Part shown: positions 1-64,000 of the stretch, piece by piece | How the letters are laid out: every line of letters starts with the position of its first letter | How positions within the stretch are numbered: the stretch's first letter is position 1 | DNA from: Pseudomonadota bacterium | Lineage (GTDB): Bacteria; Pseudomonadota; Alphaproteobacteria; Paracaedibacterales; CAIOTO01 | DNA: 64,000 bases | Reading direction: 5' to 3' | Assembly (NCBI GenBank): GCA_040387495.1 | Contig: JAZKDQ010000001.1 | Span: forward strand, 62,001 to 126,000 | The notes under the pieces: model-generated | What the model was told of the DNA's origin: nothing | The model's database searches: none | What the model saw: the letters and a program-made list of their open reading frames with translations, nothing else | Made by a program: the position numbers and the translations under genes

Positions 1-466
1 GCATGATATACGCATTCCAGGTGTAGCTATCTTCCTGAGTCGCATGCCGGGCACGATTCCAAAATCACTTTCTGTGCACTTACAACATAATAAACTGCTG
101 CATGAAAAGGTTTTTCTAATTTCAATTTTAACAAAAAACGTACCGCATATTGCTATTGCAAAACGTTTTGTTGTGAGTGAGCTGTTTCCTAATGTTTTTC
201 AAATTACCGCAAATTTTGGTTTCAAAGAAGTTCCTGACATACACAAAATTATGCGATGGGTAAACGAGCAAGGTTTGGTGGAGCATGATGCTGAAATATG
301 CTATTTCATGAGCCGTAGTATTCTCATTTTTGGAAAGCATTCAGCGTTAAAAGCGTTGCAGGCGCACCTCTTTCGTTTGCTTTGTAACACGTCACAAAAT
401 GCAACCGAGTTTTATCGTATACCTCATTCGAAAGTGATTGAGTTGGGATTGCATTATAAGATTTAA
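1..466 (+). CDS. kup: KUP/HAK/KT potassium transporter, C-terminal part (5' truncated by window)
   Basis: RIPGVAIFL..P..L..HLQHNKLLHE...FGFKEVPDI...YFMSR...EFYRIP..KVIELG is the typical Kup C-terminal domain. Confidence 0.9.
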   Translation, partial: HDIRIPGVAIFLSRMPGTIPKSLSVHLQHNKLLHEKVFLISILTKNVPHIAIAKRFVVSELFPNVFQITANFGFKEVPDIHKIMRWVNEQGLVEHDAEICYFMSRSILIFGKHSALKALQAHLFRLLCNTSQNATEFYRIPHSKVIELGLHYKI

Positions 467-484
467 AGGTTGTTAACAAGCTTA

Positions 485-530
485 AATTCTTTCTTGCCAT
501 TCCAGCGTAGACGGGAATGACAAGGGAATT
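485..530. terminator. Palindromic hairpin between convergent kup and yejA-like genes; probable bidirectional terminator, RPE-like
   Basis: cttgccattcc-agcgtagacg-ggaatgacaag inverted repeat extended by aattc/gaatt. Confidence 0.6.
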
Positions 531-534
531 GGAA

Positions 535-2433
535 TTACTTAAATAACCCATTGATCCACGCAAGGAATGTTGTGCAAGCACCATGGCTTTTTGTTTTAGA
601 TGTATTTTGTATAGCTGTGCCCATGGAATTTTGAATCACTTTGTCTTTTTCAGGATCAATCCACCAAGCGGATGTGTAGGGCTGGGGGTAATATGTCGGA
701 TGTAACCCAGGCTTTCCAAAACGATCCCAATGCGCACTTGTAATCTCACCTCTGTAGTAATGCGGAATCATAATGTATGAACTCATCAATACACGGTCTA
801 ATGCTCTCACAGCTGTTATCAGTGTTTCATAGTTAGGTGCGTCGGCAATTTTTTCACATAAATCATCAACCGCTGGATTTTTAAGTCCTGTATAATTTTG
901 TCCCCCTTTAAGATCAGCTGCCTTCGTTCCCCAGAACGTACGTTGTTCGTTTCCAGGGGTAATTGATTGAGGAAGACCCATTACAATCATATCGTAATCA
1001 TACCCATCCATACGTTCCATATAGCTACCTGTATCAAGGGTACGTACGTTCATTTCAATACCAATGTCTGCCAGACAACGTTTGAAATGAAGTGCAACTT
1101 TTTCCATAGCTGGGTCCGCTCCTAAGAATTCAAACATAAATGGTTTTTTTGTAGTTGCATTGATAAGCTTACCATTAATCAAATGCCAACCCGCTTCTGC
1201 CAATAATGCGAGTGATTGCTTGCGAATATTACGGGTCTCCGTGGCGTCATTATGCATTGGTAATATGATAGGAGTTGTGAAAATTTCTGCACGTAGCTTC
1301 TCTTTGAACGGTGTTAATAAGGCAAGTTCATTATCTGTTGGTACACCTTTTTGAGTAAATGGTGAGTTAGGGAAGAAGCTTTCGCTACGTTTGTATTGGT
1401 TGTAAAATAAATTTTTATTGAGCCATGTAAAATCAAATAAATCAGAAATTGCTTTTCGAACACGCCAATCAGAAAAAATGGGCTTGCGAAGGTTAAATGC
1501 AAAACCTTGGGTGGCTTCTGGGTTTTTGTGAATGGTTACTTCTTTTTTCACAAGACCATTTTTCACCGCATCAAAACTATATCCTGTTACCCATTGTTTT
1601 GATATATTTTCATAACGCAAATCAGCTTTTCCTGCTTTAAATGCTTCGAACATAGCGGTAGAGTCACGGTAATAATCTATAATGATTCGATCAAAATTGT
1701 TTTGTCCTTTTTGTGAAGGAAGTTCTTCTCCCCACCAGTTTTTGATTCGTTCAAATATGATGCGTCGACCGAATTCAGTTTTTGCAACACGATAAGGTCC
1801 ACTCGATGGTGCCGGTGTGACAAGTGTTTTTGAAAAATCATGTACAGAAAAGAATTTTTTGGATAAAACGGCTAATTGTCCTAATATTGAAGGAAGCTCT
1901 AAACTTTTTGTGTTGGATAAATGAAATTTAACAGCATGACTTGATATTTTTTCAACATGACTGACATCTTTGTAATAGCTGCGGTACATAGGGTGGCCTT
2001 TGTCACGAAGTATTTCAAATGAGAAAATGATATCGTCTGTTGTTATTTTTTCGCCGTTATCAAATTGTGCTTTTGGGTTGAGATTAAAAATTATAAATGA
2101 GCGATCGGGAGCTATTTCAATGGATGACGCTACGTAGCCATAGCTCGATGCAATTTCATCGTAAGCAGGTGCCAGAAGTGTGGCAAATGTCATTCCAACA
2201 TATCCGCATGGTGTGCCGATAATAATAAATGGATTTAAGCTATCAAAAGTGCCAAGGCCAACGGTTGTAAAATCAGCACCTTTTGGCGCATTAGGATTTA
2301 CATAGTCAAAGTGTGTGAAGTCAGCAGCGTATTTTAGTGTACCAAATGTTGATACGCCATGTTGGGGAGCTGCATTTGTTGGTGACATGCCTACGCTGAG
2401 AGCTATTGTTAAAAATGTAAGAAGTGATTTCAT
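535..2433 (-). CDS. yejA: ABC transporter family 5 extracellular solute-binding protein (YejA/microcin C type)
   Basis: LKY..DF.HFDYVNPNAPKG, GTFDSLNPFI, FNLRKPIFSDWRVRKA, PGNEQR.FWG motifs; signal peptide from ATG 2433. Confidence 0.85.
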   Translation of the reverse strand: MKSLLTFLTIALSVGMSPTNAAPQHGVSTFGTLKYAADFTHFDYVNPNAPKGADFTTVGLGTFDSLNPFIIIGTPCGYVGMTFATLLAPAYDEIASSYGYVASSIEIAPDRSFIIFNLNPKAQFDNGEKITTDDIIFSFEILRDKGHPMYRSYYKDVSHVEKISSHAVKFHLSNTKSLELPSILGQLAVLSKKFFSVHDFSKTLVTPAPSSGPYRVAKTEFGRRIIFERIKNWWGEELPSQKGQNNFDRIIIDYYRDSTAMFEAFKAGKADLRYENISKQWVTGYSFDAVKNGLVKKEVTIHKNPEATQGFAFNLRKPIFSDWRVRKAISDLFDFTWLNKNLFYNQYKRSESFFPNSPFTQKGVPTDNELALLTPFKEKLRAEIFTTPIILPMHNDATETRNIRKQSLALLAEAGWHLINGKLINATTKKPFMFEFLGADPAMEKVALHFKRCLADIGIEMNVRTLDTGSYMERMDGYDYDMIVMGLPQSITPGNEQRTFWGTKAADLKGGQNYTGLKNPAVDDLCEKIADAPNYETLITAVRALDRVLMSSYIMIPHYYRGEITSAHWDRFGKPGLHPTYYPQPYTSAWWIDPEKDKVIQNSMGTAIQNTSKTKSHGACTTFLAWINGLFK

Positions 2434-2480
2434 AGTTTGTTTCCTTGGTTGTGTCAATATTACTAGTCATGACTCATCCG

Positions 2481-2568
2481 TCGTCATTGTGAGAAAGCTA
2501 TAACTTTCGTGGCAATCCATGAATAGGAACAGCCTAGATGGCCACGCCCTTTGGTCTCGCCATGACGA
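2481..2568. repeat. Intergenic palindromic repeat element (RPE-like)
   Basis: Nested inverted repeats: tcgtcattgtgaga/tctcgccatgacga (12/14) and cgtggcaatcca/tagatggccacg (10/12). Confidence 0.7.
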
Positions 2569-2592
2569 TAGAGATTAGTAAGGTTATTCGCT

Positions 2593-4152
2593 TTACGGCT
2601 GAATTATTTTCATTTCCCATATGTGCTTTGCATTGTCGAATGTGTAGAGTTCGGGCAAACCATCTGTCGTGCAATAAGGAACATAGCGAACTTGGTCATT
2701 TTGTAAGAAATAAGGTTCATTATTATAGCCAAATTCGGTGCCAAAATTGCGAATCTGAATATAAAAATCTTTCTTCTTGATTAATTTGGGTAAAAGTTTG
2801 ACGAGATCATCGAGTGTTTGGATGGGGGTGCCATCAACATTTGTAATAGCAACAAGGCTTGATGTTCCCCCGCCGCTACTGCGTTGAATAGCCGGGATTT
2901 GGTCATAAAAACCACCACCCGGTTTGCGATTGGTTACAAAAACACCACGTGGTGCATTTGTTCGACGAACAATTGAGTCATCAACTTCGTAAAAAACAGC
3001 TTTTCCAAAATGAAGCATGCGTTTTAGTGTATGTGTATTTAAATCATAGAGGCCAACATCAATTTTTTTAGATTTCCCATGACGAATAATTTCAAATGTA
3101 ATCTTTTTGGCACCTTTAGCGCCTTCTTCATTCGTAATTTTATCTAAATCATAAAGAGAAGGGCTAACATCCTTTTCATTAACTTTAAGCAGAGTATCAC
3201 CTGCCATTAGGTGTTCTTCTGCAGGAGATCCTTTAATGGTTGTGCGTACTGTTAGGGCACGGCTAAATGCTAATGGAAATTTTAGTTTTATAGCCTCTGC
3301 TTTATCACTTGGAAAACTATCGTAACGAACTAAATCCCCTAATGTTGTAAAGCCAAAGATTGCTCCTGTTCCATAGCGCGGCGGATTCTTATTTTTTGAA
3401 ATATATTCAAGTGCATCTAGTGCATAATCAATGGGGATAGCAAAAGCGCTGGTCAAACCGTTGGAAGCATATAAAAATCCAATAACTTTTCCTTCCGTAT
3501 TAAAGACTGGCGACCCGCTTGCTCCACCTTGTGCATTTAAGCTAATTCGAAAAACTTGGCTTGGTAATACATCAGACGTCTCGAAAGCACTTGCTACAGT
3601 GCCGGTTTGGGATGAAAAATGGTTGTTTTCATTCTTTCCAATGATTAATACGGGTTCTCCTAAATGCACAGAATTTCGTTTTGTGGGCATTGAGTTAGGG
3701 ATGTTTTTTAGTTTTTTTGGATCTGTTTTTAAAATAGCAAAATCATGCCATGGATCTACATAAAACAATTGTGCCTGGATAACTGTGCCATCGTGCAGTG
3801 TCACATCATAATGATCAACGACACCATCAGGTTTTGCCACATGTGCGTTAGTTAATATATACCCTTGATCTTTGTCGAGAATGGCGCCGGTGCCGTAGGT
3901 GGTGCCTTCTTCTGAATACCCTGCAAGAGTTGTGCGAATTTCGATGCTCACGATGTATGGTTGGGAGCTAATGTAGAGATTTTCGGCTGAGTTGGGTGTA
4001 TTTGCTGATGGTATTTTTGAGTCAATAGCTGTTGTGCCCTCTGTTTTACCTACGTATGTTGTTGGCGTTAATGAAAGGTTGGCTAAAGCTATTTCTGTAT
4101 ATGCAATAAGGATTGTGAAAAGAATCTTATTTGCTAAGTTGTGAAAGCGCAT
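2593..4152 (-). CDS. Secreted trypsin-like (S1C/HtrA) serine protease with PDZ domains, Nma111/Deg7-like
   Basis: Triad motifs ILTNAHV, DPWHDFAILK, GGASGSPV; PDZ GSPAEEHLMAGDTLLKVN; signal-like N-terminus from ATG 4152. Confidence 0.85.
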   Translation of the reverse strand: MRFHNLANKILFTILIAYTEIALANLSLTPTTYVGKTEGTTAIDSKIPSANTPNSAENLYISSQPYIVSIEIRTTLAGYSEEGTTYGTGAILDKDQGYILTNAHVAKPDGVVDHYDVTLHDGTVIQAQLFYVDPWHDFAILKTDPKKLKNIPNSMPTKRNSVHLGEPVLIIGKNENNHFSSQTGTVASAFETSDVLPSQVFRISLNAQGGASGSPVFNTEGKVIGFLYASNGLTSAFAIPIDYALDALEYISKNKNPPRYGTGAIFGFTTLGDLVRYDSFPSDKAEAIKLKFPLAFSRALTVRTTIKGSPAEEHLMAGDTLLKVNEKDVSPSLYDLDKITNEEGAKGAKKITFEIIRHGKSKKIDVGLYDLNTHTLKRMLHFGKAVFYEVDDSIVRRTNAPRGVFVTNRKPGGGFYDQIPAIQRSSGGGTSSLVAITNVDGTPIQTLDDLVKLLPKLIKKKDFYIQIRNFGTEFGYNNEPYFLQNDQVRYVPYCTTDGLPELYTFDNAKHIWEMKIIQP

Positions 4153-4227
4153 TATATAAAAAAACCTGAAACTTGATTTGAGTTTCAGGATACGGAAAAA
4201 AAACAAAAAATAAAAGAGTTAAAAGGC

Positions 4228-4398
4228 TTACTTTATTTTTGCTTCACGAAACACTACATGCTTACGCACAACAGGATCGTACTTACGAAATTCTAACTTT
4301 TCAGGCTTCTTACGTGGATTTTTACGTGCTACGTAAAAAAAGCCAGTATCTGCACTGCTTAATAATTTAATTGTGATAGTTGCTGATTTCTTAGCCAT
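4228..4398 (-). CDS. rpmG: 50S ribosomal protein L33 (Cys-free type); not in ORF track
   Basis: Manual translation [56 protein letters not shown]. Confidence 0.97.
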
Positions 4399-4465
4399 GA
4401 TGCTTCTCTAGTTACTAAATTCTCTCGAATTGTACGTGAAAAAATAAAAAATTTCAATCAAAAAA

Positions 4466-4540
4466 TGGAGCGGGCAAAGGGATTCGAACCCTCGACCCCA
4501 ACCTTGGCAAGGTTGTGCTCTACCACTGAGCTATGCCCGC
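4466..4540 (-). tRNA. tRNA-Gly(GCC)
   Basis: GCGGGCATAGCTCAGTGGTAGAGCACAACCTTGCCAAGGTTGGGGTCGAGGGTTCGAATCCCTTTGCCCGCTCCA; cloverleaf, anticodon GCC, encoded CCA. Confidence 0.98.
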
Positions 4541-4556
4541 GCTCCTAATGTTTTGT

Positions 4557-4584
4557 ATCATACCGTGCTGACGTTTTTTTGCAA
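4557..4584 (-). promoter_or_regulatory. Putative sigma70 promoter for tRNA-Gly
   Basis: TTGCAA-16 nt-TATGAT just upstream of the tRNA. Confidence 0.5.
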
Positions 4585-4664
4585 GTACTTTTTGAAAAAA
4601 GTGTGAATTTTTATATTAGAGCTGTTAAAAAGAAGATGTTTGATTGTGTACGACAAGCAATTTT

Positions 4665-5975
4665 CTAGAATGTGGCAGCTGCTTCTTGTTGCGATCGTTT
4701 GACCCAATCACACATGATCATACCTGCAAATAACCAGAAGTATCGTTGGTAAAAGAGTTCATTGGCAAGGGACGCAATGGCAAATGACAGCATAGGAAAA
4801 ATAAGTGCTTTTATGTAAACGTCTTGAGATGTACGCAGCGCAGTTGTGAGTTTATACACGAACCATGTGAATGCTGCAAAGCCGATAATTCCCATTTCGA
4901 TCAAGAACCATAGCGCAGTGTTATGTATGGCGTATTGCTCTTGTCCATGATGCAGTGTCATTGCACCGCCAAGGCCTATGCCTGCGATGGGGTGTTCGAA
5001 AAAGGCAGGCATTATGGTCATTAACGGTTGAATTCGCTCATTAATGCTATTTATAAAATAATCAGAGAATGAACAGTGAATACTTCCAAAGTAATTGTAT
5101 AGTATTAGAGATGAATGACAAAGAAAATTGAAATTTACCACATTAAAAATCAAAAAAGCATAAAAACAGAAAATAAATGAGATTAAACAAAAATATTTTT
5201 GTGTCTTATTATTCTTTAACGCATATAGCATACAAGGTATTAGAAATGCTCCCCATGCACTGCGAGATGAGCTAGCCAGTAAATTAAGCATCAAAAGCAC
5301 GAATCCAAGTCTTTTAATAAATTGATTATATTGTAATGTAGAGTTTAACGAGATTTGTAAGAGCAAGGCAAATGCAAAGAAAAATCCATAAGCATTAGGG
5401 TTTCCCATGAATCCTTGAAATCGTGCAGCGGCCTTGTATATAAAAATAGATTCTAGTTCAGGAAAGAAATTATATAGAATTAAGCAAAATGCGCCCATAA
5501 ACCATGAGGTGATAATAAATATTTTTGTGACATCATGACGTTTTTCATAAAGCAAAATCCCTGTAAAAAAATAGCCAATGCAAATACAGTATCCAATGAT
5601 TTTTTTAATACACCAAAAATTAATGTTTCCAAAGTTTAGCCAATGCTTTAATGCACCAAAAAGGAAAATACCTGTGAAAATTGATGAAATTATGCAAATG
5701 TCAAAAGAGTTGCTAATTTTTTGAAATAAAGATTTTTTTACTATGAAAAAAAGTATAATAGGTATTAAAAAATCAGAGGCTTGAATTCGAATGCCTACTC
5801 CAAAAGCAGTTGGATTAAAAGAGATTAGTAAACCAGACATCAATGCAAAAATTATCATTGTGATGCTTTTTGTAAGTGGTCGGAGTAGGAAAGTATTTGT
5901 TTTTGAAAATTTAAAATCTGCATCAAATATATAATTTGATTGGGATGAAATTGAGTGATTGTTATTTATATTCAT
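4665..5975 (-). CDS. O-antigen ligase/polymerase family (Wzy_C) membrane protein, paralogue 1
   Basis: Multi-TM; RFQGFMGNPNAYG, SSSRSAW, HP..GIGLGG...IHNT.LWFLIEMGIIG. Confidence 0.85.
   Translation of the reverse strand: MNINNNHSISSQSNYIFDADFKFSKTNTFLLRPLTKSITMIIFALMSGLLISFNPTAFGVGIRIQASDFLIPIILFFIVKKSLFQKISNSFDICIISSIFTGIFLFGALKHWLNFGNINFWCIKKIIGYCICIGYFFTGILLYEKRHDVTKIFIITSWFMGAFCLILYNFFPELESIFIYKAAARFQGFMGNPNAYGFFFAFALLLQISLNSTLQYNQFIKRLGFVLLMLNLLASSSRSAWGAFLIPCMLYALKNNKTQKYFCLISFIFCFYAFLIFNVVNFNFLCHSSLILYNYFGSIHCSFSDYFINSINERIQPLMTIMPAFFEHPIAGIGLGGAMTLHHGQEQYAIHNTALWFLIEMGIIGFAAFTWFVYKLTTALRTSQDVYIKALIFPMLSFAIASLANELFYQRYFWLFAGMIMCDWVKRSQQEAAATF
4744..4998. repeat. Near-identical direct repeat copy A (partner 6124-6378)
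   Basis: 255 bp with 5 mismatches at offset 1380; first 155 bp identical. Confidence 0.95.
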
Positions 5976-6047
5976 TTTTTCTCTAAAATAAATATTGATA
6001 ATAGGGAGATATTAAATTTATCTGGAATTATAAGTTAAATTAATTCT

Positions 6048-7370
6048 TCATGCAACTATTTCTATTTTTTGTGATCGCTTAATGTAGTCGCACATGATCA
6101 TGCCTGCGAATACCCAAAAGTAGCGTTGGTAAAAGAGTTCATTGGCAAGGGACGCAATGGCAAATGACAGCATAGGAAAAATAAGTGCTTTTATGTAAAC
6201 GTCTTGAGATGTACGCAGCGCAGTTGTGAGTTTATACACGAACCATGTGAATGCTGCAAAGCCGATAATTCCCATTTCAATCAAGAACCATAGCGCAGTG
6301 TTATGTATGGTGTACTGCTCTTGTCCATGATGCAGTGTCATCGCACCGCCAAGGCCTATGCCTGTGATGGGGTGTTCGGAAAAAGCAGGAAGAAGTATAA
6401 GTACGGAGTATATACGTTCATGAATTGTGTGAAGAAAAATATTTTCAAAAGAATAATTGAGATAATTGAAATAAGAATATATCAATGGAAAATAATTCTC
6501 AAGAATTGTGTTTTTTTTAAACAGAATGCTCATGATTATAAAAATAAGTGTGCTTGTTAATTTTATAGTAAAAAGTTTCTTTCTTTTATTATTTTTCAAG
6601 GCGTAAAAAAAATAAACAGCAATGAAACTTATCCATGCTGCTCTTGATGTTGTGCTAACTAAATTTATAAGTAATATTGCTATGCTTGTATTTTTAATTA
6701 CCTTTTTATAAGGTAAAGTGTGATTCGATGAAATTTGTAGCAATAAGGCAAAACAACATAAAATACCATAAGCATTTGGATTTCCCATGAATCCTTGAAT
6801 ACGAGTGGCCAGGCCAGGCGCAAGAATATATCGTGTGCATGGTAATGAAGCTCCAATTAAACAAAGTAGACCCATAAACCATGATACAACTATAAATAAT
6901 TGAATAACATTTTGCCGTTTTTCATACAGTGAAAATCCTATAAGAAAATAGAAAACACAAATGCACCAACCTATTATTTTCTTGATTCCCCAAAAATTAG
7001 TACTGCCAAAGTTTAACCAGTGACCTGTTATTCCTATAAAAAAAAGGCTTGCAAAAATGAAAAGTATTGCTTTTATCTCCAATGATTTAAAAGCTTCCTT
7101 AAGAGGATTCTGGTTGGACGTTATTTGGTTTAACAATATAATAAAGAAGACTGGCAATAAAAAATCTGAGGCTTGAATGCGAATATTAAATCCAAAAGCA
7201 TTTAAATTAAAAGAAATAAAAATGCTTGCTATGAATAGAATGGTGATTGGTTTGATGCATGCCCAAATTTGGTGCTGTAGTTTTCTTTTGTCAAATTTTG
7301 AGGGATTATAAAGCCCTTTTTCTGTGGTACTTGCGTGAATTATTAGTGATTTATCTTTAACTTCAATCAT
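6048..7370 (-). CDS. O-antigen ligase/polymerase family membrane protein, paralogue 2
   Basis: RIQGFMGNPNAYG, STTSRAAW, GIGLGG...IHNT. Confidence 0.85.
   Translation of the reverse strand: MIEVKDKSLIIHASTTEKGLYNPSKFDKRKLQHQIWACIKPITILFIASIFISFNLNAFGFNIRIQASDFLLPVFFIILLNQITSNQNPLKEAFKSLEIKAILFIFASLFFIGITGHWLNFGSTNFWGIKKIIGWCICVFYFLIGFSLYEKRQNVIQLFIVVSWFMGLLCLIGASLPCTRYILAPGLATRIQGFMGNPNAYGILCCFALLLQISSNHTLPYKKVIKNTSIAILLINLVSTTSRAAWISFIAVYFFYALKNNKRKKLFTIKLTSTLIFIIMSILFKKNTILENYFPLIYSYFNYLNYSFENIFLHTIHERIYSVLILLPAFSEHPITGIGLGGAMTLHHGQEQYTIHNTALWFLIEMGIIGFAAFTWFVYKLTTALRTSQDVYIKALIFPMLSFAIASLANELFYQRYFWVFAGMIMCDYIKRSQKIEIVA
6124..6378. repeat. Near-identical direct repeat copy B (partner 4744-4998)
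   Basis: Direct base-by-base comparison with copy A. Confidence 0.95.
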
Positions 7371-7443
7371 ATTTTGATGTTTCTAACGACCAATTTTAAA
7401 TCACTTATAATATTACGCATAATACAGAAAAGGAATGTATTAT

Positions 7444-8637
7444 TCAATTTTTTTCTTGTTGTGATTGTTTGATCCACTCACACATGATCATGCCTGCGAA
7501 TAACCAAAAATATCGTTGATAAAAGAGTTCATTGGCAAGAGATGCAATTGCAAATGAGATCATAGGGAAAGTAAGTGCTTTTATTGTGGTGTCTTGCGAT
7601 GTGCGAAGCGCAGTTGCGAGTTTGTATGCAAACCATGTAACGGCTGCAAAACCAATAATTCCCATTTCGATAAGAAACCATAGTGTTGTGCTATGTATGG
7701 TATGTTGCTCTTGGCCGTGATGGAGGGTCATCGCACCACCAAGCCCTATGCCTATGATAAAATGTTCGAAAAAAGTTGGGATAAGCGCGTGGAGAGTTTT
7801 TATGCGTTCTTCCATGCTGTAAATCAAACAATTAGCCATTGCAATTTTGAGATAGGCAAAATAATGGTAAAATTTATAAAAATGAGTTTCGATGAATTTT
7901 GTTTGCACAACAAGAAGCATGGTTGAGAAAAAAACTGTAGAGAATATAGTTGCTGCTATTAAAAATTGTTTAACTATGCCTGTTCTTATTGCATATATGA
8001 GGTAAGTAATGAAAAATGCTCCCCAGGCTGTTCTAGATGAGCTTCCTAATAAATTAAGTGCTAATAGAAGCATTCCAGCCTGTTTTATATTCTTTTTATA
8101 TGGAAGAGACTTGTTTAATGTAATTTGTAGTGAAAGGGCTACTGTATAAAAAATGCCATAAGCATTTGGATTACCCATTAAACCTTGAAGGCGTGTCACA
8201 GCATTGTTATACGAGAAATAGGGACGTGTTCCATCAAATAAGCATCCCAATATACAAAGAGCCCCCATAATCCATGATGCTATAATAAACATCTGAAGGC
8301 AGTATTGTCTTTTCTCATAAAGTGAAATCCCTACTAAGAAATAGCCAATGCAGATGCACCATCCAACGATTTTTTTTATACTCCAAAAATTGACTTCCCC
8401 ATAATGGAGCCAATGGGAGGCTGCGCCTATAAGTAAAACACTTGTAAAAATGACAATGATTATCCAGACATCTAGCGATTTTAGTGTGTCCCTAAAGGAC
8501 GTTTGTTTGAGAGCCATAATGCTCATGATTGGTACAATAAAGTCAGAAGCGTGTATTCGAATGCCGAACCCCAAAAAAAATAAATTAAAGGTGATGAGCA
8601 AACCAAGCATGCAGAGAAGAATTGTTATATTACTCAT
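7444..8637 (-). CDS. O-antigen ligase/polymerase family membrane protein, paralogue 3
   Basis: RLQGLMGNPNAYG, GSSSRTAW, GIGLGG...IHST; ATG 8637 overlaps the flippase stop. Confidence 0.85.
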   Translation of the reverse strand: MSNITILLCMLGLLITFNLFFLGFGIRIHASDFIVPIMSIMALKQTSFRDTLKSLDVWIIIVIFTSVLLIGAASHWLHYGEVNFWSIKKIVGWCICIGYFLVGISLYEKRQYCLQMFIIASWIMGALCILGCLFDGTRPYFSYNNAVTRLQGLMGNPNAYGIFYTVALSLQITLNKSLPYKKNIKQAGMLLLALNLLGSSSRTAWGAFFITYLIYAIRTGIVKQFLIAATIFSTVFFSTMLLVVQTKFIETHFYKFYHYFAYLKIAMANCLIYSMEERIKTLHALIPTFFEHFIIGIGLGGAMTLHHGQEQHTIHSTTLWFLIEMGIIGFAAVTWFAYKLATALRTSQDTTIKALTFPMISFAIASLANELFYQRYFWLFAGMIMCEWIKQSQQEKN

Positions 8638-9877
8638 ATAAATTTGCTTTTGTAAGGATGTACCTTCGTACAATTTGTGAGGCATGTGCGGATAAGCAAA
8701 GACCCACAGTTATGCTATATAAGATTGTGATACTTAATAAATGACATATAAGAAAACTAAGAACAAATGCAACAAGTCCAGTGATGCCAGCAAGGGTGTC
8801 TTCTATGATTTTTCCATTGCTAATCAATAATTCATGTTGTGGACCCCATAGAAGTTCAAGAAAACGCACGAGTAAAATAATAAAGAGAGGCACGCGTAAG
8901 GTTTCTGTGAATGAGCCAAGAACCAATGGTAAAAAAGGGTTGAGTAGAAACATAATAATCATACTAAGCAATGTTAAACCTAAGAGGAACATATGATTTT
9001 GCTTGATGATAGGCAGTGTTTCTTTGTTTTTTGGATTAAATAATTGCCATGGCATAGCAAGGCATAAATAATGTTGCAAAATCATGAATCCATTTGCTAC
9101 TTGGGTACCAAGACGGAATTTTCCAACGAGATCAAGGGGTAGAAAGTGTCCAAGTAGCAAGCTGTCTATGGCACCATTCACACGTGATACAAAGTTGTTT
9201 ACGATCAGACCACTGGTATAAAGTAAAACATTTGTTTTTTGCAATAAATTTGATTTTCTTAAATAAATATGTCGATATTTTATTAGGTATAAAATAGTAA
9301 TAAAAAACAAAATAGTATTTACAATAATAGTTATAGTAAAATAATGTGCGGCACTGAGTGGTTTTATGATAAAAAGAGACGCTGTTAACAACCCTGGAAA
9401 TAAGATGTCACGTACAATAAAAAATTTCATAACGCGATTCGATGATCTTATAATGGCCATGCCCATTTCATTGAGTCCAAGCACAACTGCTGTAAAAAGC
9501 GCTAACGAATAATCTAAAGCTATAAAAACGCACACAATAGCAATGCTTGTAATCAAAGAAGAAATTTTTAAACTCAAAATAAGGTAATCCCTTGAAAAAA
9601 GAGACGATTCATTATTTGTTGCATTTGATCTACGTGTGAATTGATTGAGCCACATATCACCGCCGCAACTCACAACTGCCGCAATGACATTTGCTAAAAT
9701 TAAGAACAAGCTCAAGCGACCAAATTCTGTTGGGTGCATGAATGTATTTGCGATTAATAAATTTACAAGTAAGGATGATTTAGAATAGAGTGCACCAAAA
9801 AATCCAACGAGAGATCCATCCCTTAAAAAAGAAAGGATGTTTTTAATAAGTGCGGCAATTCTTTGTTGATTATTCAT
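8630..9877 (-). CDS. Polysaccharide flippase (Wzx/MOP family)
   Basis: Many TM segments; P.EFGRLSL and D.LLLGHFL....VG.F patterns; glycan-cluster context. Confidence 0.7.
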   Translation of the reverse strand: MNNQQRIAALIKNILSFLRDGSLVGFFGALYSKSSLLVNLLIANTFMHPTEFGRLSLFLILANVIAAVVSCGGDMWLNQFTRRSNATNNESSLFSRDYLILSLKISSLITSIAIVCVFIALDYSLALFTAVVLGLNEMGMAIIRSSNRVMKFFIVRDILFPGLLTASLFIIKPLSAAHYFTITIIVNTILFFITILYLIKYRHIYLRKSNLLQKTNVLLYTSGLIVNNFVSRVNGAIDSLLLGHFLPLDLVGKFRLGTQVANGFMILQHYLCLAMPWQLFNPKNKETLPIIKQNHMFLLGLTLLSMIIMFLLNPFLPLVLGSFTETLRVPLFIILLVRFLELLWGPQHELLISNGKIIEDTLAGITGLVAFVLSFLICHLLSITILYSITVGLCLSAHASQIVRRYILTKANLYE

Positions 9878-10656
9878 GTTTTTGTTGCTACAAGGAAAAA
9901 GCCTGACACTATTAGATTGTCAGCAGCAATATCTTTAAATTTAGATGCATAGGATTTCTTGTAACAGTTAAAGTGTTGCATTGCCTTTTCTTTTAATTTT
10001 ACAGGGATGTCATCAAATTCGCATTCATGTTCAAGACTTCCTGCTCCATAGAACCCCGTTATAAAGAATTCAAGCATGCAACCAATTTCATTCATAGCTT
10101 GTTTATATTCATGAAAAAGGACACGATTAGGAAAGCCACATCCTTTGGTCATAAGACCATAAATCCAGCTAAGTATAGTTAAAAAGGTGCTATCATGTGA
10201 GCTTGGGGTAAGCATAGCATGATCTTGTAAATCTACTTTATGAATTAACTGGCCGCCAGGGTTTAGTGCCTTATACATGGTATGTAGGGATCTAATTGGA
10301 TTATTCAAATGTTCTAGAACAGATCTAGATATGATTATATCATAGCCCTTATTATCATCAAAAAAAGTTTCTCCTGCAGCGTCTTTTCCATAATAACGCT
10401 TGATCATTGGAAACGTTGTGTCATCAGCTAAATTAGAATTTTCAAGAAATTTCTTAATTGTTGGACGTGTATTGCTGAGTTGCTCATAAATTTCACTTTG
10501 TTTTTCTGCATTGCGTATTGTTGAGTGGGTTGTGCCAGAGGTAGATTCAATACCACCACTAAATCCACGAAGGTGTGTACATAAATTATGTATGATGTAT
10601 GCACAACAATTTAGGATAATTGATCTCTTTAGAAAAAGTTTAATCTTTTGTTTCAT
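9874..10656 (-). CDS. Class I SAM-dependent methyltransferase-like protein, possibly internally deleted
   Basis: YDIIISRSVLEHL.NP...L..MYKALNPGG.LIH.VDL.DH; no recognisable motif I (GxG). Confidence 0.65.
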   Translation of the reverse strand: MKQKIKLFLKRSIILNCCAYIIHNLCTHLRGFSGGIESTSGTTHSTIRNAEKQSEIYEQLSNTRPTIKKFLENSNLADDTTFPMIKRYYGKDAAGETFFDDNKGYDIIISRSVLEHLNNPIRSLHTMYKALNPGGQLIHKVDLQDHAMLTPSSHDSTFLTILSWIYGLMTKGCGFPNRVLFHEYKQAMNEIGCMLEFFITGFYGAGSLEHECEFDDIPVKLKEKAMQHFNCYKKSYASKFKDIAADNLIVSGFFLVATKT

Positions 10657-11792
10657 TTATTATTCTCATTTATTAAAATATTTCTTGTTCTCGAAACCAT
10701 TTTTTCAATTGTATATTGTTGTGTGATTTTTTCTCTAAGCATAATCATATTATTTTTACTACATGGTATGTTAAGTTCCTTTAAAACTTTTTCTCCCATA
10801 TCGGTAGCATCTCCCACATTAACAATTTTCTCATCGTCATTTAAAATAAGAACTGCATCCCCGACGTTTGTTGCAAAGCATGGGATTCCTGAACTTAAAG
10901 CCTCACATAAAACATTAGAAAAACCTTCGCCATAAGCTGATGTTGAACATACGACATTAAAGGCGTTATAATTAATATCCCTCCCGCAATCAATCCAATA
11001 AATATGGTCAGCTGGTAGGCCTATCTGATTTTGAAATGCTTTAAGTTGTTCATAGTAAGCATTTTCTCCACGACCTACAATAGCAAAAAAGATGCTTTCA
11101 TTTTGATCATAAATAGTCTTTGCCATTGTTAGAAACATGCGATGATCTTTCATAGGATCAAGTCTAGCAATAATGCCTACCAATGGTATTTTTAGCGGGA
11201 TACCATAACGTGTACGCCAAGCAGTTCCACTTTTAGGATCAGGTTTAAATTTGTCTGTATCGATTCCATTTTGAACAATATACGTTTTTTTTGTTTTAAA
11301 TCCACGTCGTTTTAATTCAATTAATCCAGCGTGTGAGTTGGCAATAACGACATCGGCGAATCGTGCAACGTATGCTTCAATTTTAGCTGTCAACCATTCT
11401 AAATAGCCATAATCGGACCATTTCATGAATGAGCCGCGAAAGCTAATGGCAATACGTTCATGATGTAGGAATCGTAGGGCTTTTAGCAAGCAGACTAAAA
11501 TGTTTGGTACACATAAAAAGGGATAAATGACATCTGCTTTTTCAGCACGAATAGCTGTAGTTAATGTTTTTAAAAATGAAAAAACATCCCATCGTGATTT
11601 CTTTTCAAGTGTGACGATATTGATATTCTCGAGGTAATAATCATCAGGAGATTTATAGAATGTTAAAATTGTGACTTTATGCCCTATTTTTTGTAAACCA
11701 ACTGCAAGGTGCATTAATTGTCGTTCGGCGCCACCTATGGATAAAGCTCGGCATAAAAATACGATTTTCTTTGATATGATAAGCTTTGTCAT
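10653..11792 (-). CDS. Glycosyltransferase family 4 (WbnK-like)
   Basis: GGAERQL, NGIDTDKF.PD, ARLDPMKDH, EGFSNVLCEALSSGIP. Confidence 0.92.
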   Translation of the reverse strand: MTKLIISKKIVFLCRALSIGGAERQLMHLAVGLQKIGHKVTILTFYKSPDDYYLENINIVTLEKKSRWDVFSFLKTLTTAIRAEKADVIYPFLCVPNILVCLLKALRFLHHERIAISFRGSFMKWSDYGYLEWLTAKIEAYVARFADVVIANSHAGLIELKRRGFKTKKTYIVQNGIDTDKFKPDPKSGTAWRTRYGIPLKIPLVGIIARLDPMKDHRMFLTMAKTIYDQNESIFFAIVGRGENAYYEQLKAFQNQIGLPADHIYWIDCGRDINYNAFNVVCSTSAYGEGFSNVLCEALSSGIPCFATNVGDAVLILNDDEKIVNVGDATDMGEKVLKELNIPCSKNNMIMLREKITQQYTIEKMVSRTRNILINENNK

Positions 11793-12916
11793 TTTGTCGT
11801 CCCAAATTGACTATAAAATGTAGCATAATCAGCGGTCATTTTCTCAAGAGAATAATTTTGCAAAATATGTTTTCGTAATTGCATTGAATTTACTGGGTTA
11901 TTCAAAAGCATTATGACCCTTTGTGCAATGTTTTTTGCATCACCAATAGGTGCTACACACCCCATATCATAGATAATTTCAGCAGCGTCACCAACGTCGG
12001 TTGCAACACAAGGTACGCCAGATGCCATTGCTTCACCAATAACATTAGGGAACCCCTCGCCAAAAGAGGATGTCATGCAAAGTACATCAAGACCACTCAT
12101 AAGGGCAGGAATATCCTTTTGTGCTCCAAGTAAAAGCATCTTTTTTTTAAGACCGCCAAATGTTTGAATTTCTTTTTCTAAATCATTATTCTTAGTATCG
12201 AGGTTGCTGCCTATCATAATAAAACATACATCGTTTTGTTGTTGTGCAATCAGATGACATGCTTTTAGAAATGTAGGTATATCCTTTTGCGCATGCCACC
12301 TCGCAACGAAGCCAATACACTTTGTTTTATCTGGAATGTGGTAAGCACCCCTAAAGCGCGCACGTGCTTCGGTATCAATGCAGAAAGCATTGCAATTAAT
12401 ACCATTGGGAATATGTTTGAATTTTGACTGGTTATATCCAAGTGAGCTGTGAAAAATAATTGCATTTTTTGAACAACTAATAATTGCTGTGGGTACCCAG
12501 CGCGAAAAACATGAGGCAAGACGAGCAATAAACTGAATTGAGCTATCCTTCGGCAAAGTTCCGTTGCGAATATTCCAAATAATGGTTTTAATGCCTGCTA
12601 ATTTGCCGATCAACCCGCCAATAACATCTGCATGGTACATCCATGTTTGCATAATATCGGGTTTTGTTTGCCTTATTATTTTGAATAATTGAATACATTT
12701 AAAAAATGTAGAAAATCGATTGGGTTGCATATTTAGGTGGAAAACATCAATGCCGATGTTTCTAAATTCATGTGTTAAGTCATCAGGAGACTGGGCTGTT
12801 AAGCTAACAACTGTATGCGAAAATAAAACAAGGTTCTTAGTAAGCCGAAATAACACATTTTCAGCACCTGAACGCTTCAGGCCTGTAATTACATGTAGAA
12901 TTTTAAGCCGCTGCAT
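11789..12916 (-). CDS. Glycosyltransferase family 4 (WbnK-like)
   Basis: ILHVITGL..SGAE, QTWMYHAD, EGFPNVIGEAMASGVPCVATDVGD. Confidence 0.93.
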   Translation of the reverse strand: MQRLKILHVITGLKRSGAENVLFRLTKNLVLFSHTVVSLTAQSPDDLTHEFRNIGIDVFHLNMQPNRFSTFFKCIQLFKIIRQTKPDIMQTWMYHADVIGGLIGKLAGIKTIIWNIRNGTLPKDSSIQFIARLASCFSRWVPTAIISCSKNAIIFHSSLGYNQSKFKHIPNGINCNAFCIDTEARARFRGAYHIPDKTKCIGFVARWHAQKDIPTFLKACHLIAQQQNDVCFIMIGSNLDTKNNDLEKEIQTFGGLKKKMLLLGAQKDIPALMSGLDVLCMTSSFGEGFPNVIGEAMASGVPCVATDVGDAAEIIYDMGCVAPIGDAKNIAQRVIMLLNNPVNSMQLRKHILQNYSLEKMTADYATFYSQFGTTK

Positions 12917-12962
12917 GTGTGCCAAGAATGTATAATGTTACTTTTAACAAAGCTGAGATGCA

Positions 12963-13047
12963 TGGTGCCCTCGGGGAGACTCGAACTCCCACATCAGAAG
13001 ATAATAGATTTTGAGTCTACCGCGTCTACCAATTCCGCCACAAGGGC
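12963..13047 (-). tRNA. tRNA-Leu(CAA)
   Basis: GCCCTTGTGGCGGAATTGGTAGACGCGGTAGACTCAAAATCTATT...GGGAGTTCGAGTCTCCCCGAGGGCACCA; long variable arm, anticodon CAA. Confidence 0.97.
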
Positions 13048-13261
13048 TTTGCATGTGGAAGATTATCATTTGGGTTTATAAAATACAACAAAAAAATTGA
13101 AGTGTGATGTGAAATATAGCTATTTCGTGTTAGCCAATCTTTTTAAAATGATGAAAGTCCATGCTTTTGTATGAGCCATCATAAGCAGCTTTGGCTTGCT
13201 CTTTTTGTTGCTATTTCTATTGTTGCTGATTATATATTATCACAATTAATGCAACGAAGAG

Positions 13262-13405
13262 CTACAGCCCTTCATCCTTAAGCCCATCTCTGAAAGCCTT
13301 GATGCCTTTTGCAACATCACGCATTACACTTGGTACACGTCCTGCACCAAAAACGACCAATACAATGATCAGTAAGATAATAAGATGTGTTAAACTGAAT
13401 CCCAC
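13262..13405 (-). CDS. tatA: Twin-arginine translocase subunit TatA/E (47 aa); not in ORF track
   Basis: GTG start with [53 protein letters not shown] (FG hinge plus amphipathic helix). Confidence 0.93.
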
Positions 13406-13431
13406 GATGACACTCCAAATTAATATTTATA

Positions 13432-14439
13432 CTATTTATATGCTATTTCTCGGTTTACATCAAGTGCTGTGCTGTTGTTTTGTATTTGTATAATCTTGAG
13501 TGATTCAAGTAGGGCAGGAAACCCTTGTAAAAAAGCGTGTGCATTCATTGGTTTTCCACCAGAGCGTTGCACTATTTTAAGTGCCAGGCTTCCTTTTGTG
13601 CATGCAACGCATAAAGCATGATCATCTGTTGAAAAAAACACTCCAGGTTCAAAGCTATGATCAACAATAATATCTGCTGCCAGCACTTTAATAGTTACAC
13701 CTTCAACTGAAAACCACGTGCCTGGCCAAGGGTTAAGTGCTCGAACGTGAGCATGCAAGGCTGTTGCGGGTTCATTCCAATTGAGTTGACCCTCGGCCTT
13801 TTCAAGCTTTGCAGCATAGGTAACACCTTCGGTGGGTTGAGGGATAGCTATTATTGCTTGCTCTAGTAAACCATTAAGTGAATCACGTAACAATGCTGCG
13901 CCAGAGGTGGCTAGTTGATCGTGCAAAACTGGTGTTGTTGTTTCTGATGTAATTGGTAGATAAGATTTTGCAAGCATCGCGCCCGTATCAAGTCCTATAT
14001 CCATTTGCATGAGTGTAATACCTGTCTCCTCATCCTCGGCCATAATTGCACGTTGAATGGGTGCAGCACCTCGCCAGCGTGGTAACAAAGATGCATGGAG
14101 ATTTACGCAACCTAAACGTGGCGCCTCTAATATGGCGAGTGGTAAAATCAATCCATATGCTGCAACGACGGCTAAATCAGCATTCAGCGATTTAAAAAAT
14201 AGTTGTTCATCTTCATTGCGGAGGCTTTTGGGCGTATAAACATGGATGTTATGTTCTTCTGCACGGATGTGGACTGGTGATTTTTGCACATGGTGACCGC
14301 GATCACGCGGAGTTGGAGGGCGTGTGTAAACGGCTATGACTTCGTGTGGTGAATTAATAAGAATTTGCAGCGCTTCTACTGAGAAAGAAGGTGTCCCCAT
14401 AAAAATGATGCGTTGAGGAATGTGGTGTTGTTCAGACAT
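13432..14439 (-). CDS. fmt: Methionyl-tRNA formyltransferase
   Basis: IIFMGTPSF, VVAAYGLILP, NLHASLLPRWRGAAPIQRAI. Confidence 0.97.
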   Translation of the reverse strand: MSEQHHIPQRIIFMGTPSFSVEALQILINSPHEVIAVYTRPPTPRDRGHHVQKSPVHIRAEEHNIHVYTPKSLRNEDEQLFFKSLNADLAVVAAYGLILPLAILEAPRLGCVNLHASLLPRWRGAAPIQRAIMAEDEETGITLMQMDIGLDTGAMLAKSYLPITSETTTPVLHDQLATSGAALLRDSLNGLLEQAIIAIPQPTEGVTYAAKLEKAEGQLNWNEPATALHAHVRALNPWPGTWFSVEGVTIKVLAADIIVDHSFEPGVFFSTDDHALCVACTKGSLALKIVQRSGGKPMNAHAFLQGFPALLESLKIIQIQNNSTALDVNREIAYK

Positions 14440-14580
14440 TGATTGGCTTAGTTGTAACGTTTTTTTTGAGCTTACAAAATTTTGAACCAAATAGGTATAT
14501 ATATATACAAATTTGGTTATTCCCCCATCGGCATAAAATCGATATGATGTGAAGAAATAATTAATGAGAAAAAATAAACA

Positions 14581-15639
14581 ATGTTTTTAGCACAAATCTC
14601 TCGAATTGGATCATTTTTTAAAAACACAATGATCGTTAAGTGTGTGGCATGTATCGTATTGTTAGCCCCTTTTGTTTTTGGTGATCAGCCGTCCAGCATT
14701 ATCTCTTCTAGGTTATCTACGACGCCTGTTATTGTTGTGACAATTAAGCCTATTTATGGTTTGGTGGCAGCTCTGACGCAGGGCATTGCAACACCAATAT
14801 TGCTATGCGAAGGGCGTGGTTCAACGCATACATTAAGTTTGGCGCCGAGTGACATCAAGACTTTGAGTGGTGCAGATTTGGTAGTATGGGTTGGTGAGTC
14901 CTATGAAATGATGATGGCAAAACCTTTGATGAAGGCAATTAAAGGTGATCAGTTACTGGCACTCGATAAAATTAATGGCCTTACATTATATCCGCAGCGT
15001 TCGGGTGGGTTTTTTTCAGGCCACGGTTGTCAGCATTGTTGTGGTGACCATCATGATCATGACCATGCACATGACCATAATGATGATGATCATCATAAGC
15101 ATTCCTCCATTGACGGGCATTTCTGGCTTGATATTGACAATGCAAAAATATGTGCACGTGCGATCTCTGCTGTGCTTATTCAGAAATGGCCAATACACAA
15201 AAATGCTATTTCAGTGAATTTGACAAAACTTGAAAGTGATCTTGATGCATTGAAAGTAGAGATTAATGTTCAATTGTCTTCAGTTAAGGGGAAAATAGCG
15301 CTCATTGATCATGATTCATTGCAATATTTCGAAAAGCAATTTGGCTTTTCAGTCAAAGGTGTTCTAAGTGATGAGCATGGCATGGCGCCATCGTCAAAAC
15401 ATTTGGAAAAGCTTAAGAGTGAACTCGATGCTAATCTTGACGAAGGTTTGATAAAAGTCTTTTTTTATGAGGGCATGGTTGATGGTAAGGCGTCTTCGTT
15501 GTTAACTAATTTAGCAAAGGCATATTCAATACGCCTTACATCTTTAGATTATGTTGGTGATCAGTTACCTAAAAGTACTGATGTATATCAGGCATGCTTG
15601 CGGGCTATTGCTAGGCAAGTTAAAGCAGGTTTTGCGTAG
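14581..15639 (+). CDS. znuA: Zinc ABC transporter substrate-binding protein
   Basis: VVTIKPI, STH...L.PSD, His/Asp-rich loop, DGHFWLD, HDSLQYFEKQFG. Confidence 0.85.
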   Translation: MFLAQISRIGSFFKNTMIVKCVACIVLLAPFVFGDQPSSIISSRLSTTPVIVVTIKPIYGLVAALTQGIATPILLCEGRGSTHTLSLAPSDIKTLSGADLVVWVGESYEMMMAKPLMKAIKGDQLLALDKINGLTLYPQRSGGFFSGHGCQHCCGDHHDHDHAHDHNDDDHHKHSSIDGHFWLDIDNAKICARAISAVLIQKWPIHKNAISVNLTKLESDLDALKVEINVQLSSVKGKIALIDHDSLQYFEKQFGFSVKGVLSDEHGMAPSSKHLEKLKSELDANLDEGLIKVFFYEGMVDGKASSLLTNLAKAYSIRLTSLDYVGDQLPKSTDVYQACLRAIARQVKAGFA

Positions 15640-15650
15640 GGATTATTTTA

Positions 15651-16430
15651 ATGATAAAAATGTATGTTGATGCGGCTAAAACAAAAAAGGCATATGCATA
15701 TTATGCGCGTATAGCGGAATGTTTTGAGTTAGTTCCTATTGAGCAGGCAGATGTGATTGTTGTTCTGGGTGGTGACGGTTATATGCTGGATGCTTTGCAC
15801 CGAACAAATAATATAGGCAAGCCTTTTTATGGTGTGCATTGCGGGACAGTAGGTTTTTTGATGAATGCTATTGCATTGGAAGACATTGAAAGTTTGCAGC
15901 AACGTATCGAAAAAGCAAGTGTAACAAAGCTGCACCCACTTAAAGTTGAAGCAGAACAAATTGATGGTACAAGAACGACGCTACATGCGATTAACGAAAT
16001 CACGTTGCAGCGTCAAACACATCAAGTATGCAAGTTGTCGATTGCTATTAACGATAAGGTGCGTCTTAAGAATCTAGCCGGAGATGGGTTGATCATATCA
16101 ACGGCTGCTGGCAGTACAGCGTATAATTTTTCTGCGCATGGACCAATTATTCCACTGGGTATCCCATTGCTTGCATTGACGCCGCTTAACCCCTTTAGGC
16201 CAAGGCATTGGAAGGGGGCTATTATTCCAAATACGGCGCATATAGCTATTGAAGTTCTTGATGCATCAAATCGGTGTGTTGAAGCAACAGCCGATTATGT
16301 GACGATTCAAAATATTACACGTGCATTGATTGATGAAGATACATCGGTGGAATTTCATCTATTGTTTGATTCAGATCATAACCTTGAAGAACGTATTTTG
16401 AATGAACAGTTCGCAGGTGGGGGTGCATAG
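15651..16430 (+). CDS. nadK: NAD kinase
   Basis: VLGGDG, GTVGFLMN, AINE, DGLIISTAAGSTAYNFSAHGPI. Confidence 0.95.
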   Translation: MIKMYVDAAKTKKAYAYYARIAECFELVPIEQADVIVVLGGDGYMLDALHRTNNIGKPFYGVHCGTVGFLMNAIALEDIESLQQRIEKASVTKLHPLKVEAEQIDGTRTTLHAINEITLQRQTHQVCKLSIAINDKVRLKNLAGDGLIISTAAGSTAYNFSAHGPIIPLGIPLLALTPLNPFRPRHWKGAIIPNTAHIAIEVLDASNRCVEATADYVTIQNITRALIDEDTSVEFHLLFDSDHNLEERILNEQFAGGGA

Positions 16431-16476
16431 GGAGCCGCTTGTTCCTTTGCTGTATTTGTGAGCTGACAAGCCCGAG

Positions 16477-16503
16477 TAACTGATAATTTTCAATTATCAG
16501 TTA
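16477..16503. terminator. Hairpin between convergent genes
   Basis: Perfect 12-bp inverted repeat taactgataatt/aattatcagtta. Confidence 0.45.
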
Positions 16504-17624
16504 TTCATCGTCTTCAGTGAATGTATAAATGCTTTTTGTGCTATAGTAGTTTGTGTCATATCAATGGAAACATTATTGATTGACGTTGTTTCAATGTTTT
16601 CGTTATTTTGTTTTCTAATTACTGTTCTATCCCTTTTTATCCCCTTTGACGGGTGAATATTTGTTGTCATTTTGTCAAAAAACAAAAGTGTACTTTTTCT
16701 GTTTTTTATTAAAGAAGAAACTACGTTTGCCTGTTCTTTTGATTCTTTTGAAAATGTTAATTTGTCATTATTATTTTGTGGATTTTGTTGTGAAAATAAT
16801 AATTGCGATGTTTCAAGTTGTTTTTTATGGAGGAATTGTTGTTCTGAGGGGATTGCCTTATTTTCATCCTCATCTTTACTTAAAAAATAGATGCTGCCAT
16901 AACTAATCTCTTCTTCAGTTTCTAACTTAGAATCATCACTTGTTACCTCTTGCTGAAGAAGGCGCTGGTGATCTTGAGATTTTAACCTTGAGTGTTTTTT
17001 TGCTACATTTTTCACTAAATTATTATTCTTAGAATTACTTTGTTCATTTTTTGTTGTAATTCCAACAGTATGCGCCTTATATATTTCATTAAACCAATCA
17101 CATAACATATCGTGAGTTAATCCACTATAGATATATAAATTTTTATATTCATCACCATAGTCATCATCTTTTAAATTATATTTTGCGTTTTCATGTTTTC
17201 TCATAGAAAAATATTTGGAAACTTCTTGAGTAAGACGAAGGATCTCAAAATGTTTATACAATTCATTAGTTGCTAAAAGATCATGATCAGCGAGTAAGTG
17301 TTCTGGATAATTATCATGGACAATTATTGATCCCATAACGGCCTGAAGGATTATTTTTTTCTCATTTAATTCAGCATGACGTTTTGAAACTCTGTTTTGA
17401 TCAATTAATATGGTGTTGATGGTTGTAGTATATTCAACAAGAGCTTCATTTTTATCTTTAGAGATGGTCTTAGTATGAACCTCGTTTTTATGATTTGGTA
17501 TTGTATTAAATACACTACATCGCAGTGTGTTCTCAGTTTCGATAATATTAACGGCATTTGAAAAACAGTGAGATATAGCTACACATACCACCAATATGAG
17601 TTTGAAATAAAAGTTTATTTTCAT
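16497..17624 (-). CDS. Hypothetical protein with signal-peptide-like N-terminus
   Basis: 375-aa AT-rich ORF, hydrophobic N-terminus, low-complexity C-half; no family recognised. Confidence 0.7.
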   Translation of the reverse strand: MKINFYFKLILVVCVAISHCFSNAVNIIETENTLRCSVFNTIPNHKNEVHTKTISKDKNEALVEYTTTINTILIDQNRVSKRHAELNEKKIILQAVMGSIIVHDNYPEHLLADHDLLATNELYKHFEILRLTQEVSKYFSMRKHENAKYNLKDDDYGDEYKNLYIYSGLTHDMLCDWFNEIYKAHTVGITTKNEQSNSKNNNLVKNVAKKHSRLKSQDHQRLLQQEVTSDDSKLETEEEISYGSIYFLSKDEDENKAIPSEQQFLHKKQLETSQLLFSQQNPQNNNDKLTFSKESKEQANVVSSLIKNRKSTLLFFDKMTTNIHPSKGIKRDRTVIRKQNNENIETTSINNVSIDMTQTTIAQKAFIHSLKTMNN

Positions 17625-17775
17625 TTGCTAACCTTAAAGAAACTTATGCATGCACATTTACCATAAAAAAAATTATTCTGCAATATGAGATAAAAGTATT
17701 TTAAATTGAAGACACTTTGCAATCGTTTTGATATGATTATTAGGAAATATTATTTATGCTTAAAGAGGTTTCTTT

Positions 17776-18965
17776 ATGCCTGTTCCGTTGACTCTGCCGC
17801 AAACTGAAGGTGTTTTTTCAAAACAGGCACATGCAGATTTCCCGCTCTCCCCCGATGGCAAGCCAACATATGAACGCGAATTGGGTCAGTCAGGGTTTTC
17901 AGGCCTTGCCACACATATGCATCATACACATGCGCCAACGGCTTGGGTTGATATTGCTGGGGCGTTTCGTCCGCGTGCATTTGATGTGCTGAAACTTGAA
18001 CGTCGATCCAATGATCTTGCACGATTAATCGCATCAGAACTTATTTCGCCTTGGGTTGTACCTTCATTCCTCACCAATCAAGATGTCGATATACGCTTTT
18101 GGCATGTGACTGATTCTATGAAGAGTCTTGTGCGCAATGCAGATGGCGATTTTCTGTTTTTTGTGCATGAGGGAACAGGTGAATTATTCTGTGATTATGG
18201 TCATATGGGGATGCGAGAAGGGGATTATGTTGTTATTCCCCGTGGGACACAATGGCGTATTTCGATAACGACACGTATGAAAGTATTGATGATCGAAGCT
18301 ATTGATAGTCATTTTGAATTGCCAGATAAGGGCATTCTTGGTGCGCATGCGATTTTTGATCCAGCCGTACTTGAACGTCCAGTGATTAATCAATCGTTTA
18401 AGGATCAATACGATAGCCAGGCGCATTGGGATGTGTACGTAAAACGTCGTGGCGACGTGTCCGTTATTAGTTACGCATTTAATCCTCTTGATGCGATTGG
18501 CTGGCATGGAACATTGATGCCAGTAAAATTGAATTGGCGTAATTTACGCCCAGTGATGAGTGATCGCTATCATATTCCACCCTCTGTACACACCGTATTT
18601 GTCGCAAGAAATATTGTGGTTACAACGTTTTGTCCGCGGCCGATTGAATCTGATCCAGGCGCGCTTAAAGTGCCTTTCTACCATAATAATGATGACTATG
18701 ATGAATTTATCTTTTACCATCAGTGGCAATTTCTTAGTCGAGATCATATTAAACCAGGTATGGCAACGCTGCATCCATCAGGTATTACACATGGCCCACA
18801 TCCAGAGGGGCATTTGCAGTAGGATCCAACCATACGTGCGCTGCTACTGATGAAGTAGCATTAATGATTGATACACGAAATGCGCTTCATGTAGCAGAAT
18901 CAGTTTGTACGGAAGCTGAAGATATTAATTACGTGCATTCTTGGAAAGGAATACAGTACCCATGA
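17776..18965 (+). pseudogene. hmgA: Homogentisate 1,2-dioxygenase, frameshifted near 18808
   Basis: RNADGD, RYHIPPSVHT, KVPFYHNNDDYDE, TLHPSG.THGPHP; conserved tail TDEVALMIDTRNAL...YVHSW continues in another frame to TGA 18965. Confidence 0.85.
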
Positions 18966-19976
18966 AATTGGCAACCTTAAAAAATGCAACCCGTGATGGC
19001 CATCTTGTCGTTGTATCTCGTGATCAAACACGCATGGCGAGCTGCCCGACATATTCAACGATGCAGCCTGCTTTGGATCATTGGGATAAGGCGAAGGGGG
19101 GGGCTTTACGCCATTTTTGATCAATTAAATGATTCCACAAGTTTTGGTGTTCTATTTGATATTAACAAATGTCATTCACCTTTACCGCGTGCCTATCAAT
19201 TTCTGGATGGAAGTACATATACAAAACATGTGGAACTTGCACGAAAATCCCGTGGACAAACGATGCCTGAAACATTTTTCGAAGATCCATTAATGTATCA
19301 AGGTGGGTGCGATACGGCAATTGCACCGCATGATCCGATCTGTGTTTTGGATGAATCCTGGGGAATTGATTTTGAGGCCGAAGTCGTTGTTATCACAGAT
19401 GATGTTCCTATGGGCGTGACTGCAGAACAAGCGGCATCGCATATTCAGCTGATTATGTTGATGAACGATGTGTCCTATCGGAATTTGGTGCCTGCCGAGT
19501 TAGCAAAGGGATTTGGCTTTGTTAATGCTAAAGGACAGCGTGCATTTTCGCCACTTGCGGTAACACCTGATGAGCTTGGCAATGTTTGGCATGATGGTAT
19601 GTTGCATGCAATGTTGTGTTGTGAATTAAATGGTGCGTCTGTTGGCAGATTGAATGCAGGGATTGGCGCGGCTTTTAATTTTCCGCAATTGATTGTACAT
19701 GCAGCCAAAACTCGTGCGCTTGGGGCAGGTACGATTATTGGGGGACGAACAATTTCAAATAATTCCTGGGATGATGCTGGACATGGCGTTGCTTGCTTAG
19801 TAGAAAAACGTATGCTAGAAAAAATGGAAGGCAGCACTATACAAACATCGTTTATGAAAGATGGCGATCGTATACGCATTTATGCAGAGAAGATTGATGG
19901 CGAATCTGGATTAAGTTTGTTTGGTGTTATAGATCAGAAGGTTCAGCTGGAAAATATGAAGAAAATTTACAAATAA
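18962..19976 (+). pseudogene. Fumarylacetoacetate hydrolase family protein, frameshifted at G8 tract 19096-19103
   Basis: MKLATLKN.TRDG.LVVVSRD from ATG 18962 is out of frame with SPLPRAYQFLDGS...IDFEAE...NDVSYRNL. Confidence 0.85.
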
Positions 19977-19990
19977 ATTGTGGATTAAAA

Positions 19991-20023
19991 TAAAAATGCT
20001 CAGATTAAAACTGAGCATTTTTA
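19991..20023. terminator. Bidirectional intrinsic terminator
   Basis: taaaaatgctcag-attaaaa-ctgagcattttta between convergent genes. Confidence 0.8.
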
Positions 20024-20046
20024 TAGAAACAAGTATGAAATTAGTA

Positions 20047-20526
20047 TTAGACCTTAATTAATTCCAATGGAATTCCTGGTTGTTTTTTGCTCGCGCGAAT
20101 GACCATGCGTGTTTTTATTTGTGATACCAATGGGAATGTTGATAGTTGCGTGGATAGAAAATTCTGATATGCATCAAAATCCTGCGCAATAATTTTAAGC
20201 AAAAAATCTGCACCACCAGTTACCATGTAACATTCACGAACAAGTGGCCATTCTTGAATTTTTTCTTCGAAAATACGTAAATCAGCGTCGTTCTGGCTTG
20301 TAAGGGCAACTTCAGAAAAAATTGTTACAGTAAAACCAAGCATTTGTGGATTCAGATGTGCGTGATAGCTTGCAATGATTCCTTGGTCTTCAAGTGCATT
20401 AACACGTCGTAGGCATGGAGGAGCTGAAATTCCAGCTCTTTTCGCTAATTCTACGTTTGTTATACGGCCTGTGTTTTGTAGGTCGTTTAAAATACTTATA
20501 TCAATCTGGTCTAATTTGCCATTCAT
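20047..20526 (-). CDS. Lrp/AsnC family transcriptional regulator
   Basis: LD.ID..IL..LQ..GRITNVELA...GISAPPCLRRV HTH; ECYMVTG..DFLLKI. Confidence 0.95.
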   Translation of the reverse strand: MNGKLDQIDISILNDLQNTGRITNVELAKRAGISAPPCLRRVNALEDQGIIASYHAHLNPQMLGFTVTIFSEVALTSQNDADLRIFEEKIQEWPLVRECYMVTGGADFLLKIIAQDFDAYQNFLSTQLSTFPLVSQIKTRMVIRASKKQPGIPLELIKV

Positions 20527-20656
20527 ATGTATATCCCCATTTTCTGAAATTTTTCTAATTTATGTAGAAAGTTATGTTGCCATTCGGGCTTAAAATTGTC
20601 AATAAATTTTAATTTGAACTAACATACTTATTTCGCATGGGATGGATTATTATGAA

Positions 20657-21136
20657 TTAGGCTTGGAGTAAGGCTGTTACGCGCATGTTATGAGGAGAAA
20701 TTTCATGCCATTTTTCAACTGTGGATTCACAGATAGCAATGCCACACGTTGGAAATACGCGCGCAAGTGTATGGTCTATTGCGTTAAGCATTTGGCTTAG
20801 TCCGGGGTTGTGTCCGACAATCATTATATCTTTATGGAGAGGAGATAGCGTTTGAATTTTGTGCCATAAGCACTCAATACTTGCATGATAGAGTGAATCA
20901 TCATAGTAAACTTCTGCACTGTTTGGCAGAAATTGCTTAATGCCATCTAATGTTTGTCTAGTACGACGTGCGTTTGAACACATGATAAGCGATATATTAT
21001 CAAGCTTGCCATGAATCTTCTGGCGAATAGCATCAATCTCGTGCATACCCGTCATGGTTATGGTACGTTCACGGTCGTTTTTGCCGTATTGTTCAAGCTG
21101 TGCTTGTGCGTGGCGCATAATTGTAATACGTAACAT
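20657..21136 (-). CDS. sixA: SixA-like histidine phosphatase
   Basis: MRHA, D.ER.IT..G, SNARRTRQT, VGHNPG. Confidence 0.85.
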   Translation of the reverse strand: MLRITIMRHAQAQLEQYGKNDRERTITMTGMHEIDAIRQKIHGKLDNISLIMCSNARRTRQTLDGIKQFLPNSAEVYYDDSLYHASIECLWHKIQTLSPLHKDIMIVGHNPGLSQMLNAIDHTLARVFPTCGIAICESTVEKWHEISPHNMRVTALLQA

Positions 21137-21219
21137 ATCGGTTATAGAATTTTAATACATTTCTATTATGATTAGGATAGTACACTTTTTAATCTGACGC
21201 AATTCGTAAGGATAAAAAT

Positions 21220-22368
21220 ATGACAATTTTTAATAAAAATAATTATGACCTGCAATTGTGGCTCTCTGTTCTTCGTTCAAAGGGAATCGGTGCTAAGACT
21301 TTCTGGCAATTATATGCAAGAGATCCTTTGTTTTCCGGGGTTCAGACGGTAAATGTGCTTGAAGAAATACAGCAACATGTTGAGTTAGGATTCTCATTTT
21401 GTGCAGGTTTTGAAGAACACTACCCAGAGAAACTTCGCAGTTTGATTGATGCGCCCCCAGTGTTTAGTTATGCTGGTGATGTGTCCTTATTGCAACAACC
21501 ATGTATTGGTATTGTGGGTGCGCGTAATGCTTCACCAGGTGGTAGACGTTTAGCTCTTGAAATTGCAAATCAACTAGGAAAAGCAGGATTTGTAATTGTA
21601 TCAGGTATGGCGCGCGGTATTGATGGTGCAACGCATGAGGGGAGCATAAAAACGGGTACGATTGCAGTCTTGGCTGGCGGTGTTGATGTTATTTATCCAC
21701 CTGAACATAATAAGTTATATGAGAAATTGCGCGGGGTAGGGGAGGGAGAGAAGGCGAAGGGTTGTATAATTTCGGAAATGCCACTGGGAACAGCTCCGGC
21801 TGCACCATTGTTTCCTCGTCGAAATCGAATTATTGCTGCGTTATGTGATGGTTTGGTGGTAATTGAAGCTGCTGCAAAATCAGGAACATTAATTACTGCG
21901 ATGCATGCAATGGAATTAGGTCGCGATGTTTTTGTGGTGCCTGGTTCACCGCTGGATCCACGAAGCCGGGGTGGTAATGCATTGATTAAGCAGGGGGCAA
22001 TATTAGTTGAATCAGCTGAAGATATTTTGGCGCATTATGTGGATAACAAGCCACGATTGCGGCGAACTCTTGAGGAGCCAAAGCAAGCACAAGCAGTGAT
22101 AACCCCTAAAAGAACTATACCGACTTCTATAGAGAGTCTACCCGAGAAGAAAGAAGCAGAAAAAGCAATAAATACCTTGAATGCTGAAACTTCACATGGC
22201 GATGATTGGCTTAGCTGCCTTGGGCTTGATCCCATTTCAATCGAAGAAATAATGGCTCAAAATAAAGGTCTGACGTCGTCTGCGCTTTTTACGCAACTGG
22301 CTTTATTCGAAATGAATGGGGTAATTAAGCGTTTTCCTGATGGTCGCATTGCGAAGGTGTTTAAGTAA
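21220..22368 (+). CDS. dprA: DNA processing protein DprA
   Basis: IVGARNAS, IVSGMARGIDG..H, FPRRNRII, EAAAKSGTLITA. Confidence 0.96.
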   Translation: MTIFNKNNYDLQLWLSVLRSKGIGAKTFWQLYARDPLFSGVQTVNVLEEIQQHVELGFSFCAGFEEHYPEKLRSLIDAPPVFSYAGDVSLLQQPCIGIVGARNASPGGRRLALEIANQLGKAGFVIVSGMARGIDGATHEGSIKTGTIAVLAGGVDVIYPPEHNKLYEKLRGVGEGEKAKGCIISEMPLGTAPAAPLFPRRNRIIAALCDGLVVIEAAAKSGTLITAMHAMELGRDVFVVPGSPLDPRSRGGNALIKQGAILVESAEDILAHYVDNKPRLRRTLEEPKQAQAVITPKRTIPTSIESLPEKKEAEKAINTLNAETSHGDDWLSCLGLDPISIEEIMAQNKGLTSSALFTQLALFEMNGVIKRFPDGRIAKVFK

Positions 22369-22373
22369 TGGGG

Positions 22374-23009
22374 TTAAGTTTTTTGAATAAGCATCACACC
22401 ATCATCTAATGGTACAATTGATACCGTTATGTCTTTGCGTGCGAACATGACTTCGTTAAAGGCAGTTATATAGTGTGCATTTAGATCTGTTGTTTCAGGG
22501 TTTAGAACTTCACCGTCCCATAGTACGTTATCAACAGCAATAAACCCGCCGGGGGCAAGCAATTTTAGGCAAAGATTGACATAGCGTTCATAGTGCTTTT
22601 TTGAAGCATCGATAAATATGAAATCAAATGGTTGTGTTGAATCAGTGATAAGTTGCTGCAGAACAATAGTTGCATCACCATAAATAAGTTTGATGCGGTC
22701 AGAAACATCGGCTTCAGCCCAAAAGCGTTTTGCGAGTTTTGTCCATTCTTGATTGCGGTCGATAGCAACAATTTGACATGTAGGCACGGTGGCTTCAGCA
22801 AAGGTGAGGGCGCTAAAACCTGTATATGTGCCAAGTTCAAGGATGCGTTTTGGTTTTGTTAAGCGTAATAAAAAGCCTAGGAAATGAGCCAGCTCAGGTC
22901 GTATTTGCATATGACCTTCAGGCATTCGTTTGTTTTGTTCTTGAATTTTGTTTTGTGTTTCTGAGAGAGTCACACAATTAGCCAAGTAGGCAATTAGCTT
23001 GTCATTCAT
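22374..23009 (-). CDS. Class I SAM-dependent O-methyltransferase (caffeoyl-CoA OMT family)
   Basis: LELGTYTGFSAL, FDFIFIDA.K..Y, GG.IAVDNVLW.G. Confidence 0.92.
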   Translation of the reverse strand: MNDKLIAYLANCVTLSETQNKIQEQNKRMPEGHMQIRPELAHFLGFLLRLTKPKRILELGTYTGFSALTFAEATVPTCQIVAIDRNQEWTKLAKRFWAEADVSDRIKLIYGDATIVLQQLITDSTQPFDFIFIDASKKHYERYVNLCLKLLAPGGFIAVDNVLWDGEVLNPETTDLNAHYITAFNEVMFARKDITVSIVPLDDGVMLIQKT

Positions 23010-23482
23010 TCTGCTGTATTTGAATCGTCTTTGATCTGTAATTCTGAATCTTCATTTGGTTCAGTTTCAGGTGCTTCTGGTTGTATAACAGCAGCAAGCA
23101 TTTTGTGAATGCGCTCTGCTTCATCAAAACTTGTATCAAGTTGAAAATGCAGGTCTGGTGTATGACGCAACTGGATTTTTGTGCCGAGATGCTTACGTAA
23201 ATACCAGCGCTGTAGGCGCACGAAAATGAGGGCCTTTTCTTGTTCGGCACCACCCAGTGGCATAATATAACATGTTACATGCTTTAAGTCAGGAGATACT
23301 TCAACCTTCGTGACTGTGATAGGTGTGGTAAAAGACAAGAAACCATTGCCGCTTGGGTTACGTACGACTGGTAGGTCGCCCCGGGCAAGTGCCAGTGCCA
23401 GATGATGTTTGATCTCCTCTGACACTTTCTTTTGTCGATGACTTGCCGCTTTCGCGGGTACGAATAGTTCTAAGCGTGCCAT
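23006..23482 (-). CDS. rbfA: Ribosome-binding factor A
   Basis: RQKKVSEEI, ITVTKVEVSPDLK, LRHTPDLHF.LD.SF; follows infB. Confidence 0.95.
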   Translation of the reverse strand: MARLELFVPAKAASHRQKKVSEEIKHHLALALARGDLPVVRNPSGNGFLSFTTPITVTKVEVSPDLKHVTCYIMPLGGAEQEKALIFVRLQRWYLRKHLGTKIQLRHTPDLHFQLDTSFDEAERIHKMLAAVIQPEAPETEPNEDSELQIKDDSNTAE

Positions 23483-23491
23483 TAACTGATC

Positions 23492-26437
23492 CTATAATTT
23501 ACGTGCAATGGATTCGATTTCGAAGCACTCAACCATATCACCTTCGCGGATATCGCTGAAATTCTCAAAAACCATACCGCATTCAAAGGATTCTTTAACT
23601 TCTTTAACTTCATCTTTAAAGCGTTTCAATGACTTGAGGTCGCCTTCATGAATAACAACACTATCACGGAGCAATCGAACTTTAGCCCCACGTTTAACGG
23701 TACCTTCTGTTATGTAGCAACCCGCAACTTTTCCGCCAACCTTAGAAATCATAAATACACTGCGAATTTCGGCCGTGCCTTGATATTTCTCACGTAACGT
23801 TGGTGCGAGCAAGCCACTTAAGAGTCCACGAACTTCATCAATGACGTCGTAAATAATTGAATAGTAACGTATTTCCACGCCATCTCGGCGCGCTAAATCG
23901 CGTGCCTGTGGGTTGGCGCGTACGTTAAAGCCAATAATAATACCACCTGATGCTTTTGCTAGGGTGATGTCACTTTCATTAATGCCACCAACTGCGCCAT
24001 GCAAAATACGCGTAGACACTTCTTCATTACCAAGTTTTCCAAGGCTAGCAATAATGGCTTCAAGTGAACCTTGAACGTCAGCTTTTATAACGACTGGCAT
24101 TTCACGGATTTCACCATTCGCAATACGGCTCATAATACTTTCCATGCCGCCTTTGGTTTTGACTATAACTTGTTTTTCGCGGTGACGACGTTGACGGTAT
24201 TCTGTAATTTCACGTGCTTTTTGCTCTGACTCAACGACGAAGAATTCATCGCCTGCCGCAGGAACACCATTAAAGCCTAAGACTTCAACGGGCATAGATG
24301 GAATTGCCGTATCAATTTTATGTGCATGATCGTTAACAAGAGCCTTAACGCGACCCCATTCTTGGCCAGCCACAAAAATATCACCCATTTTCAGCGTTCC
24401 GCGTTGCACCAAAACTGTAGCTATTGTTCCGCGACCTTTATCGATCTTGGCTTCAATAATAACACCCTGTGCACTTCGGCTTGGGTTTGCTTTTAGTTCA
24501 AGTATTTCAGCCTGTAGAAGAATAACTTCTTCTAGCTTTTCAAGGTTCATACGCTTTTTAGCAGAAACATCGACGGCCATGACTTCGCCACCAAATTCTT
24601 CGAGCAAAATACCATGCTGAAGGAGCTCTTGACGAACACGTGCAGAATTCGCACCCGGTTTATCCATTTTGTTAATAGCAACAACCATAGGTACATTAGC
24701 GGCCTTCGCATGGTTGATGGCTTCAATTGTTTGTTCCATGATGCCATCATCAGCCGCAACAACAAGGATAACAATGTCAGTTGCGTTTGCACCACGTGCG
24801 CGCATTTCACTAAATGCTGCGTGGCCTGGTGTGTCGATAAAGGTGATTTTTTTGCCCGATTGCATAGTAACTTGGTAAGCACCAATATGTTGGGTGATAC
24901 CACCAGCTTCTCCGCTCACAACATCTGTTTCACGAAGGGCATCAAGGAGTGAAGTCTTTCCGTGGTCAACGTGACCCATGACGGTAACGACAGGTGCACG
25001 TGGAATAAGGTCAACTGTTGTATCCTCTGATGCGCCGCCTAAACCAATTTCAATGTCAGAGTCAGCAACACGCTTTGGGGTATGGCCAAATTCACCGCAT
25101 ATAAGTTCTGCAGTATCAGCATCAATTACCTGATTGATGGTGACCATCATGCCAAGTTTCATGAGGGATTTTACAACGTCCGCTCCACGTACAGCCATTC
25201 TGTTTGCAAGTTCGCCTACAGTCATGCTTTCTGGAATGATAACTTCACGAATGATTTTACCTGCATCACATTGATCGTCATGATTCTGTTTGAAGTGCTT
25301 TTGACGAGCACGTTTAACAGATGCAAGTGATCGACCGCGCTTTTCTGAGTCACCGTCTAATACACGTGTTAAAACATTTCTATTTAATTTACGTGGCGCT
25401 TCTTGTGTTTGCCCAGGACGTGTTCTAACAGGAGCTTTCTTAGGGTCAGCTTTGTTTACCGCAGATGTATTTGCTTCTTCTTCATCTTCTTTACGACGAG
25501 GCTTTGCTGGTATTGCACGATGATCTGCACGATTTTTTTCTAAAATCGGATCTATAACAAGAGGAATCTGAGTTGTCGCAGGAGCACCCTTTATTTGTCC
25601 TGGTGCACCTGGACGTGGTTTTGGCGCATAGCCTTCAGCACGAAAAATGATAGGCTGTATATCGTCTTTTGATATGGGCCTTTTCTTAGGGTCAGCACTT
25701 CGTGGTTGATAAGGCGGACGTGCTCCTGCTGAGTCTGTCCCTGCGTTTGGACGTCTTTCAGCGTAAGGACGAGTATGTCCACCAGCTGGACGGTCTCCAG
25801 ATGGCCTGTCACTACTATAGGGCCTATCGCTATGACGTGGGTTACTTGGTGCGTTTGAATCACTACGATTACGAGAATTATTATAAGAATTATTACGCGT
25901 ATCTGTGTGTGTTGAGACAGGTTTGCTCTCGTGGCTTGTTGCGGACGAATGCACATTAATTGCACTGTTTTGCTCTGTAGAAGGTGATGGTTGAGTCGCC
26001 GCTTCTGTTCCAACAGTGGTTAACTCAGGATTCTCAACAATCTCACGTGCCCGCTCTGCTTCTGCAGCTTTGAAAGCAGCTGCTTCCATAGCTGTTTTCG
26101 CATCATTAATTTTCTTTTGAGAATCTTCTTCATTTTGACGAATCATTGATTCACGTAGAACACGCATACGTACATCAAATTCATTTCCGGTTAACCCGCG
26201 CGATGCTGCTGCTGCTGCCATAGGGTCATCTTTATGACGATCTTGTGCAGCAGTTCGCTTACGCCTAACTTCTACCTCGACAGTTTTTGAACGACCATGA
26301 GCAAAACGCTGACGCACCTGATCACGTTCAACAACAGGACGTGTATCCACTTTTTTGGTTAAAGTGAGAGTTTTTTTCTCTTCACTTTTTCCAGTTTTTT
26401 CTTCATTTTTATCAGTTGTTCCAGTCATTCCGGTCAC
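23492..26437 (-). CDS. infB: Translation initiation factor IF-2
   Basis: [31 protein letters not shown]. Confidence 0.99.
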
Positions 26438-26477
26438 AATTACTCAATCTAAAGTTAGTGTTTCTGTTTAGTCTAAG

Positions 26478-28013
26478 CTACTCTGATTCTTCGAACCAAC
26501 CAGCGCGTGCCTTCATAATAGCATCATTGGCAGATTCAATTGACATTGCATCCTGGCCTAATATTTCTACAACCTCGTCGCCTGCTAGGTCAGCAAAGTC
26601 GTTTAGTGTTCGAATTCCTGATTCACATAATTTATAAAGACTTGTTGCATCTAAATCATCAAAATCAACCAAATCATCAGAAGCGCCCATTGAACGACAT
26701 TTCTCTCGAAGTTCTTGATCACGTTTGTTTAGATAACTAAGTGCTCTATTTTGTAATTCTGCGCCAATATCTTCATCTAGACCTTCAATTGTTGCAAACT
26801 CAGAAACATCACTATAAGCAATATCTTCAACACGTGAAAAGCCTTCAGCAGCAAGTAATTGCGCTAAAATTTCATCCACATCAAGTGCTTCCGTGAACAA
26901 GTTCGTACGTGTAGTGATATCTTCTGCGCGACGTTCTTGGTCTTCGGTTTCAGTAATGATATCGATGCTCCATCCTGTCAATTGTGATGCTAATCGAACA
27001 TTTTGTCCGCGGCGTCCAATTGCAAGACTAAGCTGAGTCTCGATAACGACAACTTGAACCCGCTGTGTATCTTCGTCAATAACGACTCTAATTACTTCGG
27101 CTGGAGCTAATGCATTTACTACATATGTCGCAGGATTTTCAGACCACGGAATAATATCAACTTTTTCACCGTGAAATTCATTCACAATTGATTGAACACG
27201 TGAGCCTCTTATGCCAACGCATGAACCAACTGCATCTAATGATGAATCGTTTGTTAAAACAGACATCTTCGCACGGCTGCCCGGATCACGTGCAACACCT
27301 TTTATTTCAATGATACCGTCATAAATTTCAGGAACTTCTTGCTCAAAAAGACGTGCCATAAAGTGAGGATGTGTACGTGATGTGGAAATCATTGGACCAC
27401 GTGCATCCGGTCTAATTTCCGTAATTAAAACACGAACACGGTCGCCAACACGGAATGTTTCCCGCGGTATCATTTCTTCACGACGCAATATGCCTTCACC
27501 ACGTCCAAGATCAAGTACAACATTACCAAACTCAATTCGTTTTACAATGCCACTAATGATCTCGCCAATACGATCTTTGTATTCTTCATATACGTGCGTG
27601 CGTTCTGCCTCACGTACTTTTTGAAAAATAACTTGACGCGCACTTTGCGCAGCGACACGACCAAATTCAATCGGAGGCAATGCTTCAGAAATCTCATCAT
27701 CAAGCTCAAATGTTGGGTCAATCTTTTGTGCTTCTTCCAGCGTGATTTGCTGATTAGCATCTTCCACTTCTGTGACAACCAGTTTGTAGCGCGCAATATT
27801 TACTTCGCCTGACGTGCGATCTATATCAACACGAATATCATGCTCAATGCCATATTTTGCTTTGGCAGCTTTCTGTATGGCTTGCTCCATTGCAAATAGC
27901 ACTTCATCACGTTCAATATTTTTCTCACGTGCGACAATATCTGCTATCTGCAACAACTCATGTCTTGGTTGTGCGGCAAACGCTTCGTTTGGTTTAATTT
28001 TTCTGCTAGCCAA
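26478..28013 (-). CDS. nusA: Transcription termination/antitermination factor NusA
   Basis: FGRVAAQSARQVI, ARDPGSRAK, LAIGRRGQNVRLASQLTGW. Confidence 0.99.
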   Translation of the reverse strand: MASRKIKPNEAFAAQPRHELLQIADIVAREKNIERDEVLFAMEQAIQKAAKAKYGIEHDIRVDIDRTSGEVNIARYKLVVTEVEDANQQITLEEAQKIDPTFELDDEISEALPPIEFGRVAAQSARQVIFQKVREAERTHVYEEYKDRIGEIISGIVKRIEFGNVVLDLGRGEGILRREEMIPRETFRVGDRVRVLITEIRPDARGPMISTSRTHPHFMARLFEQEVPEIYDGIIEIKGVARDPGSRAKMSVLTNDSSLDAVGSCVGIRGSRVQSIVNEFHGEKVDIIPWSENPATYVVNALAPAEVIRVVIDEDTQRVQVVVIETQLSLAIGRRGQNVRLASQLTGWSIDIITETEDQERRAEDITTRTNLFTEALDVDEILAQLLAAEGFSRVEDIAYSDVSEFATIEGLDEDIGAELQNRALSYLNKRDQELREKCRSMGASDDLVDFDDLDATSLYKLCESGIRTLNDFADLAGDEVVEILGQDAMSIESANDAIMKARAGWFEESE

Positions 28014-28042
28014 AGTAATAACCTCTTTAACACAATATATTT

Positions 28043-28516
28043 TTAATTAGGTACATGTAAACGAGCCACTCGAATATCGCTATAACTAAGCTCAATGTCA
28101 GTGGATTTGTCATCGTTAGGTTGATCCAGTGATACCCTTATACCCGTTTCTGAAGCAAATTCCAATGTTCCTTGAAATTTCTTTCTATTTTTTATTGAAA
28201 AATTTGTTTGCAACGACACAGGTTGGCCTATAAACCGAATGAAATCCTTAGGTTTGACTAAAGGTCGTTCAAGGCCAGGCGATGAAATTTCAAGGGTGTA
28301 AGCATCAGAAATCCAATCTTCTACGTCTAACATTGGTGATATCAGGCGACTTACCTTCTCGCAATCTTCAATTCCAATGTTAACATCATCAAGACGCTCG
28401 ATCATAATTTGGAGTGTTTTTCGTATATTCCCAGTGTTTTGAATACGTACCACGGCATACCCGTCATCATGCATGACAGGCGCTATGAGGTCTTCAATTC
28501 GTTGACACAGTTCCAT
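28043..28516 (-). CDS. rimP: Ribosome maturation factor RimP
   Basis: EDCEKVSR, YTLEISSPGLERPL. Confidence 0.97.
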   Translation of the reverse strand: MELCQRIEDLIAPVMHDDGYAVVRIQNTGNIRKTLQIMIERLDDVNIGIEDCEKVSRLISPMLDVEDWISDAYTLEISSPGLERPLVKPKDFIRFIGQPVSLQTNFSIKNRKKFQGTLEFASETGIRVSLDQPNDDKSTDIELSYSDIRVARLHVPN

Positions 28517-28563
28517 TAATTTTCCTTATTTTAGATAGTGATAGTTTGAATTAGTTTTTATTT

Positions 28564-29040
28564 TTACTTTTTACGAAACGCATCAAGTGTTACGACGTTT
28601 GTTTCACCTTCGGCTAAAGGCTTTATTTCTTTTTTCTCAGGCTCAAGTAAAACTGATAAATCAAGCTCTTCATATGAATCGAGTGAAGGAGTGAACTCCA
28701 GCCCAAAATTCACTGACGGATCTACAAATTTGATGACAGCATCAAATGGAACAACGATACGTTCATCTGCATTGTCAAAACTTAGTGTAACAGCAAAAAA
28801 AGTATCATGAATTTCTAAATCCCAGTATTCATGTTGCAAAACGATTGTCATATCTTCGGGATAATCTTCTCGCAAAAACTCTGGAATTTGAACGCCAGGA
28901 TAGTTTGTTATAAAATCGATATAAAAATGATGTTTTCCTGGAAGGCCATTTTTTGCAACATCTATTAAGACATCACGCATAACCTTGCGAATGGCGGTTT
29001 GCACCAGCTCTTCGTAATTGATTATGTCATTTTGCTTCAC
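28564..29040 (-). CDS. sspB: ClpXP adaptor SspB (alphaproteobacterial type)
   Basis: LPG.HHFYI.F, YPE.MTIVLQH, DPSV.FGL.F, C-terminal VVTLDAFRKK ClpX-binding tail. Confidence 0.95.
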   Translation of the reverse strand: MKQNDIINYEELVQTAIRKVMRDVLIDVAKNGLPGKHHFYIDFITNYPGVQIPEFLREDYPEDMTIVLQHEYWDLEIHDTFFAVTLSFDNADERIVVPFDAVIKFVDPSVNFGLEFTPSLDSYEELDLSVLLEPEKKEIKPLAEGETNVVTLDAFRKK

Positions 29041-29066
29041 AAGAAATCTCCTTAAGTATTTATTTA

Positions 29067-29433
29067 GTGAGGGGCATTCTGTTGCCCGGGGCCCCCCAAA
29101 CCGCTACTGGAAAACCACTGTATTATTCGTAAAACGAACTTTTAAGCAGCTTTAGCTACTACGCGACGTGTGCGGTTGCGGTTAGCAACGTTACGGTTAC
29201 GGTTTGCTGTGCGTGTTTGACCACGCCCACCAGTTGAAGAAGTACGAATTGTGCCTCTTATAAGTTTCAGTCCGATAACGGTGGTACTATGCCGAGCAAA
29301 ACGAATATCTTTATTACGCACGTCGATCCTGTTTCGTCCCCATAAAAAAGACTTGGTGGAGACGCCGGGTACCGCCCCCGGGTCCGCAACGCCTATTACA
29401 TAGACGGTTTATTGCCATAGATAGTTTCCTATC
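29067..29433 (-). ncRNA. ssrA: Circularly permuted (two-piece) tmRNA; outer ends approximate
   Basis: Piece ending GACCCGGGGGCGGTACCCGGCGTCTCCACCA (CCA at 29356-29354), 12-nt spacer, then piece starting GGGGACGAAACAGGATCGAC at 29341; acceptor stem GGGGACG/CGTCTCC with G3-U70; upstream of sspB. Confidence 0.95.
29142..29255 (-). other. tmRNA tag reading frame: GTIRTSSTGGRGQTRTANRNRNVANRNRTRRVVAKAA*
   Basis: UAAGA immediately before GGC (U-5/A-4 resume signal); open frame ending GCT GCT TAA. Confidence 0.75.
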
Positions 29434-29490
29434 AATACTAAAAATAGTCCTTTTTTAAAAAAATTCAAGGTATTAATTGAGAATAATGAA

Positions 29491-30741
29491 TCATTTTCTA
29501 GAAATAGTTAAAAGTGGTAATAAAAACAACCATGTTGCCCACCACCAAGATTGCCAAAAACCAATACTAAAAAGTATAATCATCATATTTGATGTAAAAA
29601 AGGCAAACGCGACTTTACGTGCCGGTGTTTGAAGCTGTCTGATTTTCTCAATGAGGAAAACAAGCAATGCTGTCCACCAAAGCACACCAATAAGACCAGA
29701 TTCTAACCACCATTGTAAAATTACATTATGTGGGTGGTTTGGAATTTGTTTTCCAACAATTGGGTTTTGAAGCGTGCCTTCTCCGTTTTTAAATTCATAA
29801 TAAAAAGGTTTTGTAATAAATTGCCCCCCGACTTCATCTTGTGTGCCAGCATTAAGGCCAAAACCAACCCAAGGGCGTTCCATAATTTTTTGGCTGGTAT
29901 ATTGCCAAACATGAAGCCGATGAATGTAGCTATAGGAATGAAGAACTTTGTTGATTTCATAAATATTCTTATCTGTAAGAAATATATTAAAAATAAATGG
30001 AAGGCTTAGGCATATAATGAGGACTTTTGCTTGGATAAAACGCCAAAATAATTTGGATTCAATGGATGCTATACCATAGGCACATAGACTTAGAAGTAAG
30101 CTTACGATTGCAGTATCACAATCCAAAATAGGCATGATGACCATGAGAATTGCGCAGAAAATCCCAACTTTCCAGAAAGGTTGATTATAAAGTACTGGCC
30201 ATATAGCAATAGATATGGTCATCCCAACTTTTGATAAAACTAATGCACGGTTTTTTCCAATTTTTTCAGCTGAAGCAACTAGCAGGCTCCCACAAAAACA
30301 ATCAATGATAATAATTAGGCAGCAAACAACGATGCCATAAAAAAGAAAGTTGTGTAGTTTTAAAGTTGTTGAAGTGTGTTTATGGTTGTGAAGTGCATGC
30401 CACCATAAAAAACCACCTGTTAACATGCTACATACTTGCAGCTCAATAAAATGATCCCCATATGGTCTGAAAAAATCAAAAAAAGTAATAAAGATAAGTC
30501 CATAGTTTAAATAGAGTTCGAATGAAGATTTTGGTTTTATTTGATTTATAATTATTTGATTAACATCAAGCGGTGTCCATAATTTTCGTAAATATGAGAT
30601 TGACCAAATGCCCGATAATGTAAGAATAACTACGGCGTATCGTTGAAAAAATAAAACAAGCGGACACAGGATAAATATAAGAACAGCTGGAATATACCGG
30701 TCAAATGGTATGTTCTTAAATGATTGGCACGATAGTTGCAT
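29491..30741 (-). CDS. O-antigen ligase family membrane protein
   Basis: S..HRLHVW, ERPWVGFG, HPHNVILQWWLESGLIG, WQSWW. Confidence 0.85.
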   Translation of the reverse strand: MQLSCQSFKNIPFDRYIPAVLIFILCPLVLFFQRYAVVILTLSGIWSISYLRKLWTPLDVNQIIINQIKPKSSFELYLNYGLIFITFFDFFRPYGDHFIELQVCSMLTGGFLWWHALHNHKHTSTTLKLHNFLFYGIVVCCLIIIIDCFCGSLLVASAEKIGKNRALVLSKVGMTISIAIWPVLYNQPFWKVGIFCAILMVIMPILDCDTAIVSLLLSLCAYGIASIESKLFWRFIQAKVLIICLSLPFIFNIFLTDKNIYEINKVLHSYSYIHRLHVWQYTSQKIMERPWVGFGLNAGTQDEVGGQFITKPFYYEFKNGEGTLQNPIVGKQIPNHPHNVILQWWLESGLIGVLWWTALLVFLIEKIRQLQTPARKVAFAFFTSNMMIILFSIGFWQSWWWATWLFLLPLLTISRK

Positions 30742-30779
30742 ATGAGCTCTGTAGATGTTCTATATAGGGTCACTTTGAC

Positions 30780-31553
30780 ATGTCTGATCTTTTAAGTAAA
30801 TTAAAAGTTGTTGTTCCAAACCCAAAGGTTTCTGTGCAAAAGCCAAATATTATTTTGCTATCACTTCAAAAAATTCAAGAAGAACAATTGAGTGTTTCTT
30901 CGCAAAATATGGCGAACGCAATGCATGCAGGTTTTAAGGGCTTTATTTTATCATCTCAAGAATGTGTTTATAAAACGAATGATAAGAAAAAGGTTTCATA
31001 CGTTAAATCTGCTGGTATGACGCGGGATTTATCAGATGGTGCGTTAAATATGACGCGTAATCCATTGGATTTTGCATTGTCGGGGCCTGGTTATTTTATG
31101 GTTCAGACTGCAAATGGAAAGCGTTACACGCGAAATGGTCGATTCACGTTAGATAAAGAAAGCCGATTGACCACATCTTCAGGACAGCCTGTATTAAGTC
31201 AAACAGGAAGTGAAATCATAATTCCCAAAGATATTCAATACTTCACGGTATCTCGTGATGGCACGATGTTTATTAACGGTAATAAGGCCGGAAAACTTGG
31301 CGTGGTCGAGTTTAAGAATGAGCAAGCCATGCGTCTTGAGGGATCAAGTCTTTTATCAAGTAAAGAAGATGGAACGCCAGGAATAAAAGGGCTTATCACA
31401 CAAGGTGCTTTTGAAGAATCAAATGTATCAGTGATGGATGTAAGCATTAAATTAATTAATATAATGCATAGATTTGAAGAAGCTCAATTGTTAATAAAGC
31501 AATATGAAGAACTACAGAAACAGACAATGAATGCTTCTGCTAAGAATGTGTAG
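30780..31553 (+). CDS. flgF: Flagellar basal-body rod protein FlgF
   Basis: NMANA...GFK, T.NPLDFALSGPGYF.V, YTRNGRF, QG..EESNV; precedes flgG. Confidence 0.85.
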   Translation: MSDLLSKLKVVVPNPKVSVQKPNIILLSLQKIQEEQLSVSSQNMANAMHAGFKGFILSSQECVYKTNDKKKVSYVKSAGMTRDLSDGALNMTRNPLDFALSGPGYFMVQTANGKRYTRNGRFTLDKESRLTTSSGQPVLSQTGSEIIIPKDIQYFTVSRDGTMFINGNKAGKLGVVEFKNEQAMRLEGSSLLSSKEDGTPGIKGLITQGAFEESNVSVMDVSIKLINIMHRFEEAQLLIKQYEELQKQTMNASAKNV

Positions 31554-31586
31554 ATAATTTAAAATAGGATTTTCAAAGGTTTTTTT

Positions 31587-32387
31587 ATGAGTATTAATAA
31601 CGCATTTCATGTGGCACGAACTGGCCTTCAGATGGCTGAAAAGAATCTTGGTGTAAAAGCGATGAACATCGCTGGTCAAAATGCCGATGGTTATAAAAAG
31701 CAATATATGATTACTCTCGACCTACCTTATATAGATCAAGGTGGAGTTGGTACAAGTACGTCTAATAACAATACAATTTCACCTACTGGTACGCAGATTG
31801 GTCTGGGTGTTCAGTCGGGAGGTATTTATCGTGATTTTTCACAAGGTGAGAGTATTCAAACGAGTAACTTTTTGGATGTAATGGTAGATGGAGAAGGTTT
31901 CTTCCAAGTCACTATGCCTGATGGAAGCACAGCTTACTCACGTGTTGGTGCATTTCAATTAAGTCCAAATAATGAAATTGTGATGCCTAAAACTGGCTAT
32001 GTAGTCGCACCAGGTATTACGTTGCCAACAGGAACAACAGATGTATCAATCAATGCTCAGGGTCAAGTCTATGCTAAGGTCTCTGGTTCCACTGCTCAGG
32101 TGCTAGTTGGACAATTCCAGCTGGCTACATTTTTTAATACATCAGGCTTAAAGGCAATTGGTGATTCCATGTTTCAGGAAACGCCTGCATCAGGTACGCC
32201 GGATGTTGGTGTTCCAGGTTCAAGTCGACGCGGTAATATTAAGCAAGGCTGGCGTGAAGGCGCAAACGTTAATGCGGTTGAAGAAATGACTGATCTAATA
32301 AAGATTGAAAAAATATATGACATGCTCACTAAAATTCTTAAAACAGGTGATGCCATGATGACGGCTGCTACAAGTGTTGGGCGTTAA
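31587..32387 (+). CDS. flgG: Flagellar basal-body rod protein FlgG
   Basis: PTG.QIGLGV, GEGFFQV.MPDG..AYSR.GAF, GLKAIG...FQETPASG. Confidence 0.92.
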   Translation: MSINNAFHVARTGLQMAEKNLGVKAMNIAGQNADGYKKQYMITLDLPYIDQGGVGTSTSNNNTISPTGTQIGLGVQSGGIYRDFSQGESIQTSNFLDVMVDGEGFFQVTMPDGSTAYSRVGAFQLSPNNEIVMPKTGYVVAPGITLPTGTTDVSINAQGQVYAKVSGSTAQVLVGQFQLATFFNTSGLKAIGDSMFQETPASGTPDVGVPGSSRRGNIKQGWREGANVNAVEEMTDLIKIEKIYDMLTKILKTGDAMMTAATSVGR

Positions 32388-32409
32388 TTTTTAAATAGGA
32401 TTGTAATTC

Positions 32410-33123
32410 ATGATGAAGTTATTACGTTGTATCATTTTTGTATTATCATTTTTTATTGAAGTTGAAGTAAACGCAGAGGCATTTACAAAAATATCAGTAG
32501 AAAAAGCACTTGTTGCGGAAATTATGCAAAAAGTATCATTTGCTGATTTTGAAGCGATAGTCGATACGTGGCAAACAGGTTGGGCAATTTCTAAGGGTGA
32601 TAAATCCCTAAATATTATTGAGCTTAGCGTGACACCCGATCAGAAACGATTCAATGCTGTCGTTGCATGGGGTGATCCAACAAAAGGTGGCATCATAAAG
32701 AAAATTTCTGGCAAAATTCAAAAATTTCTGATGCTTCCTATTTTGTCTTCTCCAATTGGTCAAAAAACGGCAATTAACGAATCACACATTTCATATGTTC
32801 GTTTTGCTGATGATCAGGTGAATCCAGGAATGGCCTTAAGAAAAGAAGATATTGTGGGTAAGTTTTTGAAGGCAGGTCGTTCTCTCCAGTTTGATAAGCC
32901 GTTACAAATGACGGATTTAGAAGTGCCAATTCTCATTCGAAAGGGCGATGAAGTTCGAGTGAAATATGTAGATCGCTTTTTTGAGATTTCTATTGCAGCT
33001 ATTGCAAAAAATAATGGGTGCGCAGGTGAAAAAATATCGTTTGAAGTGGGCACTGAAAAAAAGAAGACTATTCAAGCCACTGTGCTTGCTGCCGGTCGAG
33101 CAGAGATTAGAGAGAGCTTATGA
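32410..33123 (+). CDS. flgA: Flagellar P-ring chaperone FlgA
   Basis: SAF-like region, PILIRKGDEV.V, A...G..GE.I; between flgG and flgH. Confidence 0.75.
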   Translation: MMKLLRCIIFVLSFFIEVEVNAEAFTKISVEKALVAEIMQKVSFADFEAIVDTWQTGWAISKGDKSLNIIELSVTPDQKRFNAVVAWGDPTKGGIIKKISGKIQKFLMLPILSSPIGQKTAINESHISYVRFADDQVNPGMALRKEDIVGKFLKAGRSLQFDKPLQMTDLEVPILIRKGDEVRVKYVDRFFEISIAAIAKNNGCAGEKISFEVGTEKKKTIQATVLAAGRAEIRESL

Positions 33124-33887
33124 AAAATGCATGTGCATTAATAGCATTGCTGATGCTCACAGGTTGTAATCTGGCAGAAAAACTATCGACTATAGGTGAG
33201 CCGCCTGAACTTAGTCAAATTCAAGATCCCACACGTGTGAAGGGATATCAGCCAGTCAGCATGCCAATGCCAACTCCGACAGTGATGCGTGCCGAGCATG
33301 GACCATCTTTATGGGAAGCTGGATCACGTGCGTTTTTTAAAGATCAACGTGCGGGAAAAGTTGGTGATGTGATAACCGTTGAAATTGCAATTGATCAATC
33401 AGAATCGATTGAAATGACACCAAGTATTGAGCGAAATAGTTCAGGTTCTGCAACAGTGACAAGCGCTTTAGGTCTAGAACGCAAAGCGGAGAAGTTTTTT
33501 CCTGCAAAGCAACGTTCAAGAGATCAGATTAGAAATGATGATCCTAATCCAAATTGGCTTAGTGTAGGTTCAAATCCAAAACTTTCAGGCACTTCTAAAT
33601 ATAACGTAAATGATAAAATGAAATTTAAAATAGCTGCAACCGTTTTGCAGATCTTGCCGAATGGAAATATGGTTATTGCTGGACGTCAAGAAATTCGTTT
33701 GGTGAATGAGATTCGGGAAATTCAAGTAAAAGGCATTATACGCCGAGAGGATATTTCTGCGTCGAATTTAATTAATGGCGAAAAAATATCTGAATTGAGA
33801 ATTTCCTATGGCGGACGTGGTGAATTGACTGATATGCAGACATTCCCATGGGGGCAACAGGTCATGAATAAGATTTTGCCGTTTTAA
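33120..33887 (+). CDS. flgH: Flagellar L-ring lipoprotein FlgH
   Basis: Lipobox LTGC; SLW..GSRAFFKDQRA..VGDVITV; LPNGNM.I.G.QEIR; ISYGGRG. Confidence 0.95.
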   Translation: MKNACALIALLMLTGCNLAEKLSTIGEPPELSQIQDPTRVKGYQPVSMPMPTPTVMRAEHGPSLWEAGSRAFFKDQRAGKVGDVITVEIAIDQSESIEMTPSIERNSSGSATVTSALGLERKAEKFFPAKQRSRDQIRNDDPNPNWLSVGSNPKLSGTSKYNVNDKMKFKIAATVLQILPNGNMVIAGRQEIRLVNEIREIQVKGIIRREDISASNLINGEKISELRISYGGRGELTDMQTFPWGQQVMNKILPF

Positions 33888-34064
33888 AAATTAATTATCC
33901 CATAATCATCTTTTAACGTTGAAATAATTTGCAATTTTATTTTTTTGCACTATATTAAATTTATAGAAAAGCGATCAAATACATTATGTATAATGTTCTG
34001 AGCGTCACAATGAATTGGCTTTCTTTTGCCTTCGTTATTCCTTCGAAAAAGGCTGATGAAACTC

Positions 34065-34093
34065 TTGACTTTTCTCGCCTAGTAAATTAGTAT
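34065..34093 (+). promoter_or_regulatory. Putative sigma70 promoter of the str operon
   Basis: TTGACT-17 nt-TAGTAT upstream of rpsL. Confidence 0.6.
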
Positions 34094-34146
34094 CCATATA
34101 AATGTTTAAAGCTATGTCTTGTTAAGACAAGAAACCAGAGATCGTA

Positions 34147-34518
34147 ATGCCAACAATTAATCAGTTAATACGTAAGCCACGTACACCAAAAACTGTGCGA
34201 AACAAGGTTCCTGCGTTGGAAGCTTGCCCACAACGTCGTGGAGTTTGTACTCGTGTGTTTACAACAACGCCAAAGAAGCCAAACTCGGCTTTGCGTAAAG
34301 TTGCCCGTATCCGCTTGACGAATGGGTTTGAAGTAACAGGGTATATCCCAGGCGAAGGCCATAACTTACAGGAGCACTCTGTCGTAATGATTAGAGGCGG
34401 TCGTGTAAAGGACTTGCCAGGTGTCCGTTATCACATTGTACGTGGTGCGTTGGATACCCAGGGTGTTAAGAATCGTAAGCAATCGCGCTCAAAGTATGGT
34501 GCGAAAAAACCAAAGTAA
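34147..34518 (+). CDS. rpsL: 30S ribosomal protein S12
   Basis: [29 protein letters not shown]. Confidence 0.99.
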
Positions 34519-34571
34519 ATTTAAGTTCGTTTAAAGTGATCTTTTAAAAGTTAAAGTAAAGGAAATAGTGC

Positions 34572-35042
34572 ATGTCACGACGTAGAGCCGCCGTAAAACG
34601 CGAATGCTTGCCGGATGCTAAATTTGGCGACACAATTTTGGCAAAATTCATGAATTGCCTTATGTATCAAGGAAAAAAATCAGTAGCTGAAGCTATTGTT
34701 TATGGTGCCCTTGACCGCATTCAAATCAAGGTTGGGAAAAGCCCGGTTGAGGTTTTTCATGAAGGAATGAATAATGTGAGGCCAGCGCTTGAAGTTCGTT
34801 CGCGTCGTGTTGGTGGCGCAACGTACCAAGTTCCAACAGAGGTTCGTCACGACAGGTCTCAGGCTCTTGCAATTCGTTGGTTGATTATTGCTGCACGTAA
34901 GCGCTCTGAAAAAACAATGGAAGAACGTTTGTCTGCTGAATTTTTGGATGCATCGAATAATCGTGGCGCTGCTGTTAAAAAACGTGAAGACACACACAAG
35001 ATGGCTGAAGCAAACCGTGCTTTTGCTCATTACCGCTGGTAA
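34572..35042 (+). CDS. rpsG: 30S ribosomal protein S7
   Basis: [26 protein letters not shown]. Confidence 0.99.
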
Positions 35043-35058
35043 GTAGAGGATAGCCATC

Positions 35059-37140
35059 ATGTCAGAGTCAAAAAAAGTTCCGTTAAGCATGTACCGTAAT
35101 ATCGGTATTATGGCGCATATCGATGCAGGTAAGACAACAACTACCGAGCGCGTCCTTTACTATACTGGAAAATCCTACAAAATTGGTGAAGTTCATGAAG
35201 GCACTGCCGTCATGGACTGGATGGAGCAAGAGCAAGAACGTGGTATTACAATTACCTCGGCTGCTACAACTTGTTTCTGGAATGATCACCGTATTAACAT
35301 TATTGATACTCCAGGCCACGTTGACTTCACAATTGAAGTTGAGCGTAGCCTTCGTGTGCTTGATGGTGCTGTTGCTGTGTTTGATGGTGTTGCTGGTGTT
35401 GAGCCGCAATCCGAAACTGTATGGCGTCAAGCTGACAAGTATCATGTTCCTCGTATTTGTTTTGTGAACAAGCTTGATCGTATTGGTGCGGATTTCTTCC
35501 GTTGTGTTGATATGATTGAAGACCGTCTTGGTGCACGTCCTCTCGTATTACAATTACCAATCGGTTCAGAAGCAGATTTTATAGGGCTTATCGACCTTGT
35601 TGAAATGAATGCTATTATCTGGCGTGATGAAAGCCTTGGCGCAAAATTTGATATCACCGAAATTCCAGCTGATTTACAAGAAAAAGCAAACGATTATCGT
35701 AAGCGTTTGGTTGAGATGGCTGTTGAGTCAGATGACGTTGTTTTAGAAGCATATCTTGATGGGACTGAACCAACAGCAGATCAATTGCGTTCATGTATTC
35801 GTAAAGGGACCTTAAAGGGTCTTTATGTGCCAGTTGTAACTGGAAGTGCGTTTAAAAATAAAGGCGTTCAGCCTCTGCTTGATGCTGTTGTTTCATACTT
35901 GCCTTCACCGCTCGATATTGGTGAAATTGTGGGCACAGAAGTTGATTCTGACGTTGAGATAATTCGTAAACCAGATGAGAACGAGCCACTATCTGCACTT
36001 GCTTTTAAAATTATGACAGATCCATTCGTTGGTTCAATTACCTTCGTTCGTATTTATGCTGGCAAACTTGAATCAGGTTCAATGATTTTGAATTCCACAA
36101 AAGATAAAAAAGAACGTATTGGTCGTATCTTGCTTATGCACTCAAATAATCGTGAAGATATTAAAGAAGCAGTGGCAGGTGACATCGTTGCGTTGTGTGG
36201 TTTGAAATTAACGACAACTGGTGATACACTTTGTGATTCTAACAAGCCAATCGTTCTCGAAAAAATGGAGTTCCCAGAACCTGTTATTGAAATTGCAATT
36301 GAACCAAAAACAAAAGCTGACCAAGAAAAAATGGGTCTAGCATTAAATCGTTTGGTATCTGAAGATCCTTCATTCCGCGTAACTACTGACCAAGAAACAG
36401 GTCAGACTGTTATGAAAGGTATGGGCGAATTACATTTGGAAATCAAAGTTGATATCTTGCGCCGTGAATATAAAGTTGAAGCTAATATTGGTGCACCTCA
36501 AGTTGCGTACCGTGAAACAATTACGAAGGCTGCAGATGTTGATTACACGCATAAAAAACAATCGGGTGGTTCTGGTCAATTTGCGCGCGTTAAAATTACA
36601 TTCGAGCCACTTGAAGCAGGTTCAGGATTTGTGTTTGAAAATAAAGTCGTTGGTGGTTCCGTTCCTCGCGAATATATTCCAGGCGTTGAAAAGGGCTTAA
36701 AGTCTGCTCTTAGCACTGGTGTTGTTGCTGGTTATCCAATGATTGATTTCAAAGCGACGTTGACAGATGGTGCATACCATGACGTTGACTCGAGCACACT
36801 TGCATTCGAAATTGCCGCACGTGCTGCCTTCCGTGAAGGTATTACAAAATGCGGTCCTAAGATTCTTGAACCAATTATGAAGGTTGAAGTTGTCACACCA
36901 GAAGATTATATGGGGGACGTTATTGGAGACTTGAATAGCCGTCGCGGTCAAGTGACAGGTATGGATCAACGTGGTAATGCACGTGTGGTTAATGCCATGG
37001 TACCTCTGGCAAATATGTTCGGGTATGTAAGTACTTTACGTTCAATGAGCCAAGGTCGCGCACAAAACTCGATGTCTTTCGATCATTATGAGCAAGTTCC
37101 ACAGAACGTTGCTGAAGAAATCAAAGCAAAAGTAGCTTAA
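35059..37140 (+). CDS. fusA: Elongation factor G
   Basis: [28 protein letters not shown]. Confidence 0.99.
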
Positions 37141-37160
37141 GTTAATTTAGGGGATACACA

Positions 37161-38351
37161 ATGACAAAAGCAAAATTTGAGCGGAATAAGCCGCACTGCA
37201 ATATTGGAACCATTGGCCACGTTGACCATGGTAAAACATCACTGACTGCTGCAATTACAAAGATTCTCGCTGAATCCGGCGGCGCTAAATTTATGGCTTA
37301 CGATCAAATCGATAAAGCACCAGAAGAAAAAGCACGTGGAATCACGATTTCCACAGCACACGTTGAATATGAAACAGTGAATCGTCACTATGCACACGTT
37401 GACTGTCCAGGACACGCTGACTATGTAAAGAACATGATTACAGGTGCTGCACAGATGGATGGAGCTATTTTGGTTGTGTCAGCTGCTGACGGCCCAATGC
37501 CTCAGACACGTGAGCACATCTTGCTTGCACGTCAGGTTGGTGTTCCTGCACTTGTTGTATTTATGAATAAAATTGACCAAGTTGACGACGAAGAGTTGGC
37601 TGAATTGGTTGAGATGGAAATCCGTGAACTTCTTTCATCTTATGGCTTCCCAGGCGATGATATCCCTGTGATTCGTGGTTCAGCACTCTGTGCATTGGAA
37701 GACCGCGATCCAGCTAAAGGTCGTGATGCAATTTTGAAATTGATGGCAGCTGTTGATGAGTATATTCCACAACCAGAACGTGTTATTGATAAGCCATTTT
37801 TGATGCCAATCGAAGACGTGTTCTCGATTTCAGGTCGTGGTACCGTTGTAACAGGTCGTGTTGAACGTGGTATCATTAACGTTGGTAACGAAGCTGAAAT
37901 CGTTGGTATTCGTGATACGACAAAGACAATTGTAACGGGTGTTGAAATGTTCCGTAAGCTTCTTGATCAAGGTCAAGCGGGTGATAACATTGGTGCATTG
38001 CTTCGTGGTACAAAACGTGAAGATGTTGAACGTGGTCAAGTATTGGCTGCTCCTGGTTCAATTAAACCACACACAAGTTTTGAAGCTGAAGCATATATTT
38101 TGACAAAAGAAGAAGGTGGTCGTCATACACCATTTTTCACAAACTATCGTCCACAATTCTACTTCCGTACGACAGACGTTACGGGTACTGTAGATTTGAA
38201 AGAAGGCGTTGAGATGGTTATGCCTGGCGATAACGTAAGCGTTGTTGTTAACTTAATCGCTCCGATCGCAATGGATGAAGGACTTCGTTTTGCGATTCGT
38301 GAAGGTGGTCGTACCGTTGGTGCGGGTGTTGTTGCGAAGATTTTGAAATAA
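37161..38351 (+). CDS. tuf: Elongation factor Tu
   Basis: [33 protein letters not shown]. Confidence 0.99.
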
Positions 38352-38370
38352 TAGAAAGCGAGACTAAGGC

Positions 38371-38679
38371 ATGGAAAACCAAGCAATCCGGATTCGCCTT
38401 CAAGCATACGATCATCGTCTGCTTGATATATCAGTCCGCGAAATTGTAAATACTGCTAAGAGAACAGGGGCACAAGTCCGTGGCCCAATTCCCTTGCCAA
38501 CGCGCATTCAGCGTTATACAGTGAATCGTTCTCCTCATATTGACAAAAAGTCACGTGAGCAGTTTGAAATACGGACACACAAGCGATTACTCGATATTAT
38601 CGATTGGTTGCCACAAACGGTTGATGCTTTAATGAAGCTCGACTTGGCAGCCGGCGTTGATGTTGAAATCAAACTTTAA
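38371..38679 (+). CDS. rpsJ: 30S ribosomal protein S10
   Basis: [20 protein letters not shown]. Confidence 0.99.
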
Positions 38680-38688
38680 GGAAAAACC

Positions 38689-39348
38689 ATGAGATCAGGT
38701 TTAATTGCTGAAAAAATTGGTATGACCCAGGTTTTTGATAACGATGGGACTCAAGTACCAGTTACCGTGTTGAAGGTATCACCTTGCACGGTCATTGAAC
38801 GAAAAATGCAAGACGTTCACGGATATGATGCAGTTCAATTAGGGACACGAGAAGTGGCCCCAAATAAACTAGCAAAACCGCAACGTGAATATTTTGCAAA
38901 AAAGAATATTGCTCCTTGTAAGATGTTGAAGGAGTTCCGTGTGTCTCCTGATAATCTTCTCGAAGTGGGAACATTAATAGAAGCAGGTCATTTTGAATCA
39001 GGCCAGTTTGTTGATGTTACAGGTACGTCACTTGGTAAAGGTTTTGCTGGTGCGATGAAACGTCATAACTTTGGTGGGCTACGTGCCAGCCATGGTGTTT
39101 CTGTTTCTCACCGTAGTCATGGTTCTACCGGTAACCGTCAAGATCCAGGTAAGGTCTTCAAAAACAAGAAGATGGCCGGACATATGGGTCATGTACGTGT
39201 TACAAAGTTGAATCTAAAAGTGCACTCAATCGATGCAGAGCGTGGTCTTATCTATATTAAAGGTAGCGTTCCTGGTTCAAAGAGTGGTATAGTTTACGTT
39301 CGCGATGCCATTAAAAAGGCCGCTCGGCTTAAGGATGTAGTGGCATGA
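38689..39348 (+). CDS. rplC: 50S ribosomal protein L3
   Basis: [26 protein letters not shown]. Confidence 0.99.
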
Positions 39349-39965
39349 AACTTAGTGTATTAGATAAAAATAATGTTGTTAAAGAAGAAATCGAAATCAA
39401 TGATGCGATTTTTTCAATAGAGCCACGTACTGATATTATGTCACGTGTTGTGCACTGGCAGCTTTCAAAGCGTCAGCAAGGAACACACGCAACAAAAAGT
39501 CGTTCGTTTGTAAGCGGTTCAACAAAGAAAATAGTGAAACAAAAAGGTTCTGGTGGAGCACGTCACGGTTCAAAACGTGGTGCGCAATTCCGGGGTGGTG
39601 GTATCATATTTGGTCCAGTTCCACATAGCCATGCGTATTCATTACCAAAAAAAGTTCGCGCGCTTGGTCTGAGAATGGCTTTGTCAGCAAAAGCTCTTGC
39701 CGGTAATCTTACAATTCTTGAATCATTTGAGATGGATAATGCAAAGACAAAAGAAGCTTTAAAGCGCTTTTCAAACTTAGGAGCAAATTCAGCACTCTTT
39801 ATTGATGGTGAATCTGTTAATCCTGGTTTGTCTTTGGCAGTATCAAACATTATTGGTATGGATGCGCTTCCACAGATTGGTGCAAACGTATATGATATTT
39901 TACGTAAGGAAAAGCTAGTGATTAGTGTTGCTGGTATCCGTGCGTTAGAAGAGAGGTTGAAATGA
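39345..39965 (+). CDS. rplD: 50S ribosomal protein L4
   Basis: [19 protein letters not shown]. Confidence 0.99.
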
Positions 39966-40267
39966 GTAATCAACACACAAAGCTAGCGCATTTTGATATA
40001 ATTCGCAGCCCAATTTTGACGGAGAAGTCTAACCTTTTGACAACTCATAATCAATATTTCTTTAATGTTTCTTTAACGGCATCAAAGCCTGAAATTAAGG
40101 AAGCTTTTGAAGCAGTATTTGGTGTTGAAGTTAAGAGTGTTAATACACTTATTCGTAAAGGCAAACAACGTATTTTCCGTGGCCGTCGTGGTAAACAAAA
40201 CGACGTTAAGAAGGCAATGATCTCTCTTAAAGCAGGCCAACGGATTGATGTGGCGACAGGGGTATAA
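39962..40267 (+). CDS. rplW: 50S ribosomal protein L23
   Basis: PILTEKS, K.EIK.A.E..FGV.V..VNT. Confidence 0.98.
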
Positions 40268-40269
40268 CG

Positions 40270-41097
40270 ATGGCACTAAAGAATTATAAGCCAACCACGC
40301 CAGGACAACGTCAATTGGTTAATATTGATCGTTCTGGACTTTGGAAGGGTGAACCACTCAAAGCTTTGACTTTTGGTTTGCGTAAATCAGGTGGTCGTAA
40401 CCATCATGGTCGCACAACAAACTGGAATACAGGTGGCGGACATAAACGTCGCTACAGAATCATTGACTTTATTCGTAATAAGTACGATATTGATGGAGTA
40501 GTTGAACGGATCGAGTATGATCCGAATCGTTCTTCTTTCATTGCATTAATCAAATACGAAGATGGTGAGCAACGCTATATTATTGCACCACAACGTTTGC
40601 AAGTCGGTGATAAAGTTATTGCTGCTGACAAAACAGACGTTAAGCCTGGCAACAGTATGTTATTACGTAATATGCCAATTGGTACTATTGTTCATAATAT
40701 TGAGATGAAAATTGGTAAAGGTGGGCAACTTGCTCGCTCTGCTGGTACATATGCACAAATTATGGGTCGTGATGCAAGTAATGTCATTGTAAAGCTTACT
40801 TCAGGTGAAGTTCGTCTTATTAAATCAGATTGCCGTGCGACGGTTGGTTCAGTTTCAAATCCGGATCACCAAAATCGTTCACATGGTAAGGCAGGTCGTA
40901 GTCGTTGGATGGGTATTCGACCAACAGTACGTGGTGTTGCAATGAACCCGATCGATCACCCACATGGTGGTGGTGAAGGCCGTACATCCGGTGGACGTCA
41001 CCCAGTGACTCCATGGGGTAAAAAGACAAAGGGTAAGAAGACCCGGACAAACAAGCGTACGGATTCACAAATCGTCCGTCGCCGTAATAAGAAATAA
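40270..41097 (+). CDS. rplB: 50S ribosomal protein L2
   Basis: [20 protein letters not shown]. Confidence 0.99.
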
Positions 41098-41110
41098 GGA
41101 GTAATCAGAC

Positions 41111-41386
41111 GTGCCAAGGTCAGTTTGGAAGGGCCCGTTCTTTGATAGGTACCTGCTTAAAAAAGCAGCTACTGTAAAAGAGTCAGGGCGTAAAGACGTC
41201 ATTAAAACATGGTCACGACGTTCAACAATACTTCCGCAGTTTGTTGGTGTGACATTTGGCGTACATAACGGTCATAAATTCATCCCTGTTTTTGTTTCGG
41301 AAAACATGGTTGGTCATAAACTCGGTGAATTTGCACCTACTCGTACATATTACGGGCATGGCGCAGACAAGAAATCAAAGAGGTAG
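41111..41386 (+). CDS. rpsS: 30S ribosomal protein S19
   Basis: [19 protein letters not shown]. Confidence 0.99.
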
Positions 41387-41393
41387 ATGATCC

Positions 41394-41744
41394 ATGTCAG
41401 AAACAAACGCAAAAGCAATTTTAAGCAATATTCGCGTCAGCCCTAGAAAGTTAAATCTTGTAGCCGCTGCAATTCGTGGGATGACTGCTGAGAAAGCAAT
41501 GACTTATTTAATGTTTTCTCGCAAACGTGTTGCGACAGATGTACGTAAGACACTAGCTTCAGCAATCGCAAATGCTGAAAACAATCATGGTCTAGATGTG
41601 GATCGTCTCGTAGTGAGTCATGCATACGTTGGCACAGGTATGAAGCTTCGTCGCTTTCAGGCCCGTGGGCGTGGTAAAGCAAGCTCAATTGAGAAGCCCT
41701 TTAGCCATTTGAGTATTGTTGTAGAAGAGAGAGGTCTTGATTAA
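41394..41744 (+). CDS. rplV: 50S ribosomal protein L22
   Basis: SPRKLNLVA, SAIANAENN. Confidence 0.99.
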   Translation: MSETNAKAILSNIRVSPRKLNLVAAAIRGMTAEKAMTYLMFSRKRVATDVRKTLASAIANAENNHGLDVDRLVVSHAYVGTGMKLRRFQARGRGKASSIEKPFSHLSIVVEERGLD

Positions 41745-42422
41745 ATGGGTCAAAAAGTAAATCCAATTGGGCTACGCCTCGGAATCAATAGAACATGGGA
41801 TTCACGTTGGTTTGCAAGCAAAGATTATGCGAAGTATTTGCATCAGGATTTCAAAATCCGCACATACATCAAAGATTCACTTGCACAAGCTGGTATCTCT
41901 AAGATTATTATTGAACGTCCTGCAAAAAAAGTTCGTGTAAACATTTATTCTGCACGTCCTGGCATATTGATTGGTAAAAAGGGTGCTGATATTGATAAAT
42001 TGAAGCAGACTCTTGCAAAAATGACAGGTGTTGAAGTTGCTGTTAATATCGTTGAAATCCGTAAACCGGAACTTGATGGTCAATTAATTGCCGACAATAT
42101 CTCACAACAAATTGAACGCCGCGTCTCATTTAGACGTGCTATGAAACGTGCAATGCAATCAACAATGCGCCAAGGTGCATTAGGGATTCGTGTTAACTGC
42201 GGTGGTCGCTTGGGCGGCGCTGAAATTGCACGTGTTGAATGGTACCGTGAAGGTCGCGTTCCACTACACACACTTCGGTCGGATATCGACTATGCTACCA
42301 GTGCTGCTAAAACAACATATGGTATCGTAGGTGTCAAAGTTTGGGTTTATAAAGGCGAAATTAAAGAGCACGACCCAATGGCACAAGATAAAAAGACAAC
42401 CGAATATATTGTAAACAAATAG
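41745..42422 (+). CDS. rpsC: 30S ribosomal protein S3
   Basis: [22 protein letters not shown]. Confidence 0.99.
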
Positions 42423-42438
42423 AAATTTCGAGGCTGAT

Positions 42439-42849
42439 ATGCTATCACCTAAGAAAACCAAATTCCGGAAAGCCTTTAAAGGTAAAATTCACGGAGATGC
42501 CAAAGGCGGTACAACGCTAAACTTTGGTAGCTATGGTTTAAAGGCTCTTGAGCCAGCACGAATTACTGCCCGTCAAATCGAGGCAGCACGACGTGCAATT
42601 ACGAGACACATTCGACGCGTTGGACGTGTCTGGATCAGAATATTTCCAGACGTTCCTGTTTCGAGGAAGCCAGCTGAAGTCCGTATGGGCAGTGGTAAAG
42701 GTGCCCCCGAATTCTGGATTTGCCGTGTAAAACCGGGTCGTATCATGTTTGAATTAGAAGGTGTTGCACCTGAAATTGCTGAAGTAGCTTTTTCACTTGC
42801 ATCAGCGAAGCTTCCGATTCAGACAAAATTTGTTAAAAGAATAGTCTAG
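42439..42849 (+). CDS. rplP: 50S ribosomal protein L16
   Basis: [14 protein letters not shown]. Confidence 0.99.
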
Positions 42850-42866
42850 AACAGACGGAGTTAGTC

Positions 42867-43061
42867 ATGAAATTTGATGAAATGAAAAATTTGACTATTT
42901 CTGAACTGTATCAGAAAGCAGTTGATTTAAAAAAAGAAGCAATGAATATGCGTATTCTCAATGCTTCAGGTCAACAGGCAAATATGAATCGTATGCGTGA
43001 TATTCGTAAAGATGTTGCACGTATAAAGACACGTATTAATCAGCTGAAACAGTCAGCATAG
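42867..43061 (+). CDS. rpmC: 50S ribosomal protein L29
   Basis: IRKDVARIKT; position after rplP. Confidence 0.95.
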   Translation: MKFDEMKNLTISELYQKAVDLKKEAMNMRILNASGQQANMNRMRDIRKDVARIKTRINQLKQSA

Positions 43062-43076
43062 GGTAGGGAGCAAGCC

Positions 43077-43310
43077 ATGCCAAGGCGAGTACTTCAGGGT
43101 GTAGTTGTAAGCGATAAAGCGGATAAAACCGTTACTGTTCGCGTAGAAAGCAACATAATGCATCCTGTATATAAAAAATATATTAAAAGGCATAAAAAAT
43201 ATGCCGCTCATGATGAAGCAAATGCTTATAAAATGGGTGAAAACGTTAGAATCATCGAATCAGCACCAATTTCTAAGTCTAAGAAATGGGTTGTTGAGGG
43301 CCGTGTGTAG
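43077..43310 (+). CDS. rpsQ: 30S ribosomal protein S17
   Basis: [18 protein letters not shown]. Confidence 0.99.
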
Positions 43311-43322
43311 AGAGATTGAGCC

Positions 43323-43691
43323 ATGATTCAAACAGAAAGTCGTTTAGACGTTGCAGACAATTCCGGAGCTAAGGAAGTTCTCTGCATTAAAGTTCTTGGT
43401 GGTTCCAAGCGCCGTTACGCTTCAGTAGGTGACATTATTGTCGTTTCCATTAAAGATGCTATGCCACGTGGCAAAGTAAAAAAGGGAGACGTTCATCGTG
43501 CCGTTATTGTTCGTACACGCCAAGCCATTAAGCGTCCTGACGGATCACTTATTGCTTTTGACCAAAACGCTGCCGTTTTGATTAATAAGCAAGGTGAACC
43601 AATTGGTAGCCGTATTTTCGGCCCAGTTACACGCGAATTGCGTGGCGCAGGATATATGAAAATTATTTCACTTGCACCAGAGGTTTTGTAA
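43323..43691 (+). CDS. rplN: 50S ribosomal protein L14
   Basis: [17 protein letters not shown]. Confidence 0.99.
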
Positions 43692-44011
43692 TGACACAAT
43701 TACGTTTCAAAATAAAAAAAGGTGACCTAGTACAGGTTACTACTGGTAAAAACAAGGGTCTTCGTGGTACTGTTCAAAAAGTTCTTTTGAGTGAAGCACG
43801 TGTGATTGTTGAGGGGATTAATCAAGTAACCCGCCATATCCGCCCAAGTCAACAGAATCCATCTGGATCAATAACAAAAACATTGCCAATTCATATTTCC
43901 AATGTTTCTGTTCTAGACCCATCTACTGATGCTCCGTCAAAGGTAGGATTTAAAGTTAACCCTGATGGTACAAAAATTAGGATCTTTAAAAAATCAGGGC
44001 AACCTGTATAA
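43691..44011 (+). CDS. rplX: 50S ribosomal protein L24
   Basis: KOW motif KKGD.V.V..GK.KG, PIHISNV. Confidence 0.98.
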   Translation: MTQLRFKIKKGDLVQVTTGKNKGLRGTVQKVLLSEARVIVEGINQVTRHIRPSQQNPSGSITKTLPIHISNVSVLDPSTDAPSKVGFKVNPDGTKIRIFKKSGQPV

Positions 44012-44061
44012 AGACTAATTAATGACCGGAAGCTTGCCATAGGTAAAGAAAGTTAAGTATT

Positions 44062-44601
44062 ATGACTGGCTTAAAGTTAAAATATGAAAAGGAAATCAAA
44101 CCTCAGCTCATGAAAGAGCTTGGTCTTGATAACGTAATGCGCTTGCCGCGCGTTACAAAAGTTGTCATCAACATGAGTGTTGGTGAAGCAGTGAGTGATA
44201 GTAAAAAATTGCAATTTGCGGTTGATGATTTGATGTCAATTGCAGGTCAAAAACCAATTATTACAAAAGCAAAAAAATCCATTGCAGGTTTTAAACTGCG
44301 TGAAGGTATGTCAATTGGTGCAAAGGTAACTTTGCGTAATGACCGTATGTATGAGTTTCTTGATCGTTTGATCAATATAGCTATGCCACGTATTCGTGAC
44401 TTCCGTGGATTATCAAGTCGTAGTTTTGATGGAAATGGTAATTATTCTTTGGGTATCAAAGAACAAATCGTATTTCCTGAAATTAACTATGATAAGGTTG
44501 ATAAAGTTCGTGGTTTTGATGTTACTGTTTGTACAACGGCACAAAATGATAAAGAGGCTTTAGCTCTGCTAAAAGCCATGAACTTCCCTTTTACACGGTA
44601 A
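44062..44601 (+). CDS. rplE: 50S ribosomal protein L5
   Basis: [21 protein letters not shown]. Confidence 0.99.
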
Positions 44602-44611
44602 GGATTGAAAA

Positions 44612-44917
44612 ATGGCAAAGAAAAGTTCCATAGAGAACAACCTAAAACGGCGTCGTACCGTGGCTTCAAAAGTGGCCTCACGTGCGATTTTGTCGGCAAT
44701 TGTTAATGATAAGCAAGCTTCATTCGAAGACCGAATTTCTGCTGTGCATAAATTAGCTGAAATGCCACGTAATTCATCGGCTACACGCGTTCGCAATCGT
44801 TGCGAATTAACGGGACGCGCACGTGGCTATTATCGTAAATTCCAAGTTTCTCGTATTGCATTGCGTGAACTCGGTAATCAGGGTTTAATTCCAGGCATCA
44901 CGAAGGCGAGTTGGTAA
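44612..44917 (+). CDS. rpsN: 30S ribosomal protein S14 (long, zinc-free type)
   Basis: RVRNRCELTGR, IPGITKASW. Confidence 0.99.
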   Translation: MAKKSSIENNLKRRRTVASKVASRAILSAIVNDKQASFEDRISAVHKLAEMPRNSSATRVRNRCELTGRARGYYRKFQVSRIALRELGNQGLIPGITKASW

Positions 44918-44918
44918 A

Positions 44919-45317
44919 ATGACAATAACAGATCCAATTAGCGATATGTTGACCCGTATACGCAATGCGCATAGAGCGCAGAAGCCAACGGTTAGCATGC
45001 CCGCATCAAAAGAAAAAGAAGCAATACTAAGCGTTCTTCAATCTGAAGGTTATATTCGTGGATTTTCACGTTCTAACGTTCGCCCAGGCATTGATCTTAT
45101 TAATGTTGAATTGAAATATTATGAAGGAAATCCTGTTATTAGCACAATTGAACGCAAATCAAAGCCAGGTCGTCGAGTTTATGTTGCTGTTGCAGACATT
45201 AAACCAATTGCAAACGGTCTTGGTATCAATATCCTATCAACGTCACAAGGCATCATGTCTGATGTACAAGCGCGACAGTTGAATATGGGTGGCGAATTGA
45301 TCTGTTCTGTATTTTAG
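44919..45317 (+). CDS. rpsH: 30S ribosomal protein S8
   Basis: DPISDMLTRIRNA, SKPGRRVY. Confidence 0.99.
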   Translation: MTITDPISDMLTRIRNAHRAQKPTVSMPASKEKEAILSVLQSEGYIRGFSRSNVRPGIDLINVELKYYEGNPVISTIERKSKPGRRVYVAVADIKPIANGLGINILSTSQGIMSDVQARQLNMGGELICSVF

Positions 45318-45328
45318 GAGGAATCAAT

Positions 45329-45862
45329 ATGTCACGCGTCGGCAAAAACGAAATAGTATTACCAAATGATGTTACTTTCGCAAATGACAATGGTCGTTTG
45401 ACTGTAAAAGGCAAGTTTGGTACTGAATCATACACCCTTCCTGAGTGTGTTACATTCGAAAAAACAGATAACAGCATTAAGCTGCAACCAAAAGATCAAT
45501 CAATGCGCGTTCGTTCACTTTGGGGTACAGCGCAACGTACAGTAGCCAATATGGTTAAAGGCGTAAGCGCTGGATTTACGGTAAATCTTGCACTTGTTGG
45601 TGTTGGTTACAGAGCAAGTGTTACTGGTAATAAAATTACTCTTCAGCTTGGCTTTAGCCATGATGTTGTGTATGATTTGCCAGAAGGTATAAGCGCTAAA
45701 TGTGAAAAGCCAACCGAGATTGCCATTACTGGATCAAGTAAGCAACAAGTTGGGCAGATTGCAGCAGAAATTCGTAATTACAGGAAGCCAGAGCCATATA
45801 AAGGCAAGGGCGTGATCCGTGAGAATGAATATGTTGTTAGAAAAGAAGGGAAGAAGAAGTAA
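45329..45862 (+). CDS. rplF: 50S ribosomal protein L6
   Basis: [14 protein letters not shown]. Confidence 0.99.
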
Positions 45863-46224
45863 TGATAACTTCCATAGAGCTCCGTCAACGTCGTAAACAA
45901 CGCCAACGGACAAAAATTCGTCTTGTTTCAGCTGGTCGCTTACGGTTGTCGGTACATCGTACGAATCAGCACATGTATGCGCAGATTATTGATGACAAAA
46001 ATTCTGTAACACTTGCTTCAGCATCTACACTTTCAAAAGAAGTTAAAGCTGCCGTAAAATCAGGTGGTACAAAAGAAGCAGCAACACTTGTTGGTAAAAT
46101 ATTAGCTACAATCGCACAGAAAAAAGGTATTACCGAGGTGGTTTTTGATCGCTCTGGTTTTATTTATCATGGTCGCATTCAGGCACTTGCTGAAAGCGCT
46201 CGCGAGCACGGCTTAGTTTTTTAG
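45862..46224 (+). CDS. rplR: 50S ribosomal protein L18
   Basis: [25 protein letters not shown]. Confidence 0.99.
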
Positions 46225-46235
46225 GATAGATAGAT

Positions 46236-46802
46236 ATGGCACGAAATACATCAGAGCAACGTGGTGACGAGCAGTTTGTAGAAAAGCTCGTTAGCGTTCG
46301 TCGTGTTACAAAGGTTGTTAAAGGTGGTAAAATTCTCCGCTTTTCAGCACTTGTAATTGTAGGTGACGGTAAGGGTCGCGTAGGTTTTGCCTCTGGCAAA
46401 GCACGTGAAGTTCCTGATGCTGTTAAAAAAGCAGTTGATAAAGCGAAAAAGACAATGATTCGCGTTCCACTACGTGAAGGTCGCACATTGCACCATGATG
46501 TACGTGGTCGTGATGGTGCGGGCGAGGTTTTCTTACGTTCAGCTCCAGCTGGTACCGGCGTTATTGCTGGTGGTCCAATGCGCGCAGTATTTGAAGCATT
46601 AGGTCTTCATGATGTTGTGAGTAAATCAGTAGGCAGTACAAACTATCACAATATGGTTCGTGCTACATTTGATGCACTAAGATCAGTAAATTCACCGCGT
46701 TCAGTTGCGAATAAGCTTGGTAAAAAGCTTGGCGAAATTGTCGCACGTCGTGAAAACACTGGCGCAAAGATCGCTTCTAAAGAAGCGGCGAAAGGTGAGT
46801 AA
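46236..46802 (+). CDS. rpsE: 30S ribosomal protein S5
   Basis: [17 protein letters not shown]. Confidence 0.99.
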
Positions 46803-46804
46803 TC

Positions 46805-47011
46805 ATGGCTGAAAAAAAGAAAAATGCAACTCCAAATACCATTACGGTAAAGCAAATTGGCAGCCCACAACGTCGTGAAGCTGTTCAACGTGAATACCTT
46901 AAAGGATTGGGTTTGGGTAAGATGAACCGAGTTCGTGAACTCCAAGATACACCAGGTGTACGTGGCCTTTTAATTAAAGCTGCACACATGGTAGAAATTC
47001 TCGAGAATTAA
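46805..47011 (+). CDS. rpmD: 50S ribosomal protein L30
   Basis: LKGLGL.KMNR, DTP.VRG. Confidence 0.96.
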
Positions 47012-47013
47012 TC

Positions 47014-47478
47014 ATGCAACAATTTCGTATTAATGAATTAAGTGACAACAAGGGTGCGCGTACAGTACGTAAGCTCCTTGGACGCGGTCTTGGATCTGGT
47101 CTTGGTAAGACATCTGGACGTGGTGGTAAAGGTCAGACAGCTCGTAATGGTTGTGCTATGAATGGTTTTGAAGGTGGTCAAACACCACTCTATCGTCGTT
47201 TGCCAAAGCGCGGATTTAAGAACATTCATGCATTGCCAATGGCTGAAATTGATTTCAACATGATCAATGTAATGATTGATAATGGAACTATTAAAGCTGG
47301 TGATCGTATAGATCTTGAATTTTTAAAGAATCAAGACCTTGTACAACACAAAGTTCGCGTGCTAAGTTTACTAGGTAATGGTGAACCAAAAGCAAAAATA
47401 ATACTGGCTGTCACTCGTGCTACTTCCAAGGCTAAGGAAATAGCTTCGAACGCTGGTATTACTCTAGAAATGGAATAA
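47014..47478 (+). CDS. rplO: 50S ribosomal protein L15
   Basis: GRG.GSG.GKTSGRG.KGQ, FEGGQTPLYRRLPKRGF. Confidence 0.99.
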   Translation: MQQFRINELSDNKGARTVRKLLGRGLGSGLGKTSGRGGKGQTARNGCAMNGFEGGQTPLYRRLPKRGFKNIHALPMAEIDFNMINVMIDNGTIKAGDRIDLEFLKNQDLVQHKVRVLSLLGNGEPKAKIILAVTRATSKAKEIASNAGITLEME

Positions 47479-47488
47479 GGAAATACAT

Positions 47489-48838
47489 ATGTCCTCAGCA
47501 ATTGAGCAACTCGCATCAGGAATTTCATTTGCCTCGTTTTCGAAGGCTGAAGATCTTAAAAAGCGTATCATGTTTACGCTTGGTGCACTCATCATCTTTC
47601 GTTTGGGGACATATATCACTATTCCGGGAATAAACCCCCTTATTATTGAAGAATTTACCCGTTCACACTCTGGCGGTATCCTTGGTATTTTGGATATGTT
47701 TTCAGGTGGCGCAATTGGTCGTATGACAATTTTCTCTTTGAACATTATGCCTTATATTTCGGCAAGTATTATTGTTCAATTGATGACAACAATTTCACCA
47801 CATCTTGAAGCTTTGAAAAAAGAAGGTGAATCTGGGCGTAAGAAATTAAATCAGTACACACGTTATGGTACCGTATTCCTTGCTGTTATTCAGGGGTATG
47901 GCATTGCGATTGGACTTGAAAAAATGTCTGGTTATTCTGGGGCAGCTGTTATGGATCCTGGGTTCTTTTTCCGACTATCGACGGTTGTTACACTAACTGG
48001 TGGTACAATGGTTCTTGTTTGGTTAGGTGAACAAATTACCTCACGCGGCATTGGAAATGGAACATCACTTATTATTTTCTCAGGTATCGTTGCCAACTTA
48101 CCGCAAGCACTTGTTCAAACACTTCAGCTTGGCCAACAAGGTTCTTTGTCTACCTTTATTATTATTGGCGTGCTCTTCATGGTTGTTACAGTGATTGGCT
48201 ATATCGTATTTATGGAAAAGGCGCAGCGCCGTATCCCTATACAATATCCAAAACGTCAGATGGCTGCAAATATGCCGGCAACAAGTCAATCAACTCATTT
48301 GCCGCTTAAGATTAATAGTGCTGGTGTGATCCCACCAATCTTTGCATCATCAATTTTATTGATGCCAACGACTGTTATTGGGTTTGCTGGTGCTGGTGAT
48401 CCAAATTCTATTTGGACAAAGCTTGCTGGTATTATGGCGCATGGCCAACCGGTTTATATGTGTTGTTTCGTAGCAATGATTGTCTTTTTTGCTTTCTTCT
48501 ATACAGCGATTATGTTTAATCCAGCTGAAACAGCAGAAAACCTAAGAAAGTCAGGCAGCTATATACCAGGTATTCGTCCTGGTGCGCAAACTGCTGAATA
48601 TATTGACTATGTTATGACACGTTTGACAGTTGTGGGCGCATTTTATCTAGCCTCAATTTGTATCTTGCCAGAAATTATATTGTCGCAAGTTTCATTGCCC
48701 TTTTATTTTGGTGGAACAAGTATTTTGATTGTTGTTACAACAACAATTGATACAATTGGACAAGTTCAATCGCATCTTGTTGCCCATCAATATGAAGGTC
48801 TGATTAAAAAAGCCCGTTCGAAGGGAACACTTGTCTAA
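47489..48838 (+). CDS. secY: Preprotein translocase subunit SecY
   Basis: IMPYISASII, GIGNGTSLII, IPGIRPG, GGTS.LIVV. Confidence 0.99.
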   Translation: MSSAIEQLASGISFASFSKAEDLKKRIMFTLGALIIFRLGTYITIPGINPLIIEEFTRSHSGGILGILDMFSGGAIGRMTIFSLNIMPYISASIIVQLMTTISPHLEALKKEGESGRKKLNQYTRYGTVFLAVIQGYGIAIGLEKMSGYSGAAVMDPGFFFRLSTVVTLTGGTMVLVWLGEQITSRGIGNGTSLIIFSGIVANLPQALVQTLQLGQQGSLSTFIIIGVLFMVVTVIGYIVFMEKAQRRIPIQYPKRQMAANMPATSQSTHLPLKINSAGVIPPIFASSILLMPTTVIGFAGAGDPNSIWTKLAGIMAHGQPVYMCCFVAMIVFFAFFYTAIMFNPAETAENLRKSGSYIPGIRPGAQTAEYIDYVMTRLTVVGAFYLASICILPEIILSQVSLPFYFGGTSILIVVTTTIDTIGQVQSHLVAHQYEGLIKKARSKGTLV

Positions 48839-48840
48839 CT

Positions 48841-49482
48841 ATGAATTTTATTGTATTTCTAGGTGCGCCTGGCTCAGGCAAAGGTACTCAAGCTCAGAAT
48901 TTGGTTTTAACATACCCGGACAAGTTTGCTCACATATCCACTGGTGACTTGCTTCGTCAAGAGGTAAAAAAGAAATCTGAGGCTGCGCTGCGACTTCAGA
49001 TTGATCTTGCTGCAGGGAACTTTATATCAGATGATATAATATTCGATTTGTTGGAAGAAAAAATTAAGACTATTAATGATAGTAAAAAAATTATCCTTGA
49101 TGGTTTTCCAAGAACTTTTGATCAAGCACAACGATTGTTAGATTTTGTAAAAAAAACTGGCAAACAGCTTGAAAAGGTTGTATACTTTGGCATCGCTGAT
49201 GAGCTTTTGTTTGATCGATTGTCAGGTCGGATGACATGTAATGAGTGTGGTGCTGTTTATCACCAGACTGCTATGCCTGAGCGTTGTGGCTGTGGAAGTA
49301 CTAGTTTCAGAGCTCGAGCTGATGACAATGAAAATGTTATTCGAAATCGGCTTGAAATATTTCATGCAGAAACAGAGCCACTTGTGTCCTACTACGAAGC
49401 ACAAAGGGTGTTGTTTAGGGTTGATGCTACTCAATCCATTGATGGCATTAAACAAGAATTATTAAAAGTATTAGGATTATAG
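48841..49482 (+). CDS. adk: Adenylate kinase
   Basis: GAPGSGKGTQ, ISTGDLLR, LDGFPR, Cys-containing LID. Confidence 0.97.
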   Translation: MNFIVFLGAPGSGKGTQAQNLVLTYPDKFAHISTGDLLRQEVKKKSEAALRLQIDLAAGNFISDDIIFDLLEEKIKTINDSKKIILDGFPRTFDQAQRLLDFVKKTGKQLEKVVYFGIADELLFDRLSGRMTCNECGAVYHQTAMPERCGCGSTSFRARADDNENVIRNRLEIFHAETEPLVSYYEAQRVLFRVDATQSIDGIKQELLKVLGL

Positions 49483-49506
49483 TTGCTAACTAAGGAGTTA
49501 AAATAG

Positions 49507-49884
49507 ATGGCACGTATTGCTGGTGTAAACGTACCGACGCAAAAGAAAGTCGTTATAGGGCTTACTTATATTTATGGAATTGGTTTGGTTCGCGCCAATC
49601 AAATCATGAAAGATTTAGAAATTGATATGACAAAAAGAGTCAATCAATTATCGGATCATGAAATTTTGAAGATTCGCGAATATATTGACGCGCACATTAA
49701 AGTTGAAGGCGATTTGAGACGTGAAGTTTCAATGAACGTAAAGCGTTTGATGGATTTAGGTTGCTATCGCGGCTTACGTCATCGTAAGGGTTTACCTGTT
49801 CGTGGTCAACGTACGCATACAAATGCGCGTACACGTAAAGGTAAAGCAGTTGCTATTGCCGGTAAGAAAAAAGTGACGAAGTAG
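49507..49884 (+). CDS. rpsM: 30S ribosomal protein S13
   Basis: [22 protein letters not shown]. Confidence 0.99.
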
Positions 49885-49895
49885 GATAGTTAGAA

Positions 49896-50288
49896 ATGGC
49901 ACAAAAAACAGTAGCACGCGTTAAGCGTCGTGAAAAAAAGAATGTTGTTAATGGCGTTGTGTACGTTAACTCAACATTTAATAACACATTGATAACAATT
50001 ACTGACGAACAAGGTAATGCGATCTCTTGGTCGACTGCTGGTATGATGGGTTTCAAGGGTGCACGTAAGTCTACACCTTATGCGGCTCAAGTTGCTGCAG
50101 AAGAAGCTGGTAAAAAAGCTGCTGAGCACGGATTGAAGAACGTTCGCGTAGTTGTATGTGGACCTGGTTCAGGTCGTGAGACTGCTTTGCGCGCTTTGCA
50201 ATCTCTTGGATATAATATAACGGCTGTACGTGATTCGACACCTGTTCCACATAATGGTTGTCGTCCTCCAAAAAGACGTCGGGTATAA
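49896..50288 (+). CDS. rpsK: 30S ribosomal protein S11
   Basis: [18 protein letters not shown]. Confidence 0.99.
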
Positions 50289-50308
50289 TTTAGATAACGG
50301 GTGAAGTT

Positions 50309-51328
50309 GTGATCGAAAAAAACTGGCAGTCACTCATTAAAAGTGGCAAATTAGAAGTACACTATTTAACGCAAGATCTACGATCTGCTGAAATTATTGC
50401 AGAGCCACTAGAGTGCGGCTTTGGTATGACATTAGGTAATGCACTGAGACGTGTTTTGCTTTCGTCATTACAAGGTGCCGCAATTACTGCAGTAAAGATT
50501 GAAGGTGTTTTGCACGAATTTTCTGCTGTTCCTGGTGTTCGGGAAGATGTTACAGATATCGTTCTGAATTTAAAAACCATTTCTGTACGTATGCAAAATG
50601 AGTTGCCAAAGCGACTTCGTTTAAGCGTAAAGGGGCCTTGTGTAGTAAAAGCTAGTGACATTCAACCTGTTGCTGGAGTAGATATTCTTGATCCTGAGAC
50701 TGTTATCTGCACGCTTGATGAAGGTGCTCAGCTCAATATGGAATTTACTGTTCAAACAGGAAAAGGTTATGTTCCTGCTGCTCAACAGCAAATTGAAGAT
50801 AAACCGATTGGCCTTATACCAATAGATGCTATTTTCAGTCCAGTAAAACGAGTGATTTACCGCGTGGAACAAACGCGTGTTGGTCAACGTACCGACTATG
50901 ATAAATTGATCATGAGACTTGATACAGATGGTTCTATAAAGCCAGATGATGCGCTTGCATTTGCTGCGCGTATTATGCAGGATCAATTCCAACAATTTAT
51001 TAACTTTGAAGAGCCACAAGCGTTGGATTCAAAAGATAGTAAAGAACATATTACATTCAGCAAATATTTACTAAAGAAGGTTGATGAGTTAGAACTTTCT
51101 GTTCGCTCTGCAAATTGCTTGAAAACTGAGAATATATTTTACATTGGTGATTTAGTCCAGAAGTCTGAAGGCGAAATGCTTAAGACACCAAACTTTGGCC
51201 GTAAGTCTCTTAATGAAATAAAAGAAGTTCTTGCACATATGGGACTTGGTTTTGGAATGACTATTCCAAATTGGCCACCAGAAAATGTTGAAGAGCTTGC
51301 TCGTAGTATTGAAGACCCTTTTAATTAA
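50309..51328 (+). CDS. rpoA: RNA polymerase alpha subunit
   Basis: [31 protein letters not shown]. Confidence 0.99.
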
Positions 51329-51357
51329 GGTTTGATTTTAATTAAGGAATAGAAAAA

Positions 51358-51747
51358 ATGCGTCATAAAATTAGTGGTCGTAAACTAAATAGGACATCCT
51401 CGCACCGTAAAGCGATGTTTAAGAACATGGTTCAAGCACTTGTTGAGCATGAACATATTCAGACTACGTTGCCTAAGGCTAAGGAATTGCGCCCTATCGT
51501 TGAAAAATACATTACAATGTGCAAGTCAACTGATCTTGCAACACGTCGTTTGGCAATTTCACGCATCGGATCAGAAACTGCTGTAACAAAGCTTATGTCC
51601 GTGATATCACCACGCTTTAGTACACGTGCTGGTGGATATACCCGTATTGTTAAGGCTGGTTTCCGTTATGGTGATAATGCACCAATGGCTATTATTCAGT
51701 TGGTTGATTTTGATCCAACATCAGCAGCACAGATTGTTGAAAATTAA
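51358..51747 (+). CDS. rplQ: 50S ribosomal protein L17
   Basis: MRH....[16 protein letters not shown]. Confidence 0.99.
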
Positions 51748-51805
51748 TATATTTTTGAGTATTTTAGTTTAAAAAAGACTCAGTAGTTCTGTCTTTCAAA
51801 TTCAA

Positions 51806-53425
51806 ATGAAAATATTTTTTTTCTGCATTTTAGTATTTTGTTTATTATTGTCATCTGAAAGATCTGGTGTTTCCGAACGCCAGATCTTTTTTCATTTAGC
51901 GACTGGCAAAGAGCCTGTTTTAATTGAAAATTCTGACTACACAAAGCTGGATGATGAGGTATCTAAAGCGGTTGTTGATTTGCAAGTTGAAAGCGTTAAA
52001 AATGTTTATATCCAAAATCCCGTTTTTCAACAGTACTTTCGAACAATTGATCCTCGATCAGGAAAGCCGTTGCAGGAAATAATTAAATCAAGTGGATCAG
52101 CAGTCATTATTAGCGAAGATGGTTATGTACTTACATGCGGGCATGTTGTTTCAAATGCCGAGAAAATCACAATTCAACTACCAGATTATAGAAAATTTCA
52201 AGCAAAGGTAGTTGCACATTATCCCAAAATTGATCTTGCAATTTTGAAGATTGAAAATCCAAAAAATGCAAAATCTCCTTATTTACGAATTGGTTCACTG
52301 AGCGATGTTAAGCCTGGTGCGTTTGTTGCCGCAATAGGTAATGCCCTTAATAAGGGGCAAACATTTACGGACGGGCATGTTTCTGCAAAAAGACGTCGTT
52401 TGCTTAATCCGAGTACGGGTACCTCATTTATTGTTCTGCAGCACAACGTCGCTGTTAATCCAGGAAACTCAGGCGGTGCATTGGTCGACAGGCATGGGAA
52501 TTTGGTTGGGATTAATAATGCAATGTTAACAAATGCCAACGCAGTTGGTTTTTCAATTTCAGTTGACCTCATTAAAGATTATTTAAATAAGTACTTCAAT
52601 AAGATTGAGGGCTCTTCTTTTGGTCTATATGACATAAAATCGCTCGAGCAAACGGCTTTGGATAAGTTACATGAATCAGGATTCCCCTATGGTGGTGGAA
52701 TTGTAATTACAACGATTAAAGCAGATGCGCCTGCTAAGGATGCTGGCCTTTTACAGAATGATATCATTGTTTCAGTTGGTGGCACTCTTGTTGAGATGCC
52801 TGAAGATTTACGAATCAAAGAAGCTGTTCTTGAAGCAAATAAGTCTGTCGAAATGCTTATTTGGAGAGCTGGGAATATTTTTAAGTTATCTGCCAAGTCT
52901 ATTGTTCGTTCAAAAGAGGCGGCCTTAGAAAGAGTTGTTATTTCAGGGGATCACCCGTTGAATGGTATTCACGTTCTGGCATTAACACCTGAACTGGCCG
53001 TGAAAATGCGTATGCCATCGGAGAGTAGGGGGTTGCTCGTACTTAATGATTTAATCAATCATGATAATATCGCTGCTCTTAATTTTTTTGGAGGCGGCTT
53101 TTTTATAAAAAAGGGTGATTTGCTGACTAAGGTTAATGAACATAGACTAGAAAAGACTCGCGATCTAACTGAAGCATTGAAAGCCTTTTCTTCAAGCAAA
53201 ACCTTTTCCGTGCACCTTTTCCGTGAAGGGCAAGAAATACAGTTTTCTATAGATGGTTTCGCAAGGCCAGCTCCGCCACCTCTAGGTCAAGGCTTAAAAG
53301 GGCGGATTTGGTCTCCGGGGGTGCAAAGACAAGGTGATAAGCACAACAACAACCGACAAGAACAACTGAAGAGCCGGCTGCAAGAGTTATTTAAGGGGCA
53401 AGTGACTGAAGCAGCCCAGTACTAA
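51806..53425 (+). CDS. DegP/HtrA-family serine protease with two PDZ domains
   Basis: GSAVIIS.DG.VLT..HVV, DLAILKI, NPGNSGGALV; PDZ PA.DAGL...DII. Confidence 0.9.
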   Translation: MKIFFFCILVFCLLLSSERSGVSERQIFFHLATGKEPVLIENSDYTKLDDEVSKAVVDLQVESVKNVYIQNPVFQQYFRTIDPRSGKPLQEIIKSSGSAVIISEDGYVLTCGHVVSNAEKITIQLPDYRKFQAKVVAHYPKIDLAILKIENPKNAKSPYLRIGSLSDVKPGAFVAAIGNALNKGQTFTDGHVSAKRRRLLNPSTGTSFIVLQHNVAVNPGNSGGALVDRHGNLVGINNAMLTNANAVGFSISVDLIKDYLNKYFNKIEGSSFGLYDIKSLEQTALDKLHESGFPYGGGIVITTIKADAPAKDAGLLQNDIIVSVGGTLVEMPEDLRIKEAVLEANKSVEMLIWRAGNIFKLSAKSIVRSKEAALERVVISGDHPLNGIHVLALTPELAVKMRMPSESRGLLVLNDLINHDNIAALNFFGGGFFIKKGDLLTKVNEHRLEKTRDLTEALKAFSSSKTFSVHLFREGQEIQFSIDGFARPAPPPLGQGLKGRIWSPGVQRQGDKHNNNRQEQLKSRLQELFKGQVTEAAQY

Positions 53426-53575
53426 ACAATTTGCTTCTGATGCTGAAAGATTGAAGGACGAAAAGAAAAAGGAGATTAGCAGGGTTTTCAAAAATATTCC
53501 CTCGCAAATGGCTTGATTATTTTATTTATAGTATTTTGTCATTATTTGATATGCATTTTGTGCAGTGACTTTTTG

Positions 53576-53604
53576 TTGACACAGGAAGATCCGTTTTGTA
53601 TACT
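53576..53604 (+). promoter_or_regulatory. Near-consensus sigma70 promoter for rpmJ
   Basis: TTGACA-17 nt-TATACT, then AGGAG SD. Confidence 0.75.
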
Positions 53605-53633
53605 GCATTTAGTTTTTAGGAGTTATTCATATT

Positions 53634-53759
53634 ATGAAAGTCGCGAATTCAATTAAAACACTTAGAAGTCGTCATAAAGCTTGTAAGGTTGTTCGTCGTC
53701 GTGGTCGTTTGTATGTAATTAACAAACTTGCCCCACGATTTAAAGCACGTCAAGGTTAA
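53634..53759 (+). CDS. rpmJ: 50S ribosomal protein L36, zinc-free (type B); not in ORF track
   Basis: [41 protein letters not shown]. Confidence 0.97.
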
Positions 53760-53774
53760 ATTTATACAGTCTTC

Positions 53775-53803
53775 AAAAAAAGCGCTCTCGAAGCGTTTTT
53801 TTT
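53775..53803 (+). terminator. Intrinsic terminator after rpmJ
   Basis: aaaaaaagcgct-ctcga-agcgtttttttt. Confidence 0.75.
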
Positions 53804-53869
53804 GTGCTTAAATTTCAGAAAAATGTAGCTTAATTATTTTTGACAAACATAGCAGTGTAAATTTAAATT

Positions 53870-54122
53870 GGTGGTGATCTACTCAGTAGAAGCGAGACTT
53901 TCTCACATTTTCTCCTAATTGCGTTGCTTCCGTCTGATAGCACCATAAGATGCTCATCCAAGGTTCTGCTAGCAGTATAGTGTTCTACAATTTCTCCATT
54001 CTCTTAGCCTAAAGGCTTCTGTCTGGCAGGTGCGAGGACAATGATTTTTACTCGAATGGTTTGATGAAGGTGTTTTTACTAATAAAAAAGCACGCTCTTT
54101 TAAAGAACGTGCTTTTTTATTA
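53870..54122 (+). ncRNA. Candidate small RNA with two related CU-rich-loop hairpins
   Basis: Upstream TTGACA-18-TAAATT, duplicated motif, downstream terminator, no credible ORF. Confidence 0.4.
54080..54122. terminator. Bidirectional intrinsic terminator
   Basis: taataaaaaagcacg...cgtgcttttttatta perfect 15-bp arms. Confidence 0.85.
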
Positions 54123-54135
54123 AGGTTAGAGTGGC

Positions 54136-55983
54136 TTATGCAGCTGGTGCAGCTGTACCCGCATTTGCAGGATGCTCGACAAGTGTTTTATTATCATCCT
54201 CAAATTTCTTTTCTTTTTCTGTGCCTGATTTTAATGATTCACCAAAGAATGAATTTTTAGCATCTTTCTTAGGTTCATCCTTTTTTCCTTCTTTTTTCTT
54301 AGCTTCATTTTTTTTTGCATCGTCACTTTTTGGTTCATCTTCAATTCTGAGTGATGGATAACGTGGTTCACCTTTTCGTGTCACGAGCAACATAACATTC
54401 TTGCGACCATGCTTCTTTGCTTCTTTAATGAAATCTAAGACATCTCGTGGCTTCTGAACATCCTTTTGATTTACTTCTACGATGATTTCTCCAGGAACAA
54501 GGCCTGCGTCTTCACCAGCACTAGCAGGCTCGATTTTTGTAATTAATACGCCTTTTGTTTGTGGTGATATGTTCAGCTTCTTTTGTGCACTTTCTGTAAT
54601 TGGGCTCAGCGTTATACCTAAAATTTCTGTAGTATCGACTTTTGCTGCTTTTGCTGAATCTGATTCATCTAGTTTACCGCTTTTAACAGCTTCTTCATAT
54701 TCGCCAATAGTGACTTGCAGCATGACTTCTTTACCTTTGCGCCACACTTTTACTGGGACAGTTTTGCCTATTTCTGTTTCCCCGACAAGGCGTGATAGAC
54801 GATTCTGATCGTTGATGGATTTGCCATCATATTCAATGATAATATCACCGTCTAGAATGCCGGCCTTTTTAGCTGGACCATCATTAGTCGCGCCGCTTAC
54901 CATTGCACCTTGTAATTTAAGACCCAATGCTTCAGCCATATCATCTGTTAGGTGTTGTATGCGTACACCAAGCCAACCACGCTTTGTGCGGCCAAAATCA
55001 ATAAGTTGATCAACTGTTTTTTTTGCAACGCCAGATGGTACTGCAAAACCAACACCAACGTTGCCGCCAGTTGGTGAGAAAATAGCGGTATTAACACCTA
55101 CAACTTGACGTTTCATATTGAGGAGACAGCCACCTGAGTTGCCCATGTTAATTTGCGCGCTGTGTTGCAAGAAATCATCTACGTAGCGATCACGGCCTGA
55201 CGTCATGAGATCGCGTCCCTTGCTTGAAATGATGCCTGCGGTGACGCTGCTGCCAAGGCCAAATGGGTTTCCAATAGCAAGAACCCAATCACCAACGCGT
55301 GTCTCATCATCATTACCCCAATCGAGTGCAATAAGATTACGTTTTGTTTCTGGTAGATCAGTTAATTTTACTTTAAGAACGGCAACATCTGTACGTTCGT
55401 CTGCGGCATGCACAACTGCTTCTAATTCAGTTTTGTCATGTAAATAGACGGTGATCCTTTTTGCATCAGCAATAACATGGTTATTCGTTACGATATAAGC
55501 TGCATCGGTGGTTACACGAATAATAAAACCTGAACCTAAGGATTGCACTTTTCGCGGTGCGTCGAATTGTTGGTGATCAAAGAACTCGCGAAACAACTCA
55601 TCGAATGGAGTACCCGCTGGAAGTTGCGGCCGCTCTCCTTTTGCTTTTGGGTCAATAATTTGAGTGGTAGCAATATTAACAACTGATGGTAGGGCTGGTT
55701 CGGCTACATGTGAAAAACCATGACTTATGTCTACAGGTGACAATGCATTAATAATAGGTTTATTAGTGACAGGAACTGTTTCATTTTTGGTGGCCGTTGT
55801 TGACGTAGGCAATGCTATATTTGCATCTGATTTTTTTTTGTCAGAGGATGATTTGTTGCTTTCTGCTTTTCCAACACTTGTAGTTGTTACGCGCTCTGAT
55901 CGTGCATAACTGTTTGATGTATTGAATGCTGTGCACAAAGTAAGTGCTACACAGTGAATAGCAATAAAATGAGGTAACTTCAT
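54136..55983 (-). CDS. degP: Do/DegP-family periplasmic serine endoprotease
   Basis: SLGSGFII, VTNNHVI, DVAVLK, IGNPFGLG, NMGNSGG, two PDZ domains; downstream of hflKC. Confidence 0.93.
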   Translation of the reverse strand: MKLPHFIAIHCVALTLCTAFNTSNSYARSERVTTTSVGKAESNKSSSDKKKSDANIALPTSTTATKNETVPVTNKPIINALSPVDISHGFSHVAEPALPSVVNIATTQIIDPKAKGERPQLPAGTPFDELFREFFDHQQFDAPRKVQSLGSGFIIRVTTDAAYIVTNNHVIADAKRITVYLHDKTELEAVVHAADERTDVAVLKVKLTDLPETKRNLIALDWGNDDETRVGDWVLAIGNPFGLGSSVTAGIISSKGRDLMTSGRDRYVDDFLQHSAQINMGNSGGCLLNMKRQVVGVNTAIFSPTGGNVGVGFAVPSGVAKKTVDQLIDFGRTKRGWLGVRIQHLTDDMAEALGLKLQGAMVSGATNDGPAKKAGILDGDIIIEYDGKSINDQNRLSRLVGETEIGKTVPVKVWRKGKEVMLQVTIGEYEEAVKSGKLDESDSAKAAKVDTTEILGITLSPITESAQKKLNISPQTKGVLITKIEPASAGEDAGLVPGEIIVEVNQKDVQKPRDVLDFIKEAKKHGRKNVMLLVTRKGEPRYPSLRIEDEPKSDDAKKNEAKKKEGKKDEPKKDAKNSFFGESLKSGTEKEKKFEDDNKTLVEHPANAGTAAPAA

Positions 55984-56008
55984 GAAGGATGCTCCTTAGA
56001 TTTGTTCT

Positions 56009-56884
56009 TTAATGTTGTGTTTTAGATGAATGTGCAAAGTGTTGTAAATAGGGATGATCAGCAGACAATACCATTGACGTTTCTGATTGCATGGTATGTC
56101 GATATGATTCGAGTGATCTATAAAAATTATAAAACTCAATATCAACGCCAAATGCTTTGTTTGTAATCTCCATTGCTGTAGCATCACCTTTACCACGAAC
56201 ACCTTGTGCTTTTTGTTGTGCTTCAGCAACTAATACGGCGCGTTCACGTTCGGCGTTTGCACGAATGCCTCGGGCTTTTTCATCGCCTTCTGCTCTATTT
56301 TGTTTTGCTGTTCGAATTAAAATAGAATTCATACGATCAAAAACGGCACGGCGGTTTTCTGTTGGTAATTCGGTTCGAATGATACGAACATCCACAATTT
56401 CAAGGCCAAGCGACTTGGATAGAACCGTAACTTCATCTCGAATTTGTTTCATAATAGAAACACGCTCTGCACTTAATAATTTACGAAGCTCTACTTTACC
56501 AAGGACATTCTTAATGCTACTTGAGACAACGGCATCAAGACGCATGCGTGCACCTATTTCATTTGCTGGGCTGACTGAACGGAAAAAACTTAATGCATCA
56601 ATAATTCGATAGCGCACATAGGCGTCTACATTAAGACGCTTTTGATCCACTGTCATAACAGAAATGGGATCAGAGTCATAATCAATGATACGTTTTTCAT
56701 AAAACATTACTTCTTGAATGAATGGCAATTTAAATTTAAGGCCAGGCTCATTATGAAATGCTTTTGCTTCCCCAAACTGAAGAACAACTGCTTGGTTTAC
56801 CTGGTCAACAACAAAAATAGAGGAGCCTAAAACAAAAAGGCCACCTAATGCGCACAGCATAATTAAGAGAGAACGTTGAGACAT
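56009..56884 (-). CDS. hflC: FtsH protease modulator HflC
   Basis: SPFH domain; EPGL.FKLPFIQ, DVRI.R..LP, FY.FYRSLESY. Confidence 0.96.
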   Translation of the reverse strand: MSQRSLLIMLCALGGLFVLGSSIFVVDQVNQAVVLQFGEAKAFHNEPGLKFKLPFIQEVMFYEKRIIDYDSDPISVMTVDQKRLNVDAYVRYRIIDALSFFRSVSPANEIGARMRLDAVVSSSIKNVLGKVELRKLLSAERVSIMKQIRDEVTVLSKSLGLEIVDVRIIRTELPTENRRAVFDRMNSILIRTAKQNRAEGDEKARGIRANAERERAVLVAEAQQKAQGVRGKGDATAMEITNKAFGVDIEFYNFYRSLESYRHTMQSETSMVLSADHPYLQHFAHSSKTQH

Positions 56885-56889
56885 GACAA

Positions 56890-58107
56890 TTATCCTTGTT
56901 TCTTATCAGCTTTTACGCCGGGTTGTAGATGGAAATATGGTACAAGTCCGGGTGCTGCCTTTGGATCAATGATCGTTTTGTGTACATGGCTTAGCACGTG
57001 CTCCATTGTGTCAAGATACAGACGTTTGCGAGAAACTTCTGGGTTTTTCTTGTATTCAACATAGACCTGATTGAAACGATCTGCTTCACCTCGTGCACGG
57101 GCGATTACTTCTTTTTCGTATCCTTCAGCTTCTTGGACGATCTTAGATGCTTCACCTCGCGCTTTAGGTACGATCTCAAAATGGTATGCTTCGGCTTCAT
57201 TTCGCATACGATCTCCATCGGTTAAAGATGCTTGCATATCGTTAAAAGCATCAATGACTTCGCTAGGTGCGTCAACTTTTTGCAATTGTATTTTAACGAT
57301 CTGAACCCCGATGTTGTATTGATTCAAGACTTTTTGAAGTAGTTCCTGGGTCTTTAATTCAATTGCGTCTCGTTTTTCTGTTAAGGCTTCGCGTGCAGTG
57401 GTCTGCCCCATGATTTCACGAACAATACTTTCGGCTGCTACTAAAATTGTTTGTTCCGGTTCGCGTACTGAAAAAAGAAAATCTTTAATGTCTTTAATTT
57501 TCCAAAGAACCGTATAGTTGATATGAACCATGTTTTCGTCGCCTGTTAAGACGAGCGTTTTATCAAAGTTACGCCCTGTATCAACCTGTGTGACGCTATC
57601 AATCTTATTTAGAACTGCCGTCTTTTTGATGATTTCGCGTTCTATTGGAAAAGGCAAGCGATAATGAGGGCCAGGGCCGACTGTATGCGTCATTTTACCA
57701 AAACGTAAAATCACAGCAATTTCACCACCTTGGTCTTTTACGAAAAAGATACCCGTTGAAAGCCACAGTGCGATTGCCACAGCAACAATACCTATGATGC
57801 CACCTTTACTTATGCCTGGTGTATTTGACGGGGGTCTTTGATCGCCAGAGTTATTGCCTGTGCCACGGTTTCCACCATTATTTCCACCAAAATTAGCGCT
57901 ACCTTTTTTTACCTGCTTAATAAATGACGAAAACATATCATCATTCTTACCTGAGGTATTCGGCTTGCGAAAAGACGATGTGCCATCTTGTTTTGCCCAT
58001 GGATTTGTCGGTTGTTCCGGTGTTTTTTTAGTTGGACGCTTGGATTTTGTATCATCCGAGCTAGTGTCCCATGGGTTGTCATTTGGATCTTCTGGATCTT
58101 TGCTCAT
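56890..58107 (-). CDS. hflK: FtsH protease modulator HflK
   Basis: NPW N-terminal motifs, LTGDEN.V, V.DAF.D, R.RLYLDTME; likely ATG 58107. Confidence 0.96.
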   Translation of the reverse strand: MSKDPEDPNDNPWDTSSDDTKSKRPTKKTPEQPTNPWAKQDGTSSFRKPNTSGKNDDMFSSFIKQVKKGSANFGGNNGGNRGTGNNSGDQRPPSNTPGISKGGIIGIVAVAIALWLSTGIFFVKDQGGEIAVILRFGKMTHTVGPGPHYRLPFPIEREIIKKTAVLNKIDSVTQVDTGRNFDKTLVLTGDENMVHINYTVLWKIKDIKDFLFSVREPEQTILVAAESIVREIMGQTTAREALTEKRDAIELKTQELLQKVLNQYNIGVQIVKIQLQKVDAPSEVIDAFNDMQASLTDGDRMRNEAEAYHFEIVPKARGEASKIVQEAEGYEKEVIARARGEADRFNQVYVEYKKNPEVSRKRLYLDTMEHVLSHVHKTIIDPKAAPGLVPYFHLQPGVKADKKQG

Positions 58108-58475
58108 AAAAATACTCGGCCTTAACGTTGACGTTATGTAGTGTTTTTTCACTGCACTCATCCTGTAAAAAGATGTCAGAGTGCACGCTTGAAAAGTATA
58201 GAACACTCTATTTATTTTTACAATCCGCGTCTCTTGTGTTTCTTGCCTTTGTAGAAAATTTTATAGGAATTCTTTTTTATGAAATATGTTGAGAGGTCTT
58301 GTAATGTTGAAAAACTTATTAAGATGAAAGGATTTGTTTTAGTTTTTTATTAATATAACAATGTTTTGATGGTTTTTTACAAAAAATTATCATAATTTTT
58401 CAAAACTGGGTTGCGATCATTTTTGATTGGGGTTATCATGCAGAAATGTAATTCGAATTATAAGGTGTTTTAGGT

Positions 58476-59264
58476 ATGTTTACTAAAATCTTGGCTGCTG
58501 TATTTATTTCAACATTTGGGGTGAGTGTTTTTGCAAGTGCTGACTTTGATAATATTTCAGATTTTAAAAAATTAAGAATAAATGAATGTGAAGAGTATTT
58601 AAAAACTTCCGATGAAGTGTCAGATTGCGATGAATTGAGCGCTGATTTTGTTGATTTTCGAAATGAAAAATTAGTAAGCATGGATCAACATGAGCTTACT
58701 ATTAATGATAGCGCAGATGGTAAGTCATTAACACCTGCTGCAGAACGTCATCAAAAGAGGCAGGAGCAACTTAAAACAATAACATATCCTTCTATTGAAT
58801 GGGCGGCTGATGCTTTTGAAGGAAGAAATAGTGAAGAAAGCAGCCTGACATCATACGAAAATAGTGAAGAAAGTAGTTTAACTTCACATGAAAATAGTGA
58901 AATATGCAGTGTTTCATCCGAGAATAACAATGATGATGAGCTAAATGATGAAAAATCAGATTTCAGTTCAGTAGTAAGTAGTTTTTCATCAGGAAAGAGG
59001 AGCTTGGCATATCATACTGATTTGTCCAGTCTTCCTTATTTAATGAGGAGAGAATCTATTGATGATCCAGATACAAAAAGCATCACTGTTGATGTTCAAA
59101 GTGTGAAAAGTAGCCCTATTGATATGCATTCTTTTAATGAGTGTGATTTCGGTTGCCCTTCATTTTTATGGTCTTCTACTAATTCACCTATATCTCCACG
59201 TCATAAAAAAGTTTATTCAAACGATGGAAAAATATTAAGGACTTTTTCTGGTACTTTGATATAG
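58476..59264 (+). CDS. Hypothetical secreted Ser/acidic-rich protein
   Basis: Signal-peptide-like MFTKILAAVFISTFGVSVFA; internal repeats; no family recognised. Confidence 0.7.
   Translation: MFTKILAAVFISTFGVSVFASADFDNISDFKKLRINECEEYLKTSDEVSDCDELSADFVDFRNEKLVSMDQHELTINDSADGKSLTPAAERHQKRQEQLKTITYPSIEWAADAFEGRNSEESSLTSYENSEESSLTSHENSEICSVSSENNNDDELNDEKSDFSSVVSSFSSGKRSLAYHTDLSSLPYLMRRESIDDPDTKSITVDVQSVKSSPIDMHSFNECDFGCPSFLWSSTNSPISPRHKKVYSNDGKILRTFSGTLI
58827..58901 (+). repeat. 33-bp coding tandem repeat (about 2.3 copies; NSEESSLTSxE)
   Basis: aatagtgaa at 58827, 58860 and 58893. Confidence 0.85.
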
Positions 59265-59293
59265 GTATATTAAGAAAAATAATTTAGTACAGA

Positions 59294-60403
59294 ATGAAAA
59301 TGGAACACATAAAAAAAATACTTGAACAAATTACTTTGCCTAATGTGGGCGGCTCACCTGATCACAATAACCCCTCATCTGATATGAGGCCAGATGTTGT
59401 GGCCTCTCGTGTTATTAACGTGCACGCAGATGATAAACAAATTCTTGTGTTGCTTGATGCGACAGGGTTATCTGCTGATGATCAGTATGCAACGAAAACA
59501 GCTGTAGAGGCCGCACTTAAAGCGGCGGAATCTTCAGTAAATAAAAATATTCAGGTATCTTTTTCCATGGATGCAAAACCACAAGCTGTAAAGGCACCGC
59601 ATTCTCCTAAAAGTCCAATGAATAAAAAACCAATCCCACATGTTAAAAAGATTTTACTCGTCGCATCTGGTAAAGGCGGAGTAGGGAAGTCCACCACAGC
59701 ATTAAACCTTGCAATCGCATTTCAACAAACAGGACTTCGCGTCGGTGTGCTGGATGCTGATATATATGGCCCTTCATTGCCATTGATGCTGGGATGTCGT
59801 GATAAACCTGATGTGTCAGATGATAAAAAACTAATTCCAATTGCAAAACATGGCTTATCAGTAATGTCTATGGGCTTTTTAATTGATGAGGCAATGCCAA
59901 TGATTTGGCGCGGTCCTATGGTGCAAGGCGCGTTGCATCAGTTATTGTTCGAAGTTGCATGGGGACACGAAGGTGATCTTGATGTGTTGGTCATTGATAC
60001 GCCACCAGGCACGGGCGATGTGCATTTAACATTGGCTCAGCAGCTAGTTGTAGGTGGTGCCGTTATTGTATCGACGCCGCAAGATATGGCATTGATTGAT
60101 GCAAAAAAAGCTATTGCTATGTTTGATAAAGTATCTATTCCTGTCGTAGGAATGATTGAAAACATGGCGTATTTTTGTTGCCCTAACTGTGGAGTTAACA
60201 CAGATATCTTTAGTCGTGGTGGTGCACATAAAGCGGCAGATGCGGCAGGGATTCCTTTTTTGGGTGCGATTCCATTGGCGCCAGCTATTCGGCTGGCTTG
60301 TGACGCGGGGATCCCGTTAGCAGTGGATTCATCGGTATCTGAGGGGGCTGTCTTGTACTGTTCAATCGCTAAATTAATTGCCGATCGCTTAGGTTTAAAA
60401 TAA
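59294..60403 (+). CDS. mrp: Mrp/NBP35 (ApbC) iron-sulfur cluster carrier ATPase
   Basis: ASGKGGVGKST, DADIYGPS, WRGPMV, DTPPGTGD, ENM..F.CPNC. Confidence 0.96.
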   Translation: MKMEHIKKILEQITLPNVGGSPDHNNPSSDMRPDVVASRVINVHADDKQILVLLDATGLSADDQYATKTAVEAALKAAESSVNKNIQVSFSMDAKPQAVKAPHSPKSPMNKKPIPHVKKILLVASGKGGVGKSTTALNLAIAFQQTGLRVGVLDADIYGPSLPLMLGCRDKPDVSDDKKLIPIAKHGLSVMSMGFLIDEAMPMIWRGPMVQGALHQLLFEVAWGHEGDLDVLVIDTPPGTGDVHLTLAQQLVVGGAVIVSTPQDMALIDAKKAIAMFDKVSIPVVGMIENMAYFCCPNCGVNTDIFSRGGAHKAADAAGIPFLGAIPLAPAIRLACDAGIPLAVDSSVSEGAVLYCSIAKLIADRLGLK

Positions 60404-60469
60404 ACGTGTACAAAACCATACGCGTAATTTATAATTTCTTTATTCTTTAAACATAATCAGGAAATAAAT

Positions 60470-61030
60470 ATGAACGTTCAAAAAATAACAACCGTACTTT
60501 TATTAGGTGTGTCAGTAGTGATTTTTGGATCAGGCTGTACGCGTAATATTTCATCAAATAATTATAACTCAGCTAATGTGGGTGAATCAGCAAACACATG
60601 CCAGGGTGTTATTATTAATGCTGAAATTGTAAATGTTTCAGAAACAGAAAAGCTGAGTGAAAATGGCATGGGTATGGGGCTTGGTGCACTTGGTGGCGGC
60701 TTATTAGGCTCTGCATTTGGTAAAGGCACAGGTCAATTAGTCGGAGTTGGTGTTGGTGCACTGGCGGGCGGCGTTGGTGGTGCATTCGCTGAACAGGCTC
60801 TCGGTAATCAACAAGGTATGAAATATACGGTTCGACTAAACAGTGGTGTTATAAAAACTGTTGTACAGGGCGGGGATAATCCAATGCGTGTTGGACAACG
60901 TGTTTTCCTTGAAGAAAGTATTGGGGCAAACAAAGGCCGTTCACGTGTGTATCCAGACAATTCAGGAATATCAGAAATCCAACAATCAGTACCTGTGCCG
61001 TCGACGCAAGTTGTGCGTATTGTACATTAA
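60470..61030 (+). CDS. Outer-membrane lipoprotein with glycine-zipper 2TM (SlyB/Pcp-like)
   Basis: Lipobox GSGC; GALGGGLLGSAFG.G.G...GALAGG. Confidence 0.85.
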   Translation: MNVQKITTVLLLGVSVVIFGSGCTRNISSNNYNSANVGESANTCQGVIINAEIVNVSETEKLSENGMGMGLGALGGGLLGSAFGKGTGQLVGVGVGALAGGVGGAFAEQALGNQQGMKYTVRLNSGVIKTVVQGGDNPMRVGQRVFLEESIGANKGRSRVYPDNSGISEIQQSVPVPSTQVVRIVH

Positions 61031-61053
61031 ATCTATACTTTTTGATAGTTATC

Positions 61054-61086
61054 CCTCGGTGCCTGTCAAAAGCACCGAGGTTTTTT
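61054..61086 (+). terminator. Intrinsic terminator
   Basis: cctcggtgc-ctgtcaaaa-gcaccgagg followed by a T run. Confidence 0.85.
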
Positions 61087-61123
61087 ATTTTTAAGCTCCC
61101 TCAACACTAAGGACATCTTCAAT

Positions 61124-62416
61124 ATGCGTTTATCTGCTTATTTTCTACCGGTACTCAAAGAAATACCTGCTGATGCACAAATTGCATCGCACCGTCTCAT
61201 GCTGCGTGCTGGTATGGTGAATCAATGCGCGTCGGGTTTGTATTCATGGTTACCTCTTGGGCAACGGGTTCTGTCAAAGATCGAAAAAATCGTTGCGGAA
61301 GAGCAAGATAAAATTGGTTGCCACCGGGTGATTATGCCAACGTTGCAACCGGCATCGTTGTGGCAAGAAAGTGGCCGATACGAAGATTACGGTAAGGAAA
61401 TGTTGCGTGTTAAAGACCGTCATGACCGTGACTTGTTATTTGGCCCAACAAATGAAGAGGTTATTACCGACATCGTTCGTCAATATGTAAAAAGCTATCG
61501 TGATTTACCACAAGTTTTGTATCAGATCACTTGGAAATTTCGTGATGAGATGCGCCCCCGTTTTGGTGTGATGCGTGGCCGTGAATTCTTGATGAAGGAT
61601 GGTTATTCATTTGACGCTACTTATGAAGATGCACGTGCAACTTATCAGCGGATATTCGAGAGCTATTTACGCACGTTTGATCGTTTGGGTCTCGTTGCTA
61701 TTCCGGTCAAGGCTGATTCAGGTGCTATTGGCGGTGACCTTAGTCATGAATTTCAAATTATGGCGGAAACGGGCGAGAGTACAGTTTATTATGATGGGGC
61801 GTACGATTCGTTGACACCTGAACAACGCACGTTTGATCATTTGCAGACGCTGTACGCAGCAGCTGATGAAAAGCATGATGCAGACAATTGCCCTGTGCCA
61901 GCCGATCGTTTGAAATCTGCACGTGGCATTGAGGTTGGGCATATTTTCTATTTTGGCAAGAAGTATTCCGAAGCCTTAAATGTAAAAGTGGCTGGTGCTG
62001 ATGGACAAGCTATTGTGCCTGAAATGGGATCTTATGGCATCGGTGTATCACGTTTGGTTGCGGCTATTATTGAGGCGAATCATGACGATGCAGGAATCAT
62101 TTGGCCAGATGCGGTTGCGCCATTTAAAGTAGCGTTGATTTCAGCAAAAACAAGTGATGAAGCGTGCGATGCGATTGCGAATGATATCTATGGAAAGCTT
62201 ACACGTGCTGGCGTTGAGGTGTTGTTTGACGATCGTGACGATCGCCCTGGCGCAAAGTTTGCAACGATGGATTTGATCGGCATTCCGCATCATCTGATTG
62301 TGGGTAATAAAGCAATTCAAGAATCGATGGTGGAATATAAAAATCGCCGCACGGGTGCGCGTGAAATGATTGCGTTGTCAGCTGTTGATGCGTGGATTGA
62401 CGGGATGCGTGGGTAG
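61124..62416 (+). CDS. proS: Proline--tRNA ligase (short alpha type)
   Basis: [47 protein letters not shown]. Confidence 0.98.
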
Positions 62417-62639
62417 CATCAATATTAATTTAAAATTATTGTAAAAAATATAATGTGTTATTTTTATTGCAAGGTTAAGTTGTTTGGATTTTTTAATAAA
62501 ATTTAATAGCGCTGCAATAAGAATAGCAAATTATAATACCGGATTTTGTTTTTGTAATGATAAGGTAAACTCTGCTGGATGTAGAGAAAATATTAAGATC
62601 TACTTTTGGTATGATGATCAATCAAGCAAAATTTATTCT

Positions 62640-62828
62640 TTACACATAGTAACACCATAAAGAACCTATGACGATGCTCGCAAGAACCATAATTCTTCGC
62701 CTAACATATACCTCTTTCGGATGCGTGAAAAACTCATTGGACATTGCCTGCTGCAAATATTGCTCTACGCTTTTTCTTTTGCTTCTTCTTTGAATAAAGA
62801 AATCTTGCTCATACACGATATGCGACAT
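62640..62828 (-). CDS. Small hypothetical protein with C-terminal hydrophobic segment
   Basis: 62-aa ORF with AGAGGA SD-like sequence upstream; no family recognised. Confidence 0.35.
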   Translation of the reverse strand: MSHIVYEQDFFIQRRSKRKSVEQYLQQAMSNEFFTHPKEVYVRRRIMVLASIVIGSLWCYYV

Positions 62829-63434
62829 TTATTATGTTCCTCTTATTTCTAACGGTTCATTAAATATGTTTTGTTTGGGTTAAAAATCTTATAAAGAAAA
62901 CATAACCTGATTAAAATTATAATGAAATGTGAATAAGTCTTTGTTTTTCTCGGTTTTATGTGCATTTTTAGTTATTTTTCAGAAAGATGTTTTAAGATTC
63001 AACTTAAAAGTGTATTTGGTCCTTGTTGCCACTTGTGTGATTTAATGAGAGGGTATTATTTTATAGGGCCTGATTCTAAGTATGTTACGAAAAATTTCAG
63101 GAATAAATTACTTTTCATTTTTGATTACAGGATGAGTGGTATGTTGATGAAATACAGTAGATACGGCGGAGCTTGTCCATCTTCCGTACGTGGGACAAAG
63201 CTCGGGAGATAGCCATTATTCTTTTATTGAATTGTATTTAATGCAATATTAATTTCCAATCGAAAAATACTTTATACTCGCAAAAGTGCCGCTGTTTCAT
63301 AAAAATCTGTTGTCAATTGGTTCTATGAAACTCTGAATTTTTGTGAATTTCATTGAAACTGCGGGGTGTCTCCGCTATCTTTAAGGGTGACATTTTTATT
63401 TCCACATAATCAGAATTGATAAAGTATAAATCGT

Positions 63435-64000
63435 ATGAAAAATATTAGAAACTTCTCCATCGTTGCTCACATTGACCACGGAAAATCAACGCTTGCCGAT
63501 CGGCTAATTCAATTTTGCGGCGGACTTGAGATTCGTGAGATGAAAGAACAAGTTCTTGATTCGATGGATATTGAACGTGAACGTGGCATTACGATTAAGG
63601 CACAAACCGTGCGATTAACGTATAAAGCAAAGGATGGCGAAACCTATTATTTGAATCTGATGGATACTCCAGGGCATGTTGACTTTGCATACGAAGTAAG
63701 CCGTTCATTGGCGGCGTGCGAAGGTTCGCTGCTTGTGGTGGATGCTAGTCAAGGTGTTGAAGCACAAACACTAGCCAACGTATATCAAGCTATTGATAAT
63801 AATCATGAAATTGTAACGATTCTCAATAAAATTGACCTGCCGGCAGCAGAGCCAGAACGCGTCATCGCACAAATTGAAGAAGTGATTGGCATTGATGCGT
63901 CAGAGGCCGTTCATATTTCAGCTAAGACTGGGCTTGGTATTCCGGATGTGCTCGAGGCGATCGTAAAACGTTTGCCGGCGCCTAAATCAGAGTTTGGTGA
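63435..64000 (+). CDS. lepA: Elongation factor 4 (LepA), 3' truncated by window
   Basis: Manual translation [26 protein letters not shown]...[11 protein letters not shown]...[21 protein letters not shown]. Confidence 0.98.

Follow-up and report, generated by a model that had tools for sequence, protein, structure and literature searches.

Charge covariation between ssrA tags and SspB adaptors in Alphaproteobacteria, and a basic tag paired with an acid-shifted SspB

Among alphaproteobacterial pairs of ssrA tag and SspB adaptor whose tags begin in the ordinary way, the charge of the tag residue that follows A-N-D-N mirrors the charge of SspB residues 71, 89 and 90, and this is the new observation made here. 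The pair encoded in the window (the whole 64,000-nucleotide stretch analysed) stands at the far end of this rule, with an arginine after both of its N-R-N motifs and with E71 and D89 in its SspB. This match of tag and adaptor charge suggests a naturally re-keyed pair whose binding is putative. In the textbook view an ssrA tag is short and acidic, and its adaptor-binding end hardly varies. An order that carries a basic, duplicated motif and a matching adaptor would be a case of natural peptide-receptor co-evolution in which the peptide is encoded by an RNA; the pathway itself is unchanged by the finding.

The ssrA-sspB locus and its basic tag

The features of the locus are as follows.

28564..29040, minus strand: sspB, alpha-type ClpXP adaptor, 158 amino acids, GTG start, with Pfam, PDB and fold matches
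28567..28596, minus strand: C-terminal tail VVTLDAFRKK, presumed tether to the ClpX N domain, aligning with the 2NYS tail
29048..29053, minus strand: ribosome-binding site AAGGAG, 7 bases ahead of the sspB start codon
29066..29472, minus strand: permuted (two-piece) alphaproteobacterial tmRNA gene (Rfam RF01849, 207 bits; RF04321, 118 bits)
29142..29255, minus strand: tag reading frame, 37 codons plus stop, 10 K/R and no D/E, ending VAKAA
29193..29207, minus strand: upstream A-N-R-N-R motif, tag residues 17-21; at least two A-N-x-N copies occur in 44 of 58 tags of the order
29172..29186, minus strand: distal A-N-R-N-R motif at tag residues 24-28, placed at the canonical distance of 14 residues from the end

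The window gene is a genuine alpha-type SspB. Its protein matches the Pfam SspB family (PF04386) with 144.6 bits against a cut-off of 27, and its sequence matches in the PDB are 2NYS, 2QAS and 2QAZ (E 4e-38 to 7e-30). An AlphaFold2 model of residues 5-122 (pLDDT 93.2) superimposes on 2NYS and 2QAS with TM 0.90-0.94 and Z 19.5-20.9. The initial annotation had the coordinates, strand, ssrA adjacency and quoted residues right (ORF 28564-29040(-), 158 aa), and its statement that the VVTLDAFRKK tail is intact is borne out by the match to the 2NYS tail; the protein carries the D-x-F-R-K-K ending of alpha SspBs, and the pattern L/I/F-D-x-F-R-K/R is kept in 48 of the 58 loci of the order. Window Q69 aligns to Caulobacter Q74, which we take to be an important glutamine of the groove. 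A tblastn search of the 1.66 Mb genome gave one match, so that sspB is single-copy; no second, ordinary sspB or ssrA was found in the genome, which also encodes ClpX, ClpP, SmpB, tmRNA and Lon.

Two sets of loci were compared. The order to which the genome belongs was represented by 62 genomes, 59 of them with a match, and with one locus cut by a contig end this left 58 complete loci. The outside set comprises 112 loci beyond the order with a tag beginning x-N-D-N, drawn from 16 of 80 related loci (7 duplicates were dropped and 57 had no adjacent tag) and from the best 150 of 239 SspB matches in a 251-genome sample of the class, with one genome excluded; the 89 weakest class matches, which are the most divergent SspBs, lie outside the sample.

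Adjacency of ssrA and sspB is ordinary in the class, the tmRNA lying upstream of sspB in 79 of 108 loci and missing there in 29 (class loci L140-L248, with L143 dropped as a duplicate). Hyphomonas-like genomes (L067-L139) have no tag beside sspB in 57 of 73 loci. In the window, ssrA-sspB runs directly into rimP-nusA-infB-rbfA (28043-28516 and upstream to 29472, minus strand) with 47 bases between sspB and rimP; rimP lies at most 1.5 kb from sspB in 7 of 7 loci of the genus and in 0 of 80 other loci tested, and through this genus-specific junction sspB may be part of the nusA operon.

The end of the Rfam alpha_tmRNA match, at 29066, lies 25 bases before the sspB start codon, and the tag, its frame resuming at 29255, reads GTIRTSSTGGRGQTRTANRNRNVANRNRTRRVVAKAA. 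With 37 codons, a net charge of +10 and ANRNR twice in place of ANDN, it is unlike a canonical short A-N-D-N tag of charge about -1. The other two frames were rejected, as they end in AA in 0 of 58 order loci against 54 of 58 for the frame chosen. Tags of the order run from 18 to 59 codons and from 0 to +11 in net charge (mean +5.3, n=58), whereas the ANDN comparison tags have 10-22 codons (10-13 in 103 of 112) and charges of -3 to +1. N-D-N is present in only one of the 58 order tags; the x of their A-N-x-N motifs is mostly R, S or N, and arginine follows in 52 of 100 motifs. In 42 of 53 motif-bearing tags the last motif starts 11-15 residues from the end and so spans the length of an ordinary tag; thus the long tag of the order is the ordinary layout with its charge inverted and an upstream repeat added.

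That the acidic surface of SspB serves some other basic ligand, a lineage-specific substrate or partner, while ClpX, Lon or a tail-specific protease handles the tag with no help from SspB, we regard as very improbable. ClpXP does degrade ssrA-tagged proteins without SspB, according to the excerpted text of PMC8138137, and Lon, ClpA/B, FtsH and a CtpA-like protease are present in the genome. However, the tags retain A-N-x-N, mostly in two copies, where SspB binding would require it, sspB adjoins ssrA in all 58 complete loci of the order, and the pattern AN[RSGA]N[RK] occurs only once in the 1234 ORFs of the genome.

Some tags depart from this layout. The longest (50-59 codons) belong to three of the four members of one order family, f3 (L047 = G032:C60, L029 and L026), whose tags are weakly charged and show the A-N-x-N motif hardly or not at all; in G032 there is also a second tmRNA beside an SspB fragment (G032:C77), possibly bin contamination. 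Four tags end without AA (...YLKRA, ...ARAV, ...ARIA and ...AKVA in L041 = G037, L057 = G058, L021 and L056), and for such tags ClpX recognition may be weak or have moved to another protease. Outside the order, a doubled A-N-D-N or an internal N-D-N is seen in tags of ordinary charge (L196 and L205 of family f133, L142, L166 and L174), so that motif duplication occurs without charge inversion.

Acidic residues of SspB in the order

Three parts of the SspB coding region recur in what follows.

28771..28776, minus strand: D89-N90, at the tip of the beta-hairpin 81-88/91-98, equivalent to Caulobacter G94-G95
28828..28830, minus strand: E71 (of QHE), in the loop between strands 63-68 and 72-77, equivalent to Caulobacter Q76
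28864..28917, minus strand: segment with D42, I44 and D59, a gain of acid and a loss of base; column 44 is K/R in 52 of 83 ANDN SspBs

The core of the window SspB (residues 5-118) has a net charge of -13, and the mean of the 112 ANDN-tag SspBs is -5.0; a core charge of -11 or below is found in only one of those 112 (L312, at -14). As judged from the sequences, the acid shift is real and beyond chance, but it is order-wide rather than local, and the idea that it is a peculiarity of this genome is not borne out, since E71 is acidic in 58 of 58 order loci.

The individual acids are of two kinds. Residue 71, where QHQ has become QHE, is D/E in all 58 order SspBs against 6 of the 112 ANDN loci, with Q there in 78 of 83 ANDN-tag SspBs. 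Acid at column 89 (window D) is found in 31/58 against 9/112, and at column 90 (window N) in 47/58 against 11/112. D59 has acidic counterparts in 25/58 against 3/112, with K/R in 69/112; D92 in 13/58 against 0/112; E115 in 11/58 against 1/112; and D42, which is family-specific, in 10/58 against 0/112. On the other hand, acid is ordinary at E62 (54/58 and 71/112), D63 (53/58 and 109/112), E76 (29/58 and 65/112) and E93 (55/58 and 77/112), and common elsewhere too at E58 (56/58 and 51/112) and D74 (57/58 and 58/112). The initial annotation, which took several neutral or basic positions to be replaced by D/E, saw a real shift but counted too many acids; about half of those displayed in its motifs are normal because E62, D63, E76, E93, E58 and D74 are frequent with ordinary tags, the last two partly so, while E71, D89, D42, D59, D92 and E115 do not share this distribution and are distinctive.

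The patch formed by residues 71, 89 and 90 is acidic (-1 to -4) in all 58 SspBs of the order. It stands at -2 in the window, and values of -2 or below are found in 53/58 order loci against 2/112 ANDN loci; the window protein thus lacks the canonical combination of a Q-[HYFN]-Q loop and a neutral or basic patch. Within the order, D89 is present in 10/10, 4/4, 14/14 and 3/9 members of the four strongly basic families and in 0/21 members of the six weakly basic families; K/R44 is retained in 15 of these 21 members. On EF-G, three of the strongly basic families group together in a single clade (f2 has no EF-G match), so the D89 split may be a single step.

The most acidic hairpins, D-D-E-E and D-E-H-E-E, are those of a sister genus (L031-L033, G007-G009), which also has Q-F-D in one member and an altered tail, S-F-x-A-F-K-K.

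Tag and adaptor charge outside the order

The order against the rest is a sample of one, and covariation was therefore sought within ordinary ANDN tags only. With one locus taken from each of 62 ANDN families outside the order, tag residues 5-7 were compared with the variable SspB columns in 159 tests. The best of the 159 pairs joins tag residue 5, which follows A-N-D-N, to column 90 (rho -0.58, p 7e-7), and columns 71 and 89 come third and sixth. K or R stands at 90 in 11 of 15 families with an acidic residue 5 against 6 of 47 otherwise, and acid is present at 71/89/90 in 9 of 12 families with a basic residue 5 against 4 of 50 otherwise. K/R44 was also considered as a reader of tag residue 5 and was rejected, there being no signal among ANDN tags (p 1.0).

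The triad 71/89/90 was picked after the data had been viewed; it was therefore fixed and then tried on new loci, and the held-out and metagenome sets are the only clean tests, both of them probing chiefly the acidic side. Of 38 held-out loci, whose families are partly shared with the first set, the 28 with a tag gave rho -0.69 (p 5e-5), a signal carried by the acidic side, with a basic residue 5 facing an acidic patch in one of two cases. The metagenome set was selected on tmRNA; of its 117 loci, 43 had an SspB downstream, 33 of these spanned the sites, and 24 remained under 70% identity. Here the result is weaker (rho -0.42, p 0.043; basic residue 5 with an acidic patch in 1/4), and column 91 comes first with column 90 outside the top six. 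Pooling gives 104 representatives (<70% identity) and rho -0.60; the patch is basic, neutral or acidic in 21, 13 and 0 of the 34 with an acidic residue 5, and in 1, 5 and 10 of the 16 with a basic one. The charge match persists where the two genes are not adjacent (G180, G232). Thus, the correlation between tag charge and SspB charge that the initial annotation had proposed to look for does exist, and among ANDN tags outside the order it localises to columns 71, 89 and 90.

Phylogeny was taken into account with an EF-G tree of 75 genomes, in which 18 of 72 inner branches are well supported. By PGLS on this tree, patch charge follows tag charge among the 58 ANDN genomes with t -7.3, and the remainder of the core shows no link to tag charge in those same genomes (p 0.58). 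Over all 75 genomes the remainder of the core also tracks tag charge (t -3.05), and a single subsite does not account for this trend. Strictly independent pairs number about two concordant and none opposite, too few to test. Proteome-wide acidity or GC content is not supported as a cause, as EF-G charge has no link to tag charge (p 0.33) and eight low-GC ANDN loci keep ordinary SspBs.

The trend in the rest of the core bears on a reading that we hold to be rather unlikely, in which electrostatics are diffuse and there is no defined subsite: the whole domain would be acidic so as to capture a long polybasic tag, with a faster on-rate or shielding against RNA or the basic ClpX RKH loops as the gain, and 71/89/90 would merely be the most exposed positions. 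The order does differ from ANDN SspBs at residues 8, 46, 51, 58, 59, 62 and 74 as well, and basic-tag families outside the order (f16, f135) arrive at cores of -11 to -14 through different residues. ClpX keeps its GRKH, and the RKH loops touch SspB in E. coli (excerpted text of PMC9963277). Against this, the ANDN signal is confined to columns 90, 71 and 89 and to tag residue 5. Diffuse electrostatics and a defined subsite are compatible and can both be true together.

Shared ancestry without coupling would have the basic tag and the acidic SspB arise once, by drift or relaxed selection, and be inherited together; we consider this improbable. E71 is fixed in the order at any tag charge from 0 to +11, tag length varies freely there (18-59), and the tree does not reject one clade uniting all basic-tag lineages. 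However, ANDN families beyond the order show the covariation as well, it persists under PGLS, EF-G charge and GC content fail to explain it, and the tags retain their frame, motif and terminal AA. The proposal in the initial annotation that tag and adaptor co-evolved by charge is therefore supported by the covariation outside the order, but the order itself may be one event.

The number of origins bears on this last point. Outside the order, f16, f65 and f135 (five loci) combine tag charges of +6 to +8 with core charges of -11 to -14, these acidic cores being reached by different residues: f16 has D89 only and f135 has acid at neither 71 nor 89/90. Family f130 has a non-ANDN tag with E71, D89 and D90, its tag and sspB genes being non-adjacent. 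f31, which is outside the statistics, is nested within the order on EF-G and has a basic tag apart from sspB, with QHE and D-D. The best EF-G tree has four changes to basic tags, but the AU test does not reject a single clade (p 0.116); the order is therefore counted as perhaps one event and convergence is not claimed, although from the sequences it is possible among the basic-tag lineages. The genomes of f16 (L186, L244), f65 (L206, L232) and f135 (L246) are 1.0-1.7 Mb in size and their basic tags are of ANRN type.

The rule has exceptions. In L312 an ANDN tag goes with an acidic patch and the core of -14, counter to the rule. Of the 58 order tags, 14 lack a motif or have a distal part that is not basic, and in all of these loci the SspB patch is still acidic; two of the 14 (L012, L021) carry Glu after N-x-N.

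A putative charge-reading subsite and known systems

The SspB segments around 69-71 and 86-90 presumably line the tag groove, and we take it that Caulobacter Q74A and E. coli A74Q abolish tag binding. Chien and colleagues reportedly described gatekeeper residues in the SspB groove in 2007, and some of the present positions may be among those. A profile alignment, itself weak (E 0.001, probability 22%), places Q69 on E. coli N54 and residues 86-90 on A74-G78; the charge of columns 89-90 mirrors the tag residue following N-x-N in the ANDN families. A complex prediction of SspB with the tag scored 0.02 and gave no contacts, and it is not counted as evidence for or against. No compensating change was found in the ClpX RKH loop of the one genome checked (G000), where GRKH, GYVG and RDVSGEG are intact. 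R73Q and A56V are known SspB variants (excerpted text of PMC12304284).

The nearest known systems are Caulobacter crescentus SspB-alpha (2QAS, 2QAZ) and Agrobacterium AGR_C_3712 (2NYS), which are like the window SspB in fold and 47-49% identical to it, and which share with it the TIVLQ strand, the FRKK tail and the position after a permuted ssrA. The window differs from them in having QHE for QHQ, a D-N hairpin tip for G-G (Caulobacter) or S-D (Agrobacterium), I44 for Caulobacter K49, a core that exceeds the ANDN mean in acidity by about 8 charges, and a partner tag of 37 codons, +10 and two ANRNR, where Caulobacter and Agrobacterium have ANDN-type tags. The E. coli and H. influenzae SspBs (1OU8, 1OX9, 8ET3) are distant members of the same fold (TM about 0.6, Z 10-12) with 14-22% identity and a different tail. 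As excerpted, PMC9963277 gives the E. coli tag as AANDENYALAA, acidic and of 11 residues; SspB binds its first seven residues, with the SspB tail on the ClpX N domain, while ClpX takes the terminal tag residues and its RKH loops touch SspB, and a few residues inserted between the SspB and ClpX sites strengthen binding.

We think it probable, from the sequences, fold and covariation, that this degradation module of trans-translation is ordinary except for its recognition surface, where charge has re-keyed it through a defined subsite; direct contact, an affinity preference and a role for the second motif would be the putative parts of this reading. The tmRNA would add a long tag that retains, over its last 14 residues, the familiar order of A-N-x-N, a short spacer and a terminal Ala-Ala for ClpX, with Arg in place of the Asp or neutral residues of ordinary tags and a second motif upstream. 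SspB would grip the A-N-x-N core through its conserved strand-loop, in which Q69 is kept, and would be tethered to ClpX by the FRKK tail. Residue 71 and the hairpin tip 89-90(-91) would together form a small subsite that reads the residue right after N-x-N, being basic for acidic tags and acidic for basic ones, and in the window E71 and D89 would meet the Arg after N-R-N. Loss of K/R44 and K/R59 and gain of D42, D59, D92 and E115 would lower repulsion of the remaining basic tag, and the second motif might allow rebinding or lengthen the reach between SspB and the ClpX pore. The tag ends in Ala-Ala, and therefore ClpXP should still take it directly, and the orthogonality put forward in the initial annotation, if there is any, could lie only at the adaptor step.

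A bolder and somewhat doubtful proposal is that alpha SspBs read the tag by a simple charge code, the residue after N-x-N against 71/89/90/91, which would have flipped fully in the order and perhaps two to four other lineages and so given a polarity-inverted third ssrA/SspB class, with a doubled motif and no cross-reaction with the Caulobacter or E. coli pairs. In that case selection would have favoured the long polybasic tag for some purpose and the adaptor would have followed, for example for a second fate of tagged fragments in these small-genome bacteria.

Orthogonality between natural pairs from different classes has a precedent: in Bacillus subtilis, the E. coli and Caulobacter pairs were run side by side as two separate controls of degradation (Griffith and Grossman 2008, as cited in the excerpted text of the review PMC8138137). 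Both of those pairs use acidic tags, whereas the window tag is basic, and the same excerpts of the review describe no polarity-inverted natural SspB/tag pair. They do report that both pairs are already used to control degradation or to induce dimerisation, and the window pair could serve as a further one. The excerpted tmRNA database papers (PMC11915505, PMC4131195) mention very short tags and a lysine-ending tag, and long basic tags and SspB are absent from those excerpts; the databases and supplements behind them probably list the present tag sequences. In the searchable literature we found nothing on Holosporales tmRNA tag peptides, permuted Rickettsiales tmRNA tags or SspB Q74A, nor an adaptor-tag charge rule, which may be published, as the primary SspB-alpha papers fall outside that scope. 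The covariation points to three testable residues and predicts specificity rules for ordinary alphaproteobacterial pairs.

The lineage is probably among the Holosporales-like protist associates, a lifestyle that we infer. Its 1.66 Mb genome carries a flagellar basal-body cluster (flgF-, flgG-, flgA- and flgH-like genes, the first of them checked against Pfam) at window positions 30780-33887 on the plus strand.

Follow-up and report, generated by a model that had tools for sequence, protein, structure and literature searches.

A long basic tag in the two-piece tmRNA of an order of small-genome alphaproteobacteria

The ssrA-sspB locus

The window, that is the whole 64,000-nucleotide stretch of DNA analysed here, carries on its minus strand a two-piece (permuted) tmRNA gene of the alpha type, ssrA, at 29066-29472. 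Infernal matched the Rfam model RF01849 (alpha_tmRNA) to this interval over model positions 1-355 with 207 bits, where the gathering score is 50, and matched RF04321 (tmRNA_permuted) to 29142-29416 (-) with 118 bits. The source genome (G000; completeness 99.92%) gave one match to each of these two models and has no other tmRNA gene; with RF00023 it gave nothing over the cut-off, the top score of 41.8 bits belonging to a tRNA-sized match. ARAGORN, which the preliminary description of this DNA had proposed as a check alongside Infernal and Rfam, missed the gene at default settings.

Rfam alignments together with the sequence divide the gene into three parts, all on the minus strand. The acceptor piece (29354-29416) comprises the 3' half of the tRNA-like domain, the T arm, the 3' acceptor strand CGUCUCC and an encoded CCA (29354-29356); it ends in CGUCUCCACCA at 29354-29364 (CGUCUCC-ACCA), and its 5' limit is given here as the start of the RF04321 match, not as a mapped end. 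A 12-nucleotide intervening segment, AGUCUUUUUUAU (29342-29353), separates the CCA from the GGGGACG that opens the coding piece and, by analogy with other two-piece tmRNAs, is expected to be removed on maturation. The coding piece itself (29066-29341) holds the 5' GGGGACG, the pseudoknot-1 region, the tag frame and a 3' tail. GGGGACG (29335-29341) pairs with CGUCUCC, and the third pair is G:U, a hallmark of alanine charging. The arrangement is that of a circular permutation: the acceptor piece comes first, and the 5' end of the coding piece downstream pairs with it. SmpB is encoded elsewhere in the genome (PF01668, E 2.1e-47) by a 168-codon open frame on contig C6. The RF01849 match, the encoded CCA and the G3:U pair bear out the earlier claim of a two-piece tmRNA; that this is the genome's single, functional one belongs to an overall explanation which, taken as a whole, we regard as probably right.

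Contigs from the RNA libraries of two other studies match the gene over their entire lengths with 0 differences, at 29089-29331 (244 nt) and 29131-29321 (191 nt), and contain the full tag frame; a DNA run matches 28908-29183. No RNA-library contig bridges 29332-29352, and such contigs, which cannot reveal ends, strand or transcription and are uninformative on the parts that they leave uncovered, are compatible with expression of ssrA. Six congeneric genomes have the same layout as the ssrA of the window. Misassembly of the region, a possibility raised in the preliminary description, is unlikely given difference-free contigs from two other studies and six congeners that are alike.

The gene for the ClpXP adaptor of ssrA-tagged proteins, sspB, lies 25 nt downstream of ssrA at 28564-29040 (-) (Pfam PF04386, E 3.4e-42) and is followed by genes for RimP and NusA. 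Its product is the only SspB in the genome and matches the solved structures from Agrobacterium and Caulobacter (2nys, E 4e-38; Caulobacter SspB 2qas/2qaz, E 5e-30). The C-terminal sequence NVVTLDAFRKK is conserved in an alignment of relatives and, by analogy, is a putative ClpX-binding tail. In relatives, sspB adjoins ssrA in 38 of 42 loci, and of the remaining four at least one, that of G007, has sspB slightly further on (L123). Lessner and colleagues are said to have been the first, in 2007, to find sspB next to ssrA in alphaproteobacteria. The proteases are likewise encoded and intact in the genome: ClpX (662 bits), ClpP adjacent to it (279 bits) and Lon (1001 bits).

The tag frame and the probable place of resumption

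Translation of 29255-29142 (-) gives GTIRTSSTGGRGQTRTANRNRNVANRNRTRRVVAKAA, a tag of 37 residues followed by a UAA stop codon (29142-29144), and is identical to the peptide of the preliminary description. With 9 Arg, 1 Lys and neither Asp nor Glu it has a net charge of +10, so that the original account of it as Arg-rich and free of acidic residues stands. The resume codon GGC (Gly; 29253-29255) falls, in the alignment to the Rfam consensus, on the resume codon GCA and is preceded by the frame-setting sequence UAAGA (29256-29260), with U at -5 and A at -4. The first 23 codons, GTIRTSSTGGRGQTRTANRNRNV (29187-29255), form an N-terminal extension that holds one ANRNR unit (29193-29207). The last 14, ANRNRTRRVVAKAA (29145-29186), which stand in the register of an ordinary alphaproteobacterial tag, hold a second ANRNR unit (29172-29186) and finish in VAKAA, with codons GCU GCU UAA at the Ala-Ala end.

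The duplication of ANRNR, also claimed previously, is evident in both copies, which are written GCA AAC CGT AAC CGT and GCT AAC CGC AAC CGC; they differ solely at three synonymous third positions, indicating that the duplication is old and that both copies are held at the level of the peptide. Within the window's family, 63 of the 64 Arg codons in the tags are CGT or CGC, and all five Asn codons of the window's tag are AAC, compared with 27% AAC in the 660 long ORFs of the genome. The tag-frame region folds no better than its shuffles (z -1.03) and has no special structure, as expected for an mRNA-like stretch.

The context UAAGA|GGC fits the tmRNA rule as set out in PMC2481249: a resume codon starting with G, A at -4, an open frame, an Ala-Ala end and a stop. 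According to the same source, in Escherichia coli the five nucleotides UAGUC before the resume codon set the frame, with A86 (-4) as the main and nearly invariant determinant. All 10 tags of the window's family have GGC at the resume place. A at -4 in relatives is not independent evidence, since it was built into the pattern with which resume sites were sought.

Conservation of the frame was assessed in 122 loci, some of them gathered through SspB similarity, of which 96 yielded a tag; these include 56 distinct long frames, which span 18-59 codons and come in 24 different lengths. This in-order set takes tags of at least 18 residues among loci L001-L126, a definition that is circular for length and not for frame, end or motif, and includes one mis-anchored tag (L017) with three extra codons. 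The frame fixed by the resume site is open in 56/56, and 52/56 end in Ala-Ala; stops occur in the +1 frame of 47 and in the +2 frame of 55. In the genus, the nucleotide alignment has gaps of 3, 9 and 12 nt, all of them whole codons. Across 22 close pairs there are 90, 84 and 163 differences at codon positions 1, 2 and 3; counted by codon, 92 differences are synonymous and 143 non-synonymous. For the extension by itself, taken as everything before the last AN.N unit, the counts are 50, 46 and 101, with 58 synonymous codon differences. These pairs are mutually dependent, so that chi-square and p-values computed from them are overstated; the direction is consistent and points to an extension that evolves as a peptide. 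Judged from such comparisons, the whole 37-codon frame is probably translated from GGC, and the start after UAAGA proposed in the preliminary description is the most likely one, resting on the alignment to the consensus, U-5/A-4 and the frame kept across the 24 lengths.

Translation might instead resume at an internal AN.N unit, yielding ANRNRNVANRNRTRRVVAKAA (21 residues) or ANRNRTRRVVAKAA (14 residues) and leaving the in-frame stretch upstream as an untranslated leader. The C-terminal 14 residues alone do resemble a complete alphaproteobacterial tag, and ARAGORN, which detects 37 of the relatives' genes, chooses such sites in 17 of them. In addition, none of the three frames has a stop within the first 16 codons of the window's tag, so openness there does not by itself prove that the upstream part is read. 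The internal sites, however, have no A at -4, the GCA being preceded by GCACA and the GCU of the second unit by ACGUU, and an untranslated leader would have no cause to gain and lose whole codons, to accumulate its excess of third-position and synonymous differences or to keep the frame of the canonical site through so many lengths. We therefore consider internal resumption unlikely, including the 21-residue tag from the first GCA to which the preliminary description had allowed a place. Far less probable still, to the point of being barely credible, is a short tag in another frame: with a relaxed threshold (-ps) ARAGORN reports the +1-frame peptide ATAHVA, followed by two stops, at a site preceded by UAACC, which does offer U-5 and A-4. 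Against this, the program prints 'Tag not identified', the peptide does not finish in Ala-Ala, the +1 stop simply arises from the codons GUA GCU for Val-Ala, and relatives show no conserved +1 peptide, their +1 frames being closed at varied places. Taken from GGC, the tag reads, on its sequence, as a basic extension of 23 residues with one AN.N unit, followed by a canonical-looking 14-residue core, ANRNRTRRVVAKAA, with another.

Tags across the order and the class

All 41 genomes of the same order have the tmRNA gene, in 42 copies, and every one of the 42 tags is 18-59 codons long (Paracaedibacter/Odyssella/Finniella-type); for these loci the order was assigned by the search tool, independently of the length cut described above. 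The contig titles of the closest SspB loci place the group among Candidatus Paracaedibacteraceae, Odyssella thessalonicensis, Paracaedibacter symbiosus, Finniella and 'Holosporales' MAGs. Most tags of the order are basic and contain a repeated AN.N unit. Among the 56 distinct tags the net charge is at least +5 in 33 and the length exceeds 35 residues in 23, the longest having 59; tags of 36 codons occur in G004 and G005. The window's tag is of typical length within the order and lies at the basic extreme, its charge of +10 being second only to that of a congener at +11. The long basic tag is no peculiarity of this genome, and a condition that the preliminary description had named as refuting it, that such tags are already common in the lineage, does apply: 42/42 same-order genes encode tags of 18-59 codons, and 33/56 distinct tags reach a net charge of +5 or above. 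The long basic tag is thus well supported as an order-wide trait on an otherwise ordinary two-piece tmRNA, and not as a singular oddity.

The AN.N motif occurs 86 times in the 56 tags, compared with 10.0 +/- 3.0 times (highest 21) in 2000 composition-preserving shuffles, and 35/56 tags have two or more units. The variable residue of ANxN is Arg in 26, Ser in 22, Asn in 14 and Asp in only 1 of the 86 units, and the residue that follows the unit is Arg in 45. In 37 of the 48 tags that have a unit, the last one begins 11-17 residues from the C-terminus, a register shared with the lone ANDN of ordinary 10-12-residue tags. The suggestion that ANRN descends from ANDN by duplication and loss of its acidic character is favoured by both the enrichment over shuffles and this shared register. 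In an SspB tree the 54 rows with long tags form one clade (SH-aLRT 97 in a quick tree; UFBoot 94 and SH-aLRT 78 in a careful one), and the long or short state of the tag changes once or twice. On this basis the doubling of AN.N seems to go back to the root of the order.

Outside the order the class was sampled with one genome per family, and tags were extracted heuristically. The gene is present in 149 of the 151 families sampled, a tally that includes one unpublished genome (G079), which enters no other result here. From 142 loci fetched, 140 tags were obtained, extraction giving no tag at L267 and L268; 126 of the 140 have at most 16 residues, and nearly all of these begin with ANDN. Nine families outside the order have credible tags of 20-33 residues, several with two AN.N units and some Arg-rich (e.g. 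L247 and L248). Five further long calls are uncertain (L236, L243, L257, L215 and L263), and four tags (L155, L255, L214 and L233) are mis-anchored upstream of an ordinary ANDN tag. The genomes of all nine long-tag families measure 0.8-2.1 Mb, and tags of at least 20 residues outside the order are found in 9 of 56 families with genomes of up to 2.1 Mb versus 0 of 86 with larger ones, a comparison that uses a post hoc threshold and carries no phylogenetic correction.

Run at default settings, ARAGORN detects 37 of the 56 in-order genes and gives the full tag in 19 (20 with L017 corrected) and a shorter in-frame tag in 17. In a congener, for example, the tag is truncated to ANGNRTRRVVAKAA; in the congener L038 the 14 residues that match ANRNRTRRVVAKAA are called as the whole tag. 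Because this program misses or truncates them, existing annotations and tag lists probably understate long tags.

The probable degron and its basic extension

The features of a degron are present at the locus and in the genome, with an Ala-Ala end, ClpX, ClpP and SspB, and an AN.N unit stands in the register of the adaptor site with its Asp replaced by Arg; since that Asp is replaced, recognition of the tag by SspB is an assumption of what follows. The tag is most likely an ordinary SspB/ClpXP degron to which a lineage-specific basic extension has been added. We propose that SmpB-tmRNA enters the stalled ribosome and that translation would resume at GGC (29255), five nucleotides after the U-5/A-4 sequence, and run through all 37 codons to UAA, leaving rescued proteins with Ala plus the 37-residue tag. 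The working degron would be the last 14 residues, ANRNRTRRVVAKAA, in which ClpX would take the terminal Ala-Ala and the AN.N unit 14 residues from the end would be the likely docking site of SspB, whose gene adjoins ssrA. The 23 leading residues may then represent a lineage-specific, low-complexity and Arg-rich lead-in, which could have arisen by internal duplication of AN.N plus insertions and would be kept as a peptide while changing rapidly in sequence and length; we infer that it acts mainly as a flexible spacer. In E. coli, according to PMC9963277, SspB is a dimer whose subunits each bind a tag by its first seven residues, the SspB tail binds the N domain of ClpX, and residues inserted between the SspB and ClpX sites strengthen delivery. 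Such a mode of delivery makes an ordinary mechanism the simplest one, with SspB on AN.N, ClpX on Ala-Ala and a long flexible lead-in.

The nearest characterized counterpart is that of Caulobacter crescentus (two-piece tmRNA, RF01849; SspB, 2qas/2qaz), which resembles the present system in its permuted order, tRNA-like domain, resume context and Ala-Ala end, in the placing of an AN.N unit roughly twelve residues before the C-terminus of the tag, in the position of sspB beside ssrA and in the presence of ClpXP. By comparison with the tags of Caulobacter and other alphaproteobacteria, however, the window's tag is about three times longer (the consensus frame in Rfam has 12 codons), the resume codon is for Gly and not Ala, the Asp of ANDN has become Arg, there is a second AN.N unit with an Arg-rich linker, and the charge is +10 where theirs is slightly negative. 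E. coli, with the tag AANDENYALAA and delivery by SspB to ClpXP, shares the upstream adaptor site, the ClpX site at Ala-Ala and frame setting by U-5/A-4, as far as these are described in PMC2481249 and PMC9963277; it differs in having a one-piece RNA, 10 and not 37 encoded residues, and an acidic tag in place of a strongly basic one.

A more elaborate possibility is that the extension itself functions in delivery by the adaptor, either as a second docking site for SspB or as an interface matched in charge to an altered SspB, in the manner of an avidity-type degron. In its favour, the AN.N unit recurs and its copies are preserved as peptide sequence, and the SspB homodimer offers one tag site per subunit, inserted residues strengthening delivery in the E. 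coli case (PMC9963277). Within the most conserved motif of SspB (LQHEYWDL), the 55 in-order sequences have Glu at position 71 in 96-98% of cases, whereas Gln stands there in 82% of the 33 sequences from the outgroup. The order also shows greater acidity at positions 8, 58, 74 and 90, and in L086, the only row to combine a long tag with Gln71, the C-proximal unit is NDN. This would suit a history in which tag and adaptor changed together, an acidic ANDN giving way to a repeated basic AN(R/S/N)N(R) module while SspB gained acidic residues, including the change from Gln to Glu at position 71. As a partner of x in ANxN, position 71 is suggestive, but the pattern is broken by four outgroup rows (L108, L113, L115 and L141) that combine Glu71 with ordinary ANDN tags. 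The charge of the SspB domain was also compared with that of the tag and gave a weak correlation (Spearman -0.23, p 0.04, n 76; uneven domain lengths, no phylogenetic correction), which was judged too weak to use as evidence. Moreover, the two ANRNR units of the window start 7 residues apart, which is probably too close for both sites of a dimer. We therefore hold a role of the extension in adaptor delivery to be possible but doubtful, and put forward the joint change of tag and adaptor no more than tentatively; if true, each tag would present two or three docking sites to a dimeric adaptor, a charge-swapped, multivalent degron unlike the E. coli and Caulobacter models. The rewired adaptor interface suggested in the preliminary description is likewise no more than possible; sspB stays beside ssrA, and position 71 of its product differs between the order and most outgroups. 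A switch of protease to Lon is very unlikely. Lon is present, and the Mycoplasma/Mesoplasma type, like the present one, combines a long tag with a reduced genome, the long Mesoplasma tag being specific for Lon (Gur and Sauer, 2008, as cited in PMC8138137); the protease changed there in bacteria from which ClpXP is absent, whereas here ClpX, ClpP and SspB are present and intact, the Ala-Ala end is kept and sspB remains linked to ssrA in most loci, so that the defining feature of such a switch is wanting. Still more remote is the suggestion of the preliminary description that the tag might have an extra role, its basic extension giving tagged proteins another fate through nucleic-acid or ribosome binding or targeting. 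What speaks for it is composition, with nine Arg, no acidic residue and a net charge of +10; but AN.N is the sole conserved motif, relatives that share the tag architecture differ in charge between 0 and +11, and the order's longest tags, of 50-59 residues, are close to neutral. The ordinary SspB/ClpXP degron behind a spacer-like basic extension is thus the reading we retain.

In the literature searched, no paper linked this lineage to tmRNA tags, and leading papers on Holosporales mention tmRNA zero or one time. The supplement of a 2025 tmRNA database paper (PMC11915505) has no mention of Holosporales, Rickettsiales, Paracaedibacter or ANRN; the paper itself, in the portions consulted here, gives 10 as the commonest tag length and otherwise discusses only very short tags. 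A 2021 review gives tag lengths of 8-35 amino acids (PMC8012679). Set against that range, a whole order of small-genome alphaproteobacteria encodes tags of 18-59 codons, 23/56 of them above the reviewed maximum of 35 and most of them strongly basic, while ClpXP and SspB are kept. These tags form a natural series for asking what an adaptor must see in a tag, what spacing between adaptor and protease sites is tolerated, and why long tags are found in reduced genomes.

SspB residues and the ssrA neighbourhood

The most conserved motif of SspB, the ClpXP adaptor encoded directly downstream of ssrA (sspB, 28564-29040, minus strand), reads LQ(H/Y)E(F/Y)WDL within the order, as against ...Q(F/Y)W.L in most other alphaproteobacteria. 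Position 71 is Glu in 96-98% of 55 in-order sequences versus Gln in 82% of 33 others, and positions 8, 58, 74 and 90 are likewise more acidic within the order. Judged from these alignments, Glu71 and the accompanying acidic shift may be the counterpart of a tag whose ANDN unit has lost its Asp; the pattern relating residue 71 to the tag unit is broken by four outgroup rows.

A 151-nt contig from a freshwater RNA library (X16) matches window positions 28953-29103 with 0 differences, running from the 3' end of ssrA into the beginning of sspB, and is compatible with, though no proof of, read-through transcription from ssrA into sspB. Just upstream of ssrA lies a gene for a Wzy_C (O-antigen-ligase-like) membrane protein (29491-30741, minus strand), followed by two neighbouring FlgF/FlgG-type flagellar rod genes on the plus strand (30780-31553 and 31587-32387; Pfam PF22692 and PF06429 for the pair). 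The lineage is known mainly as protist symbionts, and these rod genes sit in a genome of 1.66 Mb.

Automatic annotation of the tags

ARAGORN 1.2.41 at default settings called no tmRNA in window positions 28801-29700; with relaxed thresholds it reported a 6-residue peptide in the +1 frame of this region and printed 'Tag not identified'. Among the 56 distinct tmRNA genes of relatives (loci L001-L126) the same version detected 37, in 17 of which the tag was shortened to an internal in-frame start. The full tag was returned for 19 of the 56 by exact match, or 20 of 56 with the anchor of one relative's locus (L017) corrected. Automatic tag lists are therefore likely to be wrong for this lineage. 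A mechanical ORF list also holds a 59-codon GTG ORF (29142-29321, minus strand), which is the tag frame prolonged upstream into the pseudoknot region and which a gene caller could label as a hypothetical protein.

Tag length within and beyond the order

One genome bin of the same order (G032, 70% complete) carries two full-length alpha_tmRNA genes on separate contigs, L023 and L032, with differing tags of 34 and 59 residues; the bin may be mixed, or the gene may truly be duplicated.

Tags of 20-33 residues were also found in nine further alphaproteobacterial families in a class survey of one genome per family (loci L247, L248, L196, L238, L230, L235, L246, L227 and L192). Several of these families have tags with two AN.N units, the repeated motif corresponding to ANDN in ordinary tags, and some of the tags are Arg-rich. 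Genome size is 0.8-2.1 Mb in all nine, and long tags may recur as a feature of reduced genomes.
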